This document shows positions 1 through 64,000 of a stretch of DNA of 64,000 nt, piece by piece. Made by a program: the position numbers and the translations under genes. The notes beneath the pieces are model-generated. The model was given only the letters and a program-made list of their open reading frames with translations. It had not been told where the DNA came from and made no database searches. The DNA lies in NCBI GenBank assembly GCA_001512545.1, contig LFSI01000083.1, forward strand, positions 6,759 to 70,758. The letters are read 5' to 3'. Source of the DNA: Clostridia bacterium DTU065 (GTDB taxonomy: Bacteria > Bacillota > DTU065). Numbering within the stretch: position 1 is the stretch's first letter; every line of letters starts with the position of its first letter.

Positions 1-3000
1 GCCAGAAGGCAGATGGAATTAAACCCGCTCCTAAAAAGCAGACTATCTAAAGCACCTCTCACGACAATATCAACCATCCACGGCTTTTGTGCTAACTTGA
101 TCAGAAGATATGCCCTCAAGATCGGTTATGTACCCGAGTTTGCCATTCTCGACCAAGACGATGCATCGAGACTCCTCATCAAAGCTATCTCCGAGGTTTT
201 AGAAGAAAACGAGAATGCCGACGATCGCATCTTCATCCGCTTCAAAGCCAGGTCGTACTCTTTGAAGGAGAACCTAGAAGCTGCATACAACAAAATTCGC
301 GAGTTCGGCTATACCGTTAGTGAAGCCCTGGAGATTTCCTTAAAGAGCTTGGAATGGGCAGAAGAACAGGCGAAAAAGAACCTAGAAGCGTTCAATGAAA
401 TCATGAAGTATGCCTACAGCAAACACAACATCGCCGATAAGAGAACGCGCTTTGTTAAAGAGTTGCTGCCGAAATGGCCCGAGGTGGAACCTGTTTTCCG
501 CAGGCTCGAATCACAGGAAGAGCTGACCGCAGAGGGAAAAAAGGCTATCGTCGACTACTTAGCGAGCTTCAAAGGCATCACTTCAGTGTCTGCCACATTT
601 GATGAGTATAAAGACGTTATCCTCAAGGGTGCACAGACCATTCCCTTCCTGTTTACCGTAGCGGATCAGAGGGAGGTTGTGGAGAAGTTTGCCAGTCTCT
701 TGGAGCAAATCGACGCTCGCTACACCAAACTGAAGCAGGAGGCAGCCAGTTTGGACTTCACCGATCTGCAGCTGAAGGCTTTAGAGATCCTAAAGCATCC
801 CGATGTCAAAGAACAGCTGCAGAAAGAGTACCGCTACATCATGATCGACGAGTACCAGGACACCAACTACCTCCAGCAGCAGATCGTAGATGAGATTTGG
901 CAGGAGGGTGTGAACCTGTTTATTGTTGGGGATCCCAAACAGTCCATCTACCGCTTTCGCGGCGCAGAAGTTGCCCTTTTTGAGGATACCAGCTCAAGGA
1001 TCCGGAAAAAAGGCGGCGAAAATGTCACGCTGACTTTTAACTTCCGCTCCAACAAAACCCTGATCGATTTTTACAACAGCTTTTTCGCAAACTACATGCC
1101 GGGAGATCCGAGCAAACCCTACGCCATTGGCTATGAAGCCGCACGGAACTTCCATCACAATCCAGATGAAAAAGCTCTGAATATCATCGCTTGTAATTAT
1201 GATGAAAAAGCCGAACCGGAAAAGCTCCCGCCAAAACTGTGGCAGGCAAGGGTTATCTCCCGTCTGATCAAAGAGGCTGTGGAAAGTGGAGAGGCAGAGT
1301 ACCGTGACTTTGCGGTGCTGTTTTCTAAAAGAAGTAGCGGTCTTTCCGAGCTGGAGGAGGAGTTTGCTAGATTCGGCATACCGTTTACTTCAGGCCTCAG
1401 CCAGAACTTTTTCCAAAGAGAAGAGATCAGGGAATGTCTGTCCTTAATCGAGTTTTTAAACAACCCCACAGACGATCTGAGCCTTGCAGCCTGCCTTAAA
1501 GGACCGTTCTTCTCAATTAGCGACGAAGAGATCTACCGCATTATGGCTCTGAAAAAAGAACTGCAATGCAGCAGTCTTTACGCAGCGATTCTGGGATGCG
1601 GCGGAGCCGGTTTCTACGTGCAGAAAGAGCGGCAGAGGTTTGGCATTCAGCAGACAGCTGGGAACAATCTCCAGGATTTAGCGGAGCATCTTGCTGAACT
1701 CTGCACTTATTATGGCTACATGAGCCTTTCAGATATTCTCCACGAAGCGATCAAGAAAACCCAGTTCAACCTGATCCTCCTGGCCCAAACTATGGGAAGG
1801 GAGAGATTGGCCAATGTGGAAAAGCTTTTGGAGATTATCTCCCAGGAGGTACAAAAAGGCAGATCCAACAACGAAATCGTGGAGGTACTGAGAATACAGC
1901 AGGAAAAAGCCGTTCCCGACGCTCAGGTTGTGCTGGAAGACCAAAACCGCGTTGCGGTGATGACCATTCACGGAGCTAAAGGTTTGGAATTTAAACACGT
2001 AATTGTTGCGGGTTTGACGGATTTTGAAGGGCGGTCTGGAAACTCTGCCCATTTCGACTTTCACAAAGAAATGGGCCTGATGGTTTCGCTACCCAGTCCG
2101 CTTCCCGAACTCGGAGTATCGGTCCCCTGTGCCGACCCCAGGTACTTCAGCTACCTCGAAAAAGAAAAAGACGAGGAGTCCTATGAAGACCAAAGACTTC
2201 TGTATGTTGCTTTTACCAGAGCCAGAGAAAGGCTGCATTTGGTCTTTGCAGGCAAAATAATCACCAAAAAGGGTGAGTATGCCAATGGCATTGTTAAAAT
2301 GTTTGACTGGAATTTTTTGGCCCAGAAAGTGTGGTTTAAAGACCTAGAGCTGAGCTTTCCCGAATACGAATATGCGAACTTTGACGCCAAGCGAAAGGTG
2401 TTACTGCCGGAAGTGAAGATCGCCGAAGCCCATCTAAGGCCCCGATACCGCGCCCTTTCACCGTCTGCTCTGGTTCAGTTTGACATGTGTCCACGCTTGT
2501 TTTACCTTGAGCAGAGGCTGAAGGTTCCCAGCCGCGAGCTCATTGCTTCGACGGATTTCACTCAGCTCGAATTGGACTTCTCATATGAAGACGAGCTCCC
2601 TCCGGCAGAAGGGACTCCGGACAAAGCAACCATTGGCACCATCTTCCACGAGATCTTCGCCTCGGCAGAGAACTTAGAAGAAGCTCTGGAGTTTTTGCGT
2701 GAAAGCGGCTACGATAACCTTGAGGAAAACTACATCACCATCCTGGAGAACTTCTTTAGGTCCAGGTTTTTCCAAAGTAAGGGCGAATCAGAAGTACCAC
2801 TTTCGTGGTACTTGCCCGAGAAGAACCTGCGCCTAATCGGCTTTGCCGACAAAGTCATTGTGGAGCCGGAGCTTGTTACAGTAGTGGATTTTAAAACCCA
2901 AACCCAAGGTGATTTTCCGAAGATCGCCCAAGGCTACGAGATGCAGCTTACGGTCTATGCTAAAGCGTTAGAAGCAAGCCTCAAACGGCCGGTTCGGGCT

Positions 3001-3174
3001 TATATCTATTTCCCGTACCCCGATTTGGAACACGAGATCGATACGCGAGCAGCGCAAAGCAGGCTCGATGCGGTTTTAGATGAGATAAACAAGGTTCTTG
3101 ACGAAAGGAGTCTTCCAGAACCTGGAAATAACTGCGCGGCCAACTGCCGCTACTATTCACTTTGCAGGGGTTAA
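1..3174 (+). CDS. UvrD/AddA-type ATP-dependent helicase-nuclease, 5' end outside window
   Basis: Frame is open to position 1 and no Walker A is present, so the start lies upstream. UvrD-family motifs TIHGFC, IMIDEYQDTN (II), VGDPKQSIYRFRGA (III), MTIHGAKGLEFKHV, LLYVAFTRARERL (VI). C-terminal RecB/Cas4-type nuclease (ADKVIV...VVDFKT, QLTVY) with 4 Cys (MCPRLFY ... CAANCRYYSLC). Confidence 0.8.
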   Translation, partial: ARRQMELNPLLKSRLSKAPLTTISTIHGFCANLIRRYALKIGYVPEFAILDQDDASRLLIKAISEVLEENENADDRIFIRFKARSYSLKENLEAAYNKIREFGYTVSEALEISLKSLEWAEEQAKKNLEAFNEIMKYAYSKHNIADKRTRFVKELLPKWPEVEPVFRRLESQEELTAEGKKAIVDYLASFKGITSVSATFDEYKDVILKGAQTIPFLFTVADQREVVEKFASLLEQIDARYTKLKQEAASLDFTDLQLKALEILKHPDVKEQLQKEYRYIMIDEYQDTNYLQQQIVDEIWQEGVNLFIVGDPKQSIYRFRGAEVALFEDTSSRIRKKGGENVTLTFNFRSNKTLIDFYNSFFANYMPGDPSKPYAIGYEAARNFHHNPDEKALNIIACNYDEKAEPEKLPPKLWQARVISRLIKEAVESGEAEYRDFAVLFSKRSSGLSELEEEFARFGIPFTSGLSQNFFQREEIRECLSLIEFLNNPTDDLSLAACLKGPFFSISDEEIYRIMALKKELQCSSLYAAILGCGGAGFYVQKERQRFGIQQTAGNNLQDLAEHLAELCTYYGYMSLSDILHEAIKKTQFNLILLAQTMGRERLANVEKLLEIISQEVQKGRSNNEIVEVLRIQQEKAVPDAQVVLEDQNRVAVMTIHGAKGLEFKHVIVAGLTDFEGRSGNSAHFDFHKEMGLMVSLPSPLPELGVSVPCADPRYFSYLEKEKDEESYEDQRLLYVAFTRARERLHLVFAGKIITKKGEYANGIVKMFDWNFLAQKVWFKDLELSFPEYEYANFDAKRKVLLPEVKIAEAHLRPRYRALSPSALVQFDMCPRLFYLEQRLKVPSRELIASTDFTQLELDFSYEDELPPAEGTPDKATIGTIFHEIFASAENLEEALEFLRESGYDNLEENYITILENFFRSRFFQSKGESEVPLSWYLPEKNLRLIGFADKVIVEPELVTVVDFKTQTQGDFPKIAQGYEMQLTVYAKALEASLKRPVRAYIYFPYPDLEHEIDTRAAQSRLDAVLDEINKVLDERSLPEPGNNCAANCRYYSLCRG

Positions 3175-3189
3175 AAGGAGGAGTTAAAA

Positions 3190-4212
3190 ATGTCGGAGAA
3201 AACCATGCGTGGTGTGTATTTTTCAGGAGAAACCAAGGAAGTTGTAATCAAAGACTATCCCATTCCCCAAATCGGTCCGGCACAGGCTTTAGTCAAGGTG
3301 GAGTGTTCGCTAATTTCGGCAGGCACAGAAACCTTCATGATCGATAGCGCTGCAAAGGACGGCAGAAACCTCACCAACTTGGGCTACCAAGCGGTAGGAT
3401 CAATTGTGGAGAAGGGACCTGAGGTACCCTACGATGTAGGTACAAGAGTGGCAGTGTACGGTGGCCCTTACGTTGCCCACCACGAGTATCTGGCGGTACC
3501 GAGAAATCTCATGGTTCCCCTAAAACCGGAGACGGTCTCTGAAGAAGCAGCGTTTGTGGGCCTTGGTGCCATAAGCATCCACGGGCTGAGAGCGGCAAAG
3601 TTGGAGTTTGGCGAAAGCTGCTGGGTGATCGGACTTGGAACCATCGGTCAGCTCACCGCACAGATCGCTGTCAATGCCGGATATCAGGTGATTGCCACCG
3701 ACTTCGATGAAAAGAAGATCGAGCTGGCAAAAAAGGCCGGTGTGGACTTGGCAGGCCACGCTAAAGAGATCGGCGCCGATGCCATCAAGAGTTTTTTGGG
3801 TCAGGGCGTCGATGCAGTGGTGATGACCGCAGGCAGCAGCTCCGAAAGCCTCGTAAACGAGACGCTTAAAGCGCTCAGACCTGGCGGAAGGTACATTATG
3901 GTCGGCGTATCTCCTCTCAACATCAACAGGGAGATCATGTTCCAGCTAGAAAGTGAAGTTATGGTAACAAGGGCAGGCGGTCCGGGCCGGTACGATCGCC
4001 AGTACGAGCTGCACGGGACCGACTATCCGCTGCAGTACGTTCGCTGGACTGAAGGAAGGAATATGCAGGAGTTCATCAGGCTCTTGGAAAAGGGGAGAAT
4101 CAGCACCAAGGAACTGATTACCCACAGATATCACTTCGAAGATGCCGCAAAGGCCTACGAGATGATCCAAAGCGGCAAGGAAGAGTATATCGGAGTCATA
4201 CTGACATATTGA
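3190..4212 (+). CDS. medium-chain dehydrogenase/reductase (zinc-type alcohol dehydrogenase-like) oxidoreductase
   Basis: 340 aa. GroES-like N-terminus followed by a Rossmann GxGxxG (VIGLGTIGQL). aaaggagg SD 7-8 nt upstream of the ATG. Confidence 0.7.
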   Translation: MSEKTMRGVYFSGETKEVVIKDYPIPQIGPAQALVKVECSLISAGTETFMIDSAAKDGRNLTNLGYQAVGSIVEKGPEVPYDVGTRVAVYGGPYVAHHEYLAVPRNLMVPLKPETVSEEAAFVGLGAISIHGLRAAKLEFGESCWVIGLGTIGQLTAQIAVNAGYQVIATDFDEKKIELAKKAGVDLAGHAKEIGADAIKSFLGQGVDAVVMTAGSSSESLVNETLKALRPGGRYIMVGVSPLNINREIMFQLESEVMVTRAGGPGRYDRQYELHGTDYPLQYVRWTEGRNMQEFIRLLEKGRISTKELITHRYHFEDAAKAYEMIQSGKEEYIGVILTY

Positions 4213-4246
4213 TGTAATGACTGAATTAAAGGAATGAGGGTTCTTT

Positions 4247-4684
4247 ATGGAAAAAGGTGCAAGGAAAATCGTGAGAACACCCAAAACTCCTGGAAAGATC
4301 AGCGTTGGTGATAAAGCAGAGGTTATCATGGGAACCGATGTCTACAACTATCTCATGGAGAGTACAGACGGCGTGCCGGTAGGTAAAGATCTACACCCAA
4401 TGACCACCTTCCCATGTGGCCTTGCCATCGACGCTGCAACGGAAGCCACTTCCTACGATCTTACTGGAGTAGGCACGTTGAAAGCCATGAGCTTCGACCT
4501 GGAAAACCCCATTCAGCCCGAAGGCGAGCTAGTGGGCAGTGCCGAGGTAGTTCTGATCGGGCGTAGGCATGTTGAGGTAGCCGTGGAAGTGGTGCAAAAC
4601 CAAAGGGTGATTCTTAACGGCCGGGTGATAATGGTTAAGGTCAGAGACGGCCGAGCCCAGGAGCTAGGCGACCTGGTCGGTTAG
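4247..4684 (+). CDS. hypothetical protein, possibly hotdog-fold
   Basis: 145-aa ORF with a good coding look. The C-terminal strand pattern (GSAEVVLIGRRHVEVAVEVV...GRVIMVKV) resembles hotdog-fold thioesterases, but only weakly. Confidence 0.35.
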   Translation: MEKGARKIVRTPKTPGKISVGDKAEVIMGTDVYNYLMESTDGVPVGKDLHPMTTFPCGLAIDAATEATSYDLTGVGTLKAMSFDLENPIQPEGELVGSAEVVLIGRRHVEVAVEVVQNQRVILNGRVIMVKVRDGRAQELGDLVG

Positions 4685-4713
4685 GTTTTTCCAACGTTAG
4701 AAGAAATAAAGTA

Positions 4714-4742
4714 GCATCAATCGCTACCTCCCGGGCAGAATA
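4714..4742 (+). promoter_or_regulatory. candidate forespore (sigma-G/sigma-F type) promoter of the SASP gene
   Basis: gcatc (4714-4718), 17-nt spacer, cagaata (4736-4742). This approximates the remembered GnATA-17/18-CATnnTA consensus and sits 26 nt upstream of the ATG. Confidence 0.3.
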
Positions 4743-4767
4743 AATGATGCCAGGAGGTGATATCAAG

Positions 4768-5121
4768 ATGGGTGCAGGAAGCAGTTCTTCTAACAACCCT
4801 GTGGTTCTTGGTGCAAAAGCAGCGTTGGACCAGTTCAAGTACGAAGTGGCCAATGAACTTAATATCGACACCACCCAGATTCAAAACGGTTACTGGGGTT
4901 ACATGACATCTCGCGATTGCGGTGCTGTTGGTGGCAACATGGTAAGGCGCATGATTCAGCTTGCTGAAGAGCAGCTCTTGTCGCAGTATCAAAGCGGGAG
5001 AACGCCAAGCGTAGGCACTCCTTACAAACAACAGTTGGCGCAAGACCTTAATCAGTACGCCAACGCAGCAAACAGACAAGGTCCAAACGCTAACCAGATC
5101 ATGAACCAGATAACTAACTAG
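4768..5121 (+). CDS. alpha/beta-type small acid-soluble spore protein with long Q/N-rich C-terminal extension
   Basis: ALDQFKYEVANELNI and TSRDCGAVGGNMVRRMIQLAEEQL match the two conserved SASP alpha/beta blocks. aggagg at 4752-4757 favours ATG 4768 over the ORF-track start 4744. Confidence 0.85.
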   Translation: MGAGSSSSNNPVVLGAKAALDQFKYEVANELNIDTTQIQNGYWGYMTSRDCGAVGGNMVRRMIQLAEEQLLSQYQSGRTPSVGTPYKQQLAQDLNQYANAANRQGPNANQIMNQITN

Positions 5122-5128
5122 AAGCTCC

Positions 5129-5151
5129 AGGCCCCGCAAGGGGCCTTTTTT
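5129..5151 (+). terminator. rho-independent terminator
   Basis: aggcccc-gcaa-ggggcct hairpin followed by a T6 run. Confidence 0.8.
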
Positions 5152-5263
5152 AACGGTCTAAAGGCACAAACTAAAGCAGAGTTCGCAGGGGATAAAGGAT
5201 TAGACCTCTAGAAGTAGAAAATATACTAAGTGATTGCAGGATCATAGAAAAGGGGTGAAAGCT

Positions 5264-5839
5264 GTGCTTAAAAGGCTCCAACTGCTGGGTTTGGTTCTGT
5301 TGCTTGCCGCTTTGGCTTGTGCTTGGACCGATGCAAACATGGTGGTAAACGGAGACATGGCCATGGACTGGGACAAAAACGGTCTTCCCGACTACTGGTC
5401 CATTACCTGGTTGTTTTCAGGCGGACCCAACAAGCCTTCCATGGACCATAATGAGAATATCGACGGAAACGCTAGTCTCAGGCTTGATGTCACTTCTTTA
5501 GATGTGGCCAACAACTTCGCAGGAAGAGTTTATCAGGATATTCCCGTAACGTCCGGAAAGACCTACGAGATCTCCATGTGGGTGAAGGCTAACTGGAAGA
5601 CCGCAGACGGGCAGTCGCCTGCAGGGATCAACATCTCCTACTGGCTTCAGGGGACCAACAAGCAGTGGGGAAATCGCGAGGATCTGACAGATCTTGTGGA
5701 CGGTACCTTCAACTGGAGGGAGATCAAGGCCACCATTACTATTCCCCCAAAAACTCAGGCAATTAGACTGGCTCTTTTTGCCTATAAGGGAACTGGTACT
5801 ATCTGGATAGACAGCATAAAGATGGTCGAAGTGAAGTGA
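5264..5839 (+). CDS. secreted carbohydrate-binding-module-like (CBM4_9 / jelly-roll) protein
   Basis: Signal peptide LKRLQLLGLVLLLAALACAW. The pattern NGDM..W....W, SLRLDV, GKTYEISMWVKA, IWIDSIKM is typical of CBM4_9-like domains. The GTG 5264 start is preferred because aaagggg lies upstream; the ORF track starts at 5234. Confidence 0.5.
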   Translation: MLKRLQLLGLVLLLAALACAWTDANMVVNGDMAMDWDKNGLPDYWSITWLFSGGPNKPSMDHNENIDGNASLRLDVTSLDVANNFAGRVYQDIPVTSGKTYEISMWVKANWKTADGQSPAGINISYWLQGTNKQWGNREDLTDLVDGTFNWREIKATITIPPKTQAIRLALFAYKGTGTIWIDSIKMVEVK

Positions 5840-5857
5840 GCCTAGTGCTCACTTTTT
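5836..5857 (+). terminator. rho-independent terminator
   Basis: gtgagc-ctagt-gctcac hairpin plus T5, overlapping the stop codon. Confidence 0.6.
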
Positions 5858-5887
5858 ACAAATACGCAAAGAGCGGGAGATAAAAAC

Positions 5888-6421
5888 ATGCGTCTGTTTT
5901 TAGCTGTCAAAGTTGCACCGGATGTTTGCCGGGAGCTTTCTAGTTGGGCAGATGAGGTGAGTCTGCCCGGAAAGAGAGTGGCTCCGGAAAACCTTCATTT
6001 CACTTTAAACTTCCTGGGCGAAGGCGACCTGGACCAAGTTGCAAGCCGCCTTCACGGAGCTTTTGCTGGGATGGAACCTTTTTCTGTGAGCCTGAAAGGT
6101 CTTGGGGCCTTCTTCAGCAGGGGTGCTCCGAGGGTAATCTTTGTCAAGGTGGACAGAGGCTACAACGAGCTGATCGCTCTGGAGAAGGTCATTTCCGGGA
6201 AGCTTCCGGAGTTCAGAAAGGACAAGCCGTTTATCCCTCACCTCACTGTAAGCCGGCTCAAGGAAGGCTCCGGTGCCAAAGAAGAGGTGGAAAAGCTCAT
6301 TGAAACTTACAAAAAGCGGGATTTCGGCAGCTTTGAGGTGGATAGGGTGATTTTGTTTTCAAGCAACCTGCAGCCTGCAGGGCCGGTCTATACAGTCCAA
6401 GCCCAATGGCAGCTCGGTTGA
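5888..6421 (+). CDS. thpR: RNA 2',3'-cyclic phosphodiesterase (2H phosphoesterase, LigT/ThpR)
   Basis: 177 aa with the two HxT/S motifs of the 2H family (HFTLNFLG and HLTVSRL). Confidence 0.85.
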   Translation: MRLFLAVKVAPDVCRELSSWADEVSLPGKRVAPENLHFTLNFLGEGDLDQVASRLHGAFAGMEPFSVSLKGLGAFFSRGAPRVIFVKVDRGYNELIALEKVISGKLPEFRKDKPFIPHLTVSRLKEGSGAKEEVEKLIETYKKRDFGSFEVDRVILFSSNLQPAGPVYTVQAQWQLG

Positions 6422-6482
6422 TTGAGATAAAGCAATGTGGTACACTAAAAGAGAACAAGTGTTCGCTAAAGGAGGTTAGTGA

Positions 6483-9400
6483 ATGTCGGAAGTTGACAAG
6501 GCTAAAGAAAAGGCTTTGCAAAGTGCCATCACAGCAATAGAGAAGGATTTCGGCAAAGGCTCGATCATGCGCCTAGGCGAAAACACCGCGATGGATGTAG
6601 AGACCATTCCTACAGGTGCGCTGTCTTTGGACCTGGCACTTGGGGTTGGCGGTCTACCTAGAGGCAGAGTAGTTGAGATCTACGGTCCCGAAAGCTCGGG
6701 AAAAACCACAGTGGCACTGCATGCCATCGCCGAGGCCCAGAAGCTAGGTGGAGTTGCAGCGTTTATTGATGCCGAACACGGTACGACTTGTTGCTAGATC
6801 AAACCCAGCGGCGCTGATCAAAGTCTAGCGGGATCTTTGGTCCTAACTGCATCTTCGAAATGGCTGGGGAAGTGCCAGCCCTGTGACAAGGTTGGGTCAC
6901 ACGCTCTAATACCCCGACGTGCGGCAGTATTTCACTGTGCTGCTGTGCGAAGTTCGGAGAGGTCGGCGAAAATCAGACCTGGAAAGCGGTTAGAGAAGTA
7001 GCCGGGAGTCCATAAAGCTCCTATGACTAAGAACATGAATCCTCGTTGTAAAAGCTCGAAAGGCATCGCAGGTGCGAACAATAAGCCCTGCTCCTTCTTG
7101 TGAGGTTCAGCCTCAGCTGCGTTAAGCGTGTTTAAAGCAGTTGAATTAAACCGTCATAGGTTTTCTGTCTTTGGGCCATCCAACCGTGGGCGCAAAGACG
7201 GCTGACGGGCTAGAGAGGAAGTCTAAGGGAGCCATGCAAGGATAGAAGATGCGGTACAAGTGAACCCCGTCAGAAACTGCTAAGGAGAGTGAACTCCGAT
7301 GGTTCTAAGCAGGAGGAAATGCCTGCTGAAGATGGGGGGCAGCAGCCTGTAGTAGCGATGAAGGGCAGCCGGATGACGGTCCCGGAAACGGGATCGGAGG
7401 GAAAAACTGCCACGAGCGAAGGGGCATAGTCGAAGTAGCTTTTGGTGCTACTTCGATGGAACGCCGCATGCGGGGAAACTCGCACGTGCGGTGTGAAGTG
7501 GGGGAAAAGCGCTTCCTGCGTCCGTAAAACGAACATAGACGCGGAGTGACGCTTACCTATCACTATCATTGAATCCATCCTACGCTAAGAATCTCGGCGT
7601 GGATATCGACAACCTGCTCGTATCTCAGCCGGACACAGGAGAACAAGGTGCGACACGTTTTCGCATAACTGCTCTGTAGCAGGAAAGCGAAGGCAAAGGA
7701 TCGGCCAACTCTTAACCAGATTTGAAAGGTGAAACTCCTTTCCTTAAACCAGGTCCGGGTTTAAGTGTCTAAACCCCTACGTGCAGCGCTTCCTATCGCC
7801 AGGGAGGTTGTGCGAAGCTAGGTAAGGTCGTAATCCGAGTAGCCTAAGGCCAAACGGCTAAGGCGAAAGTGATGCGGGACTCCTTAAAAACGAATCTATG
7901 GTGACGCAGAGGAACCCTCGCCTGAAGCTCAGACAGCTTGTCCGAAAGGCAAGCTCCAGATCAAAAGCTGCGTCTTGTTTGCGGCTTTTGCTTTAACAGA
8001 TAGCTGTTACTGCCTTTAGTGAGTGCGGACCCAATTCACATAAAGGATTTGGCTGAGTAGAGAGGGCACCTAAGGATTCGTAAAACAAGGGATATGGTTA
8101 AGGGAACGTGTGAGGCCCGATAGACGGAGAAGGCGAGGTCAATGAAGTCTATCTGGGAGTCAGCCGTCTCATAGTAGTGATGAATGCCGGGAAACCAGCA
8201 GGAGCGAAGGGGACGAGTCGAAAGGGACGGTACTTATGTCTTTAGTTTACGTCGTCTCATTTAGCCCTTTCGATGGAACGCCGCATGCGGGGAAACCTGC
8301 ACGTGCGGTGTGGAGTGGGGGAAAACGCGGAGCAGAGGCAAAGCGTTACCTATCACTATCACTTGAGATTACAGAGGCTTTGGTACGAAGCGGTGCAGTG
8401 GATATTGTGGTTATCGACTCGGTTGCAGCACTGGTTCCTAGAGCAGAGATCGAAGGCGAGATGGGCGATGCCCACGTCGGCCTGCAAGCACGATTAATGT
8501 CTCAAGCTCTGAGGAAGCTAACAGGCGTAATTGGCAAGACCAAATGCTTGGTTATTTTCATCAACCAGATTCGCGAAAAAGTTGGAGTCATGTTTGGCAA
8601 CCCGGAGGTGCGCTTTGAAGCTTCTCTTTTGTAGAGGCGCCGGGAGTTTCGGTGCCGAAGGCCATGCCCACATGCGAAGCTGCATGAAGCTGGGCGGGAA
8701 TGTGGCGAAAGCTGCTAGCCTCTGATGGACACGGCTACGCGAGGAACCGCTGTTTGAGGTCCGTTGAATGCCAAAAACTTCCCGTTTTCAAGATCTACCC
8801 TCCGGTGTGATCTTGGATGCCCCAAAAGGGCAAGGGACGGACATAGGCGGAGCCTAAATCCATCGTAGAAAGAGCAAAAGAGGGGAACAAAGGAACCTTC
8901 TGCAAGAGCAGAAGGGGCGGAGTTTCCGTAGTAGCAGATAACTGCGAAGGGAAACAGACCGGTCACTCGCAAATAGTAAGGAGGAGATTAAGTGACCTTA
9001 CGAAAGCAGGAGTGGAGGAGCCTGGCAGATGCAGGCAGACTTTACGAAACCATGGCAAGCTTTGAGTTCCTACAAAAATGTGCTAAAGCTCTCAAAATAA
9101 ACGAAAAAACTGCAGCAACTCTTTCTGAGGCGCTGCAGCAAAGGACCTACCGCCCCTTAGGCGGGAACGAAGTAGACACTCTGCTTTTGAAATGTGTCTT
9201 GGACGCGCTTTCAGCGTTGATTAAAGAGGACTCGGGACTGGATCTGTACAGAACTCTAAGGACTCTGGATTTAGCTACCGTACAGATCCAGGTGGAAAAG
9301 CTAGACTTTGCCTGCCTGAAAAAAGAGCTGTTCAAGCTCTTGAAAGAGGCAGTGCCCGACGAAGAATTTGTAGACCTGGTTTGGAAAGGAGCGAAGATCG

Positions 9401-11195
9401 CCGAGGAGGATGTCCTCGAAAAACTCGCTCCGCTTCTCAAACAGAAACATAACGGCGTCCTGATCAGAGGTTGTGAGATGCTGAGTATTTCAGGTGAGAC
9501 AGCACCGGGAAATGGCCGCGATTTTGAGTTTGGGGGATATGCCGTAAAGCTAGAGCCCGACCTCAAGATCCTCCCTGCAAAATCCAGCATTGAAGCCTTT
9601 AAGAGGGATATCAAGAACCTAACAACCAGAAGCAGAGTAGGTTACAGCGTTCGTTTTAGCGCGGTAGAGATCACAAGGAGAATCAGACAGTGGCACGAGA
9701 GCTTTGGTTTTTGCACAGATCGCAAGCTTGGCAGGTATTTGGACAGCTATGTCAGAGAGAGGGTTTACCTCTTGCTTTTGAAAAAGTTTGACAAAGCTGG
9801 CAAGAAAGAAGTCTACCAGCGCTTTATGCTGGGTTATCCAACGCTTGAAGGAGTTACCATTCCTTCAACGCGTCCGGTCGGAGAGCCGTATGCGGGGAAA
9901 CCCGCACGTACGGTTCGGGGAGCGGGAGGCTGATCCCGACTCCACACAACACCAGGCGGAAGAGCACTTAAATTCGTGCGCCCGTAAAAATAGCTGTTGC
10001 GCTATTTGCGGCGTGCTGCAGAATGCTGCAGGAGCAGTCAAGAGACGCCATCCTCTTGTGGACACCAAGCTTACCTGGAAGGGAAACCGGAAGGGGACAA
10101 CAGCATGCTTGGCAAGGCAGGTATCGAGGTTATTCTTCGAGTGCATGCCCTGTCCAGAGATGTACTTTATACGGTCAAGGCTAGACTGCCTGAAACCCAG
10201 GTCGGAGGCCTAAAGTGGGGCTCACACCTTTTGGTGTGATGGAATCACGACGATGTCTTGGAATTTGACATCGGGCTAGATGGTGGGATTCCTCTCGGCT
10301 CGAAAGAGCAAAAGACCGAACGGGTGACCTAAGTAAGGTACGAAAACGTCTGTAGTGCGCTAAACGGGGATTGCCTAAGTCCGAACGCTTAAGTCGCTGG
10401 CTCAAGCTATGGTTTTAGGACCTGAATATCGGATATGGCAACGGAGTTCCCGTAGTAGTCCGAGGCGGTAGGACGGCAAACCGTCCGAACAAGGCATCAT
10501 GCCTCTAGGGAAAGCCCGCCACATGGCGAAGGGGAACAGATTGTCGCATTTCCATAGCATCGGGGTAGGTTAAGTACCTGTCGAGCTCCGAATGATCTGG
10601 AAATGTACAGCTAAAGCGCTGTGTACATCAGCACACAAGTGCTGGACTGATACCCTTTTTACTTAGCAGCTGGACTGTGCTTTAGCCTAGGTTGGACAAT
10701 CGGAGAGCCGTATACATCGAAAGGTGTACGTACGGTTCGGGGGAGGGAAGGAGCAAACCTATTGGGGCAACTCAAAAAGGCGGCTTTTTCCTATCCTACT
10801 ACTCGTCAGTACGCTTGGATATTAGAAGAATTGACTCCATTAAGTCCGGTAATGAAATCATCGGCAACCGCACGAGAGTGAAGGTTGTAAAGAACAAGGT
10901 AGCTCCACCGTTTTTGGTGGCAGAGTTTGATATCATCTACGGAACGGGTATATCTAAGGAAGGCTGCATCTTGGATGTGGCGTCCGATCTGGGAATCGTT
11001 TCCAAGAGCGGCTCGTGGTTTTCCTACGGCGATATGAGACTCGGTCAGGGCAGGGAGAATGCCAAAGAATTTTTGCGGCAGAACCAAGAATTATGCAACG
11101 AGATCGAGAGCAAAGTAAGAGAGAAGGCTTCGCTTCCAGGATACCACGCTCCAGCAGAAGATGATGATGGGGGAAAGGATTATCTAGATGAATGA
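6483..11195 (+). CDS. recA: recombinase RecA, split gene: join(6483..6780,7567..7647,8360..8607,9946..9975,10800..11195)
   Basis: The joined exons are 1053 nt, giving 350 aa plus a stop, in frame across all junctions. Walker [10 protein letters not shown]. Junction contexts are AFIDAEH|[27 protein letters not shown]|[15 protein letters not shown]...VMFGNPE|[10 protein letters not shown]|[15 protein letters not shown], colinear with bacterial RecA. recX overlaps the stop. Confidence 0.9.
6781..7566 (+). mobile_element. group II intron 1 (ORF-less, 786 nt)
   Basis: 5' gtacg. EBS1 candidate cgtgttt (7127-7133) in a hairpin loop pairs with the exon-1 end gaacacg. gtagtag (7349-7355) and gcgaagggg (7416-7424) core motifs. 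D5 acgccgcatgcggggaaactcgcacgtgcggtgt (7461-7494, CGC triad, GAAA loop, 2-nt bulge). 3' end is ttacctatcactat. Confidence 0.85.
7648..8359 (+). mobile_element. group II intron 2 (ORF-less, 712 nt), paralogue of intron 1
   Basis: 5' gtgcg. EBS1 candidate cttgttt (7974-7980) pairs with the exon-2 end gaacaag. gcgaagggg (8204-8212). D5 at 8278-8311 differs from intron 1 only by a shifted wobble pair. Identical 3' end ttacctatcactat. Confidence 0.85.
8608..9945 (+). mobile_element. group II intron 3 (1338 nt, carries degenerate IEP ORF)
   Basis: 5' gtgcg. EBS1 candidate ctccgg (8800-8805) in the loop of the agatc/gatct hairpin pairs with the exon-3 end ccggag. gtagtag (8928-8934) and gcgaaggg (8944-8951). 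D5 gagccgtatgcggggaaacccgcacgtacggttc (9883-9916, AGC triad). D6 ggag-cggga-loop-tcccg-A-ctcc with bulged A at 9939. Ends ...ac. Confidence 0.9.
8992..9933 (+). CDS. group II intron-encoded protein, degenerate RT (no YADD) with retained maturase/X domain
   Basis: GTG start with an aaggagg SD. The maturase-like block is [17 protein letters not shown]...[15 protein letters not shown]...[19 protein letters not shown] remnants are TYRPLGG and [29 protein letters not shown] sits where YADD is expected. There is no En/D domain. The C-terminus [17 protein letters not shown] is D5 read as protein. Confidence 0.75.
   Translation: MTLRKQEWRSLADAGRLYETMASFEFLQKCAKALKINEKTAATLSEALQQRTYRPLGGNEVDTLLLKCVLDALSALIKEDSGLDLYRTLRTLDLATVQIQVEKLDFACLKKELFKLLKEAVPDEEFVDLVWKGAKIAEEDVLEKLAPLLKQKHNGVLIRGCEMLSISGETAPGNGRDFEFGGYAVKLEPDLKILPAKSSIEAFKRDIKNLTTRSRVGYSVRFSAVEITRRIRQWHESFGFCTDRKLGRYLDSYVRERVYLLLLKKFDKAGKKEVYQRFMLGYPTLEGVTIPSTRPVGEPYAGKPARTVRGAGG
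9976..10799 (+). mobile_element. group II intron 4 (ORF-less, 824 nt), paralogue of intron 3
   Basis: 5' gtgcg. EBS1 candidate gaattt (10261-10266) in the loop of the cgatgtc/gacatcg hairpin pairs with the exon-4 end aaattc. gtagtag (10452-10458) and gcgaagggg (10526-10534). Short D4 remnant closed by attgtc/gacaat. D5 gagccgtatacatcgaaaggtgtacgtacggttc (10705-10738). Ends cctatcctac. Confidence 0.85.
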
Positions 11196-11658
11196 TGCCC
11201 TGGCGCTAGCACAAAAGAAAATAGCGCGCCTCATTGCAAGGCGCTACTACAGCGAGTACGAGTTACGGATGAAGCTGAAGGAGTTCTCAAGTGAAGTCCA
11301 GGAAGAAGCAGTAGCGTGGGCAAAAGAGCAGGGCTTCATTGATGATTTGAGGTTCTGTAGGGCGTTTGTTCACGACGCACTGCTTCTCAACCCCCAAGGA
11401 AAAAGATTATTGACCAGAAACCTGGCCAAAAAAGGTATTGAAGGCACAGTTATCGAACAAGTATTGCAAGAGGAGTATCCAACAGAGCTTGAAGTCGAGC
11501 TAGCCCAAAAGCTTGCCGAGAAGTACTCAAGGAGGCTGAAGGCTGGCGACGAAAGGAAGCACGCGAAGCTCTATGGCTATCTTCTAAGCCGGGGATTTCC
11601 TGAAAACATCGTTTACCTTGCGCTCAAGGAGGTAAACCTTGACACTCAAAAAGCTTAA
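11188..11658 (+). CDS. recX: recombination regulator RecX
   Basis: 156 aa. The ATG overlaps the recA stop by 8 nt. Helical-repeat pattern and position immediately after recA. Confidence 0.75.
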
Positions 11659-11762
11659 GGAATATAATAATATTTGGCTATCTTTGATTAAAAACTGAAG
11701 ATGGACAGGTGTGTCAAGTAATGAACGGATAAAGAAACCCAAGGAAAGGTCCCCGGAGGGGG

Positions 11763-13313
11763 GTGAAAACTGGATATATGTTACTGATTGTAGTTACAGC
11801 GATTATTGCTCTTCTACTGGGCGCCGTCTTAGGTTACTTCATTAGAAAAGCAACGGCAGAGGCAAAGATCAAATCAGCCGAGGAAGAAGCCGTTCGCATA
11901 GTTGAAGAAGCTAAGAGGACAGCTGAGAACAAAAAACGTGAAGCTCTGATCGAAGCAAAGGAAGAAGCTCAGAAGCACAAAGCTGAGATCGACCGCGAGA
12001 TCAGGGAAAGACGCCTAGAGATTCAGCATACCGAAAGACGTCTTCTACAGAGAGAAGAAGTCTTAGATAGACGTACTGATAATTTAGAGCGTAAAGAAGA
12101 AGCTGTAGCCCGCAAGGAGGCGGAACTGAAGAGACAAAAGGCCGAGCTCCAAGAGCTCTATGACAGGCAGATTCAAGAGTTGGAAAGACTGGCTAATCTC
12201 ACCAGCGATGAAGCCAGAGAATTGCTCCTCAATCAGGTTCGCGAAGAAGTCGAAGGCGATATGGCCCGCATTATTCGCGAAGCTGAGGAAAGAGCTAAAG
12301 AAGAGAGCGAAAAGAAAGCTCGAGAGATTGTTGCCACAGCCATTCAGCGCTGTGCAGCGGATCACGTGGCCGAGACAACTGTTTCGGTGGTTGCTCTGCC
12401 CAACGACGAGATGAAAGGCCGCATCATCGGACGCGAAGGTCGCAACATCAGGGCACTGGAGTCGCTCACAGGTATCAACCTGATCATCGACGATACTCCA
12501 GAGGCTGTGATTCTGTCTGGATTCGATCCCATCAGGAGGGAGATTGCCCGTCTTGCTCTGGAGAAGCTGATTCAAGATGGACGAATCCATCCTGCCCGCA
12601 TCGAGGAAATGGTAGAGAAGTCGCGGAAGGAAATCGAAAGCGTCATCCGCGAGCAGGGTGATCAGGCAACCTTTGAAGTTGGCGTTCACGGCTTGCATCC
12701 CGAGCTGGTGAAGTATATTGGAAGGCTCTACTATAGAACCAGCTATGGACAGAATGTCCTGAAGCATTCTATAGAGGTTGCTCATTTAGCAGGCCTAATG
12801 GCCGCCGAACTGGGCGTAGATGTCAATGTAGCGAAGAGAGCCGGACTCCTGCACGATATTGGTAAGGCTGCCGATCAGGATGCTGAAGGCACCCACCACC
12901 AGATCAGTGGCGATTTGGCCAAACGCTACAGAGAATCGCATGAAGTTGTTCACGCGATTTTGGCCCACCACGGTGATATCGAGTTCAAGACTGTTGAGGC
13001 AGTTTTGGTTGCAGCAGCAGATGCTATCAGCGCCGCAAGACCGGGCGCCAGAAGAGAGACACTTGAGTCATATATTAAGCGTCTAGAGAAGCTTGAAGAG
13101 ATAGCCGATGGTTTCGATGGTGTAGACAAATCCTATGCGATTCAAGCTGGACGCGAGATTAGAATCATCGTCAAACCCGAGCGGATCGACGATACCAAAA
13201 GCGTGCTGCTTGCTCGAGACATCTCTAAGAAAATCGAGAACGAGCTCGAATATCCAGGACAGATTAAAGTCACCGTTATTCGAGAAACACGCGCTGTTGA
13301 ATACGCGAAATAG
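11763..13313 (+). CDS. rny: ribonuclease Y
   Basis: N-terminal TM helix, long charged coiled coil, KH domain ([15 protein letters not shown]), HD domain (LLHDIGKA...HH). 516 aa. Confidence 0.95.
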
Positions 13314-13463
13314 GTTTAAGCGGAAGGGCATCCTTCCGCTTAATTTTCAATGTGGACAGCGGTACATAACTGGAAAAGTGCCTATACAAGATCAAGGTGT
13401 TTTTAGGTTATACTTTTAGCAGGTTTTAGGAAGATTTTTTATCTGCTGTTGGGAGGAAGTCAA

Positions 13464-14264
13464 TTGCGTGTTTTGATGGTCGGAGATATTGTAGGGCGTC
13501 CCGGACGCAAGGTGCTCGGTTACGTTCTACCTAAACTTATTAAAGATAAACAGCTGGATTTTGTCATAGTCAACGGAGAAAACTCGGCAGGAGGCTTTGG
13601 CATTACAGCGGAAACTTTTAAAGAGATTAAAAAAGCCGGCGCTGACGTAGTCACTAGCGGCAATCACATTTGGGATAAACGCGATGCAGAGGATCTTATC
13701 GATTCGGAGCCGAGGCTTCTGCGTCCTGCCAACTACCCACCGGGAGTAGGTGGGAGAGGGAGCATAGTTGTGGATGTAAGCGGAGTCAAAGTGGGCGTGA
13801 TCAATCTTGCAGGCAGAGTTTATATGGAAGCTCTGGACTGTCCGTTTCGCAAAGCTGAGGAGATTGTTCAGGAGATGCACCAAGCAGGCGTCAAGCTGAT
13901 CTTCGTAGACATGCACGCCGAGGCTACAAGCGAAAAAGAAGCGATGGGTTTTTACCTAGACGGGCGGGTCACTGCCGTTGTGGGAACCCACACCCACGTG
14001 CCGACGGGAGACGAGAGAGTTCTGGAAAATGGTACCGCGTACCAAACCGACTTGGGGATGACCGGCCCACGTGACGGAGTTTTGGGAGTGGACAAAGACA
14101 TTATCGTCGCGAAGTTCCTTGAAGGGACCCCTAAACGGTTTGAGGTTGCCAAAGGAGCTGTTTGGTTCTGCGGCCTGATCGTTGAGGCCGACGATGCCAC
14201 TGGAAAAGCGCTGGGTGTTGAGCGGGTGCGTATCGAGTTCGAAAAGGATAATCTTCCCTGGTAA
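13464..14264 (+). CDS. ymdB: YmdB-family metallophosphoesterase (2',3'-cyclic-nucleotide phosphodiesterase, TIGR00282)
   Basis: LRVLMVGDIVGRPGR, NGENSAGGFGIT, DMHAEATSEK, GTHTHVPT. TTG 13464 is preferred because gggagga lies 6 nt upstream; the ORF track starts at 13449. Confidence 0.9.
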   Translation: MRVLMVGDIVGRPGRKVLGYVLPKLIKDKQLDFVIVNGENSAGGFGITAETFKEIKKAGADVVTSGNHIWDKRDAEDLIDSEPRLLRPANYPPGVGGRGSIVVDVSGVKVGVINLAGRVYMEALDCPFRKAEEIVQEMHQAGVKLIFVDMHAEATSEKEAMGFYLDGRVTAVVGTHTHVPTGDERVLENGTAYQTDLGMTGPRDGVLGVDKDIIVAKFLEGTPKRFEVAKGAVWFCGLIVEADDATGKALGVERVRIEFEKDNLPW

Positions 14265-14364
14265 AGTAGAAGTTATTAAAATATTGAAATTTATCAACGT
14301 TCTAAAAGGATATTTCCTAATAACGGAAAATATAAGTAATAACAGGACATAGGGGGGCTTACAA

Positions 14365-14631
14365 GTGGCAGTAGAAATACTCAAAGTGTCTTCTAAATCT
14401 AACCCGAACGCAGTAGCCGGAGCCTTAGCTGGGGTACTGAGAGAAAAAGGGTCTGCCGAGATTCAAGCTGTTGGTGCTGGTGCTGTAAACCAGGCGATCA
14501 AAGCGATGATTATCTGCAGAGGCTTTGTAGCTCCAACCGGGATGGATTTAGTGTGCATTCCCGCATTTGCCGACATTGCAATTGATGGCGAAGAACGGAC
14601 AGCAATGAAATTGATTGTGGAGCCAAGATAA
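14365..14631 (+). CDS. spoVS: stage V sporulation protein S
   Basis: 88 aa. LKVSSKSNPNAVAGALAGVLREKG...IQAVGAGAVNQAIKA...IPAFADIAIDGEERTAMKLIVEPR is near-identical in pattern to SpoVS. Confidence 0.95.
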   Translation: MAVEILKVSSKSNPNAVAGALAGVLREKGSAEIQAVGAGAVNQAIKAMIICRGFVAPTGMDLVCIPAFADIAIDGEERTAMKLIVEPR

Positions 14632-14648
14632 GTTGAGGAACGGACGCC

Positions 14649-14678
14649 AAAGGGACAGGTAACCATGCCTGTCCCTTT
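14649..14678 (+). terminator. terminator-like hairpin after spoVS
   Basis: aaagggacagg-taaccatg-cctgtcccttt. Weak T tract. Confidence 0.5.
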
Positions 14679-15003
14679 GACATTTTAAAGACTGAGCCAA
14701 GAAAGAAGAACCTTGAGCCTTTGTCCGTAAAAAAGAGGGGCTGCAAACCGCTTCTTGCAAGTGCCGATGACCGCCCTTGTTAAGGATGCGTTTCAAGCAC
14801 CGGAACTGGAGAAGATAATCCAGCAGACGGATGTAGCTGCGTTGCACGCAAAAGCAGCGCATTTTTACTGCGGAGAACCCCTAGCTTTTTTGCAGATCGG
14901 GCACAAATTATGCAAAATCGCCGCAATAAATTAAGGAAATAACCAAAACACGGAGAATAGGTAGGTAGGAGGAAAAATCCCACAAGAAGGAGAGGTTCAA
15001 ACC

Positions 15004-15282
15004 ATGTCAAGAAACGGCAGATTAGAAGCTTCACTGGACAGAGGGGTTGTGCGCAGAGTAGACGGACTAGGTAGAGTAGTTATACCGAAAGAACTCAGAG
15101 ATCTGTTTAACATAAAAGAGGATACGCCCGTTACCCTTGCGGTAGTGGAAGATGGCTTGTACTTGAAAGTGGTTCAAGACACCTGCATCTTCTGCAGCAG
15201 TAAGGAGAATCTCTTCATCGAGTTCAAAGAAAAGAAGGTGTGCCGGGACTGCTACAACCAGCTTTGGGGCAGCGAGAAGTAG
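15004..15282 (+). CDS. AbrB/SpoVT-domain DNA-binding protein with C-terminal 4-Cys zinc-ribbon-like tail
   Basis: GRVVIPKELRDLFNIKEDTPVTL is the swapped-hairpin AbrB motif. The tail reads CIFCSS...CRDCYNQL. SD gaaggagagg. Confidence 0.7.
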   Translation: MSRNGRLEASLDRGVVRRVDGLGRVVIPKELRDLFNIKEDTPVTLAVVEDGLYLKVVQDTCIFCSSKENLFIEFKEKKVCRDCYNQLWGSEK

Positions 15283-15659
15283 TCCGGACTTGGATTCAAA
15301 TCAAAGAGGCAGAACACTCATTAGGCACGTCCTGTAAATACACTTGTGAGAAGCTTTTTACGCGACGCAGAGTGGATCTACTAAACTCCTTGCAGGTACC
15401 AAGAGGCTGCAGAAAGAAACCTCAGTGGGTATCTTTCAGCCCTTGCACAAGTGCATTTGCAGAGAGACCGACCGGAGATAGATCTTGCCGACTGAAACAG
15501 GCAAGAGGCGCATTTTCTGTCTGCTTTGCTAGATAGTTCTCGGCTTGCTGCAAAAAGCGCCGGTAGTGGCAGTTTCTTGCACCTGCGAAGCGATGCGTTT
15601 TCGGGCTAGTCTCCTGCAGAAGTTTGCAAAAGGTGGTGAACCCGGTTTAAACCGGTTCT

Positions 15660-16568
15660 ATGATTACAATTGACCTGCACTGCGATTTACTCTGGTACCT
15701 AAGCGAAAAGGGCATAGAAGCTTTTACCGAAGCTTCTGAGGCTCAGATCACCAAAGAAAGCTGGGAGAGGGGTGGTCCCGACCTTCTGGTCATGGCCATT
15801 TACGTAGACGAAAGGCACATCCCCCACCAAAAAGAGGCCCAAGCTCTGAAGATGGCAGGGATCTACTGGAACCTTGCCGCAACGGGCTGCTATACACCGG
15901 TGCTGCAGAGAAAAGACCTGGATATGCCCGGGAAGAAAGCCCTGCTCTCAATCGAAGGCGGAGCACCACTGGAGTCAGAAGAAGACCTCTACGCTTTCCG
16001 CGCTCTAGGAGTCAGGATGCTCTCTCTCTGCTGGAACTACCAGAACCATCTGGCAACAGGCTGCCTGGAACAGTACAGCGGAGGGCTTACATTGAAAGGC
16101 GAAACCCTGCTTAAAAAAGCGCAGGATCTGGGCATACTACTAGATGTGTCTCACCTTAGCGAGGGGAGCTTTTGGGACGCGGTTAAGGTCTCCAGACTAC
16201 CTCTTATCGCCAGCCATTCCAACAGCTACGCCCTTAAACCCCACCCGCGAAATCTCAAAGATGATGCCATCAAGGAGATCGCCAAATCGGGCGGGGTGAT
16301 CGGCGTGAACTTCTGTCCCGGTTTTCTGCAGAACCCAAGTGCCCCTGGGGTGGTAGAGCAGGTCGTCTACATGGCAGAGCTGGTGGGTCCCGAATACGTA
16401 GGGATCGGCTCCGATTTTCTGGGCATCGACAACACGGTCCAGGGCTTAGAGCATATCGGTAGATGGATGGATCTGGAGCACCTGCTCGAGAAAGCGGGTT
16501 TTGCCAAAGCGGAACGGGAAGGCATTTTGGGGGGTAACTTTAAAAGGGTTTTGTCAGAGGTTTTGTAA
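15660..16568 (+). CDS. membrane dipeptidase (peptidase M19)
   Basis: IDLHCDLL N-terminus, SIEGG, DVSHLS, ASHSN, IGSDF(L)G pattern of the renal-dipeptidase family. Confidence 0.85.
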   Translation: MITIDLHCDLLWYLSEKGIEAFTEASEAQITKESWERGGPDLLVMAIYVDERHIPHQKEAQALKMAGIYWNLAATGCYTPVLQRKDLDMPGKKALLSIEGGAPLESEEDLYAFRALGVRMLSLCWNYQNHLATGCLEQYSGGLTLKGETLLKKAQDLGILLDVSHLSEGSFWDAVKVSRLPLIASHSNSYALKPHPRNLKDDAIKEIAKSGGVIGVNFCPGFLQNPSAPGVVEQVVYMAELVGPEYVGIGSDFLGIDNTVQGLEHIGRWMDLEHLLEKAGFAKAEREGILGGNFKRVLSEVL

Positions 16569-16591
16569 CAGATCAGGTGAAGTACAAATAC

Positions 16592-16623
16592 AGCACAGCC
16601 AAAACAGGCTGTGCTATTTTTTT
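16592..16623 (+). terminator. rho-independent terminator
   Basis: agcacagcc-aaaaca-ggctgtgct hairpin plus T7. Confidence 0.85.
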
Positions 16624-16659
16624 GCATAAGTGGCAATACTACCCAAAGGAGGTGGAACT

Positions 16660-17112
16660 ATGCTGAGAGAACGAGAAAGCCCGCAGGCCAAGCGGTACGC
16701 ACGACTGGTTGAACAGGAAAAGCCCAGGGTCGATGTGGGGGGCAATGTCCTTAAGGCCTTTGTTGTTGGCGGTACCATCTGCCTGATCGGCGAAGTGATT
16801 AAGACCTATCTGATGAGTTTTGGCTTGTCCGGTGAGGTAGCCGGAGTCTGGACATCTATTGCTTTAGTCTTTTTGAGCGCTCTCCTTACAGGTCTCGGCA
16901 TCTACGACGAAATCGCCAGGTTTGGCGGCGCCGGAAGTGCCATTCCCATTACGGGCTTTTCCAACTCTGTTGTGGCCCCGGCTATGGAGTTTCGGAGCGA
17001 AGGAGCCATCCTGGGCCTTGCAGCGCGGATGTTTGTTATTGCAGGGCCGGTTATCGTCTACGGTTTGGTGTCTGCAACGGTTTTTGGGCTGATAAGGAGT
17101 GTTCTGTTTTGA
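16660..17112 (+). CDS. spoVAC: stage V sporulation protein AC
   Basis: Polytopic membrane protein. KAFVVGGTICLIGE...GAGSAIPITGFSN pattern. aggagg SD before ATG 16660. Confidence 0.85.
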   Translation: MLRERESPQAKRYARLVEQEKPRVDVGGNVLKAFVVGGTICLIGEVIKTYLMSFGLSGEVAGVWTSIALVFLSALLTGLGIYDEIARFGGAGSAIPITGFSNSVVAPAMEFRSEGAILGLAARMFVIAGPVIVYGLVSATVFGLIRSVLF

Positions 17113-18101
17113 ACAAGACCTTTACTTTGAAAAACGTCTATGTAGAAGAAACAGCAAGCGTGGTTGGTCCTACAGAAGGTGCAGGACCGCTGGGAGACCT
17201 CTACGATGTGGTGATTCCCGACGAGATCTACGGCGAAAGCTCCTGGGAGAAAGCGGAACGGAAGATGCTGATCGAAAGCATCGGCCTCTGCATGAACAAA
17301 GCCGGCTACGAGCCTGCGGACTTTGACATGATTCTAGCAGGCGACCTTTCGGGGCAGCTGATTAGTGCCAACTTCGCCGCTAGAGACCTTCCCATACCTT
17401 TTGCGGGGATCTACGGAGCCTGCTCGACCTTTACCCTCACTGTAGGGATGGGCGCTCTGCTAATTGAGGGGGGCTTTATGGACAGGGTGATCGCCGGAGC
17501 CAGCTCTCACCACGAAACTGCAGAAAAGACCTTTCGCTTTCCTACAGAGCTCGGAGTCCAGCGGAAAGCCACCGCTACCTGGACCATGTCGGGAGCTGCT
17601 GCGGTGATTTTGGGACGGTCGGGACCGGTGCGGGTTTCTGAAGTTACCTTTGGTAGGGTGGTAGACTACGGGATTAAAGATGCCAACAACCTGGGAGCAG
17701 CAATGGCGCCTGCGGCCTTTGACACTCTCGAGCGCCATCTGAAAAACCTGGGAAAAAGACCTGAGGACTACGACCTCATTGCTACAGGCGACTTGGGAAG
17801 CGTCGGCCAGATCATGCTGAAGCACCTCATGGGCGACAGTTCCATGGGATCGGGGAATCTTACCGACTGCGGGCTTCTGGTCTACGACACCAGGCAGGAT
17901 ACACACGCCGGTGCCAGCGGTTGCGGGGCCTCTGCATGCGTGTTTTCCAGCCACTTCTTCCCCCTGTTGAAAAAGGGTCACATTCGAAGACTCCTGCTTC
18001 TAGCTACAGGTGCGCTGTTCGGGCTCACTACTGCCCAGCAGAAGGAGAGCATTCCGTCGACTTCGCACGCGATCTGTTTTGAAAGGGTTGAGGAGAGTTG
18101 A
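17109..18101 (+). CDS. spoVAD: stage V sporulation protein AD (thiolase-like fold)
   Basis: 330 aa. VGPTEGAGPL, GIYGACST, thiolase-like layout. Overlaps the neighbouring genes by 4 nt on both sides. Confidence 0.9.
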   Translation: MNKTFTLKNVYVEETASVVGPTEGAGPLGDLYDVVIPDEIYGESSWEKAERKMLIESIGLCMNKAGYEPADFDMILAGDLSGQLISANFAARDLPIPFAGIYGACSTFTLTVGMGALLIEGGFMDRVIAGASSHHETAEKTFRFPTELGVQRKATATWTMSGAAAVILGRSGPVRVSEVTFGRVVDYGIKDANNLGAAMAPAAFDTLERHLKNLGKRPEDYDLIATGDLGSVGQIMLKHLMGDSSMGSGNLTDCGLLVYDTRQDTHAGASGCGASACVFSSHFFPLLKKGHIRRLLLLATGALFGLTTAQQKESIPSTSHAICFERVEES

Positions 18102-18448
18102 ATTACTTACTGGCTTTTTTGTTCGGCGGTTTGGTGTGCGCAGCAGGACAGGTGGTTCTAGACAAGAGCAAGCTCACCCAAGCGGACTTAATGGTTATTC
18201 TGGTGGTTGTTGGAAGCCTTCTTTCGGCACTTGGTCTCTACAAGCCGCTAGTGGACACTTTCGGCGCTGGTGCTAGCGTTCCAGTGTCCAATTTCGGCCA
18301 CGTGCTGACTCAAGGCGTCATGGAGGGCTACGCCAAAGACGGGTTTTTCGGCGTCTTTGCCGGTGGCGTGACAAAAGCAGCTGCAGTCCTCGGAGCGGCG
18401 ATACTTTTCGGGTTTACAGCAGGATTGCTTTTTCGACCAAAAGGGTAA
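18098..18448 (+). CDS. spoVAE: stage V sporulation protein AE (AEb-type)
   Basis: 116-aa membrane protein. FGAGASVPVSNFGH motif. Third gene of the spoVA C-D-E unit. Confidence 0.85.
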   Translation: MNYLLAFLFGGLVCAAGQVVLDKSKLTQADLMVILVVVGSLLSALGLYKPLVDTFGAGASVPVSNFGHVLTQGVMEGYAKDGFFGVFAGGVTKAAAVLGAAILFGFTAGLLFRPKG

Positions 18449-18521
18449 AAGGAAACAAGGAGGGAAAAACCTCCTTGTTTCCTTTTAAGCTCATTATACT
18501 CTCTAGGTAGATGTATTTGCA

Positions 18522-18857
18522 TTACCTTAAGGATGTAGGAACAAAAATATCCACCAGACCGATCAAAAAGGCTGCTATTAGCGCACCGAGGATGGTTACG
18601 GAAAAGCCTGCCACGATGTATTGCGTGGCGTACAGGACCACTGCAGAAACTAAAAACCCGACAATACCCCTGCCATAAGGTGAGATATTGCGACCTACAG
18701 CACTTTCAATGATGTACCCCAAAATGGTGATAACTACTGCCGCCAGAAGTGCTTGGCCGAAGTTTGCTACAGCGAATCCCGGAACAAAAGGACTGAGCAG
18801 TACTAAGACAATCGCAGATACCACAAGGCGGATAGCGTGTCTCAACCAATCGCCCAA
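18522..18857 (-). CDS. DUF360 / phage-holin-4-like small membrane protein
   Basis: Three to four TM helices (LRHAIRLVVSAIVLVLLSPFVPGFAV...). A TTG start at 18857 is preferred because aagggggg SD lies upstream; the ORF track extends to 18929. Confidence 0.55.
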   Translation of the reverse strand: MGDWLRHAIRLVVSAIVLVLLSPFVPGFAVANFGQALLAAVVITILGYIIESAVGRNISPYGRGIVGFLVSAVVLYATQYIVAGFSVTILGALIAAFLIGLVDIFVPTSLR

Positions 18858-19153
18858 AAACTCACCCCCCTTAAGCCTCAGTTTTATTGTTCGCACAGTG
18901 AGGCAGGAAAATACAGCAGGGTCAATCAAGCAGAAACCGGATGTGGGTCCTGACTTCTGCCCAATCTTTAGGTTTACCGTAAACCTGATAATTATTACAC
19001 CGGCGGAAAACTCCTAGTGTAAATTTAGAGTAATCGAGCTTGCAGGATTTAGAGGGGGCGAGTGAAAAAATAACTAAGAAAGTAATTCGATTTTATGTTA
19101 TCATTATATGTATTTAGATACTCCATACGCTTTAGTGAAAGTGGTGAAAAGAG

Positions 19154-20437
19154 TTGCTGCGAAATTACACTGTAAATGCAAAAGGACATTTGGAAATCGG
19201 GGGAGTGGACGCTGTAGAGCTGGCCGAGCAGTACGGCACGCCCCTATACGTCCTGAACGCAGACATGGTCGTTGAAAGAGCCAGGGCTTTTCAGAAAGCC
19301 ATGGCCAAATACTATCCCCAGGGCGAAGTGATCTACGCCAGCAAAGCGCTGTTTTCCGGTGCTGTAGCCAAACTCCTGAAGGAAACAGGCGTATCCATAG
19401 ATGTGGTAAGCGGCGGAGAGCTGTTTGTGGCTCTAAAGGCCGGATTTCCTCCGGAGAGGATCTTCTTCCACGGCAACAACAAGACTCCACAAGAGTTGGA
19501 GATGGCAGTTAAAAACGGTGTGGGAACCGTGGTGGTGGACAACTGGCACGAGCTTTCGGTTCTGAACGAAGTTGCAGGTGGATTGGGCAAGAAGCAGAAA
19601 ATCTACTTGAGAGTAGCTCCTGGCATTCACGCCAACACTCACGTCCACATCCAGACCGGACAGGAGGACTCCAAGTTCGGCTTCAGCAAAAAGGACATCG
19701 TGGAGGCCTCGAAAAAAGCGGTCCAAAGCGAGAGTCTCCGTCTTGCAGGTCTGCACTGCCACATCGGCAGCCAGATCACCAACTTGGACTCGTTCTACCA
19801 CACTGCAAAGATCATGAATGAGATCATCTCCGAGATCGAGAAGGAACTTGAACCCTACAGTTTCAAACTTGAGGAACTGGATTTAGGCGGAGGCCTGGCT
19901 ATTGCCTATCAGCCTGAAGACCCGGTGGTCAGCCCAGACGAAATGATCGCCGCAATTTACAGGGCTCTGCCCAACCCAGAACTGAAGCTCAAGGTGGAAC
20001 CGGGCAGGTATCTGGTAGGCGAGGCAGGAGTCACCCTGTACACCGTCGGCTCTAGTAAAGAGATCCCTGGAGTAAGGAAGTATGTTGCTGTGGATGGAGG
20101 CATGACCGACAACCCCAGGGTTGCCCTCTACGACGCTAAGTACCATGCGGTAGTGGCCAACAAGGCCAATGCACCGAAAGAGGAAAAGGTTTCCATCGCC
20201 GGCAAGTGCTGCGAGTCGGGGGACATGCTGATCTACGACATCGACCTGCCGAGGCTTGAAGCCGGAGACATTTTGGCGATTTTTTCCACCGGAGCGTACA
20301 ATTACTCCATGGCAAGCAACTACAATCTTTTGCCCAGACCTGCTATGGTGTTTATCTCCTCCGGCAAAGCAGAGCTAGTGGTGCGTCGGGAGACTTATGA
20401 AGATCTGCTTCTAAGGGATTTAGCCATTCGCGAATAA
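19154..20437 (+). CDS. lysA: diaminopimelate decarboxylase
   Basis: 427 aa. PLP-fold pattern YASKA, GGGLAI, EPGRYLVGEAG, CESGD. Confidence 0.95.
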   Translation: MLRNYTVNAKGHLEIGGVDAVELAEQYGTPLYVLNADMVVERARAFQKAMAKYYPQGEVIYASKALFSGAVAKLLKETGVSIDVVSGGELFVALKAGFPPERIFFHGNNKTPQELEMAVKNGVGTVVVDNWHELSVLNEVAGGLGKKQKIYLRVAPGIHANTHVHIQTGQEDSKFGFSKKDIVEASKKAVQSESLRLAGLHCHIGSQITNLDSFYHTAKIMNEIISEIEKELEPYSFKLEELDLGGGLAIAYQPEDPVVSPDEMIAAIYRALPNPELKLKVEPGRYLVGEAGVTLYTVGSSKEIPGVRKYVAVDGGMTDNPRVALYDAKYHAVVANKANAPKEEKVSIAGKCCESGDMLIYDIDLPRLEAGDILAIFSTGAYNYSMASNYNLLPRPAMVFISSGKAELVVRRETYEDLLLRDLAIRE

Positions 20438-20455
20438 GTCCATATCTGAGGTGAC

Positions 20456-21004
20456 ATGATGAGCGGAAGATCGGAGAGCATCTGGAACTTGTCGAAGAAG
20501 TGGTTTGTGGCTCATCGTTACAAAAAAGACCCCAAGTTTACCAGCAAAGAACTGGAGTTTATCGGCGACTATCTCGACGAAATGGAACAGGTTCTGTTTT
20601 TTCAGATGGCCCCTGTGGATCAGAGGCATGCCTTCGAAGTGGCAAGAGAGGTCGCAACTGATCCGCGCATTCAAACCGCTGACGAAAGAATTTTGCTTGT
20701 AAAGGCGGGTCTCCTCCACGACATCGGCAAGGTTAAAGGCGACTTCACCATCACCCAGAGGGTGTTGGTGAAGCTGATGAAAAAATTTCTGCCCGGAACC
20801 TACAGAAAGCTAGCTTCGCAATATCAAAAACCGGGTACTTTAACCCATGCGGTTTTCGTTCAAGCAGCTCATCCCAAGCGTGGGGCATACATGCTTCAGG
20901 CTTTCGGTGCTTCTGAGCTTGTGGTGGAGTTGGTAAAAAACCACCACGAAACACCTAAAAGCAGGTTTGCCAGGCTGCTCAGGGAAGCGGACAACTTACA
21001 CTAG
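20456..21004 (+). CDS. HD-domain phosphohydrolase
   Basis: H...LLHDIGK...HH pattern. 182 aa. Confidence 0.7.
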   Translation: MMSGRSESIWNLSKKWFVAHRYKKDPKFTSKELEFIGDYLDEMEQVLFFQMAPVDQRHAFEVAREVATDPRIQTADERILLVKAGLLHDIGKVKGDFTITQRVLVKLMKKFLPGTYRKLASQYQKPGTLTHAVFVQAAHPKRGAYMLQAFGASELVVELVKNHHETPKSRFARLLREADNLH

Positions 21005-21021
21005 CTTAGGAGGGCTTTACT

Positions 21022-21771
21022 ATGAGTATTGATGTGTCGGTCAAAGCCTTTGAAGGCCCTCTGGATCTTCTCTTGAGCCTCATCAAAGAAAAGCAGATCG
21101 ACATCTACGACATACCTATCGCAGAGATTACAGCAGCATACCTAGAAGAACTGAAGAACATGGAGAGCTCCAACTACGAGGTAGCAGCTGAGTTTGTGGT
21201 AATGGCCGCAACTCTCATGGAAATCAAAGCAAGGATGCTCCTTCCCAAAGCCAAGATCGAAGAAGAAGAGGAAGAAGAGGATCCCCGTACAGAACTGGTT
21301 AACAAGCTGCTCATCTACAAACAGTTCAAAGAAGCGGCCAATTTTCTTAAAGAAAGCTTTGAAGATCAGTCTCGGGTTTTTGCCAGAGACACCATCAACC
21401 GCCTCCTTCTAGAAGAGCTGAAGCCCGACCACGATCTCAGAAACTTGGGCGTTTCCATAAGCGATCTTCTCGGCGCTCTCAGAGTGGTACTCGAGGCCAA
21501 AAAAGAGGAAGAAGAGATCCTTCCGGTTCTTCCTAGGGAGAAGATCACTATCGACGAGCAGATCAACTGGCTCACTCTCTACATGAAGGAGAAAAGAGAT
21601 CTGCTCTTCAGCGATCTTTTTGGCGTTTTAAAAAGCAAAGTGCTCATTGTGGTAACGTTTATGGCGCTATTAGAGCTGGTTCACAAAGGCACTGTCAGCG
21701 TCAGACAATCAGAGGATTTGGAGATCTACGTCAGCTACATTGAAAACGGAGGCGAAAGCGAGGAGGTCTGA
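21022..21771 (+). CDS. scpA: segregation and condensation protein A
   Basis: FEGPLDLLLSLIKEKQIDIYDIPIAEIT is the hallmark N-terminus. 249 aa. Confidence 0.95.
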   Translation: MSIDVSVKAFEGPLDLLLSLIKEKQIDIYDIPIAEITAAYLEELKNMESSNYEVAAEFVVMAATLMEIKARMLLPKAKIEEEEEEEDPRTELVNKLLIYKQFKEAANFLKESFEDQSRVFARDTINRLLLEELKPDHDLRNLGVSISDLLGALRVVLEAKKEEEEILPVLPREKITIDEQINWLTLYMKEKRDLLFSDLFGVLKSKVLIVVTFMALLELVHKGTVSVRQSEDLEIYVSYIENGGESEEV

Positions 21772-21776
21772 GAGAC

Positions 21777-22334
21777 TTGTCCCCAAACGAAGCCAAGAAA
21801 ATTCTCGAAGCCATACTTTTCATGGCACCTGAACCTTTGTCCGCGGCAAAACTTGCAGAGCTAACCGGTCTAGCAGAAAACGAGGTCAGGAGCTTCCTTT
21901 TGGAGATCGAGCACGACCTTGTGGACCAGGATAGGGGCGTAAGAGTGGAGACCATCGCAGGCGGTTATCGGTTTATAGCCTGCAAGGAGGCAGAACCCTA
22001 CCTTCTTGAGCTCAGCCAAGGCCAAAAGCGCAGCCCTCTTTCGCCTGCGGCTCTCGAAGTTCTGGCCATCATCAGCTACCTGCAACCTATCACCAGAGCA
22101 GAGATCGATGAGATCCGCGGCGTTTCTTCTGAAAGCCCCATCGCTACGCTGTTAGACAGGGGTCTTATCGCCGAAGTGGGCAGGAAAGATGCCCCCGGAA
22201 GGCCGATTCTCTTTGCCACTACCAAAGCCTTCCTGGTGTATTTCGGCCTTAAAGACCTGAGTGAACTGCCAAGCCTCCCCGAACTCAAGATGCCTAACGG
22301 CGAGAATACAAAACCTCCCACCTTGGTAGAATAA
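21777..22334 (+). CDS. scpB: segregation and condensation protein B
   Basis: LEAILFMAPEPLS..., GGYRF, winged-helix repeats. Follows scpA. Confidence 0.95.
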   Translation: MSPNEAKKILEAILFMAPEPLSAAKLAELTGLAENEVRSFLLEIEHDLVDQDRGVRVETIAGGYRFIACKEAEPYLLELSQGQKRSPLSPAALEVLAIISYLQPITRAEIDEIRGVSSESPIATLLDRGLIAEVGRKDAPGRPILFATTKAFLVYFGLKDLSELPSLPELKMPNGENTKPPTLVE

Positions 22335-22347
22335 AGCAGGGTAGGAG

Positions 22348-22935
22348 GTGTTTTCTTTGTGGTGGATTTTCGGGATAGGAATGCTTTTTCTTGCTGTAAA
22401 GGTGGTTTTAAGCCTTCCTCTACACATGAAATTCACCATAAACACTGACCCCTTTGGCAGGAACTGGAACATGGAAACCAGGCTCCCTTTTCGCAGACTC
22501 AGGCAGAGCGGAGAAGAAGCCTCCGAGATCGCCGAGCACGTTTCCGGGCTCCACCGCCTGTTTTTTATCTACTTACGCAACCTCTACCATAACGCCGTGC
22601 GCGCTAAGCCCAAAAAAAGCAGGATCGGAAGCGAGGTTTGGGAAAGTGCCTTCTTTAAGAGCCTGCGCTTCAAAAAGATCGCTCTTTCCATGGGACTAAA
22701 AGAAGTACCTCCAGGCGAAGCGGTCTTTATCTTTGGCGTCGTCACCGCGGCGATCTACCCGTTCATGGGTGCCATTAGCGTTAATAATAAGGGATTTATG
22801 CCTGAAATTTCCTTTAAAACCGACCTCTCGGGATTTGCCTTTACCTGCATAATCACCTTTACCCTCGGTCAAGTTATACATGAAGCCGGAAAAAGATACT
22901 GGGCTTTGTGGAAGGAGAGTAGATATGCCGGATAA
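22348..22935 (+). CDS. YtfI-like sporulation membrane protein (DUF2953-like)
   Basis: N-terminal TM segment. Sits immediately upstream of, and overlapping, a ytfJ/gerW homologue, as in other spore formers. The family call is from context only. Confidence 0.4.
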   Translation: MFSLWWIFGIGMLFLAVKVVLSLPLHMKFTINTDPFGRNWNMETRLPFRRLRQSGEEASEIAEHVSGLHRLFFIYLRNLYHNAVRAKPKKSRIGSEVWESAFFKSLRFKKIALSMGLKEVPPGEAVFIFGVVTAAIYPFMGAISVNNKGFMPEISFKTDLSGFAFTCIITFTLGQVIHEAGKRYWALWKESRYAG

Positions 22936-23320
22936 GCATCCAGTGGAAGGTTTAATGGACACTGCCATGCAGAGCCTGAAAGAAATGATAGATGTAAATA
23001 CCATTCTCGGCGATCCAGTGGAGACTATAGACGGGAGTCTGATAATCCCGGTATCTAGAGTGTTTATGGGGTTTGCTGCCGGCGGAAGCGAGTTTGGCGA
23101 GCCCAATCCCGAGGCTAAATCTCCCTTTGGCGGAGGGAGCGGTGCGGGGATTTCCGTGAGACCTGTGGCCTTTCTCGTTGTGAGTCAGGGCAAAGTTAAG
23201 CTGCTGCCGGTAGGCACCGAAGCCTTTATCGACAGAGTGTTCGACCTGGTTCCCAATCTGGTGGACCGCATGACGAAAAACAGCGTTACCAGTACGGTGG
23301 ATAACAACACCATGTTCTAG
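22925..23320 (+). CDS. ytfJ: GerW/YtfJ-family sporulation protein
   Basis: IDVNTILGDPVETIDGSLIIPVSRV..GFAAGGSEF...FGGGSGAGISVRPVAFLVV pattern. ATG 22925. Confidence 0.85.
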   Translation: MPDKHPVEGLMDTAMQSLKEMIDVNTILGDPVETIDGSLIIPVSRVFMGFAAGGSEFGEPNPEAKSPFGGGSGAGISVRPVAFLVVSQGKVKLLPVGTEAFIDRVFDLVPNLVDRMTKNSVTSTVDNNTMF

Positions 23321-23326
23321 GCATTT

Positions 23327-23367
23327 AGACCTTAAGGGGCTCAGGAACTCTTTAAGGTCTTTTTTTT
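23327..23367 (+). terminator. rho-independent terminator
   Basis: agaccttaa ... ttaaggtct 9-bp stem plus T8. Confidence 0.7.
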
Positions 23368-23689
23368 GTGGGAGGAGTTGCAGAAAATGGAAATTCTGCA
23401 GGTAAATGTGGTATTATCTAGCTAACAACACAAAAGCAGCATAACTGCGGATCGCAGAGCTTTAAACCGGTTCTAAAGCTCCAGCACGACCGAGCTGTTA
23501 AAAAGAGTTTAGTACCTCGGTTTGCAGGGGCGTTTTGCCCGACGCATCTTTTAGGCACAAGCTGCAGGAAAAATTGGCAGGGAGAACCTGTGCCGGAAAA
23601 GAGTGCTGCACCGAAGCAGAGGTGTTGGACGACAGGTGAAAAAGCCCGAAAGACCAGGCTTTGTCAAATCTGCGTAGGAGGATTTTAGC

Positions 23690-24397
23690 TTGGAAAGACT
23701 ACAAAAGATCTTAGCCGAAGCTGGATACGGTTCAAGACGTAAGGTGGAAAAGCTCATCATCGAAGGTGTTGTGACCGTAAACGGGCAAGTAGCAGAGCTG
23801 GGCCAGAAAGCTAGTAGATTCGATGACATCAGAGTAAAAGGGGAAAAGATAATCCTACAGAGGAAGGTCTACTATCTGCTCAACAAGCCCGAGGGTTACC
23901 TCTGTACCCTTCACGACCCTTTTAACAGACCAAAAGTCACCGACTTAGTTCCCCAAGAGCCGCGGGTCTTTCCTGTAGGCAGGCTCGATGCGGACACCAC
24001 AGGGGCTCTACTTCTTACAAACGATGGTCAGCTGTCCAACCACCTGCTTCATCCCAGATACCACGTGGAAAAAACCTACTTGGTAAAGGTCAGTGGAAGG
24101 GTAAAGCCAGAAGATATCAGGAAGCTGGAAAAAGGTATCATGCTCGAAGATGGCATGACGTTGCCTGCCAAGGCCGAGGTGAAAAAGAGCACGCGAGATT
24201 GGACGTTGGTGTCTCTGACCATTACCGAAGGGCGGAAACGTCAGGTCAAGCGTATGATGAAGGCTTTGGGGTATCCGGTACTAGCCCTACACAGAGAGAG
24301 GTTTGGCCCTTTAGACGTGGACGATCTGAAGCTCGGTGAGTTCCGCAATCTTACGCAAAGCGAAATAAAATCACTAAGGGGAAGTGTCAGGCATTGA
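23690..24397 (+). CDS. rluB: pseudouridine synthase, RsuA/RluB family
   Basis: S4 domain (RLQKILAEAGYGSRRK), catalytic GRLDADTTG. 235 aa. Confidence 0.9.
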   Translation: MERLQKILAEAGYGSRRKVEKLIIEGVVTVNGQVAELGQKASRFDDIRVKGEKIILQRKVYYLLNKPEGYLCTLHDPFNRPKVTDLVPQEPRVFPVGRLDADTTGALLLTNDGQLSNHLLHPRYHVEKTYLVKVSGRVKPEDIRKLEKGIMLEDGMTLPAKAEVKKSTRDWTLVSLTITEGRKRQVKRMMKALGYPVLALHRERFGPLDVDDLKLGEFRNLTQSEIKSLRGSVRH

Positions 24398-25650
24398 TAG
24401 ACTGTTTGATTATCGGCGCAGGACCTGCCGGACTCATGGCAGCCAGTGCCCTCGCGCAAAACGGCATAAAGGGAGAGATTTGGGAAAAATCTCCAAAACC
24501 GGGTTTGAAACTACTTATCACCGGTAAAGGACGCTGCAACATAACCAACGCCCGCTACGCTTCCCTTGAGGATTTTCTTCAAAACTACAACGCAGGCGGT
24601 CGCTTCCTCTACAGCGCTCTCAACCGCTTTTCTCCTCAAGATACGATGGAGTTTTTTGCCAGCAGAGGGCTGGAAGTCGTGGTTGAGCAGGGGGGAAGGG
24701 TTTTCCCCAAAAGCGAAAAGGCCAGGGATGTTCTGGATGTCCTGCTCAAAGCAGCAGGGCCTGGCTTTCCCATCAGGACGCGACGGGCAGTAGAAAGCAT
24801 CAACGTTGTTCAGAAAGCAGGCGAGGATCGGGTTTTTCAGGTGAGATCCACTTCGGGCCACACCCAACTTGCCCGATGCGTGATCGTAGCTGTAGGCGGA
24901 GCATCTTACCCCAAAACCGGCTCCACAGGAGACGGCGTTAAGCTGCTTTCCCCTCTAGGACATACCTTTACCAAGCTCAGAGCGGGACTTGTCCCCTTGG
25001 AGTGCTCCGACGATTTCATCACTGAGATCCAGGGTCTTAGCCTCGTCAATGTGGAGGCAAGTTTGTACGTTAAAGGTAAGAAGGTCTTTAACGAGCTCGG
25101 GGAGATGGTTTTTACGCATTTCGGGGTTTCAGGACCGCTGATCCTTTCCATGAGCAACAACGATTTTGACTCAGCAGAAATATCCATCGACCTAAAACCC
25201 GCTCTCGATCACGAAAAGCTGGACAAGCGAGTTCAGCGGGATTTCGACCAGTACAAAAATCGGGACTTTAAAAACGCTCTCGATGATCTTCTTCCGCAGA
25301 AACTCATCCCGGTGATCGTCAGACTGTCCGGGATCGATCCAGACCGGAAGGTGCACTCCATCACCAGAAAGGAGCGGCAGGGTCTGGTAGCCCTGTTGAA
25401 GGATTTCAGGCTTCATGTCACCGGCAAAAGGCCTATCGACGAGGCAATCGTGACTTTGGGAGGTCTGAACCTGAAGGAAATCGACCCCAGAACCATGGAG
25501 TCCAAGTTGGTTTCGGGGCTGTACGTTTGCGGCGAGATGATCGATGTCAGCGCCGTCACCGGAGGCTATAACCTGCAGGCAGCATTCAGTACTGGATACC
25601 TTGCGGGGCATTCTTGTGCTTGTAAATTGCTGCAGGCAGTAGTACAATAA
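24394..25650 (+). CDS. HI0933/BaiN-like FAD-dependent flavoprotein (TIGR00275)
   Basis: IIGAGPAGLMAA dinucleotide fold, ITGKGRCNITN, C-terminal GGYNLQAAFSTG. Confidence 0.85.
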   Translation: MIDCLIIGAGPAGLMAASALAQNGIKGEIWEKSPKPGLKLLITGKGRCNITNARYASLEDFLQNYNAGGRFLYSALNRFSPQDTMEFFASRGLEVVVEQGGRVFPKSEKARDVLDVLLKAAGPGFPIRTRRAVESINVVQKAGEDRVFQVRSTSGHTQLARCVIVAVGGASYPKTGSTGDGVKLLSPLGHTFTKLRAGLVPLECSDDFITEIQGLSLVNVEASLYVKGKKVFNELGEMVFTHFGVSGPLILSMSNNDFDSAEISIDLKPALDHEKLDKRVQRDFDQYKNRDFKNALDDLLPQKLIPVIVRLSGIDPDRKVHSITRKERQGLVALLKDFRLHVTGKRPIDEAIVTLGGLNLKEIDPRTMESKLVSGLYVCGEMIDVSAVTGGYNLQAAFSTGYLAGHSCACKLLQAVVQ

Positions 25651-25666
25651 ATGGAAAACGTCGAAT

Positions 25667-25691
25667 ACTCCCCGACAACGGGAGTTTTTTC
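25667..25691 (+). terminator. rho-independent terminator
   Basis: actccc-loop-gggagt hairpin plus T6. Confidence 0.65.
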
Positions 25692-25720
25692 GTAAGAGAA
25701 CTGGCCTGGAGGTAAGAAAA

Positions 25721-27172
25721 ATGTATGCATTACGAGCAGCAACTACAGTGGAGGCCAATACCACTGAGAAGATCAAAGAAGCAGTAGAAGAGCTTTGGTC
25801 GAAGTTCACCGCGGTAAATGGCTTTGAAAAAGAGGACATAATCAGCGTGATCGTATCCAGCACCAAAGACATCACTGCGGCTTATCCTGCATCGTTTATC
25901 AGGGGCATGGGCTACGGAGAAGCTGCCCTTTTGGACGTATGCCAGCTGCAGATAGACGGCGAGATTCCCCTCTGCATCAGGCTTCTGGTCTATACAGCAA
26001 AGCCAGGGCGGAACGTCTATCTGCGAGATGCAGCCCGTCTGCGGCCAGAATGGAGCTTCGACCTTGAAGAAGCCTCAGGTCCCAGGCCGAGATCTGCCAT
26101 AAAGAAGATCACACCGTATGTTCCCGGAAAGCCTATCGACGAGGTCAAGCGCGAGTACGGCCTTACCGACGTGATTAAGCTTGCATCAAACGAAAACCCC
26201 TTCGGACCTTCACAGAAAGCTTTAGCAGCGGCAGCTGAAGCTCTGCAGTCTGTGCGGCTCTATCCCGACGGAGCCAGCTACGAGCTGAAAACCTCTCTAG
26301 CCGATTTCTACGGCCTCAGGCCAGAGCAGTTTATTGCAGGCAACGGCTCCGATGAGGTGATCAAGATGCTCAGCGAAGCCTACCTCAGCGAAGGAGATAA
26401 CATCGTCTGCGCCGACGTAACCTTCAGCGAGTACGAGTTTGGTGCGAGAGTCATGGGTGCGGAAGTCAGGAAAGTGCCACTGAAGGACTACAAGCACGAT
26501 CTAAGCGGGTTTTTGGCAAACATAGATGCGAGAACGAAGATCTGCTACATCTGCAATCCCAACAACCCCACCGGCACCATCGTGGGGGAAAGGGAGATTT
26601 TGGAGTTTTTAGAGAAGGTGCCCGGAAACGTGTTGGTTGTAGTTGATGAGGCCTACAGCGAGTATGTGGAAAGCCCCGAGTATCCCGACTTCAAAAAGTT
26701 GATCGGAGCCTATCCTGTGGTGGTGTTGAGGACCTTCTCCAAGATCTACGGTCTTGCAGGCCTCAGAGTGGGTATCGGCATCTCCAGTCCGGAGATTATC
26801 CAAAATATCGAAAAAACCAGAGAGCCTTTCAACGTGAACCTTCTAGCTCAAGCTGCAGCTGCAGCCAGCCTGAAGGACCAGGATCATATAGAGTACTGTT
26901 TCCGGGAAAACGCTGCAGCCAGAAGAGAGTTCTACCAAAGATGCCGCGAGGCAGGCATTGAGTACGTTGCAAGCGAGGCCAACTTCGTCCTGATTAAAGT
27001 GGACGGGGCCGAAGCAATCGTGCGGAAAATGCTTGAGCGTGGGGTCATCGTCCGAGGCACTAGTTCTTTCGGGCTGAAAGACCACATCAGAGTCAGTCTC
27101 GGCACTAAAGATCAGATGGATAGATTTTGGCAGGTATTTACCGAGGTAAGAGATGGGGGAATGAAGCAATGA
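25721..27172 (+). CDS. fusion protein: AroH-type chorismate mutase (N) + histidinol-phosphate/aromatic aminotransferase (C)
   Basis: N-terminal ~115 aa (LRAATTVEANT..., AAYPASFIR, CIRLLVY, VYLRDAARLRPE) is colinear with B. subtilis AroH as remembered. The C-terminal ~360 aa is class-II aminotransferase (LASNENPFG, NPNNPTG, TFSKIYGLAGLRVG). Confidence 0.85.
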   Translation: MYALRAATTVEANTTEKIKEAVEELWSKFTAVNGFEKEDIISVIVSSTKDITAAYPASFIRGMGYGEAALLDVCQLQIDGEIPLCIRLLVYTAKPGRNVYLRDAARLRPEWSFDLEEASGPRPRSAIKKITPYVPGKPIDEVKREYGLTDVIKLASNENPFGPSQKALAAAAEALQSVRLYPDGASYELKTSLADFYGLRPEQFIAGNGSDEVIKMLSEAYLSEGDNIVCADVTFSEYEFGARVMGAEVRKVPLKDYKHDLSGFLANIDARTKICYICNPNNPTGTIVGEREILEFLEKVPGNVLVVVDEAYSEYVESPEYPDFKKLIGAYPVVVLRTFSKIYGLAGLRVGIGISSPEIIQNIEKTREPFNVNLLAQAAAAASLKDQDHIEYCFRENAAARREFYQRCREAGIEYVASEANFVLIKVDGAEAIVRKMLERGVIVRGTSSFGLKDHIRVSLGTKDQMDRFWQVFTEVRDGGMKQ

Positions 27173-28179
27173 TTATCGTCATGAAGGCAAAAGCCAGTCA
27201 AGATGAAGTAAAAAGAGTGCAGGAAACGCTCCAGGAGCTTGGATTCGGCGTTCACCTTTCGGAAGGCGTCGAAAGAACTATCATCGGAGCTTTGGGAAAT
27301 AAAGACGTCCTTGTTGCAGCAAACATTGAGACTCTTCCTGGAGTAGAACGGGTGGTTCCAATCCGCTCCCCATACAAGCTTGGAGGAAAGGAGTTCCATC
27401 CCGCACCGTCGGTGGTGGAAGTGAAGGGAGCCAAGTTCGGCGGAGGACACTTCAGCATCATCGCAGGTCCCTGCGCTGTAGAAAGCAGAGAGCAGCTCCT
27501 TAAAGCTGCCGAAGCGGTGAAAAAAGCCGGTGCTTCTCTTGTCCGCGGCGGCGCGTTTAAGCCCCGCACCTCGCCCTACTCCTTCCAGGGTTTGGAGGAA
27601 GAAGGTTTGAAGATCCTCAAAGAGGCTTCAGAGGTTACCGGCCTTGGCGTGGTCACCGAAGTGGTTGACCCCAAAGACGTGGAGTTGGTGTCCCAGTACG
27701 TGGATGCCCTCCAGGTTGGTGCGCGGAACATGCAGAACTTCGTTCTCCTGAGAGCGGTAGGCAGAGCCAAAAAACCGGTGATTTTGAAGAGAGGCCTTTC
27801 TGCCACCATCTCCGAATGGCTGATGGCTGCTGAGTACATCATGAGCGAAGGCAACCACAACGTCATCCTCTGCGAGCGGGGAATCCGCACCTTTGAGACA
27901 GCAACCAGGAACACCTTGGATATCAGCGCCGTGCCGGTGGTAAAAGAGCTATCACATCTTCCGATCATCATCGATCCCAGCCACAGCGGCGGGCATAGGC
28001 AGTACGTTCAGCCTCTGGCTCTGGCAGCTGTAGCAGCTGGTGCCGACGGCCTGATGGTTGAGGTTCATCCCGACCCGGAAAAAGCTCTGTCGGACGGACC
28101 CCAGTCGCTCACTCCGCCTCAGTTTGAGGAACTGGTGAACAAGGTCGGAAAACTTAAGGGAGCCCTGGATTTTCAATGA
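27169..28179 (+). CDS. aroF: 3-deoxy-7-phosphoheptulonate (DAHP) synthase, type I-beta with N-terminal ferredoxin-like regulatory domain
   Basis: MIIVMKAKAS regulatory domain, then GPCAVES, GAFKPRTSPYSFQG, KRG, DPSH. The ATG overlaps the upstream stop (ATGA). Confidence 0.9.
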   Translation: MIIVMKAKASQDEVKRVQETLQELGFGVHLSEGVERTIIGALGNKDVLVAANIETLPGVERVVPIRSPYKLGGKEFHPAPSVVEVKGAKFGGGHFSIIAGPCAVESREQLLKAAEAVKKAGASLVRGGAFKPRTSPYSFQGLEEEGLKILKEASEVTGLGVVTEVVDPKDVELVSQYVDALQVGARNMQNFVLLRAVGRAKKPVILKRGLSATISEWLMAAEYIMSEGNHNVILCERGIRTFETATRNTLDISAVPVVKELSHLPIIIDPSHSGGHRQYVQPLALAAVAAGADGLMVEVHPDPEKALSDGPQSLTPPQFEELVNKVGKLKGALDFQ

Positions 28180-29210
28180 GTGTCGGAGTAGTGGGTCTTG
28201 GGCTCATTGGCGGTAGCATTGCACTAGGCCTCAGGGACAAGTTTGAGGTGATCGGTGTTGACCTGGATCCGGAAACCCTGAGAATTGCATCTGAAAAAGG
28301 AATCTGCCACAAAGTCTCCCGGGAACTTTCGGCTCTTAAAGGAGCAGACGTGGTGTTTGTGGCAGTTCCCATCAACAGCGTCTGCTCCATCGTCAGGGAG
28401 CTGGCGCCGTACGGCATGGCAATTGCCGACGTGGGGAGCCTTAAGCTGGACATCACAAACGCCCTCAGGGACGTTCCAACGTTTATCGGCACCCATCCCA
28501 TGGCAGGCCGGGAAAAAGGCGGGATTGCAGCAAGCGACGGTACCTTGTTTGAAAACGCTCTGTGGATGGTCGATCGGACCAGACCGAAGGAGCTCATTGA
28601 AAAGGTCACCGGCTACATCGAGGCTCTGGGAGCTTACACATTCCTTCTGGATCCGAATTCCCACGATCAGATGGTAGCAGCTGTCTCCCACCTGCCGCAC
28701 CTTGTTGCCGTTGCCCTGACCCTGGCTGCAGAACGCATTGCCAAAGGCGACGACCGCTTGTTTTTAATGGCGGCAGGAGGCTTTCGGGACACCACCAGGA
28801 TTGCCAGCGGCGATCCAGAACTCTGGCAGCAGATCCTCTCCCAAAGCCCATACTTGAAAGATGCAGCCCAGGTGTTTCTTGACGTTTTCCAGACACTCTG
28901 CGCTGCAGATCACCTTACGTCCTATCTCCAAGAAGCCTGCAGCATCCGTGAGAAGCTGCCGTTTAAAGGACGAGGGGTTGTTGGCGAGATCTTCTCCTTG
29001 GTGATCAAGGTAGAAGACAAGCCAGGTGCGATCGGTGAGGTAACATCGATCCTTGCCGGTAGGCACATCAACATTAAAGAGATTGAGATTTTAAAGCAGA
29101 GGGAAGGAGAAACCGGACCTCTCAGGCTGGGCTTTGCCACTGCAGAAAAAGCGCTTGAGGCCTACAGCCTGCTGAAAGAGCTGGGCTACACATTAGAGAC
29201 TAGGTGGTAG
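28176..29210 (+). CDS. tyrA: prephenate dehydrogenase with C-terminal ACT domain
   Basis: VGLGLIGGSIA Rossmann fold, GTHPMAG, SHLPH. ACT-like tail (LVIKVEDKPGAIGEVTSIL). Confidence 0.9.
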   Translation: MSVGVVGLGLIGGSIALGLRDKFEVIGVDLDPETLRIASEKGICHKVSRELSALKGADVVFVAVPINSVCSIVRELAPYGMAIADVGSLKLDITNALRDVPTFIGTHPMAGREKGGIAASDGTLFENALWMVDRTRPKELIEKVTGYIEALGAYTFLLDPNSHDQMVAAVSHLPHLVAVALTLAAERIAKGDDRLFLMAAGGFRDTTRIASGDPELWQQILSQSPYLKDAAQVFLDVFQTLCAADHLTSYLQEACSIREKLPFKGRGVVGEIFSLVIKVEDKPGAIGEVTSILAGRHINIKEIEILKQREGETGPLRLGFATAEKALEAYSLLKELGYTLETRW

Positions 29211-29212
29211 AT

Positions 29213-30517
29213 ATGGACCTAAAAGTTAAAAAAAGCCAAAAACCTCTGCAGGGAGCAATCAGACCGGAAAGCGATAAGTCCATATCCCAACGTCTGATTC
29301 TGTTCAGTCTGCTTACAGAAGAGGAGTGCGTTTTCGAGAAGATCAGCAGTGCTCTCGATCCCAGGTCTGCTCTGTCTGCTGCTGCCTGTTTGGGTTTGGA
29401 GTATCGCTTGGAAAACGACACGTTGTTTGCTAAAGGACCTGGAATTGCAGGTTTGAAAGAGCCGGATCGCCCTATTTACTGCGGAAACTCCGGCACTTTG
29501 ATGCGCCTTTTAATGGGGCTTCTTGCACCGAGCAGGATCTTTGCGGTTTTATACGGAGACCACTCGTTGAACAACCGGCCTATGGCAAGAATTGCCGAGC
29601 CCCTGCGGGACATGGGAGCTGTGATTCACACAAGGCGCGGTGGTCTTGCGCCTATTGCCGTTGTCGGGGGAGACCTAAAAGGCACTGACTTCACTCTGCC
29701 TGTGGCCTCTGCCCAGCTCAAATCCGCTGTGATTCTTGCCTCCCTCCATAGTGAAGGTCAAAGCAGGGTAATCGAGCCCATTCCGTCCCGAGATCACACC
29801 GAAAGGATCCTCGCCCACATGGGTGCCGAGATCACCCGCCAGGGCTCAGAGATCATCATCGAGCCCGGACGGAAGCTTTCGGGCATCAAAATGAAGGTTG
29901 GAGGAGATTTTTCTTCGGCAGCCTTTTTCATCGGTGCAGGTCTTCTCGGGGAGGGCAGCGAAATTATCTTAGACGATGTAAACCTGAATCCAACGCGAAC
30001 GGGGCTGCTTAAAGTCCTCGAACGGATGGGGGCGTCTTTGGTGGTAGATGAGACCGAAGATGTTGAGCCCATTGGCAGGATCAAGGTTGCATCGGAGAAC
30101 CTTTGCGGAACCGTTGTAGAAAGCGTCGAAGTTCCACTGCTCATCGACGAGATCCCGCTTCTTGCGGTTCTTGCTGCAGCTGCAGAAGGCACAACTACCA
30201 TCTGCGGCGTTTCGGAGTTGAAGGTCAAAGAGTCGGATCGCCTTTCGGGTATCGCCGAGTTGGTGCGGCTTCTTGGAAGAGAGTGCGCCATAAAAGGTGA
30301 GGGTAAGAACCTTACCTTGGAGATCTACGGCCGCCCAGGCGAGTTTGAAGGAGGAACCTACGATCCGAAGTTCGACCACCGCCTGGCGATGGCTGCATGC
30401 GTTGCCGGACTCAACAGCCCCGAAGGAATCACGGTTCTAAATGCAGAATGCGCCGAGGTCTCACAACCGCAGTTTTACAGCGAACTGAAGAGGCTTGGTG
30501 CACAGATCGAGGAGTGA
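29213..30517 (+). CDS. aroA: 3-phosphoshikimate 1-carboxyvinyltransferase (EPSP synthase)
   Basis: PESDKSISQR, GNSGTLMRLL, LKVKESDR, DHRLAMA. Confidence 0.95.
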   Translation: MDLKVKKSQKPLQGAIRPESDKSISQRLILFSLLTEEECVFEKISSALDPRSALSAAACLGLEYRLENDTLFAKGPGIAGLKEPDRPIYCGNSGTLMRLLMGLLAPSRIFAVLYGDHSLNNRPMARIAEPLRDMGAVIHTRRGGLAPIAVVGGDLKGTDFTLPVASAQLKSAVILASLHSEGQSRVIEPIPSRDHTERILAHMGAEITRQGSEIIIEPGRKLSGIKMKVGGDFSSAAFFIGAGLLGEGSEIILDDVNLNPTRTGLLKVLERMGASLVVDETEDVEPIGRIKVASENLCGTVVESVEVPLLIDEIPLLAVLAAAAEGTTTICGVSELKVKESDRLSGIAELVRLLGRECAIKGEGKNLTLEIYGRPGEFEGGTYDPKFDHRLAMAACVAGLNSPEGITVLNAECAEVSQPQFYSELKRLGAQIEE

Positions 30518-30521
30518 TAGC

Positions 30522-31175
30522 GTGGCGCTACCAGTTATTACCATAGACGGACCTGCAGGAGCTGGAAAGAGCACTGTCGCCAAGAAGGTCGCCCAAGAAC
30601 TAGGGCTGACCTATCTCGACACGGGAGCGATGTACAGAGCAGTGACTCTTTTAGCCCTCAGACGCGGGGTGGATGTCAACGATGATGCAAAGATGAAAGA
30701 GCTTGTACGGGACATCTACCTTGATCTTAGCGGCGGCAGGATCTACCTCAACGGTGAGGACGTTTCAGAAGAGATCCGAAGGCCTGAGGTTTCCGAGAGC
30801 GTATCTCTTGTAGCGCGCCTTGGGTCTGTGCGGGAAAGGATGACCGCTCTCCAGAGGGAAATCGCCTCTAGAGGCGGGGTAGTTCTCGACGGCAGAGATG
30901 TAGGCAGCGTGGTCTTTCCCGAAGCCGACTGCAAGATCTTCCTTACGGCAAGCGTGGAGGAGCGGGCCAGGAGGCGCTATTTGGAGCTTCAAAATAAGGG
31001 GATTGCTATCAGTTTCGACGAAGTCAAGCAAAACATCGTCGAACGTGATAAAATAGATTCTGAGAGAGACATAGCACCTTTGACCATACCGGAAGGTGCG
31101 CATATTGTAGATTCGACGGGACTAACAATTGACGAAGTGGTGCAGGAAATTGTTAGAAAATGTCGAACAGATTAG
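30522..31175 (+). CDS. cmk: cytidylate kinase
   Basis: ITIDGPAGAGKSTVAK, LDTGAMYR, DGRD. GTG 30522 with a gaggag SD. Confidence 0.9.
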   Translation: MALPVITIDGPAGAGKSTVAKKVAQELGLTYLDTGAMYRAVTLLALRRGVDVNDDAKMKELVRDIYLDLSGGRIYLNGEDVSEEIRRPEVSESVSLVARLGSVRERMTALQREIASRGGVVLDGRDVGSVVFPEADCKIFLTASVEERARRRYLELQNKGIAISFDEVKQNIVERDKIDSERDIAPLTIPEGAHIVDSTGLTIDEVVQEIVRKCRTD

Positions 31176-31186
31176 GAGTACCGCTT

Positions 31187-31807
31187 ATGATTTATGCTTT
31201 TCTCAAGGCTATTGCTCGAGTTTTGTTCAGGATTTTCGGCAAGCTGAAGGTTGAGTACAGGATGCCGATCCCAGAAGGTGGAGTCATTCTGGCATGCAAC
31301 CACATTAGCGACTTAGATCCACCGGTTCTAGCTGCTGCATCAACCAGGCCGGTCTATTTTCTTGCAAAAAAAGAGCTTTTCCAAAACCGCTTGGTTGGAG
31401 CTATACTCCGGGGTTTTAAAGCCTACCCGCTGGACCGGTCTAAAGGTGATCTAGCGGCAATTAAAAGAGCTCTAGGCCTCCTCAAAGAAGAGAAGGTTCT
31501 TGGTATCTTCCCAGAAGGCACAAGGGTAAAAGGTGCACAGCTGGGGAAACCTCACAATGGTGCAGCTTTCCTAGCAGTTCAGGCAAAAGTTCCGATTGTT
31601 CCTGTGGCAATCTCAGGGACCGGACCGGGTTTCCGAGGTCTTTTTTTGGGAAAAGTAAGGATGTCTATTGAGTTCCTAGAGCCGATTACCGTTGAACAAA
31701 TCGAAGAGTTAGTTAAAAAAGGCGACTTGGATAAACACCAAAAGTTGGATATGATAAGTAATGAGATCATGGATCGGATTGGCCAGGCCTTGGAGGGTAA
31801 GATGTGA
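31187..31807 (+). CDS. plsC: 1-acyl-sn-glycerol-3-phosphate acyltransferase
   Basis: NHISDLDP (HX4D) and FPEGTR motifs. Confidence 0.85.
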   Translation: MIYAFLKAIARVLFRIFGKLKVEYRMPIPEGGVILACNHISDLDPPVLAAASTRPVYFLAKKELFQNRLVGAILRGFKAYPLDRSKGDLAAIKRALGLLKEEKVLGIFPEGTRVKGAQLGKPHNGAAFLAVQAKVPIVPVAISGTGPGFRGLFLGKVRMSIEFLEPITVEQIEELVKKGDLDKHQKLDMISNEIMDRIGQALEGKM

Positions 31808-33882
31808 AAGTTGTCGTAGCAGAGCATGCAGGTTTTTGCTTCGGTGTGGAAAGAGCGCTGAAGAAAGCAGAAACAGCAATACAGGAACACCAAACTAACG
31901 TCTACACACTCGGCCCTCTGATACACAATCCGCAGGTTATAGCCCGTTTGCAGGAAAACGGTGCGAAAATTGTGGATTCTGTGGCAGAGGTTGAAGACGG
32001 GACCGTCATTATCAGGTCTCACGGCGTCGATCCTAAGATTATTGAAGAGGCCAAAGTTAAAGGCCTTAATGTTGTTGATGCCACATGTCCGTATGTCAAA
32101 AGACTACACGAGCAGGCAAAGCTCCTGAAGGAGCAGGGCTATGCTGTGGTCATTGTTGGAGAGAAGGATCACCCTGAGGTTCAGGGACTGCTCGGAACGC
32201 TGAATCACGAAGCGACGGTAGTACTAGGTCCGGAGGACCTTAAAGATCAGAGGTTTGACAAGGTTGGCGTGGTGGCCCAGACTACACAGTCTCACAAGAC
32301 TTTCAGAGACTGCGTAGCTTATTTAGTCGATACAGCTCGGGAGATCCGGGTTTTTCCTACGATATGCCAAGCTACAGAATCAAGACAGAACTCCGCCGTC
32401 AAGTTGGCTGGAGAGGTCGACGTCATGATTGTGGTAGGCGGCAAGACGAGCGGGAATACTAGAAGGCTCTATGAGCTCTGTCTAGAGGTGCTCCCGAGAG
32501 TGTATCATATAGAAAGGCCAGACGAGCTTGAAGCAGACTGGTTCAAACCTACAGACACTGTAGGGATAACCGCTGGTGCTTCCACGCCCGACTGGGTTAT
32601 TGAGGGGGTTGTCGAGAGAATGAGCGAGATGGAAAAACAAGAAATGCAGGACGTAATGCCTGCAGCAGAGGAAAGTTCAGAAGAGAACCAAGCAGTTATG
32701 ATGGAAGAGCTTGAGAAAAGCCAGCTGAAAAAAGGCGAAGTTCTCGAAGTAACTGTTGTAAGCTTCGACAAGGACGGAGTCTATGTCGACGTAGGTCAGA
32801 AAGAAGAAGGCTTCATTCCACTTAGAGAACTAAGCTATCGCTATATAGAGTCTCCAGATAGTGCAGTGTCAATCGGACAAAAGATTAACGTAGTGGTAGA
32901 CAGAGTGGAAGACGGAAGGATTATTCTTTCCAAGAAGGATGCCGATAGAGAAACCGCATGGGAGTTTCTTACAGAAGCCAAGGCAGAAGGCAAGGTCTTT
33001 TCTGCACAAGTGGTGGAAAAGGTCAAGGGCGGACTGCTTGTTGACATTGGCGTTAGAGGTTTTGTTCCTGCCAGTCACGTGTCCCGTCAGTTCGTCGAAG
33101 ACCTAGACCAGTTCGTCGGTCAGACGATGGACTTCAAGGTCTTGGAACTTGAAGAAGAGCGCAAAAACGTTGTGCTTTCGCACAGATTGGTGGAAGAAGA
33201 AGAACTCGAGAAGAAGAAGCAAGAGGTCTTCGATAGTCTCGAGGCAGGGCAGATTGTTGACGGCGTTGTCAGACGCATCACCGATTTCGGTGCTTTCGTC
33301 GATATCGGCAGCGGCGTTGAGGGGCTCCTCCACGTCAGCGAAATGGCCTGGAGTCGCGTAGATCATCCAAGCGACGTTGTTTCCGAAGGGGATAAGATCA
33401 AAGTCAAGATCTTAGCACTCGATAAGGATAAGGATCGCATTTCCCTCGGTCTCAAGCAGACCAATGCCGATCCCTGGTCTTTGGTTGAATCTAAGTATGC
33501 AGTTGGTGAGATCGTTGAAGGTACCGTCACCAGAGTAGTCGACTTCGGCTGCTTTGTGAAGCTTGAAGACGGCGTTGAAGGCCTGGTACACATCTCCCAG
33601 CTGGCTCACCACAGGGTAGCAGAAGCTTCCGAGGTTGTAAAACCTGGCGATACAGTTAAGGTTAAAGTGCTTAACGTTGATTCGGAAAACCGCCGCATCG
33701 GTCTGTCCATTCGCGAAGCGCTTCCCCAACCTGAAAAGCCTGCAAAACCTGCAGGAGGCAAGAAGAGAGAGCCCAAGCAACCTGAGAAGGTTGAAGTCTC
33801 AGGTGATGAGCCCTTCGGCACAACAATCGGGTCACAGTTCAGCGAACTAGAAGCCCTGAAAAAACAGCTCGAAGGCAACTAA
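31804..33882 (+). CDS. ispH: bifunctional 4-hydroxy-3-methylbut-2-enyl diphosphate reductase / ribosomal protein S1
   Basis: N-terminal IspH/LytB (GFCFGVERA, ATCPYV, TICQAT, GASTP) fused to four S1 repeats. This fusion is known in Clostridia. Confidence 0.9.
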   Translation: MKVVVAEHAGFCFGVERALKKAETAIQEHQTNVYTLGPLIHNPQVIARLQENGAKIVDSVAEVEDGTVIIRSHGVDPKIIEEAKVKGLNVVDATCPYVKRLHEQAKLLKEQGYAVVIVGEKDHPEVQGLLGTLNHEATVVLGPEDLKDQRFDKVGVVAQTTQSHKTFRDCVAYLVDTAREIRVFPTICQATESRQNSAVKLAGEVDVMIVVGGKTSGNTRRLYELCLEVLPRVYHIERPDELEADWFKPTDTVGITAGASTPDWVIEGVVERMSEMEKQEMQDVMPAAEESSEENQAVMMEELEKSQLKKGEVLEVTVVSFDKDGVYVDVGQKEEGFIPLRELSYRYIESPDSAVSIGQKINVVVDRVEDGRIILSKKDADRETAWEFLTEAKAEGKVFSAQVVEKVKGGLLVDIGVRGFVPASHVSRQFVEDLDQFVGQTMDFKVLELEEERKNVVLSHRLVEEEELEKKKQEVFDSLEAGQIVDGVVRRITDFGAFVDIGSGVEGLLHVSEMAWSRVDHPSDVVSEGDKIKVKILALDKDKDRISLGLKQTNADPWSLVESKYAVGEIVEGTVTRVVDFGCFVKLEDGVEGLVHISQLAHHRVAEASEVVKPGDTVKVKVLNVDSENRRIGLSIREALPQPEKPAKPAGGKKREPKQPEKVEVSGDEPFGTTIGSQFSELEALKKQLEGN

Positions 33883-33893
33883 TACGGTAAGAT

Positions 33894-33922
33894 AGGCCGC
33901 TGTAAAGCGGCCTCTTTTTTTT
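33894..33922 (+). terminator. rho-independent terminator
   Basis: aggccgc-tgtaaa-gcggcct hairpin plus T9. Confidence 0.9.
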
Positions 33923-34002
33923 ACACTGATTGCGCTTCCTTCCGGAGAGTATAGCCCTAATCATTTATGGGGAATCTAGCAAGAGAAAGTGGAGGTGAGC
34001 GC

Positions 34003-34764
34003 ATGACAAGCACTACTGTTCTCCTGGTGATATCGGCTTTGCTTGTGATCATCTTGGGACACCGAGCGCTAGATCGTACGGGATTTACAGATAAACAGGC
34101 TCTCCTTGTAATAGGGCTGATTTGGGCAGGGAGCTACTTGGACATCCCCATCGGCCGGGTGAGCGTCAACGTTGGAGGCTTCATTATTCCGGTGCTTCTG
34201 GTGGTGTTCCTTCTTTCCAAAGCATCAAGCGGCACAGAGCGGGGTAGGGGCATTCTGTCCATTCTCATCAGCGCCGGAGCGGTCTATTTAATAAGTCAGC
34301 TCTTCGACTTTGGACCGGAGGCCGGAAGCTACACTTTTATCGACCCCATGTACCTTTTCGGGGCTCTTGCCGGTGTTGTAGCGTACCTCATCGGGCGGTC
34401 GAGAAGGGCGGCGTTTATCGGCGGCATCGGCAGCATCCTCTTGGTGGAATCGATTACCATCATCTCCAGGCAAATCACTGAAGGGGGGCCGGCGAACTTG
34501 GGTACTGCAGGCTTTTTCACCGGCGCCTTAATTGCCGGTATAGTAGCTATCTTCTTGGCGGAGATCGTGGGAGAGACCCGTGAGCTGATGCAAGGCGGTC
34601 CGGAAAAAGGCGACGACTACCCCACTGGACTAAAAAAAGGCAATGCTCCAAGGGACGTAGAGGCCAGGGCTACCCACGCTCTAAGAATAAACAAGCCGAT
34701 CTTGGTTTTGGAGATCGGCGACGGAGGAGACGTACGAGTCTTTTTGGAGGAGAATGCGCAGTGA
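34003..34764 (+). CDS. polytopic membrane protein (possibly DUF1614-like)
   Basis: Several hydrophobic helices. ATG 34003 with a ggaggtg SD. The stop overlaps the spoIIP start. Family assignment is uncertain. Confidence 0.4.
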   Translation: MTSTTVLLVISALLVIILGHRALDRTGFTDKQALLVIGLIWAGSYLDIPIGRVSVNVGGFIIPVLLVVFLLSKASSGTERGRGILSILISAGAVYLISQLFDFGPEAGSYTFIDPMYLFGALAGVVAYLIGRSRRAAFIGGIGSILLVESITIISRQITEGGPANLGTAGFFTGALIAGIVAIFLAEIVGETRELMQGGPEKGDDYPTGLKKGNAPRDVEARATHALRINKPILVLEIGDGGDVRVFLEENAQ

Positions 34765-35795
34765 ACAAACAGATCCGGCTGCTCCTTGTTCTATCTCTTT
34801 GTACCATTTTCTGCTTCAGCTCCCCAGCGTTCGGCTACCACCTCGATGAAGTCCGCGATGTGGTAGATGAAGCTGGGAACCTGGTCACAAAAGCCACCAT
34901 CCCCCTCGCAGAAGGGGATATCTACATCTCCAGCGACAACACCGAGTGGGAGGTCATTGGAGAACGGGACGGAAAGTACATCGTAAAGAAAAACGGCGTC
35001 ATTGATCTCAGCGCTTACTTGAAAATGCCCCTGGACTTGGGAATCCAAGCGGAAGGGTCGCAGCCTGTCATCGGCATCTACCACACCCACAGCAGTGAAT
35101 CTTACTCGCCCGGACCTGCAAGTCTCCCCTATCCCGGTGAAATCTACCAGGTAGGCGAGACTCTGAAAAATGCGCTGGAAAAGAAGGGATTCAAGGTAGT
35201 TTGGTCCCAGGCCAATCACAATCCCCACGATGGTTCGGCGTATATTCGCTCCAGAGACACCGCAGCTAAGCTCCTGGAGGAAAACCCTATTGCGGTTATT
35301 GACGTCCATAGAGATGCAGTTCCGGACCGAGAGTTCTACACCACAGAGCTGGACGGCCAGTCGGTAGCCAAGGTGAGGATCGTAACCGGCAAGCAGAATC
35401 AGAACAGGCAGAGCAACTTTGAGTTTGCAAAAGCTATGAAGGCTAAGGCCGACGAAGCACTTCCCGGGATCATGGAAGGGATTTTCTGGGCTAAAGGCAA
35501 CTACAACCAAGACCTAGGTCCGCGAATGATCCTGCTCGAGTTTGGCACTCACGTGCTGACTCTTGAAGAAGCCAAAGTGGCAGCAGAGAAATACGCTGAT
35601 GTTATCGCCGCGTCTCTCCCTGTAGGCGGAGGGAAAGCGGAACGCAGTGCAGCTGGCTCTAGCGTGGTGTGGGTGATCCTTCTAGCTGTAGCAGCTCTCG
35701 GCATTTTCCTGTTTATCAATAAAAAGGGCTTTGGCAGTTTGAAGAATCTTGCCAAAGAGTTTACCCACTCATTGAGAAAGGGTAGGAGGGATTAG
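34761..35795 (+). CDS. spoIIP: stage II sporulation protein P
   Basis: Signal/anchor, IGIYHTHSSESY hallmark, DVHRD, amidase-like core, C-terminal TM segment. Confidence 0.9.
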   Translation: MNKQIRLLLVLSLCTIFCFSSPAFGYHLDEVRDVVDEAGNLVTKATIPLAEGDIYISSDNTEWEVIGERDGKYIVKKNGVIDLSAYLKMPLDLGIQAEGSQPVIGIYHTHSSESYSPGPASLPYPGEIYQVGETLKNALEKKGFKVVWSQANHNPHDGSAYIRSRDTAAKLLEENPIAVIDVHRDAVPDREFYTTELDGQSVAKVRIVTGKQNQNRQSNFEFAKAMKAKADEALPGIMEGIFWAKGNYNQDLGPRMILLEFGTHVLTLEEAKVAAEKYADVIAASLPVGGGKAERSAAGSSVVWVILLAVAALGIFLFINKKGFGSLKNLAKEFTHSLRKGRRD

Positions 35796-35893
35796 TCAGC
35801 TTTACATCCTGACAGTGAAGAACCCTTCGGCTCCGAACAGCCTGAGCTCAAATAGAGAAGAGGCAGAGAAGGCTTTCAGACTTGTGGCAATGG

Positions 35894-35918
35894 TGCGGTC
35901 TTTACAGACCGCATTTTT
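35894..35918 (+). terminator. rho-independent terminator
   Basis: tgcggtc-tttaca-gaccgca hairpin plus T5. Confidence 0.7.
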
Positions 35919-36221
35919 CGTGATTAAGTTCTCAGATTGCCTCATGTCACCTTGTTTTCTCAATGGTGCTACTGCCCTTTTAAAAGCAGCCACCTTATGA
36001 TAATATGAATGTGCGATTACTTGATAAATCATTGTGACATTACGACTTCACCTCTTTCAGTAGGTGCCGAGTTTGACAAAAAATGCTCAAAGGCACGTAC
36101 CCACAAGTTGGGGCACAAAAGATAGCAGAGAGGAGGCACAGCTGGATATTGCTACTTAACGGGGAAAATGTTACTTAAGTGAAGTGTACATTTTCCAAGA
36201 GGAGCAATATACTTTTGAAAT

Positions 36222-37553
36222 ATGGAAAAAGGAACTGTTGCAATTGTAGGAAGACCGAATGTTGGCAAGTCAACGTTATTTAACCGAATATGCGGCCAGA
36301 GAAAGGCCATTGTTGAAGACACGCCTGGCGTAACCAGGGATCGCCTTTACGGCACAGCAGAGTGGAACGGCAAGGAGTTCAGCGTGATCGACACAGGAGG
36401 TATCCTCCTCGGCGATGACGAGCCGTTTTTGCGGGAGATCCGCATGCAAGCTGAACTTGCAGTAGAAGAAGCCGATGTGATCATCTTTGTAGTGGACGGA
36501 AGGGAAGGACTGACCCCTACCGACCAGGAGGTTGCAGAGATTCTGAGGACCAAAGGCAAAAACGTCGTAGTTGCCGCCAATAAGCTGGAGAACTTCCAGG
36601 GGACGGAGATTTGGGATTTCTATTCCCTGGGTCTCGGCGAAGTGGTTCGCATCTCGTCGGAACACGGTATCGGCACAGGAGACCTGTTGGACCGGGTTAC
36701 AGAGCTTCTTCCTGAAGCAAAAGTTGCGGAAGAGAGCAGTGCCATTAAGGTGGCCATTGTGGGGCGGCCTAATGTGGGCAAGTCGTCTCTGGTCAACAAC
36801 CTTCTCGGAGAGGAAAGGGTTATCGTCAGCGATATTCCCGGCACCACCAGAGATGCAGTGGACGTGCCGTTTTCCTACGAAGGCCAGGACTACATTCTCA
36901 TCGACACTGCCGGTCTGAGAAAAAAAGGCAAGATTTGGGAGTCGGTGGAACGCTACAGCGTCATACGTTCTCTACGAGCCGTCGATGAGGCCGATGTGGT
37001 TTTGCATATAATAGACTTGACAGAAGGAGTTACGGAACAAGACACGAAAATAATAGGCTATGCCCACGATCAGGGCAAAGCTTTGATACTAGCGGGTAAT
37101 AAGTGGGACTTGATCGAAAAAGAGACAGGCACCTTTGAACAGACTGTAAACGAGATCAGAACGAAAGTAGCGTTTGCAACATATGCTCCCATTACGCTGA
37201 TCTCGGCAGTAACCAAACAGAGAGTTCTCAAACTCTTAGAGATGATTCAAGAAGTGGATGCGGAGGCCAGGAAGCTGGTTCCCACCAGCAGAGTCAATGA
37301 GATCATCCGCGATGCCATTAGGATGCAGGAGCCCCCATCGGACAAAGGTGTCAGACTCAGAATCTACTACGGTCTGCAGACAGGTACTCAACCACCGAGG
37401 TTTACTCTGTTTGTCAACGATCCAAATCTTATGCATTTTTCCTACGAAAGGTATTTGGAGAACCGCTTCAGAGAAGCCTTTGGTTTTGCAGGCTCGAGAG
37501 TTTTGCTTTCATACAAAGCTCGAACTGATACCGAAGCTTATGATAAGCGATGA
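36222..37553 (+). CDS. der: ribosome-associated GTPase Der (EngA)
   Basis: Two G domains (GRPNVGKST twice, DTGG/DTAG, NKLE/NKWD) plus a KH-like C-terminus. Confidence 0.95.
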   Translation: MEKGTVAIVGRPNVGKSTLFNRICGQRKAIVEDTPGVTRDRLYGTAEWNGKEFSVIDTGGILLGDDEPFLREIRMQAELAVEEADVIIFVVDGREGLTPTDQEVAEILRTKGKNVVVAANKLENFQGTEIWDFYSLGLGEVVRISSEHGIGTGDLLDRVTELLPEAKVAEESSAIKVAIVGRPNVGKSSLVNNLLGEERVIVSDIPGTTRDAVDVPFSYEGQDYILIDTAGLRKKGKIWESVERYSVIRSLRAVDEADVVLHIIDLTEGVTEQDTKIIGYAHDQGKALILAGNKWDLIEKETGTFEQTVNEIRTKVAFATYAPITLISAVTKQRVLKLLEMIQEVDAEARKLVPTSRVNEIIRDAIRMQEPPSDKGVRLRIYYGLQTGTQPPRFTLFVNDPNLMHFSYERYLENRFREAFGFAGSRVLLSYKARTDTEAYDKR

Positions 37554-37572
37554 AAGGGGAAGCATATAGCAG

Positions 37573-38169
37573 ATGCTGGTTGTCCTCAGCGCACTAATTG
37601 GCTATCTCGTGGGTTCGATACCCTTTGGTCTTCTACTCTGCAAGTACGTTTTTGGGATCGATATCAGGCAGTACGGAAGCGGCAATATAGGCGCAACCAA
37701 CGTGCAAAGGAATACAAACACTCTCTACGGTTTCGTTGTGTTAACTCTAGACCTTTTAAAGGGTTTTTTAGCGGCCTGGATAGGCTATGCCCTTGCCGGC
37801 CATAACGGTGCTATTTTAGGCGGTATAACTGCGGTTGTTGGGCACAACTGGTCGCTGTACTTGAAGTTTTCAGGAGGCAAAGGCGTCGCCACCACTGCGG
37901 GAATGGCTCTGTTCCTGTTTCCCAAGGGCTTTTTGGTGCTGGTGCCACTGTGGGTATTAATGGTTGCCCTCACCAAGTACGTGTCTCTGGCGTCTGTAAC
38001 AGCGGCCCTGGCCATGCCGATCGTGGTGTACTTTTTCGGCTATCCGCCAAAGCTTGTTGCAATCAGCGTTCTGGCTGCAGCTTTTGCCATCTACAGGCAT
38101 AAGAGCAACATCGAAAGGCTGTTGAACAAAACCGAATCGAAGTTCAGCTTGAAAAAGAAATCCAGCTAA
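37573..38169 (+). CDS. plsY: glycerol-3-phosphate acyltransferase PlsY
   Basis: GSIPFG, GSGNIGATN, GGKGVAT motifs. 198 aa. Confidence 0.95.
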   Translation: MLVVLSALIGYLVGSIPFGLLLCKYVFGIDIRQYGSGNIGATNVQRNTNTLYGFVVLTLDLLKGFLAAWIGYALAGHNGAILGGITAVVGHNWSLYLKFSGGKGVATTAGMALFLFPKGFLVLVPLWVLMVALTKYVSLASVTAALAMPIVVYFFGYPPKLVAISVLAAAFAIYRHKSNIERLLNKTESKFSLKKKSS

Positions 38170-38173
38170 TTCA

Positions 38174-38207
38174 AAGGCCACCTTAAGTTCAGGATGGCCT
38201 TTTTTTT
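38174..38207 (+). terminator. rho-independent terminator
   Basis: aggcca...tggcct stem plus T8. Confidence 0.75.
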
Positions 38208-38317
38208 GCCATAAAGGCCACTGGGGACTTTTTATTAAAGTCTTTGAATGTGTGAGAGCCCTGTTAGTACTGGCCCGTATTGGGCACCCTAAAGGGAGAC
38301 TGGAAGGAGAAGTGGCA

Positions 38318-38917
38318 ATGGCAAAGGTTCTCTACATTAAGGCTAATCCCAAACAGGCCTCAAACACGTTTCTCATCTCAGACAGCTTCATAAAAGCGTA
38401 CAAAGAGAAAAATCCTGCAGACCAAATCACCACCCTAGACCTCTACAGGGAAGGTATCGATTTTCTCAGGGAGAGGGATCTTGGTGATATGGGCGATCCG
38501 GAAAAGCTCGAAGACAGAAACCACAGGGTCTTCAAGTACGCGTATCAGTTTTTGGAGGGGGACAAGTACGTCATTGCGGCCCCCTTTTGGAATTTGAGCT
38601 TTCCTGCGATTCTCAAAGCTTACATCGACTACATCTGCATCTCAAGCCTGACGTTTAAGTACACCGAAGAAGGTCCTGTAGGTCTCCTTGCAGGGAGGAA
38701 GGCCATCTACATTACCACCAGAGGAGGGAACTACTCGTCCGAAAAGACAAGAGCCCTTGACCAAGGGGAGCCCTACCTCAAAACCATACTGGGCTTTCTG
38801 GGGATCACCGACTTTACGGTGCTCAGCGCAGACTGCCTCGATGTAATCGGCGTAGACAAAGATGAAATCCTCCGAGCGGCAATAAGGGAAGCAGAAAACC
38901 TCGCGCAGAAATTTTAG
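38318..38917 (+). CDS. azoR: FMN-dependent NADH-azoreductase
   Basis: The MAKVLYIKANPK... N-terminus closely follows the Bacillus AzoR pattern. Flavodoxin-like fold. ATG 38318 with a ggaaggag SD. Confidence 0.8.
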   Translation: MAKVLYIKANPKQASNTFLISDSFIKAYKEKNPADQITTLDLYREGIDFLRERDLGDMGDPEKLEDRNHRVFKYAYQFLEGDKYVIAAPFWNLSFPAILKAYIDYICISSLTFKYTEEGPVGLLAGRKAIYITTRGGNYSSEKTRALDQGEPYLKTILGFLGITDFTVLSADCLDVIGVDKDEILRAAIREAENLAQKF

Positions 38918-38964
38918 CTTCTTGAAAGCCAAGGGGTCTTACTTTCCTACCTAAGTAATATAAA

Positions 38965-39000
38965 TAGTCATCAGATGTTTTATCTGAGGACTATTTTTTT
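38965..39000 (+). terminator. rho-independent terminator
   Basis: tagtcatcagat-loop-atctgaggacta hairpin plus T7. Confidence 0.7.
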
Positions 39001-39090
39001 ATTGGGAAGTTCTGTTCTGCTTGTATCATGTTCTGCATAACTTTTAAGAGAGAGGCCTTTGTTGATAACTTCTTAGGGAGGGAAGAAAAG

Positions 39091-40572
39091 ATGGAAGCCA
39101 CAGCTGTGTTTCGAGACATCGTAGCCCGCACCCGGGGCGATATCTATATCGGAGTTGTCGGCCCGGTTCGCACCGGAAAATCAACGTTCATCAAGAGATT
39201 CGTGGATCTGATGGTTCTGCCTTTGATCAAAGACGACCAGCTGAAAAAGCGTACCGTTGACGAACTGCCCCAGAGTGGCTCCGGCAGGATGATCATGACC
39301 ACAGAGCCCAAGTTCGTGCCTGACGAAGCGGTAACCATAGAACTCCAGGAGGGGATGAAAGCCAGCCTGCGCCTTGTAGACTGCGTCGGCTACACCGTGA
39401 CCGGCGCTCTGGGCTACTTCGATGATGAAGGGCTTCGGTTGGTTCGCACCCCGTGGAGCGAAGAGGAGATCAGCTTTGAAAAAGCGGCAGAGATCGGCAC
39501 TCGAAAAGTCATCCAGGACCACTCCAATATTGGCCTAGTGGTGACAACAGACGGTTCCATCACCGACCTGCCGCGGGAAAGCTACATCGATGCAGAAGAG
39601 CGGGTAATTCGGGAGTTAAAGGAACTGGGTAAGCCGTTCATCGTGCTCCTTAACTCCACGGTCCCCAGAGACGAAAAAACCATTGCCCTTGCTGAGGAGC
39701 TATCTGCTCGCTACGAGGTCAGTGTGGTGCCGGTAGACTGCCTCAACCTCACTCAGCCGCAAATCGACGCCATCATCTCCAGTCTGCTTTTGGAGTTCCC
39801 GCTCAGGGAGATTGCCGTGGACGTCCCCAGCTGGGTGAGCGAACTTTCCTACGACCACAAGCTCAGAGAGAAGCTGGAAGAAGCGATCTTCGAGCACATC
39901 GCCGGCATAAGCAAAGCCAGGCAGGTGGGATGGTCCAAAGAAAAGATTCTAGCGGATGTTTCCGAACTGGAATCGGTAGTCACCAGGGAGCTGGACCTCG
40001 GCCGCGGAAGGGCCAGAATCGAGCTGAACGTCAAAGCGGAAGTGTTTTATGAAGTCCTTGAAGAGATCACGGGCTTTGCTGTGGAAGACGAGGCTAGCCT
40101 CTTCAGCCTCTTGATCGAACTGGGATCCTCGAAGAAAGAGTTCGACAAGGTGGCCGCTGCCATGCAGGAGGTCAGAAGCAAAGGCTACGGCATCGTCAGG
40201 CCAGGAAAAGAAGACATTGTCTTGGAGCCACCTGAGTCAGTGAAGCAGGGAAACAGGTTCGGCATCAGGCTCAGAGCATCGGCGCCGTCGTACCACATCA
40301 TCAAAGCAGACATTTATGCCGAAGTTACTCCGTTTGTGGGCACCGACAAACAAGGTGAGGAGTTTGTCAGCCAGCTGGAGTCCGAGTTTTCCGAAAACCC
40401 ATCGGCCATTTGGGAGAAAGATTTCTTGGGCAAGAACCTTTCAGAGATGATGCTCGGAGGCATCGAAGGCAAGCTCTACCGCATGCCGTTCAACGCTCAG
40501 GAGAAGCTGCAGGAAACCCTAGAGCGCATCATAAACGACGGCAGTGGAGGCTTAATCTGCATCATTTTCTAG
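39091..40572 (+). CDS. spoIVA: stage IV sporulation protein A (spore coat morphogenetic ATPase)
   Basis: IYIGVVGPVRTGKSTFIKRF Walker A, TTEPKFVP, long conserved C-terminus ending GGLICIIF. ATG 39091. Confidence 0.95.
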   Translation: MEATAVFRDIVARTRGDIYIGVVGPVRTGKSTFIKRFVDLMVLPLIKDDQLKKRTVDELPQSGSGRMIMTTEPKFVPDEAVTIELQEGMKASLRLVDCVGYTVTGALGYFDDEGLRLVRTPWSEEEISFEKAAEIGTRKVIQDHSNIGLVVTTDGSITDLPRESYIDAEERVIRELKELGKPFIVLLNSTVPRDEKTIALAEELSARYEVSVVPVDCLNLTQPQIDAIISSLLLEFPLREIAVDVPSWVSELSYDHKLREKLEEAIFEHIAGISKARQVGWSKEKILADVSELESVVTRELDLGRGRARIELNVKAEVFYEVLEEITGFAVEDEASLFSLLIELGSSKKEFDKVAAAMQEVRSKGYGIVRPGKEDIVLEPPESVKQGNRFGIRLRASAPSYHIIKADIYAEVTPFVGTDKQGEEFVSQLESEFSENPSAIWEKDFLGKNLSEMMLGGIEGKLYRMPFNAQEKLQETLERIINDGSGGLICIIF

Positions 40573-40717
40573 GAAGAGCACAAGCTCTTCCTAGTTTTTT
40601 ATTGGAAAAAGAAGGAAATATTGTAGTTTATCCGAATTTATAACCAAGACCACCTAACAAGGAGGCTACTAGGGACGTGAGTTCCGAGGGGTTAGGTAAA
40701 ATTTGGAGGTGAACGAT

Positions 40718-41005
40718 ATGTCCAAAGGCATGACTAAGGGTGAGTTGGTTGGGAACATAGCAGAAAAGGCTGGGGTATCCAAGAAAGATGCAGAAAAAGT
40801 ATTGAACGCTGTGTTATCAAGCATCACCGAAGCTTTGGCGAGTGGTAGAAAGGTTCAGTTAGTTGGTTTTGGTACTTTCGAAGTACGTCATCGCGAAGCT
40901 AGAACCGGCCGTAACCCACGTGACCCAGGTAAAACTATTCACATTCCATCACGTGACGTCCCTGCTTTCAAGCCCGGCAAGGCTCTGAAAGAAGCCGTAA
41001 AGTAG
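40718..41005 (+). CDS. hup: DNA-binding protein HU
   Basis: MTKGELV..., GFGTFEVRHREARTGRNPRDPGKTIHIP, FKPGKALKEAV. Confidence 0.95.
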   Translation: MSKGMTKGELVGNIAEKAGVSKKDAEKVLNAVLSSITEALASGRKVQLVGFGTFEVRHREARTGRNPRDPGKTIHIPSRDVPAFKPGKALKEAVK

Positions 41006-41026
41006 GTCGAATAGCTGACGAAAAAG

Positions 41027-41066
41027 AGAGGCTGTCCATAAGTTGGACAGCCCTCTTATATTTTTA
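41027..41066 (+). terminator. rho-independent terminator
   Basis: agaggctgtcca-taagt-tggacagccctct hairpin followed by a T-rich tract. Confidence 0.8.
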
Positions 41067-41180
41067 AAAACCTATAGGCGGTTTTCGTACGTTGGAGCTT
41101 GCAGGAAACGAAAAACTGCAGTCTTTTTCTCGTTAAAAACTGGTTTTCTCGTGCAACTCGGGCAATTTTCTACGAATCCG

Positions 41181-41209
41181 TTTACCAAATCCCTTCTTCA
41201 TGGTAGAAT
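41181..41209 (+). promoter_or_regulatory. candidate sigma-A promoter of the hom-thrC-thrB operon
   Basis: tttacc (41181-41186), 17 nt, tagaat (41204-41209). Confidence 0.4.
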
Positions 41210-41315
41210 AGGAAAAACGTTAAATTTTTGCTAAGAATATCACAAAGGAACCATAGAGGAAAGGTGGTGGGGACAGCACCGTCGGTGCTGTCCGGGCAAA
41301 TTGAAAGAAGCAAGA

Positions 41316-42590
41316 ATGGGAGTAGCCGTACTTGGACTTGGAACAGTCGGGATCGGCGTCGTAGACATTCTCTCCAAAAATCGGGCGATGATCTTCAACC
41401 GCAGCGGCGTGGACTTGGAAGTAAGAAAGGTCCTGGTGAGCAATCCCAATAAAAAGCGGGAGATCGATCTAGCCAAAGACATGTTCGCCAAAGATATCGA
41501 AGAGATACTCCAAGACGACGAAATCGACGTGGTTGTGGAGTTAATAGGCGGGCTTTCTCCTGCCAAAGAATACATCATTAAGGCATTAGAAGCGAAAAAG
41601 GCGGTTGTTACCGCCAACAAAGCGGTTCTTGCCCACCACGCAGCAGAACTGTTCGCTGTTGCCAGAAAAAACAATGTCCCTCTGTACTATGAGGCCAGTG
41701 TTGGCGGAGGAATTCCGCTGATTACCCCCCTCACCGAGTCCCTCGTAGGCAGCAACATCACCAGCGTCATGGGGATCATCAACGGTACCACCAACTACAT
41801 TCTAACGAAGATGAGTACCGAAGGTTCGAGCTTCGAGGAGGTCCTTGCTGAAGCGCAAAGGCTCGGCTACGCCGAGGCCGATCCGTCTGCAGACGTGGAC
41901 GGTCTGGATGCAGCCCACAAACTGGTGGTATTGATCGCACTGGCATTTGATACCCACATCAAGCTTTCAGATGTGCACTGCGAGGGCATCCGCAAGATCG
42001 ATCCCATGGATATCAAGTTTGCCAGGGACTTCGGTTATGCTATCAAGCTCCTTGCAGTAGGCAAGAAGACCGATCTGGGCATTGAAGCTAGGGTCCAGCC
42101 CACGCTGATTCCCCTGCACCATCCTCTGGCTTCTGTGAACAACGTGTTTAACGCGGTTTTTGTGGAAAGTGAAGAAGTTGGCGAGATCATGCTCTACGGC
42201 AGGGGAGCGGGAAGGTATCCCACCGCCAGTGCCGTAGTTGGCGATATTGTTTCGGCAGCAAGAATTCTGTCCGGTGCCAAATCGCAACTGCCGCGGAAGT
42301 TTGCTATGGGTTCTGCGGTCTCGGTGAAGAAGACCGTGGGTTGCTACTACATTCGCCTGATGGTGGAGGACAGACCTGGCGTGCTTGGAGAGATCGCTAA
42401 CATCTTAGGACAAAACAACGTCAGTGTGGCGTCTGTAATCCAAGAAGGTAGGGCTCAGGATCAGGTTCCTCTGGTCTTTTTGACCCACGAGGTAAACTAC
42501 GGATCCCTGGAGAAAGGTCTAGAGCTGATCGGCCGCCTGCCTTGCGTGAGAGAGATTGCCAATGTGATCAGAGTAGAAAGAGGGTACTGA
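41316..42590 (+). CDS. hom: homoserine dehydrogenase with C-terminal ACT domain
   Basis: [43 protein letters not shown]. The start could be TTG 41301 or ATG 41316. Confidence 0.9.
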
Positions 42591-42591
42591 C

Positions 42592-43635
42592 ATGTACAAA
42601 GGCCTGATTGATCGCTACAGAAAGTTTCTTCCTGTTGCAGATGATGCTGAGATTATCACCTTAAATGAGGGGAACACACCTCTAATTCCCGTGCCCGAAC
42701 TGGCAAAGGCAGCAGGGATCGATGCCAAAATCTACGTGAAGTACGAAGGCCTAAACCCTACAGGGTCGTTTAAAGATCGCGGCATGACCATGGCGGTGAC
42801 CAAAGCTAAAGAAGAGGGCATGAAAGTGGTAATGTGCGCTTCGACTGGAAACACCTCGGCTTCTGCAGCGGCCTATGCTGCAAGAGCCGGTATGAAGTCG
42901 GTGGTACTTATCCCAGACGGCAACATCGCTCTGGGCAAACTGGCTCAGTCCATGATCTATGGTGCTAAAGTTGTGGCAGTGGACGGGAACTTCGACGACT
43001 GCTTGAAGTACGTGAGGGACCTCTGCCAGAGGCACCCCATCGCCCTGGTAAACTCCATCAATCCCTACAGGCTTGAAGGGCAGAAAACCGCTGCTTTCGA
43101 GATCGTCGACGACCTAGAAGATGCTCCCGACTACCTCATCATACCGGTGGGAAATGCCGGAAATATTAGCGCCTACTTCATGGGTTTTGCCCAGTATTTC
43201 GAAGCGGGCATCTCTACCAAGATACCCAAGCTCTGGGGAATGCAGGCGGCAGGAGCGGCACCGATCGTGGAAAACAGGGTTTTTGAAAAACCGGAGACCG
43301 TGGCTACGGCCATAAGGATCGGCAATCCAGCAAGCTGGGAGAAGGCAGTAGCTGCAAGGGATAAGTCCAATGGACGCATCGAGAAGGTCACGGACCAAGA
43401 GATACTCGAAGCCTACAAGCTCATTGCTAGGACCGCAGGAGTCTTCTGCGAACCGGCTTCTGCAGCAACTGTCGCAGGTCTTATAAAGTACGGCCGGGAC
43501 ATTGAACCTGGAAGCACGGTGGTTCTTGTTCTCACAGGCAACGGGTTGAAAGACCCGGACAATGCCATTAAGTCTGCCCCTGAGATCTTCCATGTGAAAA
43601 ACGACATCAGGGCAATAGAAGAGGTAGTCCTATGA
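42592..43635 (+). CDS. thrC: threonine synthase
   Basis: [11 protein letters not shown] (PLP lysine), [14 protein letters not shown]. Confidence 0.95.
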
Positions 43636-44516
43636 AGGTCTTAGCACCGGCCACAACGGCCAATCTGGGACCGGGATTTGACCTTCTCGGTGCCAGCTTG
43701 GATATGGAAAACGAGATCTGGGCAGAGTTTGCCGATAGCTACTTTCTCCAAGAAGAAGGCTACAGCGAAGGGACAGAGCTAGACGACCACTTGGTATGCA
43801 AGGTGATGCGGAGCTTTCTAATGGAACAGGGCATAAGCCGCCCGTTCGCTCTTAAGGCCAAAAACAGAATCCCCTTTGCCAGAGGATTGGGCTCGTCGTC
43901 AGCTGCTATCGTGGGAGGTTTGGTTTTGGCAAATGCCTTAGCTGGAAGTCCCCTTGATGCAGCAGAACTCCTCCGAAGGGCTGTGGAGATAGAAGGGCAT
44001 CCGGACAACGTAGCCCCTGCACTTCTTGGAGGGGTGGTTCTGGCTGCAAAAGACACCTACATCAGCTTACCTGCGCCGCAGGTTTCGGCGTTTGTGCTCA
44101 TTCCCGACTTCAAAGTCTCAACGGAAAAGGCCCGCCGGATTCTGCCGCAGACCTATAGTAGGGAGGTTGCTGTCAGAAACAGCAGCCGTTTGTCTCAGCT
44201 GGTCATAGCCCTCGAGCGTGGTGACAGCGAGCTCTTTCTGCAGGCTCTAGACGATGAGATTCACCAGCCTTTCAGAGGACAGCTCATACCGGGATACGAC
44301 GCCCTGAGCGCTCAAGCGGTGAAACTCGGAGGCCGGATCGTCATTTCGGGCTCGGGCCCGACGCTGCTCTACCTGACCGCAGAGTCACCTGACACGGCGA
44401 AAAAGGCAGCCTCCGACCTGTCGGAGACCTGGAAAGAGCAGTTCGCCGTGGAAAACGCAGTAGTACAGGTAAAACTTGGTGCAAAAGGAGCAAGAATCCT
44501 GGAAGCAGAGGATTAA
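43632..44516 (+). CDS. thrB: homoserine kinase
   Basis: GHMP kinase: [25 protein letters not shown]. Confidence 0.95.
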
Positions 44517-44581
44517 TTGGCGCTTTCCATCTTGATTTTGCCCTGGAATGTGCTACAATAATCCTTGCAGGTTAGTTCTGT

Positions 44582-44659
44582 CGGGCTGTGGCGCAGCTTG
44601 GCTAGCGCGCTTCCTTGGGGTGGAAGAGGTCGCTGGTTCAAATCCAGTCAGCCCGACCA
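44582..44659 (+). tRNA. tRNA-Pro (anticodon GGG), CCA encoded
   Basis: Cloverleaf by hand. Acceptor cgggctg/cagcccg, D arm gcgc...gcgc, anticodon stem cttcc/ggaag with loop ttGGGgt, T arm gctgg-ttcaaat-ccagt, discriminator A plus CCA. Confidence 0.9.
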
Positions 44660-44672
44660 TTTTTTTGGAGAC

Positions 44673-44717
44673 AACCCAGAGAACGCCGTTTGTTAGGCGT
44701 GTCTCTGGGTTTTTTTG
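44673..44717 (+). terminator. rho-independent terminator
   Basis: acccagaga...tctctgggt long hairpin plus T7. Confidence 0.85.
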
Positions 44718-44797
44718 TGTCACCAGCCGGACTTGCAGGAAACCTCTTTTCCTTTCAAGAAATTAGAAAGCAAACCAAATAAAGGGGAGGAGTAAGG

Positions 44798-45655
44798 GTG
44801 TTTCCTAAAAAAGTGCTTGGCTTAATCGTTTTGTTTTTAGTGGTTCTTGCAGGAGCGGCGTTTGCCGAGGAAGAGGTTTTGACTCTTAAAGTGATGACCT
44901 ACAACATCCAGATCGCCGCAACGGCCAACAACCCTGGATGGGTAGTGGCCAACTTCGATCTCGACGGCATAGCGGAGATGATCAGGGAGCAAGATCCCGA
45001 CATCGTTGCCCTCCAGGAAGTGGACCGCTACCGCGGCAGGAGCGGCTATGTAGACCAGGTTGCAGAGCTTGCGGAGAAACTTGGCATGTATTGGGCGTAC
45101 TCGCCGTCTTACTTCGACTATGAAACCGCAAACGGCAGAGGTATGTACGGCAATGCCATTTTGTCGAAGTATCCCATAGTCAACCAGTACTACCATACGC
45201 TGTGGAGGAGAGCGACCCTAGAGCCGGGAGAAGCTTCTTGGGTCATCGAGAAGAGATCTCTCCTAGAAACTCAGATAGATGTCAATGGAACCATCGTTCA
45301 CGCCTACTCCACGCACCTTTCGACCACTCAGGATCAAAGAGCGGAGCAGACCACAGAGATCATGAGCCTGGTAGCGCAGACAAAAGGGCCCAAGATCATT
45401 ATGGGAGATTTCAACTCCCAACCGGATGCTCCCGAGATGAAGAACCTCCTGAGGCGGTTCAGGGACGTCATGGAGCATGCTGAGGTTCGCAGCGAACAGC
45501 GGAACACCTATCCAAACGGTACTAAAGCCGATCGGGTTATCGACTACATCTTGGTTTCGCGGGAATGGACTATTAAAGAGGCACAGGTCATTGCCGACGA
45601 AGAAGGAAGATCCGACCACAACCCCATCGTGGCGGTTCTGGTTTTGGAGAAATAA
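44798..45655 (+). CDS. secreted endonuclease/exonuclease/phosphatase (EEP) family protein
   Basis: Signal peptide. TYNI, ALQEVD, GDFN, SDHNP motifs. Confidence 0.85.
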   Translation: MFPKKVLGLIVLFLVVLAGAAFAEEEVLTLKVMTYNIQIAATANNPGWVVANFDLDGIAEMIREQDPDIVALQEVDRYRGRSGYVDQVAELAEKLGMYWAYSPSYFDYETANGRGMYGNAILSKYPIVNQYYHTLWRRATLEPGEASWVIEKRSLLETQIDVNGTIVHAYSTHLSTTQDQRAEQTTEIMSLVAQTKGPKIIMGDFNSQPDAPEMKNLLRRFRDVMEHAEVRSEQRNTYPNGTKADRVIDYILVSREWTIKEAQVIADEEGRSDHNPIVAVLVLEK

Positions 45656-45658
45656 CCG

Positions 45659-45685
45659 GGAGGGCTGGTGCCCTCCTTTTTTGTT
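45659..45685 (+). terminator. rho-independent terminator
   Basis: ggagggc-tggt-gccctcc hairpin plus T6. Confidence 0.85.
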
Positions 45686-45773
45686 TGGCGATTTCCGCTC
45701 TTTCTTCGGTTAACTTGAAGAAAGGTAATTGCCACAATTTTGGCGAACTTCTACCTAGACTGGAGGTGGCAAA

Positions 45774-46271
45774 GTGGCGCAGTCTAAGACAAACGATAGA
45801 AGTGTTGATTTTTCGGCGGCACTCCAGGGGTATCCAAGAGACCCCAAATACCTGCTGCCTGTCCTTTACAAGCTTCAGGAGAACTACGGGTTCCTCAGTA
45901 CCGAAATGCTGCAGGAAGCAGCTCGCCATCTGGGAGTTCCCGTCGGGAAGGTTTACAGCCTTGCAACGTTCGGAGAAGAGTTTCGTCTCGAACCTCTTGG
46001 CAGATGCGTTATCGAAGTCTGCAGTGGCGCCTGCTGCAGGATTAAGGGTTCGGGGGGTATCCTCTCGGTGCTCGAAGCCGAGCTGGGTATCAAAGCTGGG
46101 CAAACTACGCAAAACGGCGCGTTCACGCTCCTTGAGGCTAGCTGTATCGATGCCTGCGCACTTGCTCCTGCCATGCGAGTCAACGGGCATCTCTACGGGA
46201 ACCTGCAGGGCGGAGATGTCCTGAGAATCATTAAAGAGTACGAACTACTGCAGAAGAGCTCTGCTAAATGA
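45774..46271 (+). CDS. NuoE/HydC-like [2Fe-2S] thioredoxin-fold subunit
   Basis: Four Cys in the canonical spacing (VCSGACC ... ASCIDACALAP). GTG start with a ggaggtgg SD. Confidence 0.8.
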   Translation: MAQSKTNDRSVDFSAALQGYPRDPKYLLPVLYKLQENYGFLSTEMLQEAARHLGVPVGKVYSLATFGEEFRLEPLGRCVIEVCSGACCRIKGSGGILSVLEAELGIKAGQTTQNGAFTLLEASCIDACALAPAMRVNGHLYGNLQGGDVLRIIKEYELLQKSSAK

Positions 46272-46280
46272 GGTGACACT

Positions 46281-48215
46281 ATGGTCTGGAAGGAAAGCCT
46301 GCAGGAGGCCGCCTGCACCCATAGTCAAAGCGATCCCTGCCCGGTGGTTTTGGACTGTTTGCGAAGCGCCGAACCCCTCTGCGAGCTGCGCCATAACGGG
46401 AAAACACCATGGCAGGCTGCCGAAGAGAACCAGGTGGTTGTTCGCATAGGTCTTGGAAGCTGCGGTATTGCTGCTGGTGCTAAAAAGACCTACAACTACT
46501 TCAAGAGTCAGCTAGCAAAAAGCGGAGAGCTCAAAGACCGAGTGGTGCTTAAAAAGACTGGGTGTCTGGGTCTCTGCAGCCACGAAGTTGTGGTCAGCGT
46601 CGAAAAAAGCGACAGAGTTGTGTTTTTCAAAAACGTCAACATCGAACGGGCGTCGGAGATTCTGGAGCTTTACATCCAAGGAGATAGCCTTCCGGAGGAC
46701 GGCGTTTTAGGGATAGTTCGGAAAGACCAAGAGGACGGCCAGAAGATCGGCTCTCTTCAGGCCTATTTAAACTCAAGGGTTCTTTTGCAGAATGCAGGTC
46801 TTATCGATCCTTCATCTTTCGACGAGTACCTAGCTTCTGGGGGAATGGCTGCCTTTGCCGGAGCTCTGAAAATGCAGAGAAGGGGCGAAGAAGGCAGGAT
46901 GCTTTCAGCCATTTTGGCCGCTATGTCCAAGTCTGGAGATTTCTGCATCGAAAAAGAGCGTTTAGTGGAGTTTAAGGAGCGTTCAGGAGAGAAGACGGTA
47001 GTCCTTCGGGCTCTAGAGCAGGATACCAGTTCATTTACGGTGCGTACCATCCTCGAAAGCGACCCCTACAGCGCCGTTGAAGGGTTGATGGTGATCTGCG
47101 TCCTTTTAGGTGCAAGCCGCGGCCTGGTCTTTCTTGATCCGAAGTTCAAGAACGCCCGGGTTCTTCTGGAAGATGCCGTTTGCCAGCTGCAAGAAGCAGG
47201 GCTTCTAGGGGAGGAGGTTTTGGGCTCGGGGTTCTCCCTCAGAATTGAAGTCTTTCCAGGGTTAGAAAGCGCGGTCTGTGCAGAAGACGGTGCAGTTTTT
47301 GCAGCTGTATTAGGAGACCGGCCAAAACCCGGAAGTTCCGGCAAGGCGCAGGGAGGTTCTCTCACCTGCCATCTGGAGGATGCGGTCTATGCAGTGAGGC
47401 TTGGGGCGCTCTGGCCTGGATGGTCTGAGCACCCCTTTAAGGGGGAAATCCCGGAGACCCAGGTCGTCTCACTGTTAGGCAGGGTCGAGAATGCCGGCTG
47501 CATTGAGGTGCCTTTGGGCACTTCACTCCGAGAAATCGTCTACGACTACGGCGGAGGAGTGGAAAACCGGAAGGTGTTGAAGGCTCTGCAGATCGGAGGC
47601 GCCTCAGGGGGCTTTCTCCCTGCAAGGCTAATAGATACGCCCCTTGATCAGGGTCTACTTCAGACCCTTGGCATTAAGCGGTTTGGCAGCATTTTGGTCT
47701 TGGACCAGGACTGCTGCATCGTCGACCAAACCTACTACAGTCTTAAAGAAATGTCCGGGCATTCGTGCGGGCTTTGCATACCCTGCCGGGAAGGACTTTT
47801 TCGCCTTGTGGAGATGCTCGGGAGCATCAAAAGGGCGGGTCAAGGACCGGAGAACCTGAAGCGGTTTCAAATCCTCAGCCAGTTGGAGAAGCTGGCGGAG
47901 ACCATCAGAGACACATCCCGTTGCAGCCACGGCTCATCTGCGGTAACCCCGCTGCTTACAGGGCTTACGTACTTCAAAGACGAGTTTAGGGCCCACATCT
48001 TCGAAGAACGATGCCCTGCCAACCAGTGTAAAGGGCTTTTGAAGTTTAAAATCGATGCAGAACTCTGCACAGGCTGCAGCATCTGTCGGGAGCGCTGCCC
48101 GGAAGATGCCATTATCGGCCAGAGCAAGTTCAGCCACTTTATTATAGAAGATCGGTGCACCAGCTGCGGCATCTGCCACGAAGTCTGCCCGTTTGGTGCA
48201 GTGAGCTTCAGCTGA
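46281..48215 (+). CDS. NuoF/HydB-like iron-sulfur subunit with degenerate FMN/NADH site
   Basis: N-terminal [2Fe-2S]-like domain (GLGSCGIAAGA...TGCLGLCSHE), the N3 cluster motif HSCGLCIPCR...SRCSHG, and a C-terminal 2x[4Fe-4S] ferredoxin (CTGCSICRERCP, CTSCGICHEVCP). The expected GRGGAGFPTG, NADEGDPG and GAGAY.CGEETAL blocks are replaced by SKSGDFCIEK, RALEQDTSSF and GLESAVCAEDGAVF. Confidence 0.75.
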   Translation: MVWKESLQEAACTHSQSDPCPVVLDCLRSAEPLCELRHNGKTPWQAAEENQVVVRIGLGSCGIAAGAKKTYNYFKSQLAKSGELKDRVVLKKTGCLGLCSHEVVVSVEKSDRVVFFKNVNIERASEILELYIQGDSLPEDGVLGIVRKDQEDGQKIGSLQAYLNSRVLLQNAGLIDPSSFDEYLASGGMAAFAGALKMQRRGEEGRMLSAILAAMSKSGDFCIEKERLVEFKERSGEKTVVLRALEQDTSSFTVRTILESDPYSAVEGLMVICVLLGASRGLVFLDPKFKNARVLLEDAVCQLQEAGLLGEEVLGSGFSLRIEVFPGLESAVCAEDGAVFAAVLGDRPKPGSSGKAQGGSLTCHLEDAVYAVRLGALWPGWSEHPFKGEIPETQVVSLLGRVENAGCIEVPLGTSLREIVYDYGGGVENRKVLKALQIGGASGGFLPARLIDTPLDQGLLQTLGIKRFGSILVLDQDCCIVDQTYYSLKEMSGHSCGLCIPCREGLFRLVEMLGSIKRAGQGPENLKRFQILSQLEKLAETIRDTSRCSHGSSAVTPLLTGLTYFKDEFRAHIFEERCPANQCKGLLKFKIDAELCTGCSICRERCPEDAIIGQSKFSHFIIEDRCTSCGICHEVCPFGAVSFS

Positions 48216-48236
48216 GGACGGCAAGGAGGGATGGGA

Positions 48237-49829
48237 ATGGAAGAGGTTAAAGTTGCGGTAAACGGCACGACCTACAGCGCCAGAAATGACCAGACTATTC
48301 TTTCTCTTTGCCGGGATATCGGCATAGACATACCTACACTCTGCAGTGCAGACTGCCTGGACACCAGAGAAAACTGTCGGATCTGTGTGGTGGAGGTGGT
48401 TGGCAAGGCGCGGCTTGTTCCGGCCTGCTCAACGCCTATTGCCCCAGGTATGGAGATTTGGACCCATTCGGAACGGGTTAAACGGGCAAGAAAAACCGTT
48501 CTCGAGCTCCTGCTTGCCAACCACCCTGAAGACTGTCTGATCTGCCTGAAAAACGGCGAATGCGAGATCCAGGATCTGGCCAAGGAGTTTGGCATCAGGG
48601 AGCGGAGGTTTGTCGGTCTGAAGAAAGAGCAAGGGACAGACCTGTCTTCTAGAGCCATCGAAAGGGATCCGAACAAGTGCGTTCTCTGCGGAAGGTGCGT
48701 GGAGATCTGCAGCGAGAAGCAGGATGTAGGGGCTCTGGACTACCACCACAGGGGTTTTGACACAATCATCGGACCTGTCTCGGGAGAGCTCGCATCATCG
48801 GACTGCGTTTTTTGCGGGCAGTGCGTTTTGACATGCCCCACAGGCGCGTTGAGGGAGAGAAGTGCGCTGAAAAACGTTTGGACCGCTATCTCCGATCCGG
48901 GGAAGAAAGTCGCTGCAGTTGTTTCTCCTGCCGCTAAGGTGGGGCTCTTTCGCGCTAGAGAGCCGCAGACTGTGGACGGTCTTTTGGTTGGCGCCCTGAA
49001 AACCTTGGGTTTTGACTACGTTTTCGACATGAGTATCGCCAATAGGCTCTACCTTGAGCTCTTGGCTTTGGAAGTGAAAGAGCGGAAGGCCGGGGGCGGA
49101 CCTCCTGTCATTCCCGCCTTTTGTCCTGCCGTTATGGCTCTTGTGGAAAAGCGGTATCCTAAGCTTTTGCCGTTTGCCAGCGAGGTAAAGTCCCCTGGTC
49201 AGATTGCAGGGATCCTTGCCAAGCGCTACCTAGAGCAAAAAGAAGACCTCAGCCCAAGGGACCTTTTCGTAGTAGAGATCAAACCATGTACCGCAGCCAA
49301 AGAAGAAGCGAACCGAACTGGTTCAGCTCAAAACGGCTATCAGCCGGTAGATGGAGTGCTCACCACAAGAGAGCTTGAGCGCATGTTCCTAACAAGCGGT
49401 ATCAAAGAGGAAAAGCTCGAAATGAAGCCTTTTGACGAGCCGTTTACCAATCTCTACCCTTGCCTTGGCCTGCTGGAGACGGCAGGTGGCATTGTACAGG
49501 CTCTGCACGAGGCAGGTTGCCGAGGAGAATTGAGGAAAGCAAAAGGCCTTAAAGCCTTCAGGGACATAGAGGAGTTTGCAGACTGCGATCTTTTGGAGGT
49601 GTACGCCTGTCCTATGGGCTGTATCGGCGGCGGAGGAGCAAATATCCACAGCTTTACGGAAGCAAAGAAGCACAGGGTTCGGCTTGCAGCTCTGAGCATT
49701 GGAGAAGGGGAAAAACCTTTGGAAGAAGCTGAAAAAGCTTATGCACAGATCAAGACGGACATCGTGTCAGAGAAATCTGCAGTATTCTACAGAGAGAAAG
49801 CCGGAGTCGGTGTCCGAAGCCGATCGTAA
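48237..49829 (+). CDS. [FeFe]-hydrogenase-like catalytic subunit with non-canonical P1 motif
   Basis: 2Fe-2S ferredoxin N-terminus, HPEDCLICLKNGEC, two CxxCxxCxxxCP motifs. H-domain P2 is KPCTAAKEE and P3 is EVYACPMGCIGGGG. P1 reads PAFCPAV (49113-49133) instead of TSCCPxW. Confidence 0.75.
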   Translation: MEEVKVAVNGTTYSARNDQTILSLCRDIGIDIPTLCSADCLDTRENCRICVVEVVGKARLVPACSTPIAPGMEIWTHSERVKRARKTVLELLLANHPEDCLICLKNGECEIQDLAKEFGIRERRFVGLKKEQGTDLSSRAIERDPNKCVLCGRCVEICSEKQDVGALDYHHRGFDTIIGPVSGELASSDCVFCGQCVLTCPTGALRERSALKNVWTAISDPGKKVAAVVSPAAKVGLFRAREPQTVDGLLVGALKTLGFDYVFDMSIANRLYLELLALEVKERKAGGGPPVIPAFCPAVMALVEKRYPKLLPFASEVKSPGQIAGILAKRYLEQKEDLSPRDLFVVEIKPCTAAKEEANRTGSAQNGYQPVDGVLTTRELERMFLTSGIKEEKLEMKPFDEPFTNLYPCLGLLETAGGIVQALHEAGCRGELRKAKGLKAFRDIEEFADCDLLEVYACPMGCIGGGGANIHSFTEAKKHRVRLAALSIGEGEKPLEEAEKAYAQIKTDIVSEKSAVFYREKAGVGVRSRS

Positions 49830-49867
49830 ACGGGCTTTCTGCGGTTTCCGAGCGGAGGGAACTAAAC

Positions 49868-50716
49868 ATGGAGACGTTTGTAGCGCGAGTAAACGAGCAG
49901 AAGAAACAGCTGAAAAGACCTCTCGTGGGGCTGGCTTTGGGAAGTGGAGCTGCGAGGGGAATGGCTCACATCGGCGTTTTGCAGGTGCTTTTTGAAGAGG
50001 ACATCCCTATAGACTGCATCACAGGAACATCCATCGGATCCCTTGTAGGAGCGATGATCCTGTCGGGCTGGACGCCGCAGTTTCTCGGCAGGTTTGCCCG
50101 AGCTGTGGGAAAGGAGCACATGGTCTCGGCTTTGGATTTTGTGATTCCCCCGAAGACGGGGCTGATCAACGGGAACAGAATAAAGGTTTTGCTCGAAAGA
50201 GTGTTGAAAATAAAGAATATCGAAGAGCTTCCCAAGCCGTTTGCGGCGGTTTCCACCGACATTGCCACTGGAGAGCGAGTGGTTCACGACAGGGGAAGCC
50301 TCCTAGAAGGAATTAGGGCTAGCATTTCGGTGCCTGGAGTCTTCGTCCCAGCGGAGGAGCGCGAAAGCGGCAGGCTCCTTGTGGACGGAGGGGTGGTGGA
50401 TCCCGTTCCTTTGGATGTTTTAGTGGAGGCTGGCGTGGAGATTCAGATCGGTGTGAACATCCTGCGCAAACCCGATACGGCGGAAAAACCTAAAGATGTG
50501 ATCGACATCTTGCTTAATTCTATAGACATCATGGGAGCTCAGATCTTTGAACTCAAAAGCACGGGGAAGGCCATAGTGCTCGAACCGCTTTTGGGACATC
50601 GGTTCGGCAGCATGGACTTTCATAAAGCTGAACCTATGATAGAACTGGGGAGAAAGTGCGCTTTAGAAAAGCTTCCTGAGATCAAAGAAAGGCTAAGATC
50701 GGAAGGGGTTTTGTAA
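49868..50716 (+). CDS. patatin-like phospholipase
   Basis: GLALGSGAARGMAHIG (oxyanion), GTSIGS (GxSxG), VDGG (catalytic Asp). Confidence 0.85.
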   Translation: METFVARVNEQKKQLKRPLVGLALGSGAARGMAHIGVLQVLFEEDIPIDCITGTSIGSLVGAMILSGWTPQFLGRFARAVGKEHMVSALDFVIPPKTGLINGNRIKVLLERVLKIKNIEELPKPFAAVSTDIATGERVVHDRGSLLEGIRASISVPGVFVPAEERESGRLLVDGGVVDPVPLDVLVEAGVEIQIGVNILRKPDTAEKPKDVIDILLNSIDIMGAQIFELKSTGKAIVLEPLLGHRFGSMDFHKAEPMIELGRKCALEKLPEIKERLRSEGVL

Positions 50717-51274
50717 ATGCTGTCTGTAGAAGAAGTGGCCGGTGCTGCAGCAGGATGCGTCCGGTGCAGTATCAGAAAGAATACACCGGAAGTGGTCTTC
50801 GGAAAGGGGAGCCCAGACGCTCGGATCATGGTGGTGCTGGAAGCTCCTGATGCCGACGCGGCCAAAGAGGGGAAGCCTATCTCGGGCGAAGCCGGGGAGC
50901 TTCTGTATAACATTTTCGCTGCATCGCATATTAAGGGTGGAGACGTGTACGTAACCAATCTCGTCAAGTGCAACCCTCCCGAAGAGAGAACGCCTACTGA
51001 AGAAGAAATCGGCTCCTGCAAAACGTGGCTGGATCTGGAAATAGCTGCCGTTCAGCCGGACTATCTCATCCTCATGGGTGTTGCGCCGCTCAGAGCTTTT
51101 TTCGGTGAGGATGCAGCAATACAGGAGTTTAGAGGTAAATGGCATAGTTTTGGTGAAATAAAAGTACTGTGTACTTACCAACCCAAAACCCTGCTGAAAA
51201 AACCCGAGTACAAGAGAATGGTTTGGGAGGACTTTAAGATGCTTATGAGAGATTTGGGTATCTTAAAGCCGTAA
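50717..51274 (+). CDS. uracil-DNA glycosylase superfamily protein (family 4-like, atypical motifs)
   Basis: 4 Cys (CVRC..., VKCNPP, SCKTW) and SGEAGELL fit family 4. Motif A reads LEAPD (expected GEAPG) and motif B reads YQPKTLL (expected HPxxLL). Confidence 0.65.
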   Translation: MLSVEEVAGAAAGCVRCSIRKNTPEVVFGKGSPDARIMVVLEAPDADAAKEGKPISGEAGELLYNIFAASHIKGGDVYVTNLVKCNPPEERTPTEEEIGSCKTWLDLEIAAVQPDYLILMGVAPLRAFFGEDAAIQEFRGKWHSFGEIKVLCTYQPKTLLKKPEYKRMVWEDFKMLMRDLGILKP

Positions 51275-51412
51275 ACCGGCAAAAAAAAGAAGAACTTTAC
51301 AAGTTCTGCAAGTTTTTCAAACCAAGCAGAGGGAAAGAGGTTTTTTTGCAGAAGATTTGTAAGGATACTCTCATTGATCAATTTAGTTATACTGCCGAAA
51401 GGGGAGAGAGTT

Positions 51413-53473
51413 TTGAAGAAGTACGATACTTCCCAGATTAGAAACGTCGCTATCATTGGCCATGGTGGAACAGGTAAGACCATGCTCACAGAGGCCATCC
51501 TGTTCCATGCCGGCGCCACCAAGAGAAAAGGATCGATTAGCGACGGGAATACGGTTTCTGACTACGATCCCGAAGAGATCAAAAGAGGGACGTCGATATC
51601 GACGGCTTTAACTACATGCCAGTGGAAAGATACTAAAATCAACCTGCTGGATACACCTGGATTTTTTGATTTTGTCGGCGAAGTTGTAGCAGCTTTGGAG
51701 GTAACAGAAGGAGCCGTCAGCGTTCTTTCTGCTACAGACTCCCTTCCAGTTGGTTTTTTCACAACCTGGAAACTGGCGGATGAGAGAAAGCTTGCCCGCA
51801 CCATTTTTATTAACAAAATGGATAAGGAAAACGCTTCCTTTGAAAGAGTTTACGGCGAGCTGAGAGAAAAACTGGGAACTAAAGTTGTGCCGATCAACTT
51901 ACCGATAGGCAGCCACACTAGCTTTGAGGGTGTAGTAGACCTGGTTAATATGAAAGCCTACTACCAAAAGGGCGGCGATACAGTCGAAGCCGAGATTCCC
52001 GAAGACTTGAAAGCGGAAGCAGAAAAATACCGCGAAGAGATGATCGAAGCGGTAGTAGTAGCCGACGAGGAAATACTCGAGCGCTACTTTGAAGGCGAAG
52101 AGATCTCCGCAGAAGAAATCAAGCGCTGCATGCGCCTTGCTGCTGCACAGAAAGAAGTCTTCCCTGTACTCTGCGGTTCGGCAGAACTGAGTATCGGTAT
52201 TCAACCATTGATGAACATGCTGGTCTACGGCATGCCGGCTCCAGTAGCTAAAGTGCCAGCCAACAGAGGCGGAGAAAAGATCGAACTAGATCCCGCTTCC
52301 GGTCAGAATGCCGCACTGGTGTTCAAGACTTTGGCCGACCCCTACGTGGGCAAGATCACCCTGTTTAGAGTGTACAGCGGTGCTATAAAGAGCGACTCCC
52401 AGATCTTCAATGCCACCAAAGGCGAAACCGAAAGACTCGGACAGCTCTTCTTCATGCAGGGCAAAGACCAGTTGGCGACCGATGAGATAGTTGCCGGTGA
52501 CATCGGTGGCGTAGCCAAACTGCAGTATACAGAGACATCAGATTCCCTTTGCGATAAAGACAAGATTGTCACTTTTGATCCGATTAAGTTCCCGAGACCA
52601 GTACTGACTTTAGCCGTATATCCCAAAGGCAAAGCCGATACGGACAAAGTTGCTGCAGGTCTCAGCCGCTTGAGCGAAGAGGATCCCACCATCTCCCTGG
52701 AGCAGAGCAAGGAGACCAACGAGTTCCTCCTTTCCGGTATGGGCGATCTGCATCTGGAAATCATCGCCAGCCGCTTGAAGAAAAAGTTCGGCGTTGAGAT
52801 GGAACTGGTAGATCCTAAGGTGCCGTACCGCGAGACCATTAGAGGCACTGCGAAAGTTGAAGGCAAGCACAAGAAGCAGAGCGGTGGCAGAGGCCAGTAC
52901 GGTCACGTTTGGCTTGAACTCTCTCCGCTTCCACTTGGTGAAGGCTTTGCATTTGAAGACAACATCTTTGGCGGCGCAGTACCAAAGCAGTACATTCCCG
53001 CAGTTGAAAAAGGCATCAGGGAAACCATGAGCGAAGGCGTTCTTGCAGGATATCCTGTGGTGGACGTTAAGGTTAGCCTTTTTGATGGTTCCTACCACGA
53101 CGTCGACTCTTCGGAAATGGCCTTTAAGATCGCAGCCTCCATGGCCTTTAAGAAGGGCTTTATGGAAGCCAGACCGATCATCCTCGAGCCGATTATGTCT
53201 GTTGAAGTTACGGTACCCGATGAGTACATGGGCGATGTTATGGGCAACTTGAACAAGAAGCGCGGCAAGATCCTCGGTATGGATCCGGGAGATGGCACCC
53301 AGGTGGTAAAAGCTCTGGTGCCGATGAGCGAGATGTTCAGGTTCGCAATCGAACTGAGAGCCATGACTCAGGGTTGGGGAACCTTCGTAAGTACCTTCGA
53401 TCATTACGAGGAGCTCCCGGCTCAGCTGGCAGAAAAGGTCATTGCTGAAAAACAGCAGAGCGAGGGCAACTAA
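51413..53473 (+). CDS. elongation factor G paralogue
   Basis: IRNVAIIGHGGTGKT (G1), DTPG, NKMD, domains II-V colinear with EF-G. TTG 51413 after a ggggagagag SD. Confidence 0.85.
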   Translation: MKKYDTSQIRNVAIIGHGGTGKTMLTEAILFHAGATKRKGSISDGNTVSDYDPEEIKRGTSISTALTTCQWKDTKINLLDTPGFFDFVGEVVAALEVTEGAVSVLSATDSLPVGFFTTWKLADERKLARTIFINKMDKENASFERVYGELREKLGTKVVPINLPIGSHTSFEGVVDLVNMKAYYQKGGDTVEAEIPEDLKAEAEKYREEMIEAVVVADEEILERYFEGEEISAEEIKRCMRLAAAQKEVFPVLCGSAELSIGIQPLMNMLVYGMPAPVAKVPANRGGEKIELDPASGQNAALVFKTLADPYVGKITLFRVYSGAIKSDSQIFNATKGETERLGQLFFMQGKDQLATDEIVAGDIGGVAKLQYTETSDSLCDKDKIVTFDPIKFPRPVLTLAVYPKGKADTDKVAAGLSRLSEEDPTISLEQSKETNEFLLSGMGDLHLEIIASRLKKKFGVEMELVDPKVPYRETIRGTAKVEGKHKKQSGGRGQYGHVWLELSPLPLGEGFAFEDNIFGGAVPKQYIPAVEKGIRETMSEGVLAGYPVVDVKVSLFDGSYHDVDSSEMAFKIAASMAFKKGFMEARPIILEPIMSVEVTVPDEYMGDVMGNLNKKRGKILGMDPGDGTQVVKALVPMSEMFRFAIELRAMTQGWGTFVSTFDHYEELPAQLAEKVIAEKQQSEGN

Positions 53474-53493
53474 CGAGAAGCGAGATAGAAGGG

Positions 53494-53521
53494 AAACTGC
53501 TGCCACAGGCAGCAGTTTTTT
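53494..53521 (+). terminator. rho-independent terminator
   Basis: actgctgcc-aca-ggcagcagt hairpin plus T6. Confidence 0.85.
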
Positions 53522-53704
53522 CTGAGCGGAGGTGCCCTGGAGAAGGTACGGTTTACGTTCCGTGCCAGCGGAGTTTCGGGGTTTGGCTCCAGCTTAAATG
53601 GGTTATATGTATTTGGTGGGCCGAAAGCCCGGTTTGGCTTTGGGACAGACATCAAATAAGATCTAGGATCTGAAGCCTAAAAACAAAAGGGAAGGGGATA
53701 AAAG

Positions 53705-54544
53705 GTGGTCAGAAACTTGCTTGTGATTGCGCTAGTGCTGCTTATGAGTTTTGCTGCAGTTGCAGAAGAGCGCTACCTCGAATTCACCCACTACTCTGAG
53801 GTTTTGGGTAAGGAGAAGAAGTTTGCGGTGATTCTGCCGCCGGACTACACAACGGAAAAAGCTTATCCTGTTCTATACATGCTTCACGGTGCCGGTGGCG
53901 ACTATCTGGACTGGCACAAGCCTGATGGGAAGCTCTACGAGCTCTCGAGAAACTACCAGATGATTATCGTTACGCCGGATGTAGAGACCTCTTGGCTGGT
54001 TGACAGCCACATTAAGCCCGAATCTAAGTACGAAACCTACATGATCCAGGAGTTCCTGCCGTACATTGAAGCTAACTTCTCTATCATCGACTCCTACAGG
54101 GCACGGGGCATTATGGGCCTTTCCATGGGCGGACACGGTGCAATGATGCTGGCCTTAAAGTACCCGGACATCTTCGGTGTTGCCAGTTCTACGAGCGGAG
54201 TCTTGGACATCCGCATGCTGCCTAATACCGCAGGAAAGAAGGATGTTTTGGGCGAGCCGTCACAGTATCCAGAGGAGTGGAACAACGCTTCTGCTAACTA
54301 CCTAGCGCAGAATCTGCGCAACATGCGCCGCAAGCCGCGGATCATGTTCGATGTTGGCCTCGGCGACTACGTCTACGATACCAATATGGCTTTCCACAAG
54401 ACCCTGAAAGAGCAGGGTGTAGATCACATTTTCCGGCTCTATCCCGGGACCCACTCTTGGGGATACTGGGTGGCAAGGCTCCCGGAACACCTGGCCTTCC
54501 ACGCAGAAAACCTCAGATCGCCGCAAATTGTTTGGGACGAATAA
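53705..54544 (+). CDS. secreted esterase (esterase D / CE1-like alpha/beta hydrolase)
   Basis: Signal peptide. YPVLYMLHG, GLSMGGHGA (GxSxG), H near the C-terminus. Confidence 0.75.
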   Translation: MVRNLLVIALVLLMSFAAVAEERYLEFTHYSEVLGKEKKFAVILPPDYTTEKAYPVLYMLHGAGGDYLDWHKPDGKLYELSRNYQMIIVTPDVETSWLVDSHIKPESKYETYMIQEFLPYIEANFSIIDSYRARGIMGLSMGGHGAMMLALKYPDIFGVASSTSGVLDIRMLPNTAGKKDVLGEPSQYPEEWNNASANYLAQNLRNMRRKPRIMFDVGLGDYVYDTNMAFHKTLKEQGVDHIFRLYPGTHSWGYWVARLPEHLAFHAENLRSPQIVWDE

Positions 54545-54592
54545 TAATAATTAGTAGGTTGGCGTAATAAATCTACCTTAGGAGGTGGATTT

Positions 54593-54937
54593 ATGCGCCA
54601 AGCCTACTCTATTTTGTGGGGACTTTTTGCCGCTCTTGTGCTTTACTTAGCTTCGTCTGCGGTTTTGGGGCTGGTCTCTTACCTGGGCTGGTTCGAACTG
54701 GGGAAGCTGGGTTATGACATTCTGCACTACCTTATCGTTGCCGGAGCTTGTTTTGTGGCAGCAAGGAAAGCTGCTGACAGGGGCTGGCTTGTAGGATTGC
54801 TGATATCTCTTTGCATCGCTTTGTTTGCACTGTTGATGCAGTACAGCCTGGGAAGACCTATCATGGATCAGCTGGTGCGTTCTGCCATTACAGTGGCGGT
54901 GGGTACCATAGCAGGTGCCTTGGGCGTCAATATCTGA
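54593..54937 (+). CDS. small membrane protein (3-4 TM)
   Basis: Hydrophobic 114-aa ORF with an aggaggtgg SD. Family not recognised with confidence. Confidence 0.4.
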   Translation: MRQAYSILWGLFAALVLYLASSAVLGLVSYLGWFELGKLGYDILHYLIVAGACFVAARKAADRGWLVGLLISLCIALFALLMQYSLGRPIMDQLVRSAITVAVGTIAGALGVNI

Positions 54938-55274
54938 TCAGGTGTACTTCACCCCGTTCTTCAAAGAACCTGACGAACTCATCCAGCCTTTCCCTGGGAA
55001 CTTTTACGGCGTAGTGAAAGCGCCCGATCGGTTTTTCCGGGGGATCTGTAGCTAGACTGCGATCAACAGTAGTGCTGCCGATCATGTTGGCCCCAATTGC
55101 AGGCATGGTCAGGTATAGACTGCCAACCAGTCTAGCAAATCCTAAGGGATCGTAACCTGGTGGTACTTGATCCGGCGTTCTGAGGCCTACCGGCTCTATC
55201 CTGTGAGGGAAAGTCCCGATCTTAGCTTCGATATCTTCACGGGTGCCCAAGTAGTCACCGACAATCAAACTCAA
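54927..55274 (-). CDS. hypothetical protein
   Basis: 115-aa minus-strand ORF convergent with the previous gene. Non-repetitive composition. No family recognised. Confidence 0.4.
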   Translation of the reverse strand: MSLIVGDYLGTREDIEAKIGTFPHRIEPVGLRTPDQVPPGYDPLGFARLVGSLYLTMPAIGANMIGSTTVDRSLATDPPEKPIGRFHYAVKVPRERLDEFVRFFEERGEVHLIRY

Positions 55275-55449
55275 TTTCTCACCCCCAGTAGTAGTGTTGC
55301 ATATTCAGGAGCATTCTTGCATGCGTGAGGCAGGAGACCTGATGAAAAACCTAGAATAAAAGTTTGTGGTATTGGAAAAATCTCTCTTATAGACTTTGAG
55401 AGTTTGCCGCATTTTAAGATATTTACTATAGATGAAAGGACGAAAACCA

Positions 55450-56022
55450 ATGGATAAAACTATTCCAGTAGGCGTCAGTGCTCGCCATGTTCATTTATCA
55501 CAGAAGGACTTGGAGATTCTTTTTGGAGAGGGCTACCAGCTTACTCCCAAAAAGCCGCTTTCACAGCCAGGTCAGTATGCTGCTGAAGAGACAGTGGAAG
55601 TTGTAGGTCCCAAGCGGAGCTTCCCTACAGTTAGGATCTTAGGTCCTGTTAGAGGCCAAACCCAGGTAGAGCTGTCTTTGACCGACTGCTTCACGATCGG
55701 CGTCACCGCTCCTGTCAGAGAGTCGGGAGACATTAAGGGCTCTGGAAGCGTTACTCTGGTTGGTCCTAAAGGCCAGGTAACCCTCGAAGAGGGAGTTATT
55801 GTTGCAGGAAGGCATATTCACATGCATCCCGACGATGCCAAACGCTTCGGTGTCACAGACAAGCAGAGAGTCCGCGTGAAAACTGAAGGCGAACGTGCCA
55901 TGATCATGGAAAACGTAATCGTCCGCGTACGTGATGACTTCGCACTGGAGATGCACATCGACACTGACGAAGCTAACGCTGCAGGACTGGCCAACGGCGC
56001 AACGGTGACAATTATCGACTAA
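55450..56022 (+). CDS. pduL: phosphate propanoyltransferase PduL
   Basis: IPVGVSARHVHLSQKDLEILFG and GRHIHMHPDDA duplicated-motif architecture of PduL. The start could be ATG 55432 or 55450. Confidence 0.85.
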   Translation: MDKTIPVGVSARHVHLSQKDLEILFGEGYQLTPKKPLSQPGQYAAEETVEVVGPKRSFPTVRILGPVRGQTQVELSLTDCFTIGVTAPVRESGDIKGSGSVTLVGPKGQVTLEEGVIVAGRHIHMHPDDAKRFGVTDKQRVRVKTEGERAMIMENVIVRVRDDFALEMHIDTDEANAAGLANGATVTIID

Positions 56023-56078
56023 GGCTCAGTTGATTTTTTCCGTGAAGAAAGGGAAATAATAGCTGCAGGGGTGTCTTA

Positions 56079-56279
56079 TTGTCTAGTGAGCAGCAGCGCA
56101 TTGCAGTTGCATCAACCTGCAGTGAGTATGCACCAAGCATGCAGATGCTGAGGGGTTTCATAGAAACCCAAGGGGCAGAAGATGCCAGTTGTAGCTACTG
56201 TAAACACTGGTCCATCGAAGAGGATCAGTGCAAACTGGATATTTTTGATAGTCAGCTGACTAGTCTAGATCAAACATAA
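56079..56279 (+). CDS. small Cys-containing hypothetical protein
   Basis: 66-aa ORF ending inside a strong terminator hairpin. Cys residues include a CxxC pair (C38/C41, CSYCKHW) plus C14 and C51. No family recognised. Confidence 0.3.
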   Translation: MSSEQQRIAVASTCSEYAPSMQMLRGFIETQGAEDASCSYCKHWSIEEDQCKLDIFDSQLTSLDQT

Positions 56280-56308
56280 GTAGGGCGTTGCCCTACTTAT
56301 GTTTGTTT
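56272..56308 (+). terminator. rho-independent terminator
   Basis: aaacataagtaggg-cgtt-gccctacttatgttt 14-bp stem plus a T-rich tail. Confidence 0.8.
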
Positions 56309-56448
56309 AAAACGCCAGTAACCCGGAGGTAGTCTTTAGGTCTCAAGTGGCAAATAAAGACAAGTTTGAAAGTTAGAGGAAGAAGGTATTATAGTTTCAA
56401 TTAGCCAATAGTAAAAACAACTGCACGCGAACTTAAGGGGGGCTATCA

Positions 56449-57651
56449 GTGAAGAAGGTCTGCACCATACTTTGCATCATTAGTATCTTGAGCTTAGGCG
56501 TTTTTGCTAAATCCGTTTGGGAATTGGGTCTCGGTCTCACTGAGATTGAGGATACTTACTACGGTTCGTTCAGCTTCCGTCCGGACATTAAAGTCGGCAA
56601 ACTCGGTCTCGGGCTTTCGCTCACGTTGCATTTCAATGCTCAGGGATTACGCCTGGAGGACTGGCAGGATAATGGTAACTTCAGCATCACCAAATCACTT
56701 GCCAGAGTAGTGCGCTATGTTTCCTGGGCAGAGCTCGGTGATCCCGTGTACTTCAGGTTGGGAGAGCTCAGCAATGTTTATGTGGCTAACGGTTTGATCA
56801 TGGACGGTTACCGCAATCTGTCCGCCTACGAGATTAGAAGCGATATCAGGAAGCTAGGCGTTGACCTGGCGGGAGATGCGGGCATCCTCGGAGCTCATGT
56901 AATGGTAAACGATGCTCTGAAGCCGGAACTGTTCGTGCTTCATCCTTACGTCAGACCCCTGTATTTTGTTGACGGCATTCCCGGCTTTTTGAAGAACACT
57001 TCTGTAGGTGTGGTCTACGCCAGAGATACCAGACCAGCTTACAAAATGCCGTATGCTTACGGTTTGGATTTGACCATGCCGCTTTTAAGGAACTTTGTCT
57101 TTTACTTCCACACTGCGGAACTGGCAAACAACTCCCGTGGACATGCTGTCGGAGCTAGATCCAACCTTGGACCTCTCTATCTGCGTGGAGAATACAGAGT
57201 TTACGGCGAGGACTTCAGACCTGCAGTCTACGACTGGCAGTACGAGGACTACGGAACAGCAATGGTGCTCCAGTCGCCAAAGGCAAATGGCTATATGGCT
57301 GAAGCCGGTTTCTCGTTACTGCAGGACAACTTGTACTTCAACATCCGCTACGACAACATGATGATCGAAGGGCAGGATTCGGTACCAACCCTTACAGGAC
57401 GTGCCGTCATCGGATCTGACCTGTTTGCTGCCGTTACCGGACGCAAGGGGCAACTGGAGGCAAGCTACAGCCAGCTGAACTTCGTGAAGATCGGTGATTT
57501 TACCAACCAGAGAACGAAGATCGACGCAGCGGTTAGCTTAGAGCTCTACCGTGGGCTCATGGGCCGCTATGTGTACACCGTTACCTTCACCGAGAACAGC
57601 ACCCCTGTCAGATTCCAAGCCTTTGAAGTGGTTCTAGGCGGAGGATTCTAG
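56449..57651 (+). CDS. secreted beta-rich protein, outer-membrane beta-barrel-like
   Basis: Signal peptide MKKVCTILCIISILSLGVFA. Alternating hydrophobic/aromatic strands. The C-terminus ...RFQAFEVVLGGGF ends in Phe, like an OMP beta-signal. Confidence 0.4.
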   Translation: MKKVCTILCIISILSLGVFAKSVWELGLGLTEIEDTYYGSFSFRPDIKVGKLGLGLSLTLHFNAQGLRLEDWQDNGNFSITKSLARVVRYVSWAELGDPVYFRLGELSNVYVANGLIMDGYRNLSAYEIRSDIRKLGVDLAGDAGILGAHVMVNDALKPELFVLHPYVRPLYFVDGIPGFLKNTSVGVVYARDTRPAYKMPYAYGLDLTMPLLRNFVFYFHTAELANNSRGHAVGARSNLGPLYLRGEYRVYGEDFRPAVYDWQYEDYGTAMVLQSPKANGYMAEAGFSLLQDNLYFNIRYDNMMIEGQDSVPTLTGRAVIGSDLFAAVTGRKGQLEASYSQLNFVKIGDFTNQRTKIDAAVSLELYRGLMGRYVYTVTFTENSTPVRFQAFEVVLGGGF

Positions 57652-57757
57652 ACAGGCATCCCCCCTTTATTTTACACAGGCTAAAGGAGTTAGAGTTTTG
57701 ACAACGAAGTCTAACTTAGCCAGAAATGACTCAACATTCTATAAAGGGGGTTTTTTG

Positions 57758-58435
57758 GTGGGCAAAAGAAGTTTGGTGCTGTTGGTACTGCTTCTCGTTG
57801 GGAGTATGTGCTTGGCTGCTGCAGCCGAGTCCGGTGAGCTGATTCTTCCGGATTTCCTTGCTGGCAAGGTGCCGGCTTTTGTGGACGATTTCGACAACCT
57901 CGACAACTGGATCGAGGAAGAGGACTTCGAGTTCAACCAGTGGGCAATCACCACCAAAGGTTTCTTGAAGGTCCAAGATGGAGTGCTCTTTAGGGAGACT
58001 GCAGGAAACTCTGGTCTGAAACTGAAGAACTTGGAGATTGTAGATGCGGCAGTAGCAGTACGCATCCGCATGGCAAAAGTCCCAGAGTCCGGAACAGTCG
58101 GTGCTAGAATTCACTTAAGAAACGCCGAGATGAACTGGTGCTACGGCAGGGGAATCAACGCTTCTAGCTATAGCTATGAGCTGGCAACATGGCACGGCAA
58201 GGGCAACGATAAGAAAGCCATAGTTGGCCCACAATCGCCAACTGCTCAGTTTACAGAAGAGTTAGGCTGGGCAACCATTACTGCAGTTATTCAGGGGAAT
58301 AAACTGAGCTATTACTTAAACGGCGAGCTCATCGCCGAAAGCGATGATCCCGAATCCCCATTTGCCAAAGGCGGAATCTTCCTGTCTCTGACTCACAATA
58401 TGGAAATTGACAAGATAGCTGTTTATACGTTATAG
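57758..58435 (+). CDS. secreted LamG/DUF1080-like jelly-roll protein
   Basis: Signal peptide. W..E..F..W....FLKVQDGVL pattern. GTG 57758 with an aaaggggg SD. Confidence 0.4.
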   Translation: MGKRSLVLLVLLLVGSMCLAAAAESGELILPDFLAGKVPAFVDDFDNLDNWIEEEDFEFNQWAITTKGFLKVQDGVLFRETAGNSGLKLKNLEIVDAAVAVRIRMAKVPESGTVGARIHLRNAEMNWCYGRGINASSYSYELATWHGKGNDKKAIVGPQSPTAQFTEELGWATITAVIQGNKLSYYLNGELIAESDDPESPFAKGGIFLSLTHNMEIDKIAVYTL

Positions 58436-58610
58436 AAACTAGACAGGCGCTCTGTGAAAAGCGCCTGTTTTTCTTTAGAAGGAATTTTCTGCTGTCAGTG
58501 GAATAATTAAGTGGCAGAAAAGGCGAGCAAAACCGTTAGGTTTATGCCAATAGCTTTTGCCGCCAACAAAACGCAGCTGTATCAAGCTGCAGAAAACGGG
58601 GGTGTACTTT

Positions 58611-59201
58611 ATGAAAAGAGGTTTGTTGTTGGCTTTGATTCTGGTTTTAAGTGCCGTCGCATTGGCAGCTCCCACAAACTTAGCCCTTAACAAAGAGTAT
58701 GTCTTTAACATCGGGGCTCACGCCAACTATCCCGATAGCGGCAATGAACTTACAGACGGCAAATATGCACGGGCTGTAGGTTATGGCGATCCCGACTTCT
58801 TTGCTGTTTTGCGCGAAGACTATCGTATAGTGGTCATCGACTTAGAAGCAGTTTACAAGATTGATAAAGTGCTCTGTAACTTCCTCAATCAATACGATGT
58901 CGGTTGCTATCGTCCAAGTCAGATCGCACTGTCCTTGTCCGAGGACGGCAGGAGATGGAGATCTGCAGATTATCAGGAAGTCTATGAGGATGAACTGCCA
59001 AAGACCGGTACCTACCTCCATCGCTATGAACTTGATGGAGGCGGAATGAAGGCCAGGTACGTAGCTGTTAAGTTCAACTGCGAAATCTGGGTATTTATCG
59101 ATGAGTTCGAGGTAATCGGCGATCCCGATACCAAACAGGAGTCTACAGCAAAAATCAGCGTCTACGACATCGACTTCGAAGACATCGATTTCGAGTTCTA
59201 G
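58611..59201 (+). CDS. secreted discoidin (F5/8 type C)-like domain protein, paralogue 1
   Basis: Signal peptide. TNLALNKEY..., TDG, IVVIDLEAVYKIDKV, LSLSEDGRRW, ARYVAVKF..WVFIDEFEV.GDP. Acidic tail VYDIDFEDIDFEF. Confidence 0.55.
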   Translation: MKRGLLLALILVLSAVALAAPTNLALNKEYVFNIGAHANYPDSGNELTDGKYARAVGYGDPDFFAVLREDYRIVVIDLEAVYKIDKVLCNFLNQYDVGCYRPSQIALSLSEDGRRWRSADYQEVYEDELPKTGTYLHRYELDGGGMKARYVAVKFNCEIWVFIDEFEVIGDPDTKQESTAKISVYDIDFEDIDFEF

Positions 59202-59224
59202 ACCAAAGTAGATCCAAAAGAGCC

Positions 59225-59254
59225 GCCGGGTTTCTTGGAAACCCGGCTTTTTTT
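59225..59254 (+). terminator. rho-independent terminator
   Basis: gccgggttt-cttgg-aaacccggc hairpin plus T7. Confidence 0.85.
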
Positions 59255-59420
59255 GTGTGAGAAGTTGAGCCAAAAAACACTAGTGAACAGCAGATCCATG
59301 GCAGAAGTAGCAGGAAATAATTCCTTTCGGTGGAATAATAACACTAAATGAAGATGTGCCGGCTCAAGGGCTTTAAGTGAGCTGCACGTTCATTCAAGAG
59401 AATAAAGAGGGGTGTACGTA

Positions 59421-60014
59421 ATGAAAAAAGGTTTGTTGTTGTTGATCGTAGTACTTGTTTTCAGCTCAATGGTGCTTGCTGCCGATACGAACTTGGCACT
59501 GGGCAAGGAATACGTTTTCAACATTGAGTCCGATCCAACCTATCCTGACAACGGTTCCATGCTCACCGACGGAGTTCGCGCAAATGCCGCATACTACAGA
59601 AACGCTGCTTACTTCGGCCACTTGAGACAGGACTACCGCATTGTGGTTATCGACCTTGAAGCAGTTTACAAGATCGACAAAGTTCTCTGCCACTTCCTCA
59701 ATCAGCAGGATGTAGGTATTGGACGTCCTGAGATCGTCGGACTTTCCCTGTCCGAAGACGGTAGAAGATGGAGATCTGTGGATTACGTTGAGCTTTGGGA
59801 AGATGAAAAGCCCAAGACAGGCACATATCAACAGACCTTTGAACTGAGAGGCGGAGGAATGAAGGCCAGATACGTTGCTGTCAAGTTTGACACTGCAGTT
59901 TGGGTCTTCATCGATGAGTTTGAGGTCTTTGGCGATCCTAGCACCAAAGAAGAATCCACCGCTAAAGTCGACGTTTACGATATCGACTTTGAAGAGATCG
60001 ATTTCGAGTTCTAA
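59421..60014 (+). CDS. secreted discoidin (F5/8 type C)-like domain protein, paralogue 2
   Basis: Colinear with 58611-59201, with long identical blocks (DYRIVVIDLEAVYKIDKVLC, LSLSEDGRRWRS, GGGMKARYVAVKF, WVFIDEFEV). Tail VYDIDFEEIDFEF. Confidence 0.55.
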   Translation: MKKGLLLLIVVLVFSSMVLAADTNLALGKEYVFNIESDPTYPDNGSMLTDGVRANAAYYRNAAYFGHLRQDYRIVVIDLEAVYKIDKVLCHFLNQQDVGIGRPEIVGLSLSEDGRRWRSVDYVELWEDEKPKTGTYQQTFELRGGGMKARYVAVKFDTAVWVFIDEFEVFGDPSTKEESTAKVDVYDIDFEEIDFEF

Positions 60015-60027
60015 GACTAGCTTGATT

Positions 60028-60055
60028 GAAGGTGGCACGAGCCGCCTTCTTTTTA
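60028..60055 (+). terminator. rho-independent terminator
   Basis: gaaggtggc-acga-gccgccttc hairpin plus T5. Confidence 0.75.
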
Positions 60056-60073
60056 TTGAAAGGGAGTTTGGAG

Positions 60074-61105
60074 ATGGACATCGTTGAAGTGGTAAATCAG
60101 GCTCCTGTTGGATTTCAAGATACCGGAGGGTTGGAGTTGATAGGGCCGGAAGACACTCTATTGGATTGGCAGCAGAAAAGGGAGGACATTAAACGTGCTT
60201 GGAGCGATTTTTTAGGAACCCCGCCTTATGGAAAACTCGGCCTGGAGTTTGTGGAGCACCCTTGGGAGGAAAGACCGGACTACACCGGCCGCTTCGTCTA
60301 CATCAAGACCGAGCCCGACTACTATGAGAAACACTATCTTCTGGTGCCGAAAAAGGCACAGAAGAAGCATCCTGCGGTCCTTGTTCCCTACTACGACATC
60401 GACACGATGGTCGGGGAGAAGAAGGGAGGAGCGCACTTCACCGACACCCCAGCCAGATTCTTTGCATTGGAACTGGTGCGGAGGGGCTACGTAGTTCTTG
60501 CAGCTAGGTGGTTCTACCAGGGGCAGACTGAAGGAGAAACTCTCAGCCACTACTACGAAGGTGTCAAACGCATGGAGCAAGTCTATCCGGGTTTCAAGGG
60601 ACTCAGCAAGATCGTCAGCGATCTGGGGTACGCCCTGGACTACCTAGAAAGCCTTGACTTCGTGGACAGCGAACGCATCGGTGTTGTGGGGCACTCCCTC
60701 GGGGGCAAGATGGGCCTGTACATCGCGGCATTTGACGGGAGAATTGCCGCTAGCGTATTAAGTGAGCTGGGAATCGGCATGTCTTTTAGCAACTGGGATG
60801 CCCCGTGGTATCTCGGATCCGAGGTGCGTAGCGAAGACTTTTCTCTCGACCACCACCAGCTTCTAGGCCTCATTGCGCCAAGACCGGTTTTGCTCATTGC
60901 TGGAGACGATGCTGACACCGATAAGAGCTGGTACTACGTCAACTGCGCCAAAAGCGTCTACGATCTGTGGGGATGCAGGGAACGGATCGGACTCTACAAC
61001 CACCGTAGTGGCCATTCGCCCACAAAAGAAGCCATGGAGATCGCCTACACATGGCTCGACCGGTACTTAAAACCGGAGCAGGGAAGCGGTCGAGCAGAGA
61101 AGTAG
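60074..61105 (+). CDS. alpha/beta hydrolase (dienelactone hydrolase / acetyl-esterase-like)
   Basis: VVGHSLGGKMG nucleophile elbow, ...AGDDADTD, HRSGH. ATG 60074 with a gggag SD, downstream of the preceding terminator. Confidence 0.7.
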   Translation: MDIVEVVNQAPVGFQDTGGLELIGPEDTLLDWQQKREDIKRAWSDFLGTPPYGKLGLEFVEHPWEERPDYTGRFVYIKTEPDYYEKHYLLVPKKAQKKHPAVLVPYYDIDTMVGEKKGGAHFTDTPARFFALELVRRGYVVLAARWFYQGQTEGETLSHYYEGVKRMEQVYPGFKGLSKIVSDLGYALDYLESLDFVDSERIGVVGHSLGGKMGLYIAAFDGRIAASVLSELGIGMSFSNWDAPWYLGSEVRSEDFSLDHHQLLGLIAPRPVLLIAGDDADTDKSWYYVNCAKSVYDLWGCRERIGLYNHRSGHSPTKEAMEIAYTWLDRYLKPEQGSGRAEK

Positions 61106-61173
61106 CATCTTGATTTTCTAAAGCGCGGTAAAGCTTTCAGGAAGGTTCAGTCGAAAGGTTTGACACCGTGCAT

Positions 61174-61220
61174 CAGCCCTCTTCTTGGAAAACCACCAGA
61201 GGGCTGGTTGCTTTGTTTTC
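61174..61220 (+). terminator. terminator-like hairpin
   Basis: cagccctct ... agagggctg 9-bp stem followed by gttgctttgtttt. Confidence 0.55.
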
Positions 61221-61326
61221 TCTTTGCGAGTAAAAAGCAACACCCGAAAAAGTGCTGTGAGACTTGCCTTTTCCGCGTACGGTAAATGAGCGAACTGCGT
61301 TAACAGTGTATCCAGATAAAAAAGCG

Positions 61327-61365
61327 ACGTCCATACAACGTTGATATTTCAACGTTTATGGACGT
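61327..61365. repeat. AACGTT-core hairpin, copy 1
   Basis: acgtccata(c)aacgttga-tatt-tcaacgtttatggacgt, 17 bp with one bulge. Shares the core a[ct]aaacgttg / caacgtttat with the hairpin at 63437-63474. Confidence 0.7.
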
Positions 61366-61589
61366 TCTTTGTTAGCGTAGGTGGTTAAACCCGAAAGATA
61401 GCCTCGGCGGGGTAGACGAGCTTACCTCGTCTTTCATGTTTACCGGAGGTAAAGCTAAGAGACTTCAAGGATTGTAGGTTGATGGGGTTGGCGTCAAGTG
61501 AAAACAAGAGATCTAATGAAAGAAGGAAAAAACAGAAACAGAGAGAAATTTGTAGACCAAAATGCATTTTTTGGGCTTGATCGTCGTGC

Positions 61590-63075
61590 ATGCTGAGTTT
61601 TTCACTACAAAGAGCATTGTACTTGGGATTTTGGCTGTTTTCACTCTCACGTTCATGGATGACTCTCTGCAATAGGAGGAGGAGTGTAATAACGAAAGAG
61701 GAAATCAATACCGCTTACTTTCGCTTGGTCGTTCAGTATACTCCAGAGTTAAACCCAGAAAAGATTCATCTGATAAGAAACGCGTACGAGACGCTGACAG
61801 ATCCCAAAGCTAGGTTAAACTACGATGCGCAGCTTGCCTCCAACAGCGAGGTTAAGCAACTCTGTGACGAAGGCCACCGAGCTATGATGGATCAAGACTG
61901 GGTTGGTGCCATAAACAGTTTCAAAAGAAGTTCTGGAGAGTGCTCCAAGTCTTGATGCAGTGTGGAACTTGCTGGGGCTTGCCCATTCGTTCAATAAGAA
62001 CTTCGATGAAGCTGAGCGAGCGTTTAGGAAAGCATCCGAGCTTGCACCGGATGTGGCGTTGTACTGGACGAACTTGAGTTCGCTCCTCAGAGACAAAGGG
62101 AGACTGTCTGAGAACAGCCATCTAACCACATTAGCTAGAGAGTGTTCTCACAAGGCAATAGATTTGCAGCCCCAGAACGCAAGGCTTTATGTAGATGTGG
62201 CCTTAACCTACTTAGATGAAAGCGATTTTTCCGCAGCCCGTCAATGGCTCGATCGAGGGCTTTCTTGTGAAGCCAAGACTGCGATGGATGAGCTTGAAGC
62301 TTTGTTGGTTCTTGCGGAACTACACGTGAAAGCAAAAGACTACGAAAAAGTCAAAGATGTGGCAGAACAAGTCAAAAACATCCCTGAAGCAACAATACCA
62401 GTCATCGCTTATGCGTCTAAAAGACTTACATCTTTGGGATTCGAGATGTTCAAAGCCAACGACTACTTCAGTGCATTGGCCATGGTTGAGGCCGCACAGT
62501 TTCTTTACTATAAGAAAGAGCGCGTTGGACTAGAAGTGGAACTGAGAAGTGCAGTCGATTGCCTTAACGAGTTCAGCGCTTTGGAAACCGATTCGCAAGT
62601 TATCGAGCCTGTAAAGCGCTTAGCTTCGATGATGGTCTCCAGACTTCTCGACGAAGATGAAATTCCCTACAGCGCTTTTATTGATGTATACCTGAGCTTG
62701 AAAGACTATCAAGGCTCCGCTGTAGTTTCATCTTTTGAACGCTTGAAAAGCGCTTATCCGAACATCGTAAGCATCAGTCCAGAAACGATTGACGAAGCAA
62801 GGGAAAAGGGTGTCATGTTGATGGAGCTCGACGAACTTGAGAAAGACGATTCGGTAGTTCAACCTGTCAAAGACCTCTGCCGATACATCTGTCACAATGC
62901 TTTAGGTGGTGGCAGAGACGGGACGGTCATTGGTATGATCGGTACGGCTATTGACAACACCCCTACAAAGCTTCTCCGCGCATCAGTAACTAGTGTACGA
63001 AAAAAATACCCAAAGATCTACAGTTCACAAAAGCAGCTTTTTGACGAGTTAGTTCGTGCATCGCGACGTTGGTGA
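61590..63075 (+). pseudogene. J-domain-like (HPD replaced by TPE) + TPR-repeat protein, reading frame broken by a +1 shift at an A4 run
   Basis: Frame A (61590-61955) encodes INTAYFRLVVQYTPELNPEKIHLIRNAYETLTDPKARLNYD...AINSFK and then stops. Frame B is open from 61915 and continues EVLESAPSLDAVWNLLGLAHSF... (TPR). Dropping one A of aaaa (61923-61926) fuses them into one TPR helix. The true start is uncertain. Confidence 0.6.
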
Positions 63076-63151
63076 GCCCCAACTTTTTCCAACGTAGAGA
63101 TGTCTGAACTGCTCCCTGTAAAGTAGACAGTAGAAATATCTAAAGTACCAA

Positions 63152-63181
63152 AGCACCAATCAACTCGGTTGGTGCTCTTTT
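63152..63181 (+). terminator. terminator-like hairpin
   Basis: agcaccaa-loop-ttggtgct followed by cttttc. Confidence 0.5.
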
Positions 63182-63436
63182 CGAGTGAAGTCCGATAGAA
63201 GCACAAAAAGGAAAGCCATTATTACTTGAAAAAGTTGTTGCACACTTTCCATAGTACGGAAGACACTTTGAGGACCTTTACTATATGGGATTGGCTAGCT
63301 ACCGGTGAGAAACACAAAGCGTGTTGAGAGTTTTCAATGGTTATTTGACAATCGAGGAACCCCAGAGCGTTCTTCTTTTCCGCACTACAGCAAAATGAAA
63401 GAACTGTTTTAGTGTGTAGATACAACAACAAACACT

Positions 63437-63474
63437 ACGCCAATAAACGTTGGCAGTTCAACGTTTATTGGCGT
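63437..63474. repeat. AACGTT-core hairpin, copy 2
   Basis: acgccaataaacgttg-gcagtt-caacgtttattggcgt, 16-bp perfect stem followed by tttt. Confidence 0.7.
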
Positions 63475-63823
63475 TTTCTACTGGTGGAAGTTGTCAAACT
63501 CGGGAGGACGGTTGTTTTTACAAGCTCGATACGCGCAATGAGGGCCTTTTCTTAAGAAGGTCGGAAGAGAGTAGATGCTTCGTTTTTTCAGAGACGTGGA
63601 GAAAAACTGAGGTATCCTTTTTGGAATGAAAAGTCGAATGGATGAACCAGATCTTTTCCTGACTTAGAGTACTGATGTCATTTATTAGTCCAAAATAAGG
63701 TTAGAACGTCCAGATCTGTGGTACTATGGATTAGTCTGTGCAATTGTCCGTTTGAAATCACGGGTTACACACGGGAAACACAGCAAACGCAGTTTGCATG
63801 TACCTACAAGGAGGTCCTATTCA

Positions 63824-64000
63824 TTGACACAGAAAACCCTATCAGCACGGGTTAGAACGGAACTGCCAGAAAACCTCACAGAGTTCATTTGGCAGCTGGC
63901 AGAAGCAGCTAGAGAACGCAGCAGGCTTCAAAGAGAGGAAATTCAGGTCTTTGAGCTTAGCCCCATCAATCACAGTGCAATCGTTGAGAACCAAATGGTA
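63824..64000 (+). CDS. DUF960-like protein, 3' end outside window
   Basis: TTG 63824, 9 nt after an aaggagg SD; open to the window end (59 codons). RVRTELPENLTEFIWQLAE...EEIQVFEL...IVENQ resembles the DUF960 pattern seen on Firmicute conjugative elements and phages. This is from memory and is weak. Confidence 0.35.
   Translation, partial: MTQKTLSARVRTELPENLTEFIWQLAEAARERSRLQREEIQVFELSPINHSAIVENQMV

Follow-up and report, generated by a model that had tools for sequence, protein, structure and literature searches.

Organization of the split recA gene

The 64-kb window, by which we mean the whole stretch of DNA that was analyzed, derives from an uncultured spore-forming Bacillota bacterium that is common in metagenomes, and carries recA within the neighborhood LigT-recA-recX-rny-ymdB-spoVS. 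The gene comprises five exons with four group II introns between them, all on the forward (+) strand. The join(6483..6780,7567..7647,8360..8607,9946..9975,10800..11195) is 1053 nt long and encodes 350 residues in frame, without frameshifts or stop codons. Exon 1 (6483..6780) supplies residues 1-99 and the first base of Ala100, as judged from translation of the join and the Pfam RecA match, and its junction is the same in the intron-less contigs L101-L106 discussed below. Exon 2 (7567..7647; aa 100-126), exon 3 (8360..8607; aa 127-209) and exon 4 (9946..9975; aa 210-219) are defined by the join together with intron-less contigs, and exon 5 (10800..11195; aa 220-350 and the stop codon) by the join, Pfam and intron-less contigs. 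Exon 4 is a micro-exon of 30 nt, which is also found in locus L099. Each of junctions 1 and 2 falls within an Ala codon (g|ca). The introns have a combined length of 3660 nt, and the arrangement is not a twintron: coding exons, the shortest being that of 30 nt, separate all four.

The joined product matches the Pfam RecA profile PF00154 over its entire length (positions 1-262 of 262; E 5.7e-144), is also matched by RecA_C, and aligns end to end with E. coli RecA in the PDB with zero gaps. A sequence-only reading of this DNA had proposed five exons and four introns at these coordinates, two junctions within Ala codons, and a spliced product that would align along the full length of RecA; every element that it described is present. 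Its expectation that automated annotation would fragment the locus is likewise borne out, as gene callers break recA into pieces and label the maturase encoded within intron 3 a hypothetical protein. No second recA was found within the 64-kb window.

Intron boundaries, catalytic domains and exon pairing

Each of the four intervening sequences is a bona fide group II intron with exact boundaries. The Rfam model Intron_gpII (RF00029; gathering score 40) matches at 7459-7566 (56.3 bits), 8276-8359 (57.8 bits), 9881-9945 (69.6 bits) and 10703-10799 (62.2 bits), with E-values from 2e-8 to 1e-11, and each match stops precisely at a predicted 3' splice site. From intron 1 to intron 4 the 5' ends read GTACG, GTGCG, GTGCG and GTGCG, and the 3' ends AT, AT, AC and AC; these are the group II termini GUGYG/AY, with the GUACG of intron 1 a one-base variant. 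In every intron, domain V (D5) is a 34-nt hairpin capped by a GAAA loop and carrying a 2-nt bulge, located 72, 48, 29 and 61 nt from the end of introns 1-4, respectively, and domain VI (D6) presents a single bulged A at 7559, 8352, 9939 and 10793, 7-8 nt before the intron end. As its catalytic triad, D5 carries CGC in the first two introns and AGC in the last two. A complementarity scan also revealed, for every intron, EBS1-IBS1 pairing over 6-7 bp, and EBS2 was assigned for intron 3 and, as a candidate, for intron 1. The intron ends, D5 hairpins and branch-point adenosines are thus as the sequence-only reading had described them. Its group II assignment, for which it had suggested a covariance-model check, is upheld by the Rfam D5-D6 matches at all four positions, a D1-D4 match in intron 1 (near-threshold in intron 2), the EBS1-IBS1 pairings and helices that covary among orthologues.

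Intron 1 (6781..7566; 786 nt; site 99/100) is an ORF-less member of what we term family A, and ends in CTAT. The D1-D4 model RF02004 matches it at 6842-7016 with 49.8 bits (gathering score 34.5), and it has canonical bases at 113 of 130 consensus pairs. Its EBS1 (7127..7133; CGTGTTT), identified by the complementarity scan and checked against the sequence, pairs with exon GAACACG, and its candidate EBS2 (7062-7067; GGCATC) pairs with GATGCC; domain V, with the CGC triad, occupies 7461..7494. Intron 2 (7648..8359; 712 nt; site 126/127), also ORF-less and of family A, has canonical pairs at 118 of the 130 consensus positions, an EBS1 of CTTGTTT at 7974-7980, and an RF02004 hit at 7704-7888 that, at 32.3 bits, is slightly below the gathering score. 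Intron 3 (8608..9945; 1338 nt; site 209/210) belongs to family B and contains the maturase ORF, with EBS2 at 8769-8775 (TGCCAAA) and EBS1 at 8800-8805 (CTCCGG). Intron 4 (9976..10799; 824 nt; site 219/220) is ORF-less, has a canonical AGC domain V and an EBS1 of GAATTTG at 10261-10267, and has an orthologue of 73% identity in L099. No Rfam D1-D4 model matched introns 3 and 4, even at E <= 1.

Two ribozyme families with covarying structures

The four introns fall into two ribozyme families, with the placement of intron 4 provisional. Introns 1 and 2 have no ORF and are diverged offshoots of a mobile class that is widespread, the RF02004 type, whose D5 bears CGC instead of AGC; family A orthologues in L091, L092, L094, L096 and L098 score 37-52 bits against RF02004. 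When metagenomes were scanned for the domain V pattern of family A, it proved to be frequent among mobile introns with an RT elsewhere. Such mobile RF02004-type introns (loci L112-L230, from gut and other metagenomes) share with family A the CGC-triad type of D5, the 3' end ACCTATCRCTAT and the RF02004 D1-D4 model. They are, however, ~2.7 kb long, encode an RT and reach 85-182 bits against RF02004, and all lie outside recA, whereas family A introns are 575-890 nt long, ORF-less and score 32-52 bits. Intron 3 represents a second, compact family (B) with the canonical AGC domain V. Introns 3 and 4 are 81% identical over 43 nt of D5, versus 41% over the 5' 380 nt, and intron 4 is assigned to family B only provisionally because its likeness to intron 3 is limited to D5. 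A recent duplication of the window's four introns was considered and ruled out, their likeness being confined to D5-D6.

Ribozyme structure is conserved and covarying in family A and in intron 3. Within intron alignment A1, 98.9% of cells are paired, compared with 35-40% in slid-partner controls, and 40 pairs show double changes, versus 27.1 +/- 2.7 after shuffling (none of 500 shuffles attains 40). Compensatory changes affect 82 of 130 pairs among the family A introns (n = 12), and 31 of 116 pairs in the 5' ribozyme part of intron 3 across eight species. The full fold of intron 3 rests on covariation, and that of intron 4, which is less well tested, on a single partial orthologue at 73% identity. 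A further helix drawn by RNAalifold, between the 5' GUGC and the downstream (3') strand of D5, is in our view a folding artefact.

The exon-binding sequences of relatives change in step with synonymous changes in the exons that they recognize. At site 126, L091 combines exon GAGCAGG with EBS CCTGCTC, and L092 exon GAACAGG with EBS CCTGTTC. At site 209 this holds for both EBS1 and EBS2 of intron 3: most species carry exon CCGGAG with EBS CTCCGG, and L100 carries CCAGAG with CTCTGG; most species carry exon TTTGGCA with EBS TGCCAAA, and L091 carries TTCGGCA with TGCCG.

Intron 3 encodes a maturase without a reverse transcriptase active site

Only intron 3 carries an ORF (8992..9933, + strand), in keeping with the sequence-only reading, which had counted three ORF-less introns and one ORF-bearing intron; to this we add that the product is not a reverse transcriptase but an RT-dead maturase. 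The ORF encodes 313 residues from a GTG start preceded by the Shine-Dalgarno sequence AAGGAGGAG at 8978-8986, and its last ~20 codons overlap D5-D6 of the intron. Among Pfam domains the protein matches GIIM only (27.7 bits; cut-off 23), with no match to the RT domain, and in the PDB its profile match comprises RT7 and the thumb of 7uim_D (residues 267-361). When compared with full RTs by hhalign, it aligns colinearly from RT0 to the thumb (probability 99%, E 9e-18), with LIR-G at the YADD position, and RT3 lacks a conserved Asp. The AlphaFold2 model (pLDDT 81) retrieves group II intron RTs as top Foldseek matches at probability 1.0 (8t2r_D, 7uim_D, 7k9y_A, 6ar1, 6me0_C). The 313-aa protein descends from a group II reverse transcriptase, with which it is still colinear although it has shrunk, and has kept the thumb/X (maturase) domain.

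The RT active site has been lost, and the maturase is under purifying selection, with omega of 0.1-0.3 in both halves; it is the lack of YADD together with this selection that identifies it as an RT-dead maturase. No protein with the RT palm and YADD active site of a mobile, RT-competent intron is encoded at the locus, introns 1, 2 and 4 being without an ORF, and the 64-kb window contains no other RT-like ORF. Homologues of the maturase form eight clusters, and all seven that were traced are in recA. Purifying selection and its presence in all lineages indirectly suggest that the maturase acts in splicing, either of its own intron or of others.

Split recA genes in related lineages

The sequence-only reading had proposed comparing the recA loci of related genomes. 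Six related lineages also carry a split recA in the same neighborhood, and in each the exons join to an intact RecA of 348-358 aa. The spliced gene is under purifying selection, with dN/dS of 0.03-0.09 and synonymous sites saturated between the window and the other species. Across the relatives, introns occupy recA sites 99, 126, 169, 199, 209 and 219, of which site 209, that of the maturase-bearing intron, is the only one occupied in all seven lineages examined. Site 199 is empty in L092, and the exon around it does not differ from that of the sister lineage L094; by this comparison precise intron loss does appear to occur within the clade. The arrangement is inherited, and ORF-less introns come and go at the five other recA sites.

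A genome search with the joined RecA returned only intron-less recA genes of distant taxa; it missed the split relatives because matches were ranked by their best contiguous segment. One candidate, L025, seemed longer than expected and proved to be an ordinary recA with a second weak match.

Exactly spliced recA contigs

Exactly spliced recA contigs exist. Eight contigs lack all four introns, with junctions at 6780|7567, 7647|8360, 8607|9946 and 9975|10800, and flanking sequence that matches the window at 99.9-100% identity. They derive from IMG 3300002376-78, 3300002392, 3300002406 and 3300003306, and from SRR5185887 and ERR2029738; seven are 1.5-5 kb in length and one is 15.4 kb. The exact 350-aa RecA is also present in a protein collection (P0118). 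The intron-containing form is listed in 727 collection blocks, on contigs of up to 2.24 Mb. Three of the intron-less contigs stop at window positions 14645-14656, at the 5' edge of a hairpin after spoVS through which DNA contigs continue. The intron-less contigs look like assembled transcripts. The sequence-only reading had expected spliced junctions to appear in RNA; contigs with the exact junctions are there, while their origin from RNA is something that we infer.

A working gene, probably spliced at the RNA level

We conclude, with a probability of roughly 0.88, that this recA is a working gene from which four group II introns are removed at the RNA level to give the 350-aa RecA. By this account the recA-recX-rny region would be transcribed, and the maturase would be translated from the unspliced precursor via its own Shine-Dalgarno sequence and GTG start. 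The maturase would aid the folding of intron 3 and probably of the other introns as well, such that it may act in trans, and each intron would leave by the branch-point (lariat) pathway, guided to the upstream exon by its own EBS1/EBS2.

The opposing view, raised in the sequence-only reading, is that of a decaying recA pseudogene invaded by retroelements, with another copy supplying RecA. Gene callers do fragment the locus, most bacterial group II introns lie outside housekeeping genes (PMC4424553), and our search for a second copy covered the 64-kb window of a ~2.2-Mb genome. Decay is nevertheless hard to reconcile with a spliced gene that is intact in seven lineages at dN/dS of 0.03-0.09 across species with saturated synonymous sites, which in effect excludes this alternative, and with EBS-IBS pairs that covary with synonymous exon changes. 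The arrangement is moreover 99.9-100% conserved in ten DNA contigs, the split form recurs throughout the 727 blocks, exactly spliced contigs exist and the window holds no other recA; we consider a pseudogene highly improbable. Still less credible is an assembly artefact or chimera. Chimeric RecA proteins (P0119-P0121) and one odd contig (L232) do occur in the collections, but the same layout is found in ten independent assemblies (JGI, ENA, NCBI, Logan) and syntenic relatives carry diverged introns of their own. A rather less remote alternative, though an unlikely one, is that the intron-less contigs (L101-L111) are DNA of strains from which retro-processing removed all four introns, as might be argued from the 15.4-kb contig with its 14 genes and from the precise loss at site 199 in L092. 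This would require the simultaneous loss of four introns in a background that is 99.9-100% identical. Seven of the eight contigs are at most 5 kb, though the organism mostly assembles at 50 kb or more, and three end within 12 nt of one another at the spoVS hairpin, where DNA assemblies go on. Six of the samples belong to a single JGI series; eight biogas-plant metatranscriptomes were sequenced at JGI within one project (PMC6011919), which is consistent with an RNA origin but does not prove it.

A separate question is what assists the ORF-less introns, should recA be spliced as we propose. They may self-splice or use host factors or an RT-maturase encoded elsewhere, with the 313-aa protein serving only its own intron or some other role, a reading to which we give a little short of an even chance. 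Introns 1 and 2 are of a different ribozyme class from intron 3, maturases are usually specific to their own intron type, and an ORF-less C. tetani intron self-splices without an intron-encoded protein (PMC4424553). Pointing instead to a shared maturase, the maturase-bearing intron alone is present in all seven lineages, the seven of eight homologue clusters that were traced are all in recA, a general maturase has precedent in Trichodesmium (PMC12584367), and the 64-kb window encodes no other RT-like protein. Extending the reading of recA as a working, spliced gene, we tentatively propose, in the knowledge that some part of it may well fail, an organelle-like state within one essential gene: stable, vertically inherited, splicing-only introns of two ribozyme classes would be served in trans by a dedicated, miniaturized RT-dead maturase, itself encoded in the only intron retained by all species. 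At the other sites, ORF-less introns would be gained and precisely lost, perhaps when an intron reverse-splices into recA RNA and the product recombines with the gene. The output of RecA would then depend on splicing and could be regulated through it.

Relationship to known intron-rich genes

Nearest to the window's recA among known systems are dnaN of Trichodesmium and, with one intron, recA of Geobacillus; the sequence-only reading had pointed to both organisms. In the accounts that treat it, Trichodesmium erythraeum dnaN contains four ORF-less introns, helped by the RT/maturase of a ribonucleotide reductase intron (Meng et al. 2005; PMC12584367), and its splicing has been shown (PMC4143802); the multi-intron precedent named in the sequence-only reading is documented. 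Both dnaN and the window's recA are housekeeping genes of DNA metabolism with four introns, mostly ORF-less, and one likely general maturase. They differ in that the host here is a Bacillota spore former, the gene is recA, and the helper lies inside the same gene and is RT-dead; the Trichodesmium dnaN introns are also close copies of one another, whereas the recA introns are diverged, belong to two families and vary in position across six sites. For Geobacillus kaustophilus and G. stearothermophilus, the relevant passages of the literature describe one group II intron in recA (Chee & Takami 2005; PMC4424553, PMC2504315). This too is the recA of a spore-forming Bacillota and, by those passages, its insertion appears to behave like an intron rather than a selfish element; the one intron there carries a complete RT ORF, in contrast to the window's four, of which three are ORF-less and one bears an RT-dead ORF.

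More distant parallels exist in other systems. Chloroplast trnK/MatK and the ORF-less group II introns of plant organelles, which degenerate maturases serve, are likewise vertically inherited, splicing-only introns of essential genes whose protein kept the X/thumb domain and lost RT activity (PMC4424553); the window, however, is from a free-living bacterium, and the 313-aa protein is unrelated to MatK beyond RT ancestry and retains vestiges of RT0-RT7. The recA intron of the Bacillus cereus group offers a further parallel, as a self-splicing element in a Bacillota recA that lost its mobility gene before being inherited vertically, but is of another ribozyme class (group I) and occupies one site (PMC2504315).

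According to reviews of the field, bacterial group II introns are seldom located in housekeeping genes, those that are ORF-less or encode a degenerate protein are rare, and non-mobile derivatives are short-lived (PMC4424553). The recA locus departs from all three generalizations: a free-living lineage has kept non-mobile introns and an RT-dead maturase across species whose synonymous sites are saturated, with turnover of intron positions among six sites. For bacteria it is unusual both that recA, an essential DNA-repair gene, should be split by four introns and that relatives should have introns elsewhere in it. This condition resembles that of chloroplasts and plant mitochondria, and is a proposed intermediate between mobile group II introns and host-dependent introns. 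It would provide a bacterial system in which to study how one maturase serves several introns, the gain and precise loss of ORF-less introns, and whether splicing gates RecA expression. As automated annotation fragments recA and names the maturase a hypothetical protein, recA-based marker analyses miss or mis-score this very common organism.

Four group II introns in recA

Within 6.4-11.3 kb the Rfam domain V-VI model RF00029 detects four group II elements and no more, all on the + strand (7459-7566, 8276-8359, 9881-9945 and 10703-10799; scores 56-70 bits, gathering score 40), and its scan of the 64-kb window found no group II intron element outside recA. In all four cases the 3' limit of the match coincides with that of an intervening segment. 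These segments (introns 1-4; 6781-7566, 7648-8359, 8608-9945 and 9976-10799) measure 786, 712, 1338 and 824 nt, start with GTACG or GTGCG and finish in AT or AC. Each features a 34-nt domain V hairpin, closed by a GAAA loop and interrupted by a 2-nt bulge, followed by a domain VI with a single bulged A 7-8 nt before the intron end. The D1-D4 model RF02004 recognizes intron 1 above its gathering score and intron 2 slightly under it. Joining the five exons gives 1053 nt in frame, and the 350-aa product spans positions 1-262 of 262 of the Pfam RecA profile (E 5.7e-144), is followed by RecA_C, and gives a gapless alignment with RecA proteins of known crystal structure. The sequence-only reading had proposed these boundaries, sizes and ends, the hairpins and branch-point As, and a full-length joined RecA; its observation is correct in every detail, the covariance model recovering all four D5-D6 positions, and its interpretation of a recA split by four group II introns is supported.

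The surrounding genes (addB-addA, a SASP gene, LigT, recA, recX, rny, ymdB, spoVS and spoVA) fit a spore-forming member of the Bacillota. The sole further Rfam match in the 64-kb window is a tRNA gene at 44582-44656. A coding exon of just 30-31 nt separates two group II introns in the window (9946-9975) and again in L094, a contig from a related lineage (4139-4169). These micro-exons each contain in full the intron-binding sequences IBS1 and IBS2 used by the intron that follows; splicing order may therefore matter.

Split recA genes in related lineages

Among 5.8 billion proteins, homologues of the ORF within intron 3 form only eight clusters, and no further full-length relative emerged when a profile was searched exhaustively against 1.84 billion representatives. 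Seven of the eight clusters were traced to contigs. On five of these contigs a split recA lies in the same gene order as in the window, LigT-recA-recX-rny; two more are short and include just a portion of recA, which is likewise split. Exon mapping and Rfam matches reveal exact in-frame junctions and an intact RecA of 348-358 aa in the complete relatives.

Across lineages six intron sites are used, named here by RecA codon. The window lineage lacks introns at 169/170 and 199 and instead has 99/100 and 219/220, along with 126/127 and 209/210. L099, whose partial recA leaves 99/100 and 126/127 uncovered, likewise is occupied at 209/210 and 219/220 and empty at 169/170 and 199. Introns at 126/127, 169/170 and 209/210, with none at 99/100, 199 or 219/220, characterize L091, L096 and L092; L094 has the same three plus 199, and L098 lacks 126/127, having only 169/170 and 209/210. 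The partial recA of L100, uncovered at 99/100, 126/127 and 169/170, has introns at 199 and 209/210 and none at 219/220. Site 209/210, which holds the ORF-bearing intron, is thus the only one occupied in all lineages examined.

Probable splicing of recA

An assembly artefact is excluded as the source of this layout, which is unchanged in ten independent contigs from JGI, ENA, NCBI and Logan at 99.8-100% identity to the window; the exon-1 ORF, together with the tail that the intron encodes, also recurs unchanged in 727 blocks of the public assembly collection, on contigs of up to 2.24 Mb. The sequence-only reading had left room for a decaying pseudogene. This is ruled out: the joined recA is intact in every complete relative, and spliced recA has a dN/dS of 0.03-0.09, with saturated synonymous sites wherever the window species is compared with its relatives. 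The gene is therefore not decaying, and the introns must be removed.

Moreover, the exact 350-aa joined RecA is present in the public protein collection (P0118), with eight contigs as its source (JGI samples 3300002376 to 3300003306, six in all, plus SRR5185887 and ERR2029738). All four introns are missing from these contigs precisely at the predicted junctions, and flanking sequence matches the window at 99.9-100% identity. Such contigs could derive from retro-processed, intron-less alleles, yet they resemble transcripts in several respects: seven measure only 1.5-5 kb, though the organism usually assembles into contigs of at least 50 kb; most start within the LigT gene; and the three longest end at 14645-14656, the 5' edge of a hairpin that DNA contigs read past. 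This hairpin (14649-14679; 11 bp, AAAGGGACAGG / CCTGTCCCTTT) lies 3' of the spoVS stop, was missed by a consensus terminator scan, and is probably where a transcript running from recA to spoVS stops. One JGI project comprised eight biogas-plant metatranscriptomes (PMC6011919), which is consistent with, though not proof of, an RNA source. We consider the eight contigs likely (roughly 85%) to represent spliced mRNA.

Selection on ribozyme structure

Every intron has an exon-binding sequence EBS1 of 6-7 bp complementary to the 3' end of the exon that precedes it, and these pairings follow synonymous exon changes among lineages. At site 126, L091 combines exon GAGCAGG with CCTGCTC, and L092 and L094 combine exon GAACAGG with CCTGTTC. 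At site 209, EBS1 pairs as CCGGAG / CTCCGG in most species and as CCAGAG / CTCTGG in L100, and EBS2 as TTTGGCA / TGCCAAA in most species and as TTCGGCA / TGCCG in L091 and L096 (exon first). In a consensus structure of nine orthologous and paralogous introns 98.9% of cells are paired, against 35-40% in slid-partner controls, and 40 pairs have changed on both sides, compared with 27.1 +/- 2.7 in shuffles (0 of 500 reach 40). Once window introns 1 and 2 are added, which form 113/130 and 118/130 canonical consensus pairs respectively, compensatory changes affect 82 of 130 pairs. In intron 3, the ribozyme part 5' of the ORF shows 31/116 compensatory pairs and only 22/928 non-canonical cells across eight species. 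These patterns of sequence change show that the recA intron ribozymes are under selection.

Two intron families

Most IIA/IIB introns carry an AGC catalytic triad in domain V. The introns at sites 99, 126, 169 and 199 (family A) share an unusual domain V with CGC in its place (window 7461-7494 and 8278-8311, and the family A introns of L091, L092, L094, L096 and L098), the 3' end ACCTATCRCYAY, and D1-D4 of the RF02004 type; their D4 has shrunk to a small hairpin. Three of the four sites follow a similar exon motif and interrupt an Ala codon after its first base (G|CA). A metagenome scan with the family A domain V pattern recovered at least 119 loci. None of those listed lies in recA, and 68 of the 119 have an RT ORF upstream; 14 of 16 tested match RF02004 at 85-182 bits with 3' ends as in family A. 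The CGC variant is common among RT-bearing RF02004-type metagenome introns, and the domain V type, RF02004 matches and common 3' ends mark family A as a diverged, ORF-less offshoot of a mobile class that is widespread. Paralogous introns 126 and 169 within one species are 62-67% identical, and window introns 1 and 2 about 53%. A recent burst of intron copies was rejected; the copies are old. The site 199 intron of L094 (3248-4138, 891 nt) is much longer than its family A relatives owing to a ~200-nt domain IV insertion, and fits the family consensus most poorly (91/130 pairs).

The introns at 209 and, provisionally, 219 form family B, with a canonical AGC domain V. Rfam D1-D4 models match neither intron 3 nor intron 4 even at E <= 1, and intron 3 has only about 385 nt 5' of its ORF. 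The assignment of intron 4 is tentative because its likeness to intron 3 is restricted to D5 (81% over 43 nt); the 41% over the 5' 380 nt amounts to no real similarity.

The intron 3 protein

The ORF (8992-9933, + strand) encodes 313 aa from a GTG start behind a conserved Shine-Dalgarno sequence and reaches into D5-D6. Pfam detects a maturase domain only, and a profile of the eight homologues matches the group II RT/maturase PDB 7uim_D over RT7 and the thumb only. Alignment with six full-length RTs by hhalign is colinear from RT0 to thumb (probability 99%, E 9e-18), placing YRPL at RT0, GGNE.D at RT1/2, KIDL at RT3, APLLK at RT4 and F.GY at RT7. The YADD position reads LIR-G, without aspartates, and the RT3 aspartate is not conserved in the family. 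A confident AlphaFold2 model (pLDDT 81, pTM 0.73) has group II intron RTs as its sole significant structural matches, aligned over the whole length with TM-scores of 0.4-0.47. Omega is 0.1-0.3 in both halves. Loss of the YADD aspartates, the maturase domain and this constraint together indicate a functional protein unable to polymerise, a miniaturised RT-dead maturase. Its last ~19 codons (9877-9933) are D5-D6 in translation; they are near-invariant across species with pLDDT < 50, a conservation that reflects constraint on the RNA, not the protein. One family member is annotated 'hypothetical protein' in NCBI.

Intron turnover

The site 199 intron appears to be vertically inherited, since its 83% identity between L094 and L100 matches the divergence of their site 209 ribozyme. 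It is missing from L092, the close sister of L094, whose other introns are 92-93% identical; the exon around the site is identical too, and the absence is a precise loss. With a resident protein that is RT-dead, an RT gene at another place in the genome and homologous exchange of recA alleles between strains are candidate routes for intron gain and precise loss. The 64-kb window holds no other RT-like ORF.

Comparison with known systems

In line with the precedents named in the sequence-only reading, recA of thermophilic Geobacillus contains one RT-encoding group II intron (PMC2504315; PMC4424553), and a Trichodesmium housekeeping gene, dnaN, contains four ORF-less introns whose splicing is aided by the RT/maturase of another gene (PMC12584367; PMC4143802). 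Here, recA of a Bacillota bacterium has four introns rather than one, and the putative helper lies within the same gene and has lost its RT activity. Degenerate maturases, MatK among them, serve organellar introns (PMC4424553). A search of part of the literature found no earlier report of such an arrangement, whose combination of four recA introns, two ribozyme families, a putative in-gene helper that is RT-dead and six alternative positions is new. Its persistence across species runs counter to the view that non-mobile group II derivatives are short-lived in bacteria (PMC4424553), and the finding should interest researchers of group II introns and intron evolution.

Public data also contain two irregularities. 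A JGI contig (L232; 3300061308, 2429 nt) carries a truncated maturase ORF and, after it but on the opposite strand, recA exon 1 and LigT; it is either an assembly chimera or a version of the locus that has been rearranged. Three RecA entries, P0119, P0120 and P0121 (488, 455 and 335 aa), are chimeras of two recA genes fused within conserved segments, the C-terminal part of P0121 being identical to the end of window exon 5; they are assembly artefacts able to mislead recA marker analyses.

Follow-up and report, generated by a model that had tools for sequence, protein, structure and literature searches.

Four group II introns, I1 to I4, interrupt the DNA-repair gene recA (6483–11195, plus strand) of an uncultured bacterium from anaerobic digesters. 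All positions refer to the window, that is, the whole stretch of 64,000 nucleotides that was analysed. The interval 6781–10799 extends from the first base of I1 to the last base of I4. Joining the five exons in silico gives an unbroken RecA of 350 amino acids, and exactly this product is found in a public protein collection. The exon limits are based on the intact joined translation and on the identity to public contigs that lack the introns. The gene is organized as follows:

6483–6780, plus strand: recA exon 1, codons 1–99 and the first base of codon 100
6781–7566, plus strand: intron I1 (site a), 786 nt, ORF-less; RF00029 56.3 bits, RF02004 49.8 bits; matched over its whole length by the family profile
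7567–7647, plus strand: recA exon 2, 81 nt
7648–8359, plus strand: intron I2 (site b), 712 nt, ORF-less, of the same class as I1; RF00029 57.8 bits
8360–8607, plus strand: recA exon 3, 248 nt
8608–9945, plus strand: intron I3 (site e), 1338 nt, with compact D1–D3 (about 384 nt); RF00029 69.6 bits
9946–9975, plus strand: recA exon 4, a 30-nt micro-exon with I3 on one side and I4 on the other
9976–10799, plus strand: intron I4 (site f), 824 nt, ORF-less; RF00029 62.2 bits
10800–11195, plus strand: recA exon 5, stop codon included

I3 is thus the only one of the four introns that carries an ORF. The host is a spore-forming uncultured Bacillota bacterium, and gene callers break its recA into three or four annotated fragments.

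The anatomy of the four introns is that of group II. The RF00029 family (group II D5/D6) matches each of them at 56–70 bits, for a gathering score of 40, and the matches end exactly at 7566, 8359, 9945 and 10799. Domain 5 is in every case a 34-nt hairpin that has an AGC or CGC triad, an AY bulge of two nucleotides and a loop of the GNRA type; it begins with A-CGC in I1 and I2, and with G-AGC in I3 and I4. The termini and the branch point also follow the group II pattern of 5' GUGYG, 3' AY and a bulged D6 adenosine 7–8 nt from the 3' end. I2, I3 and I4 begin with GUGCG and I1 with GUACG, a variant that is also present in an I1 ortholog; the 3' ends are AU in I1 and I2 and AC in I3 and I4, and in the Rfam alignments the bulged adenosine lies at position −8 in I1 and I2 and at −7 in I3 and I4. 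A complementarity search located in every intron an EBS1 of 6–8 bp that is complementary to its own 5' exon, and this match follows the insertion site and tracks exon changes from species to species (six sites, six species). The Rfam families for D1–D4, which carry no mapping to intron classes, matched I1 and I2 only, with no match to I3 or I4 even at E = 1. A search for ORF remnants in the ORF-less introns matched only translated D5 and a weak HNH-like C..CH..H remnant in the intron L021_d (E 0.58), neither of which was used as evidence.

A first-pass annotation made from the letters of the window had placed four introns in recA, and all the sequence features that it described were recovered at their positions, including the D5 sequences and triads as it quoted them. 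It had also argued that compensatory changes in the D5 upper helix point to selection on a functional ribozyme. The helices are UGCGGG/CUCGCA in I1, UGCGGG/CCUGCA in I2, UGCGGG/CCCGCA in I3 and UACAUC/GGUGUA in I4, so true double changes exist in I4 only, while I1, I2 and I3 differ just by G-C to G-U wobble changes. All 14 D5 pairs are formed in each of the 20 introns examined, and across 16 D5 sequences 100% of the cells are paired with compensatory changes at 9 of the 14 pairs, a result reached by none of 500 shuffles. This supports the reading of I1–I4 as functional ribozymes under selection.

The arrangement is conserved across species. I3 occupies the same recA site in all six species examined, among them five related species of uncultured Bacillota, and the clade keeps two to four immobile recA introns at six sites in total, with ORF-less introns at six sites. 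In the comparison of recA between the window and one of these relatives (L025), synonymous sites are saturated (pS 0.79) and pN is 0.07. Despite this saturation, orthologous introns remain 70–85% identical (79% for I1 and 81% for I2 in L025). The idea that recA is a decaying pseudogene broken up by dead mobile elements, which the fragmented gene calls might suggest, has practically no chance of being right, since it is already contradicted by a frame that is perfect once the introns are removed, by the low pN of RecA against its pS, by intact and covarying ribozyme cores, by conservation of the arrangement in six species and by the spliced product in public data.

I1 and I2 belong together, and the elements that define them are:

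7127–7133, plus strand: I1 EBS1, CGUGUUU, pairing with GAACACG, the final 7 nt of exon 1
7461–7494, plus strand: I1 domain 5, 34 nt, CGC triad, AC bulge, GAAA loop
7974–7980, plus strand: I2 EBS1, CUUGUUU, pairing with the end of exon 2, GAACAAG
8278–8311, plus strand: I2 domain 5, CGC triad

The near-identity of their 3' regions, reported in the first pass, is confirmed, with 46 of 49 positions identical between 7455–7503 and 8272–8320 and the same terminal sequence, TTACCTATCACTAT. That annotation had allowed for the similarity being limited to the universally conserved D5 core; this is not so for these two introns, which align end to end (z = 16 against shuffles in a global alignment) and are both matched by positions 1–636 of the nhmmer family profile, so that the homology covers D1–D3 and D6. 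The RF02004 score of I2 is 32.3 bits, slightly under the gathering threshold. Their insertion sites are similar (GAACACG/CAUUGA and GAACAAG/CACUUGA), and they have in common a rare C7-G28 pair in D5, the only D5 feature that stands out. In the whole I1/I2 family, the loop equivalent to the EBS1 of I1 covaries with the exon at every site. Concerted evolution of D5 across lineages was considered from the AC and AU bulges and found weak, both states being common in the class (16 vs 22).

Mobile relatives of I1 and I2 exist in Firmicutes, where they encode proteins of 624–630 amino acids with RT and HNH endonuclease domains. With such introns, for example those of Clostridium botulinum pCB111 and Metabacillus pB218, the ribozymes of I1 and I2 match end to end (E 8e-43 and 3e-27), and they have in common the CGC triad, the sequence of D6 and a 3' end of the form ...CCUAUCRC.AY; I1 and I2 differ from them by the absence of an ORF, a short D4 and exon-binding sites fitted to recA. 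The CGC triad marks this family and occurs in 38 of the 39 distinct D5 sequences from mobile relatives. A single metagenome scan with a D5/D6 pattern, recA sites excluded, gave at least 120 places. These belong to varied mobile introns of this class from other organisms, with proteins 27–48% identical to the reference, and carry no information on the genome of the window. The best PDB match of the relatives' proteins is LtrA, over the RT part only (E about 1e-50) and barely above class IIC RTs, and they lack the maturase and HNH domains of Pfam by which ML proteins are recognized. The family is probably Zimmerly class B, an assignment made from indirect features, namely the En domain, the Firmicute host and intron-encoded proteins without ML-type Pfam domains. 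Class B is confined to Firmicutes according to a review (PMC4424553).

Homology does not make I1 and I2 copies of each other. The first-pass annotation had proposed that each of two introns spread to a second site of the gene or, alternatively, that each site was invaded independently by a relative. When mobile RT-bearing introns are included, I1 and I2 do not come out as sisters: in an alignment of 452 columns, I1 shares 64% identity with the C. botulinum plasmid intron and 57% with I2, and an I1+I2 clade appears in 0 of 200 bootstraps of a neighbour-joining tree, built from saturated RNA sequences. For this pair, these results favour the second proposal, independent invasion by relatives. 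Spread within recA finds support elsewhere, in sister species, where the intron at RecA codon 127 and that at codon 170 group together with 100% bootstrap support.

The second pair proposed in the first pass, I3 with I4, has a different outcome. The elements of these introns are:

8769–8775, plus strand: I3 putative EBS2, UGCCAAA, pairing with exon positions −15 to −9, UUUGGCA
8800–8805, plus strand: I3 EBS1, CUCCGG, located in the loop of a hairpin; pairs with CCGGAG at the end of exon 3
8919–8958, plus strand: I3 domain 3, GGAGUUUCCGUAGUAG...GCGAAGGGAAACAG
8992–9933, plus strand: I3 intron-encoded protein of 313 aa; its GTG start is preceded at 8 nt by GGAGG, and the reading frame extends across D5 and into D6
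9883–9916, plus strand: I3 domain 5, AGC triad, matching the family consensus
10261–10268, plus strand: I4 EBS1, GAAUUUGA, pairing with the end of exon 4, UUAAAUUC
10705–10738, plus strand: I4 domain 5, AGC triad, with the upper helix given above

The exon pairings of both introns are followed by changes in relatives. In the ortholog L029, a U-to-C change of the exon at the putative EBS2 pairing of I3 is offset by an A-to-G change of the intron, and the counterpart of the I4 EBS1 in L025 is GAAUUU, pairing with AAGUUC. The consensus fold of six I3 orthologs comprises 117 pairs, and compensatory changes are seen at 25 of these. As regards 3' exon recognition of the IIA type (delta-delta' next to EBS1), I4 has a G immediately 5' of EBS1 and a U as the first base of the exon, so that no more than a wobble pair could form.

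The origin of I4 can be traced through its ribozyme. The I4 profile matches an RT-encoding Metabacillus intron (L031) over D1–D3 (E 3e-31) and over D5/6 (E 5e-12). The protein of that intron is LtrA-like over its full length (PDB 5g2x, E 3.6e-159, residues 6–600) and has Intron_maturas2 and AI2M-HNH domains. The ribozyme of I4 is therefore homologous to that of introns with an LtrA/aI2-like protein, the mark of the ML (IIA) class, and on these matches I4 is an ORF-less derivative of an LtrB-like (mitochondrial-like, ML/IIA) intron. It resembles Lactococcus lactis Ll.LtrB and other ML introns in the alignment of D1–D3 and D5/6 to an ML intron, with a D3 that is nearly identical, and is unlike them in having lost the whole ORF and in residing in a chromosomal housekeeping gene instead of a gene of a conjugative element.

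I3 does not share this origin. Reciprocal nhmmer profiles of I3 and I4 found only D5 and, at E 0.08–0.3, a short D3 motif, so that no homology was found beyond the conserved D5 core, and the I3 profile gave no match to L031, the ML relative of I4. The D5 lower helix common to both is the Rfam family consensus. Among the motifs that the first-pass annotation saw in both introns, the 16-mer GGAGTT[T/C]CCGTAGTAG does occur exactly twice in the window, at 8919 and 10443, but the second motif is GCGAAGGGAAACAG in I3 and GCGAAGGGGAACAG in I4, and the pattern as given fits I4 only with one change. Orthologs of I3 in species without I4 carry the same D3 motif, which means that the motif in I3 was not copied from I4. 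I3 DNA searched against plasmids gave no match. I3 is thus, as far as these searches reach, an orphan lineage and an old resident, found only at its recA site.

We think, for these reasons, that two lineages, one with the CGC and one with the AGC triad, each copied into a second recA site, make a very improbable history. It would account for the homology of I1 and I2 over their whole length at similar insertion sites, with their almost identical D5 regions and common C7-G28 pair, and for the AGC-type D5 and 16-nt D3 motif of I3 and I4. For I3 and I4 it is already contradicted by profiles that see nothing in common apart from D5 and D3, by the ML/LtrB-type intron that I4 matches over D1–D3 and I3 does not, by the presence of the D3 motif in I3 orthologs where I4 is absent, and by different maturase domains, GIIM in the I3 protein and Intron_maturas2 in the protein of the relative of I4; for I1 and I2, the closer identity of I1 to RT-bearing plasmid introns and the bootstrap result stand against it. 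What is left of the two-lineage proposal is the I1/I2 family. Because I3 and I4 are unlike outside D5/D3, I4 matches an ML intron and the protein of I3 is of the GIIM type, the recA introns belong to three lineages instead of two.

Public data also bear on whether the introns are spliced. Six contigs of the same strain carry the recA exons joined, with none of the four introns and with junctions that agree with the predicted ones at every position (0 mismatches), and are 99.9–100% identical to the intron-containing strain over flanks of 3–7 kb. They come from six samples of one JGI series (3300002376, 3300002377, 3300002378, 3300002392, 3300002406 and 3300003306), whereas the intron-containing form is found in about 550 data blocks. 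Every gene in these contigs lies on one strand, and the ends of five of the six fall at two intrinsic terminators: the ends 13307 and 13320 correspond to the terminator hairpin 13316–13343, and the ends 14645, 14652 and 14656 to the hairpin 14648–14679. Since five of six end at terminators, the contigs are probably cDNA, which would make them evidence of splicing in vivo. They might instead be genomic DNA of a strain from which the four introns were lost, perhaps through recombination with a cDNA copy of the spliced message; one contig reaches 15.4 kb and covers twelve genes, a great length for an assembled transcript, and a literature search on the six JGI sample numbers gave no sample type. 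We consider such a strain unlikely in view of the near-identical flanks, the restriction to a single series of samples, the one-strand genes and the ends at terminators. Moreover, a loss mediated by cDNA would itself need accurate splicing.

The protein of I3 deserves particular attention. Its sole Pfam match is GIIM (E 2.7e-6), its profile matches only residues 267–361 of the E.r. IIC RT/maturase (PDB 7uim), and TIGR04416 matches the C-terminal part in all 8 members of the I3-protein family; the three matches agree in placing a maturase (X/thumb) domain in this ORF. For the RT active site (YxDD of motif 5 and the aspartate of motif 3) there was no RVT_1 match, and in the 8-member alignment YxDD is absent, with no invariant Asp at the corresponding positions. 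The fold in the AlphaFold model (pLDDT 81) resembles group II RTs over its full length, these being all of the top Foldseek matches. The protein is, by these comparisons, a degenerate, shrunken RT/maturase without the RT active site. A search against 1.84 billion representatives gave only its own cluster and weak X-domain matches, and the nearest full-length matches belong to mixed intron classes. The ORF is under purifying selection, with pN/pS of 0.089/0.46 (L028 vs L021). With the catalytic residues lost and the maturase (thumb/X) domain kept, aid to splicing is possible and mobility is not, and we infer that it is an active maturase.

Taking all these results together, we think it very probable that recA is expressed from a precursor with four ribozymes of three sources, now immobile, splicing-only and vertically inherited, and that the protein of I3 is dead as an RT. 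The gene would be transcribed with its four introns, each of which would fold as a ribozyme, locate its own 5' exon via the EBS1-IBS1 pairing and be excised, leaving an mRNA for normal RecA of 350 amino acids. I1 and I2 descend, with no ORF, from a common mobile Firmicute class with a CGC-triad D5, and I4, equally ORF-less, from an LtrB-like (mitochondrial-like, IIA) intron. The I3 protein, a shrunken RT with a maturase (thumb/X) domain, would aid splicing and not mobility. Because recA must be expressed, the introns would be held by selection. The data themselves show how the introns are built, how they pair with their exons, to which lineages they belong, that they are under purifying selection and that the exact spliced product is present in public data; maturase activity of the I3 protein, and any service in trans to the three ORF-less introns, is inferred.

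A further question is which introns the I3 protein would serve. I1, I2 and I4 may be independent of it, either self-splicing or helped by the cognate RT/maturases of full-length introns of the same classes elsewhere in the genome, and we give this a little less than an even chance. Maturases are, as a rule, specific to their own intron, and both classes have RT-bearing relatives that are common in Firmicutes. In I3 the Shine-Dalgarno and the start codon lie in a D4 hairpin, and this hairpin showed no structural similarity to D4 of I1, I2 and I4; there is then no D4a-like element common to I3 and the others and no direct sign of a shared maturase-binding site. Besides, bacterial ORF-less introns nearly always share the genome with related introns, whose proteins may act in trans (PMC4424553). 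On the other side, an RT ORF is absent from the 64-kb window, this being the scope of the search, so that cognate RT-encoding introns could lie elsewhere in the genome; the I3 ORF, under purifying selection, is kept in all six species with ORF-less recA introns; and these introns outlast the usual mobile RT copies, synonymous sites being saturated between species. None of these points is decisive. The bolder reading, in which the catalytically dead, RT-derived maturase of I3 is a common splicing factor for ORF-less introns of two unrelated classes, is a tentative one that we would sooner doubt than accept. If true, the protein would be the bacterial equivalent of MatK or nMat, the step from selfish retroelement to host-retained intron would be visible in a living free-living prokaryote, and RecA production might depend on splicing.

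Bacterial group II introns are normally short-lived selfish retroelements, and essential genes are avoided. According to the review of Zimmerly and Semper (2015; PMC4424553), bacteria seldom have introns without an ORF, a degenerate intron protein had been found in one bacterial case, and derivatives that are immobile seem not to persist in bacteria. The closest precedent is, by analogy, the multi-intron host genes of Trichodesmium erythraeum, with ORF-less group II introns and a trans-acting maturase (Meng et al. 2005, as related in PMC4649490 and PMC4424553). Both are bacterial protein genes with several group II introns, most of them ORF-less, and in Trichodesmium some intron proteins are cut down to the maturase part, with splicing by self-splicing or a shared maturase. 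The recA case is unlike it in the anaerobic Firmicute host, in having four introns of three unrelated lineages rather than similar copies, in a sole in-gene protein that is a catalytically dead RT, and in inheritance across at least six species. A group II intron in the housekeeping recA of a Firmicute has been described in Geobacillus kaustophilus (Chee and Takami 2005, as related in PMC4424553 and PMC2504315); it is a single RT-encoding intron, compared with four here, none with an active RT. Our literature search for an earlier report of the four-intron recA arrangement found none.

Chloroplast trnK/MatK and plant organellar introns offer the other likeness, with a one-intron protein that has no RT motifs and keeps domain X, and with many ORF-less introns in essential genes that are vertically inherited and splicing-only (PMC4424553). 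Here the host is a free-living bacterium and the ribozymes are non-degenerate, with canonical D5 and exon pairing, and service of the I3 protein to other introns is only a possibility. By this comparison, four introns and one RT-dead protein in recA form an arrangement that is typical of chloroplasts and rare in bacteria. Since recA is annotated as three or four pieces, it also serves as a warning on gene callers, which fragment such genes. The host is abundant in biogas reactors and therefore accessible, and its recA introns provide a system to test if introns of unrelated origin can end up being served by a single maturase. In our opinion, introns kept until the synonymous sites between species are saturated represent an organelle-type lifestyle in a free-living bacterium, a lifestyle often invoked as a step towards spliceosomal introns.

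The recA gene (6483–11195, + strand) is interrupted by four group II introns, I1–I4, for which the D5/D6 model of Rfam (RF00029) gives four matches of 56–70 bits (gathering score 40) with 3′ ends at 7566, 8359, 9945 and 10799. The D1–D4 model RF02004 matches at 6842–7016 and, slightly under threshold, at 7704–7888. When the exons 6483–6780, 7567–7647, 8360–8607, 9946–9975 and 10800–11195 are joined, a 1053-nt frame is obtained, which encodes a complete RecA of 350 amino acids. The interval delimited by the first-pass annotation, 6781–10799, coincides exactly with the start of I1 and the end of I4.

Introns of recA: location, ends, coding content, exon-binding site EBS1 with the 5′ exon end it complements, and identity to the ortholog in the sister species L025
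I1, site a: 6781–7566, + strand, 786 nt; 5′ GUACG, 3′ AU; no ORF; EBS1 CGUGUUU, exon end GAACACG; 79% identical
I2, site b: 7648–8359, + strand, 712 nt; 5′ GUGCG, 3′ AU; no ORF; EBS1 CUUGUUU, exon end GAACAAG; 81% identical
I3, site e: 8608–9945, + strand, 1338 nt; 5′ GUGCG, 3′ AC; ORF of 313 aa; EBS1 CUCCGG, exon end CCGGAG; 70% identical overall, 85% in the non-coding 5′ part
I4, site f: 9976–10799, + strand, 824 nt; 5′ GUGCG, 3′ AC; no ORF; EBS1 GAAUUUGA, exon end UUAAAUUC; 72% identical

The GUACG 5′ end of I1 (6781–6785) departs from the GUGYG consensus and is retained by its ortholog (L025 3696–3700). Exon 4 (9946–9975) is a micro-exon of 30 nt between I3 and I4, with the same arrangement in L025, and these 30 nt must accommodate the targets of I4 exon binding as well as the contact that I3 makes with its 3′ exon. 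Automatic annotation calls recA as three or four RecA_N/RecA_C fragments (6483–6797, 8236–8634 and 10692–11195 in the window; loci L001–L029). Such split calls recur in all public assemblies of these species, and therefore marker-gene pipelines would score RecA of this clade as missing or fragmented. The sole other RNA-family match in the window is a tRNA-Pro (GGG) at 44582–44659.

Each intron carries a 34-nt D5 in which 14/14 pairs form, and a bulged A in D6, at −8 in I1 and I2 and at −7 in I3 and I4. A set of 16 distinct D5 sequences was drawn from the present locus, from its orthologs and from two relatives with an RT; in this set 100% of the cells are paired and both sides have changed at 9 of the 14 pairs, a result equalled by none of 500 shuffles. 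The D5 sequences and upper helices had been quoted correctly in the first-pass annotation, although the compensatory changes it read in the upper helices hold for I4 only, as I1–I3 differ just by G-C/G-U wobbles. In D1 of every intron there is a segment complementary to the final 6–8 nt of its own 5′ exon, and I3 has in addition a putative EBS2, UGCCAAA, complementary to UUUGGCA. The consensus fold of I3 from six orthologs comprises 117 pairs, with compensatory changes in 25.

Homologs of the I3 ORF form a small family (304–316 aa, 53–61% identity) in uncultured "Bacillota bacterium" MAGs, all of them inside recA, 3′ of the E209 codon, in loci with the common gene order addAB, LigT-like gene, recA, recX, rny, ymdB, spoVS. 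Assemblies from anaerobic digesters contain the window organism in abundance. Mapping by exon and D5 matches locates six insertion sites across the species.

Insertion sites in recA (RecA numbering of the window) and the species occupied
Site a, A100: window species, L025
Site b, A127: window species, L025, L028, L021, L029
Site c, A170: L028, L021, L029, L026
Site d, E199: L021
Site e, E209/T210: window species, L025, L028, L021, L029, L026
Site f, F219/Y220: window species, L025

A gene of the LigT/2H-phosphoesterase family (Pfam 2′,5′ RNA ligase family; 5888–6421) lies immediately 5′ of recA in 6/6 species, a place that may be ordinary for Clostridia and is curious beside a recA with four 2′-5′ branched lariats. 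The 3′ end of recX, upstream of rny, bears a sigma-70 consensus (11639–11668; 12/12; TTGACA, 18 nt, TATAAT) that overlaps the recX stop.

The first-pass annotation grouped the introns into two lineages, I1 with I2 by a CGC triad in D5 and I3 with I4 by an AGC triad. The first pair stands. The introns at sites a–d share the CGC triad, D6 and the 3′ end, are alignable over their whole length and are each matched end to end by the family profile, and they constitute one family. Two RT-bearing introns from plasmids, one of C. botulinum (pCB111; E 8e-43) and one of Metabacillus (E 3e-27), have ribozymes that the profile also covers; both have a CGC D5 and encode RT+HNH proteins of 624–630 aa. The triad is class-wide, being present in 38 of 39 distinct D5s of mobile relatives. 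Introns of this class are common elsewhere than in recA: in metagenome data, a D5/D6 motif built to leave out the recA sites matched at least 120 places; 92 of these have an RT ORF, and none lies in recA. The site d intron (L021 3248–4138) starts with GUGUG and exceeds all other ORF-less family members in length; in its D4 there is a weak remnant (E 0.58) resembling the C..CH..H C-terminus of an HNH endonuclease, which is consistent with origin from an En-containing intron via ORF deletion.

The pairing of I3 with I4 does not hold. The I3 profile finds in I4 nothing beyond a D3 segment of about 25–40 nt (E 0.08–0.3), the I4 profile matches I3 around D5 alone, and the D5 lower helix common to both is the Rfam consensus. 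A different Metabacillus intron is covered by the I4 profile in D1–D3 (E 3e-31) and in D5/6. The protein of this intron resembles LtrA from end to end (E 3.6e-159) and contains Intron_maturas2 and AI2M-HNH domains, which makes the intron mitochondrial-like (ML/IIA). I3, with a maturase domain of GIIM type, matches none of the RT-bearing plasmid relatives. Since these relatives settle the assignment, we distinguish three lineages: the a–d family, I3 and I4. The 16-mer GGAGTT[T/C]CCGTAGTAG noted in I3 and I4 does occur just twice in the whole window (8919 and 10443), and the second shared motif, present in I3, has one changed base in I4. The D3 motif is nearly identical in the ML relative of I4 and is also found in I3 orthologs of species without I4; the similarity is genuine but reflects a conserved D3 element.

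The first-pass annotation preferred spread of each lineage within recA and gave, as its alternative, independent invasion of each site by a relative. The 3′ regions of I1 and I2 are indeed alike (7455–7503 and 8272–8320, identical at 46/49), with a common final 14 nt. Over 452 profile columns, I1 shares more identity with the C. botulinum intron (64%) than with I2 (57%), whereas orthologs of the same intron in the window and L025 reach 86%, and bootstraps give 0/200 both for an I1+I2 clade and for a clade of all recA introns. The favoured history is that related mobile introns colonised the two sites independently, with which the look-alike target sites GAACA[C/A]G/CA are consistent. The D5 regions of I1 and I2 are near-identical despite 57% overall identity, and their D5s (7461–7494 and 8278–8311) have in common a C7-G28 pair absent from the L025 orthologs and from the 39 D5s of mobile relatives, which suggests local (short-patch) gene conversion or parallel change within this species. 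In the sister clade, the introns of sites b and c form a group supported at 100%, the signature of spread within the gene. The original observation is confirmed and its interpretation half right.

The protein of I3 gives no Pfam match except GIIM, and in a PDB profile search it matches the E. rectale IIC RT/maturase, at residues 267–361 only (RT motif 7 and thumb). For its first 150 residues, 1.84 billion representative proteins include no relatives beyond its own family. The AlphaFold model, of good overall confidence (pLDDT 81, pTM 0.73), has group II RTs as its only significant structural matches, aligned over approximately the whole length. The family alignment shows no YxDD, and its motif 3 position carries no invariant aspartate. 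The protein is an RT reduced in size and catalytically dead, with the maturase domain retained. The ORF is under purifying selection (pS 0.46 and pN 0.089 between L028 and L021), with constraint in both halves; it starts with GTG, and GGAGG lies 8 nt 5′ of the start within a predicted D4 hairpin. For recA itself, window and L025 differ by pS 0.79 (synonymous sites saturated) and pN 0.07; nonetheless, the orthologous introns have stayed similar, at the identities listed above.

The public protein collection holds a RecA identical to the product spliced in silico. This form is encoded by six JGI contigs from which the four introns are all absent; they show 0 mismatches against the predicted spliced CDS, and their flanks of 3–7 kb are 99.9–100% identical to the window. 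Five of the six terminate at two intrinsic terminators, strong hairpins 3′ of rny (13316–13343; two contigs, ends 13307 and 13320) and 3′ of spoVS (14648–14679; three contigs, ends 14645, 14652 and 14656). Because such ends look like those of transcript assemblies, the intron-less contigs most likely record in vivo splicing.

Bacterial ORF-less group II introns have been described as rare, only one intron with a degenerate protein has been reported from bacteria, and immobile derivatives apparently do not persist in bacteria (PMC4424553). The nearest precedents are Trichodesmium, in which genes hold several group II introns, most of them without an ORF, and a maturase acts in trans, chloroplast MatK, and Geobacillus, whose recA has a single, RT-encoding intron; our literature search found no description of the four-intron recA arrangement. 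As ribozymes the recA introns are ordinary members of group II; what is unusual is their organelle-like state in a free-living Firmicute.

Follow-up and report, generated by a model that had tools for sequence, protein, structure and literature searches.

Exon-binding loops in four spliced group II introns of a bacterial recA gene

Four group II introns interrupt the recA gene of an uncultured member of the Bacillota, and one hairpin loop in each of them is, with very high probability, the functional EBS1 site of an active intron. Each loop pairs with the end of its own upstream exon and occupies the EBS1 position in domain I. Among relatives the loops covary with the exons; in RNA the introns are spliced out exactly, and intron 2 branches. 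That this pairing is what selects the splice site would follow from established group II intron biology.

The gene lies between a gene for a LigT-type phosphoesterase and recX, in the window, which is the whole stretch of 64,000 nucleotides that was analysed. Its parts are as follows.

6483-11195, forward strand: recA, whole gene, five exons and four group II introns
6483-6780, 7567-7647, 8360-8607, 9946-9975 and 10800-11195, forward strand: the five recA exons
6781-7566, forward strand: intron 1, 786 nt, no ORF, begins GUACG, CGC triad in domain V, predicted branch A7559
7648-8359, forward strand: intron 2, 712 nt, no ORF, CGC triad, branch A8352
8608-9945, forward strand: intron 3, 1338 nt, AGC triad, predicted branch A9939, RF00029 match at 9881-9945 (69.6 bits)
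9976-10799, forward strand: intron 4, 824 nt, no ORF, AGC triad, predicted branch A10793, RF00029 match at 10703-10799 (62.2 bits)

Translation of the five joined exons, the fourth of which is only 30 nt long, yields an intact and uninterrupted RecA of 350 amino acids. The 2.2-Mb genome assembly of the host, 93% complete, contains six group II introns, all of them in housekeeping genes: four in recA, one in a ribonucleotide reductase gene and one in parA/soj. Outside housekeeping genes, no further copies of the intron 1/2 lineage or the intron 3/4 lineage were found in it. A search of the same 93% complete genome for reverse transcriptase domains found none, and there was only one clear case of a maturase domain.

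All four introns match the Rfam domain V/VI family RF00029 with 56-70 bits against a threshold of 40, and they have the further anatomy of group II introns: ends of the GUGYG...AY type (5' GUACG or GUGCG, 3' AU or AC), a bulged branch A, and a domain V loop that is GAAA in each case. For intron 1 the RF00029 match covers 7459-7566 (56.3 bits) and a match to RF02004 (D1-D4-5) covers 6842-7016; for intron 2 the former covers 8276-8359 (57.8 bits) and the D1-D4-5 match is weaker than that of intron 1. In these two introns the Rfam D1-D4 models extend as far as the Ic region and stop short of the EBS1 loop. An ORF is present in intron 3 only (8992-9933), and it encodes a maturase-specific domain (Pfam GIIM) alone, without a reverse transcriptase domain.

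Introns 1 and 2 carry ACGCCG on the 5' strand of domain V, with CGC in place of AGC, and two hairpins between the 5' strands of the two domain I closing helices. Both traits, the CGC triad and a pair of extra stems within the I(i,ii) helix, are listed for bacterial class B (PMC4024640). Intron 2 adds a third class B trait, a 9-nt EBS1 loop with EBS1 on its 3' side (PMC4024640). By these RNA features introns 1 and 2 can only be called class B-like ribozymes (IIB-type) without an ORF, because the class is defined by its intron-encoded protein and neither intron has one. A second lineage, IIB-like and with an AGC triad, comprises introns 3 and 4; it uses EBS1 plus EBS2 as in IIB introns. Introns of the IIC type have an EBS1 pairing of about 4 bp, lack EBS2 and insert after a terminator stem-loop; a IIC identity for introns 1 and 2 was ruled out by their 7-bp pairings within the coding region. 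The CGC triad by itself is insufficient for an assignment to IIC.

The first-pass annotation had assigned one EBS1 segment to each intron. All four segments are present at the positions it gave and pair as it described, and the exon ends that it used are the true ends.

7127-7133, forward strand: intron 1 EBS1 CGUGUUU, against IBS1 gaacacg at 6774-6780, six Watson-Crick pairs and one G-U
7974-7980, forward strand: intron 2 EBS1 CUUGUUU, against IBS1 gaacaag at 7641-7647, six Watson-Crick pairs and one G-U
8800-8805, forward strand: intron 3 EBS1 CUCCGG, against IBS1 ccggag at 8602-8607, six Watson-Crick pairs
10261-10266, forward strand: intron 4 EBS1 GAAUUU, against IBS1 aaauuc at 9970-9975, six Watson-Crick pairs

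In four of four introns the pairing is contiguous, 6-7 pairs long and anchored at exon position -1, and each segment is the sole perfect 6-nt complement of the exon end within its own intron. Intron 3 holds weaker alternatives, one at 9263 with one G-U pair, inside the ORF, and two with two G-U pairs. Dinucleotide shuffles contained at least one perfect 6-mer in 15-24% of cases per intron, with a product over the four of about 9e-4; with tolerance for one G-U pair, neither the intron 3 nor the intron 4 6-mer is significant by itself (P 0.63 and 0.44). The match count alone is thus suggestive only, and position and comparison must therefore decide.

Unconstrained folding placed all four segments in hairpin loops (stems of 7-10 bp, loops of 9-16 nt). 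Covariation among homologs supports the closing helices that delimit domain I. The Id arm of each intron is enclosed by the two halves of a GAAA-tetraloop receptor of the 11-nt type, UAUGG or a variant and CCUAAG, and all four loops sit inside the arm between these halves, the proper place for EBS1.

7113-7144, forward strand: intron 1 EBS1 hairpin, 8-bp stem 7113-7120/7137-7144, 16-nt loop
7962-7990, forward strand: intron 2 EBS1 hairpin, 10-bp stem 7962-7971/7981-7990, 9-nt loop GUCUUGUUU; aligns with the intron 1 hairpin
8787-8817, forward strand: intron 3 EBS1 hairpin, 9-bp stem 8787-8795/8809-8817, 13-nt loop
10251-10273, forward strand: intron 4 EBS1 hairpin, 7-bp stem 10251-10257/10267-10273, 9-nt loop UUGGAAUUU
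7021-7228, forward strand: intron 1 Id arm, receptor halves CUAUGA 7021-7026 and CUAAGG 7223-7228
7896-8075, forward strand: intron 2 Id arm, receptor halves CUAUGG 7896-7901 and CUAAGG 8070-8075
8730-8858, forward strand: intron 3 Id arm, receptor-like halves CACGG 8730-8734 and CCUAAA 8853-8858
10170-10333, forward strand: intron 4 Id arm, halves UACGG 10170-10174 and CCUAAG 10328-10333, read from the sequence with two orthologs only

In an alignment of 11 Id arms, covariation supports the base of the arm only, the distal part being too variable in length. For domain I of intron 4 the two-sequence consensus misfolded the distal arm, and a single-sequence fold together with reading of the sequence was used. 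The stem of intron 1 has a 4-bp extension (UUAA/UUAA; UGUA/UACA in the related genome G001) that could keep the two 3'-terminal U of EBS1 covered before exon binding, and the consensus fold of intron 3 pairs CC with GG within the EBS1 loop, a pairing without covariation support. The stem had also been described as conserved within each pair of related introns. This description fits introns 1 and 2, which have the 5' strand AGCUGCGU in common, and fails for introns 3 and 4, whose stems differ (CAAGAUC/GAUCUUG vs CGAUGUC/GACAUCG) and agree only in shape and in position in the Id arm; the latter two hairpins were equated by that position and not by sequence, the MAFFT alignment being unusable outside the core.

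For comparison we used 20 recA introns from six genomes at six sites, 16 of them from five related uncultured Bacillota genomes of the same family, in which recA is interrupted after codons 99, 126, 169, about 199, 209 and 219. Among the matches listed, where a phylum-level relative has several recA exon matches, these fall inside about 1 kb of sequence, as expected of a gene free of introns. The equivalent hairpin loop pairs with its own upstream exon end in 20 of the 20 introns, through 6-7 contiguous pairs. At the intron 2 site both sides have changed together (gaacaag/CUUGUUU, gaacagg/CCUGUUC, gagcagg/CCUGCUC), and a further exon/loop combination, gagcaag/CUUGUUU, is held by two G-U pairs; an ortholog of intron 4 likewise tolerates the exon end aaguuc through a G-U pair. 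In G001 the intron 1 hairpin keeps its stem by two-sided changes (TCAGTTA/TAACTGA) with the EBS1 letters unchanged. The intron 3 consensus fold from six orthologs contains 80 pairs. Both partners have changed in 15 of these, five of which belong to the EBS1 stem, but CUCCGG in the loop and ccggag at the exon end are invariant across all six; divergence of this intron tracks that of its exons (r 0.86, over 15 non-independent pairs).

Mismatched combinations of loops and exons from different sites give 0-4 pairs. The introns in the ribonucleotide reductase gene and in parA/soj also match their exons, with loops CAUCGG against cugaug and GCCUAC against guaggc. In a permutation of seven sites the cognate total was reached by 1 of 5040 arrangements, a test that is partly circular in that the loops of the two introns outside recA were chosen by complementarity. 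Position in domain I and the compensatory changes in the 20-intron comparison thus bear out the original reading of the loops as EBS1.

Splicing is visible in the assembled RNA-library contigs of three independent metatranscriptome studies (digester or biogas). The contigs join 6780 to 7567, 7647 to 8360, 8607 to 9946 and 9974/5 to 10799/800, which are the predicted borders; the joints skip 786 nt (intron 1, GT..AT), 712 nt (intron 2), 1338 nt (intron 3, GT..AC) and 824 nt (intron 4), the cut position at intron 4 being ambiguous by one base. A circularly permuted contig of intron 2, present in two studies, joins 8351 back to 7648 with one T replacing A8352, a base seven positions ahead of the 3' splice site. 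This junction is as expected from reading across a 2'-5' branch at A8352, the predicted bulged A, and thus marks a lariat. For intron 4, one contig has the same pattern and runs from 10792 into TGTGCGCC, in which one misread base (T) is followed by the intron's own first seven bases. The exon joints could possibly come from an intron-free DNA allele, but the lariat branch junction cannot originate from DNA. With contigs that skip exactly the four introns and a lariat junction besides, the earlier description of the introns as splicing-competent rather than decayed proved right.

One run (X16) showed no joints, its contig continuing unspliced across 6500-9903. Contig ends at 9881-9918 and at 10705-10738 were set aside as cross-matches of the conserved domain V of other introns and not local events; those at 9881/9918 in runs X15, X17 and X18 belong to the reductase-gene intron.

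A search for EBS2/IBS2 gave a clear result for intron 3, a probable one for intron 1 and a tentative one for intron 4; for intron 2 none was found.

8769-8775, forward strand: intron 3 EBS2 UGCCAAA, seven Watson-Crick pairs with IBS2 uuuggca at 8593-8599 (exon -15 to -9)
7062-7068, forward strand: intron 1 probable EBS2 GGCAUCG, seven pairs (one G-U) with IBS2 ugaugcc at 6767-6773 (exon -14 to -8)
10213-10217, forward strand: intron 4 tentative EBS2 AAGUG in a small hairpin loop, five pairs with cacuu at 9965-9969 (exon -11 to -7)

The intron 3 element is single-stranded in the consensus fold, and in the relative G004 it has changed on both sides (cggca/UGCCG). The intron 1 element also shows a two-sided change in a same-genus ortholog, AGCAU against exon augcu, and that of intron 4 appears in G001 as AGUGC against gcacu, shifted by one and weak. 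Intron 2 offered no convincing EBS2 candidate, the best being CCUG against cagg, with four pairs that are lost in the ortholog.

EBS3 was not identified in any of the four recA introns. A delta-delta' type contact at the base 5' of EBS1 was rejected, its pairing with the first base of the 3' exon being inconsistent over introns 1-4 and the two introns outside recA. A10199, in an internal loop of intron 4, fits there as a candidate EBS3, but the same loop in the reductase-gene intron faces A, and it was likewise discarded. At the three sites (A, B and C) of intron 1/2-type introns the 3' exon always begins with C, which leaves no covariation usable for EBS3.

In terms of established group II splicing, each intron would fold in the pre-mRNA so that the EBS1 loop, at a hairpin tip in the Id arm, pairs with the last 6-7 nt of the upstream exon (IBS1). 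In intron 3, probably also in intron 1 and perhaps in intron 4, EBS2 would contribute a further pairing immediately upstream. Together the EBS-IBS pairings would keep the 5' splice site at the catalytic centre of domain V, where the bulged A of domain VI would attack and free the 5' exon. The freed exon would stay held through EBS1-IBS1 until joined to the next exon, the intron leaving as a lariat. The maturase-only protein of intron 3 may help the AGC-type introns to fold.

That the complementarities arose by chance, with the real exon-binding sites elsewhere, is scarcely credible. If one G-U pair is permitted, 63% of intron 3 shuffles and 44% of intron 4 shuffles should contain a 6-mer match, and intron 3 has its second such site at 9263; that site, however, lies in an ORF within domain IV, each segment is the sole perfect match at a small joint chance (about 9e-4), all four sit in hairpin loops of the Id arm, and in each of 16 further introns the equivalent loop fits the exon of that intron, with two-sided changes. 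It is also very unlikely that the pairings are unused footprints of the original insertion, in introns that are decaying or removed in some other way. Reverse splicing needs the EBS-IBS pairing and any intron that arrived by retrohoming therefore has a fitting EBS1 from the outset, which means that complementarity seen in a single genome is no proof of present function; the failure to find a reverse transcriptase in the 93% complete genome would also fit such a view. Against it stand the precise splicing and the lariat in RNA, the changes that loop and exon have undergone together since the genomes diverged, the need to remove all four introns to produce RecA, and the correlated divergence of intron 3 and its exons, which suggests long residence under selection.

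A different history, in which the loops are true EBS1 elements and related introns entered recA independently with ready-made specificities, without any retargeting inside the gene, is doubtful though tenable. It would sit well with introns 3 and 4 being too diverged to align outside the core (MAFFT), with an intron content that varies among genera over six sites, and with the lengths at the intron 2 site, where three genera have introns of about 580 nt and the remaining two have introns of 712-776 nt, a difference that could mean separate entries. Introns 1 and 2, on the other hand, align over their full length and have the 5' strand of the EBS1 stem in common, and the genome revealed no other copies of either lineage outside its housekeeping genes. 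That 5' strand is common to paralogs at three sites, with loops CGUGUUU, CUUGUUU and CCUGGAG. The introns had been called retargeted on first reading, which is an inference: the data show loops that each fit their site, and do not distinguish movement within recA followed by change from the separate arrival of related introns with different specificities. The choice between these histories leaves the function of the loops unchanged.

Taken as EBS1 sites of active introns, the four loops belong to a known mechanism, the recognition of the 5' exon through EBS1-IBS1 and EBS2-IBS2 in canonical IIA/IIB introns (Jacquier and Michel 1987, summarised in PMC4024640 and PMC4424553). The likeness covers a domain I loop that pairs over about 6 bp with the exon directly before a GUGYG start, a second pairing upstream, an exon held through both steps and release as a lariat. 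There is no difference in principle; here the pairing is 6-7 bp, intron 1 starts with GUACG and one intron is without a recognisable EBS2.

Intron families of Thermosynechococcus elongatus have diverged EBS sequences (Mohr et al. 2010, PMC2882425): as in the present genome, close copies differ in their EBS letters and sit at matching sites, and most lack an ORF, relying in T. elongatus on a protein encoded elsewhere. Unlike ours, those copies are mobile, served by active reverse transcriptases and mostly intergenic or in mobile elements, whereas the present genome yielded no reverse transcriptase and has its six introns all in housekeeping genes. Introns 1 and 2 have their nearest described relative in the class B intron C.te.I1 of Clostridium tetani (McNeil and Zimmerly 2014, PMC4024640). 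It shares with them the CGC triad, the two stems in the I(i,ii) helix, the lack of an ORF, a Bacillota host and an EBS1 on the 3' side of the loop, and its EBS2 is lost, as seems to be the case in intron 2. In contrast to introns 1 and 2, C.te.I1 has a shifted 5' splice site, no branch A and hydrolytic splicing; introns 1 and 2 splice beside their GUGYG start, and intron 2 forms a lariat. Among other bacterial introns, Chee and Takami are said to have described in 2005 a recA group II intron of Geobacillus kaustophilus (cited in PMC4424553), a single one to judge by the title; the likeness lies in the bacterial recA host gene. In the cyanobacterium Trichodesmium, Meng et al. reportedly found in 2005 (cited in PMC4424553) that one intron-encoded protein assists the splicing of other introns. 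Both cases have a number of similar introns spread over different bacterial genes, and in the present one the maturase-only protein may act in trans in a like manner.

The mechanism is the textbook one, and the unusual part is introns without a reverse transcriptase that are fixed in bacterial housekeeping genes. Introns without an ORF, degenerate intron proteins and introns in housekeeping genes are each rare in bacteria according to reviews (PMC4424553). Confirmation of the EBS1 loops, a textbook pairing, is reassuring and not surprising, and its value is the proof that the introns work: the pairing pins down the splice sites and reveals that loop and exon are under selection together. Together with the RNA joints and the lariat, it means that the bacterium makes RecA only after four ribozyme reactions. 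A lineage that combines several of these rare traits and also has natural exon/loop variants at one site is a ready-made and easily tested system, with a possible use in learning how mobile introns become established in host genes and begin to use splicing factors in common.

We give about even weight to a broader reading, in which this family of uncultured digester Bacillota would hold its group II introns in an organelle-like state. The introns would have no reverse transcriptase, reside in essential genes (recA, the ribonucleotide reductase gene, parA/soj) and descend vertically, their exon-binding loops tracking synonymous codon changes of the host rather than serving mobility, and their common splicing factor would be supplied by one or two maturase-only proteins. 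If this is true, the EBS1/IBS1 co-changes at the intron 2 site would record the coevolution of intron and host in a free-living bacterium.

Besides the four group II introns of recA, the genome of Clostridia bacterium DTU065 carries the following introns:

Contig C35:45182-46372, - strand: fifth group II intron, AGC type (locus L008)
Contig C6:14583-15091 (approximate), - strand: ORF-less group II intron, the sixth of the genome (locus L010)

The L008 intron lies directly 3' of ...FMPNSPTLM in a gene identified, by motifs in its predicted translation, as a ribonucleotide reductase gene, and the exon end cugaug is matched by a hairpin loop CAUCGG. It contains a 258-aa ORF whose only maturase match was a weak one to Intron_maturas2 (20.1 bits, slightly below the cut-off), and this ORF is unrelated in sequence to that of recA intron 3. 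The L010 intron interrupts parA/soj within the Walker A motif, between GGVG and KST; here the exon end guaggc is matched by the loop GCCUAC. With these two insertions, in the ribonucleotide reductase gene and parA/soj, all six introns of the genome lie in housekeeping genes.

Within the family, recA intron content differs: five related genomes (loci L034-L038) carry 2-4 introns each, and the insertion sites number six altogether. The site after codon 169 is not used in the recA of the window, and an additional site near codon 199 was found in one genome. The borders of the intron near codon 199 in G002, a related uncultured Bacillota genome (locus L035), are ambiguous by one base, reading either gag/UGUGCC... 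or ga/GUGUGCC... (exon/intron), and under both choices the exon end pairs with the 9-nt loop UUUUCACGG. The divergence of intron 3 runs parallel to that of the exons.

In intron 1, the 16-nt EBS1 loop (window 7121-7136) could be closed further through UUAA/UUAA, and this closure is retained in the ortholog as UGUA/UACA. Its retention suggests that the EBS1 of intron 1 may be partly masked until the exon is bound.

One RNA contig assembled from the metatranscriptome run X15 (n = 1; 1697 nt; window 7567-9975) extends from the first base of exon 2 to the last base of exon 4, with intron 2 gone and intron 3 still present. Read from this single contig, and with contigs being uninformative on amounts, intron 3, which also needs to be translated, may be removed later.

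A phosphoesterase gene neighbours the intron-bearing recA:

Window 5888-6421: LigT / 2'-5' RNA ligase-family phosphoesterase gene, directly upstream of recA

The linkage of ligT and recA is known also in bacteria with an intron-free recA, so the position of this gene next to an intron-bearing recA may be a coincidence.

The assembly is 93% complete; a search of it for the reverse transcriptase domain (PF00078) gave no match, and the one GIIM domain identified is that of intron 3. The introns of this genome look immobile.
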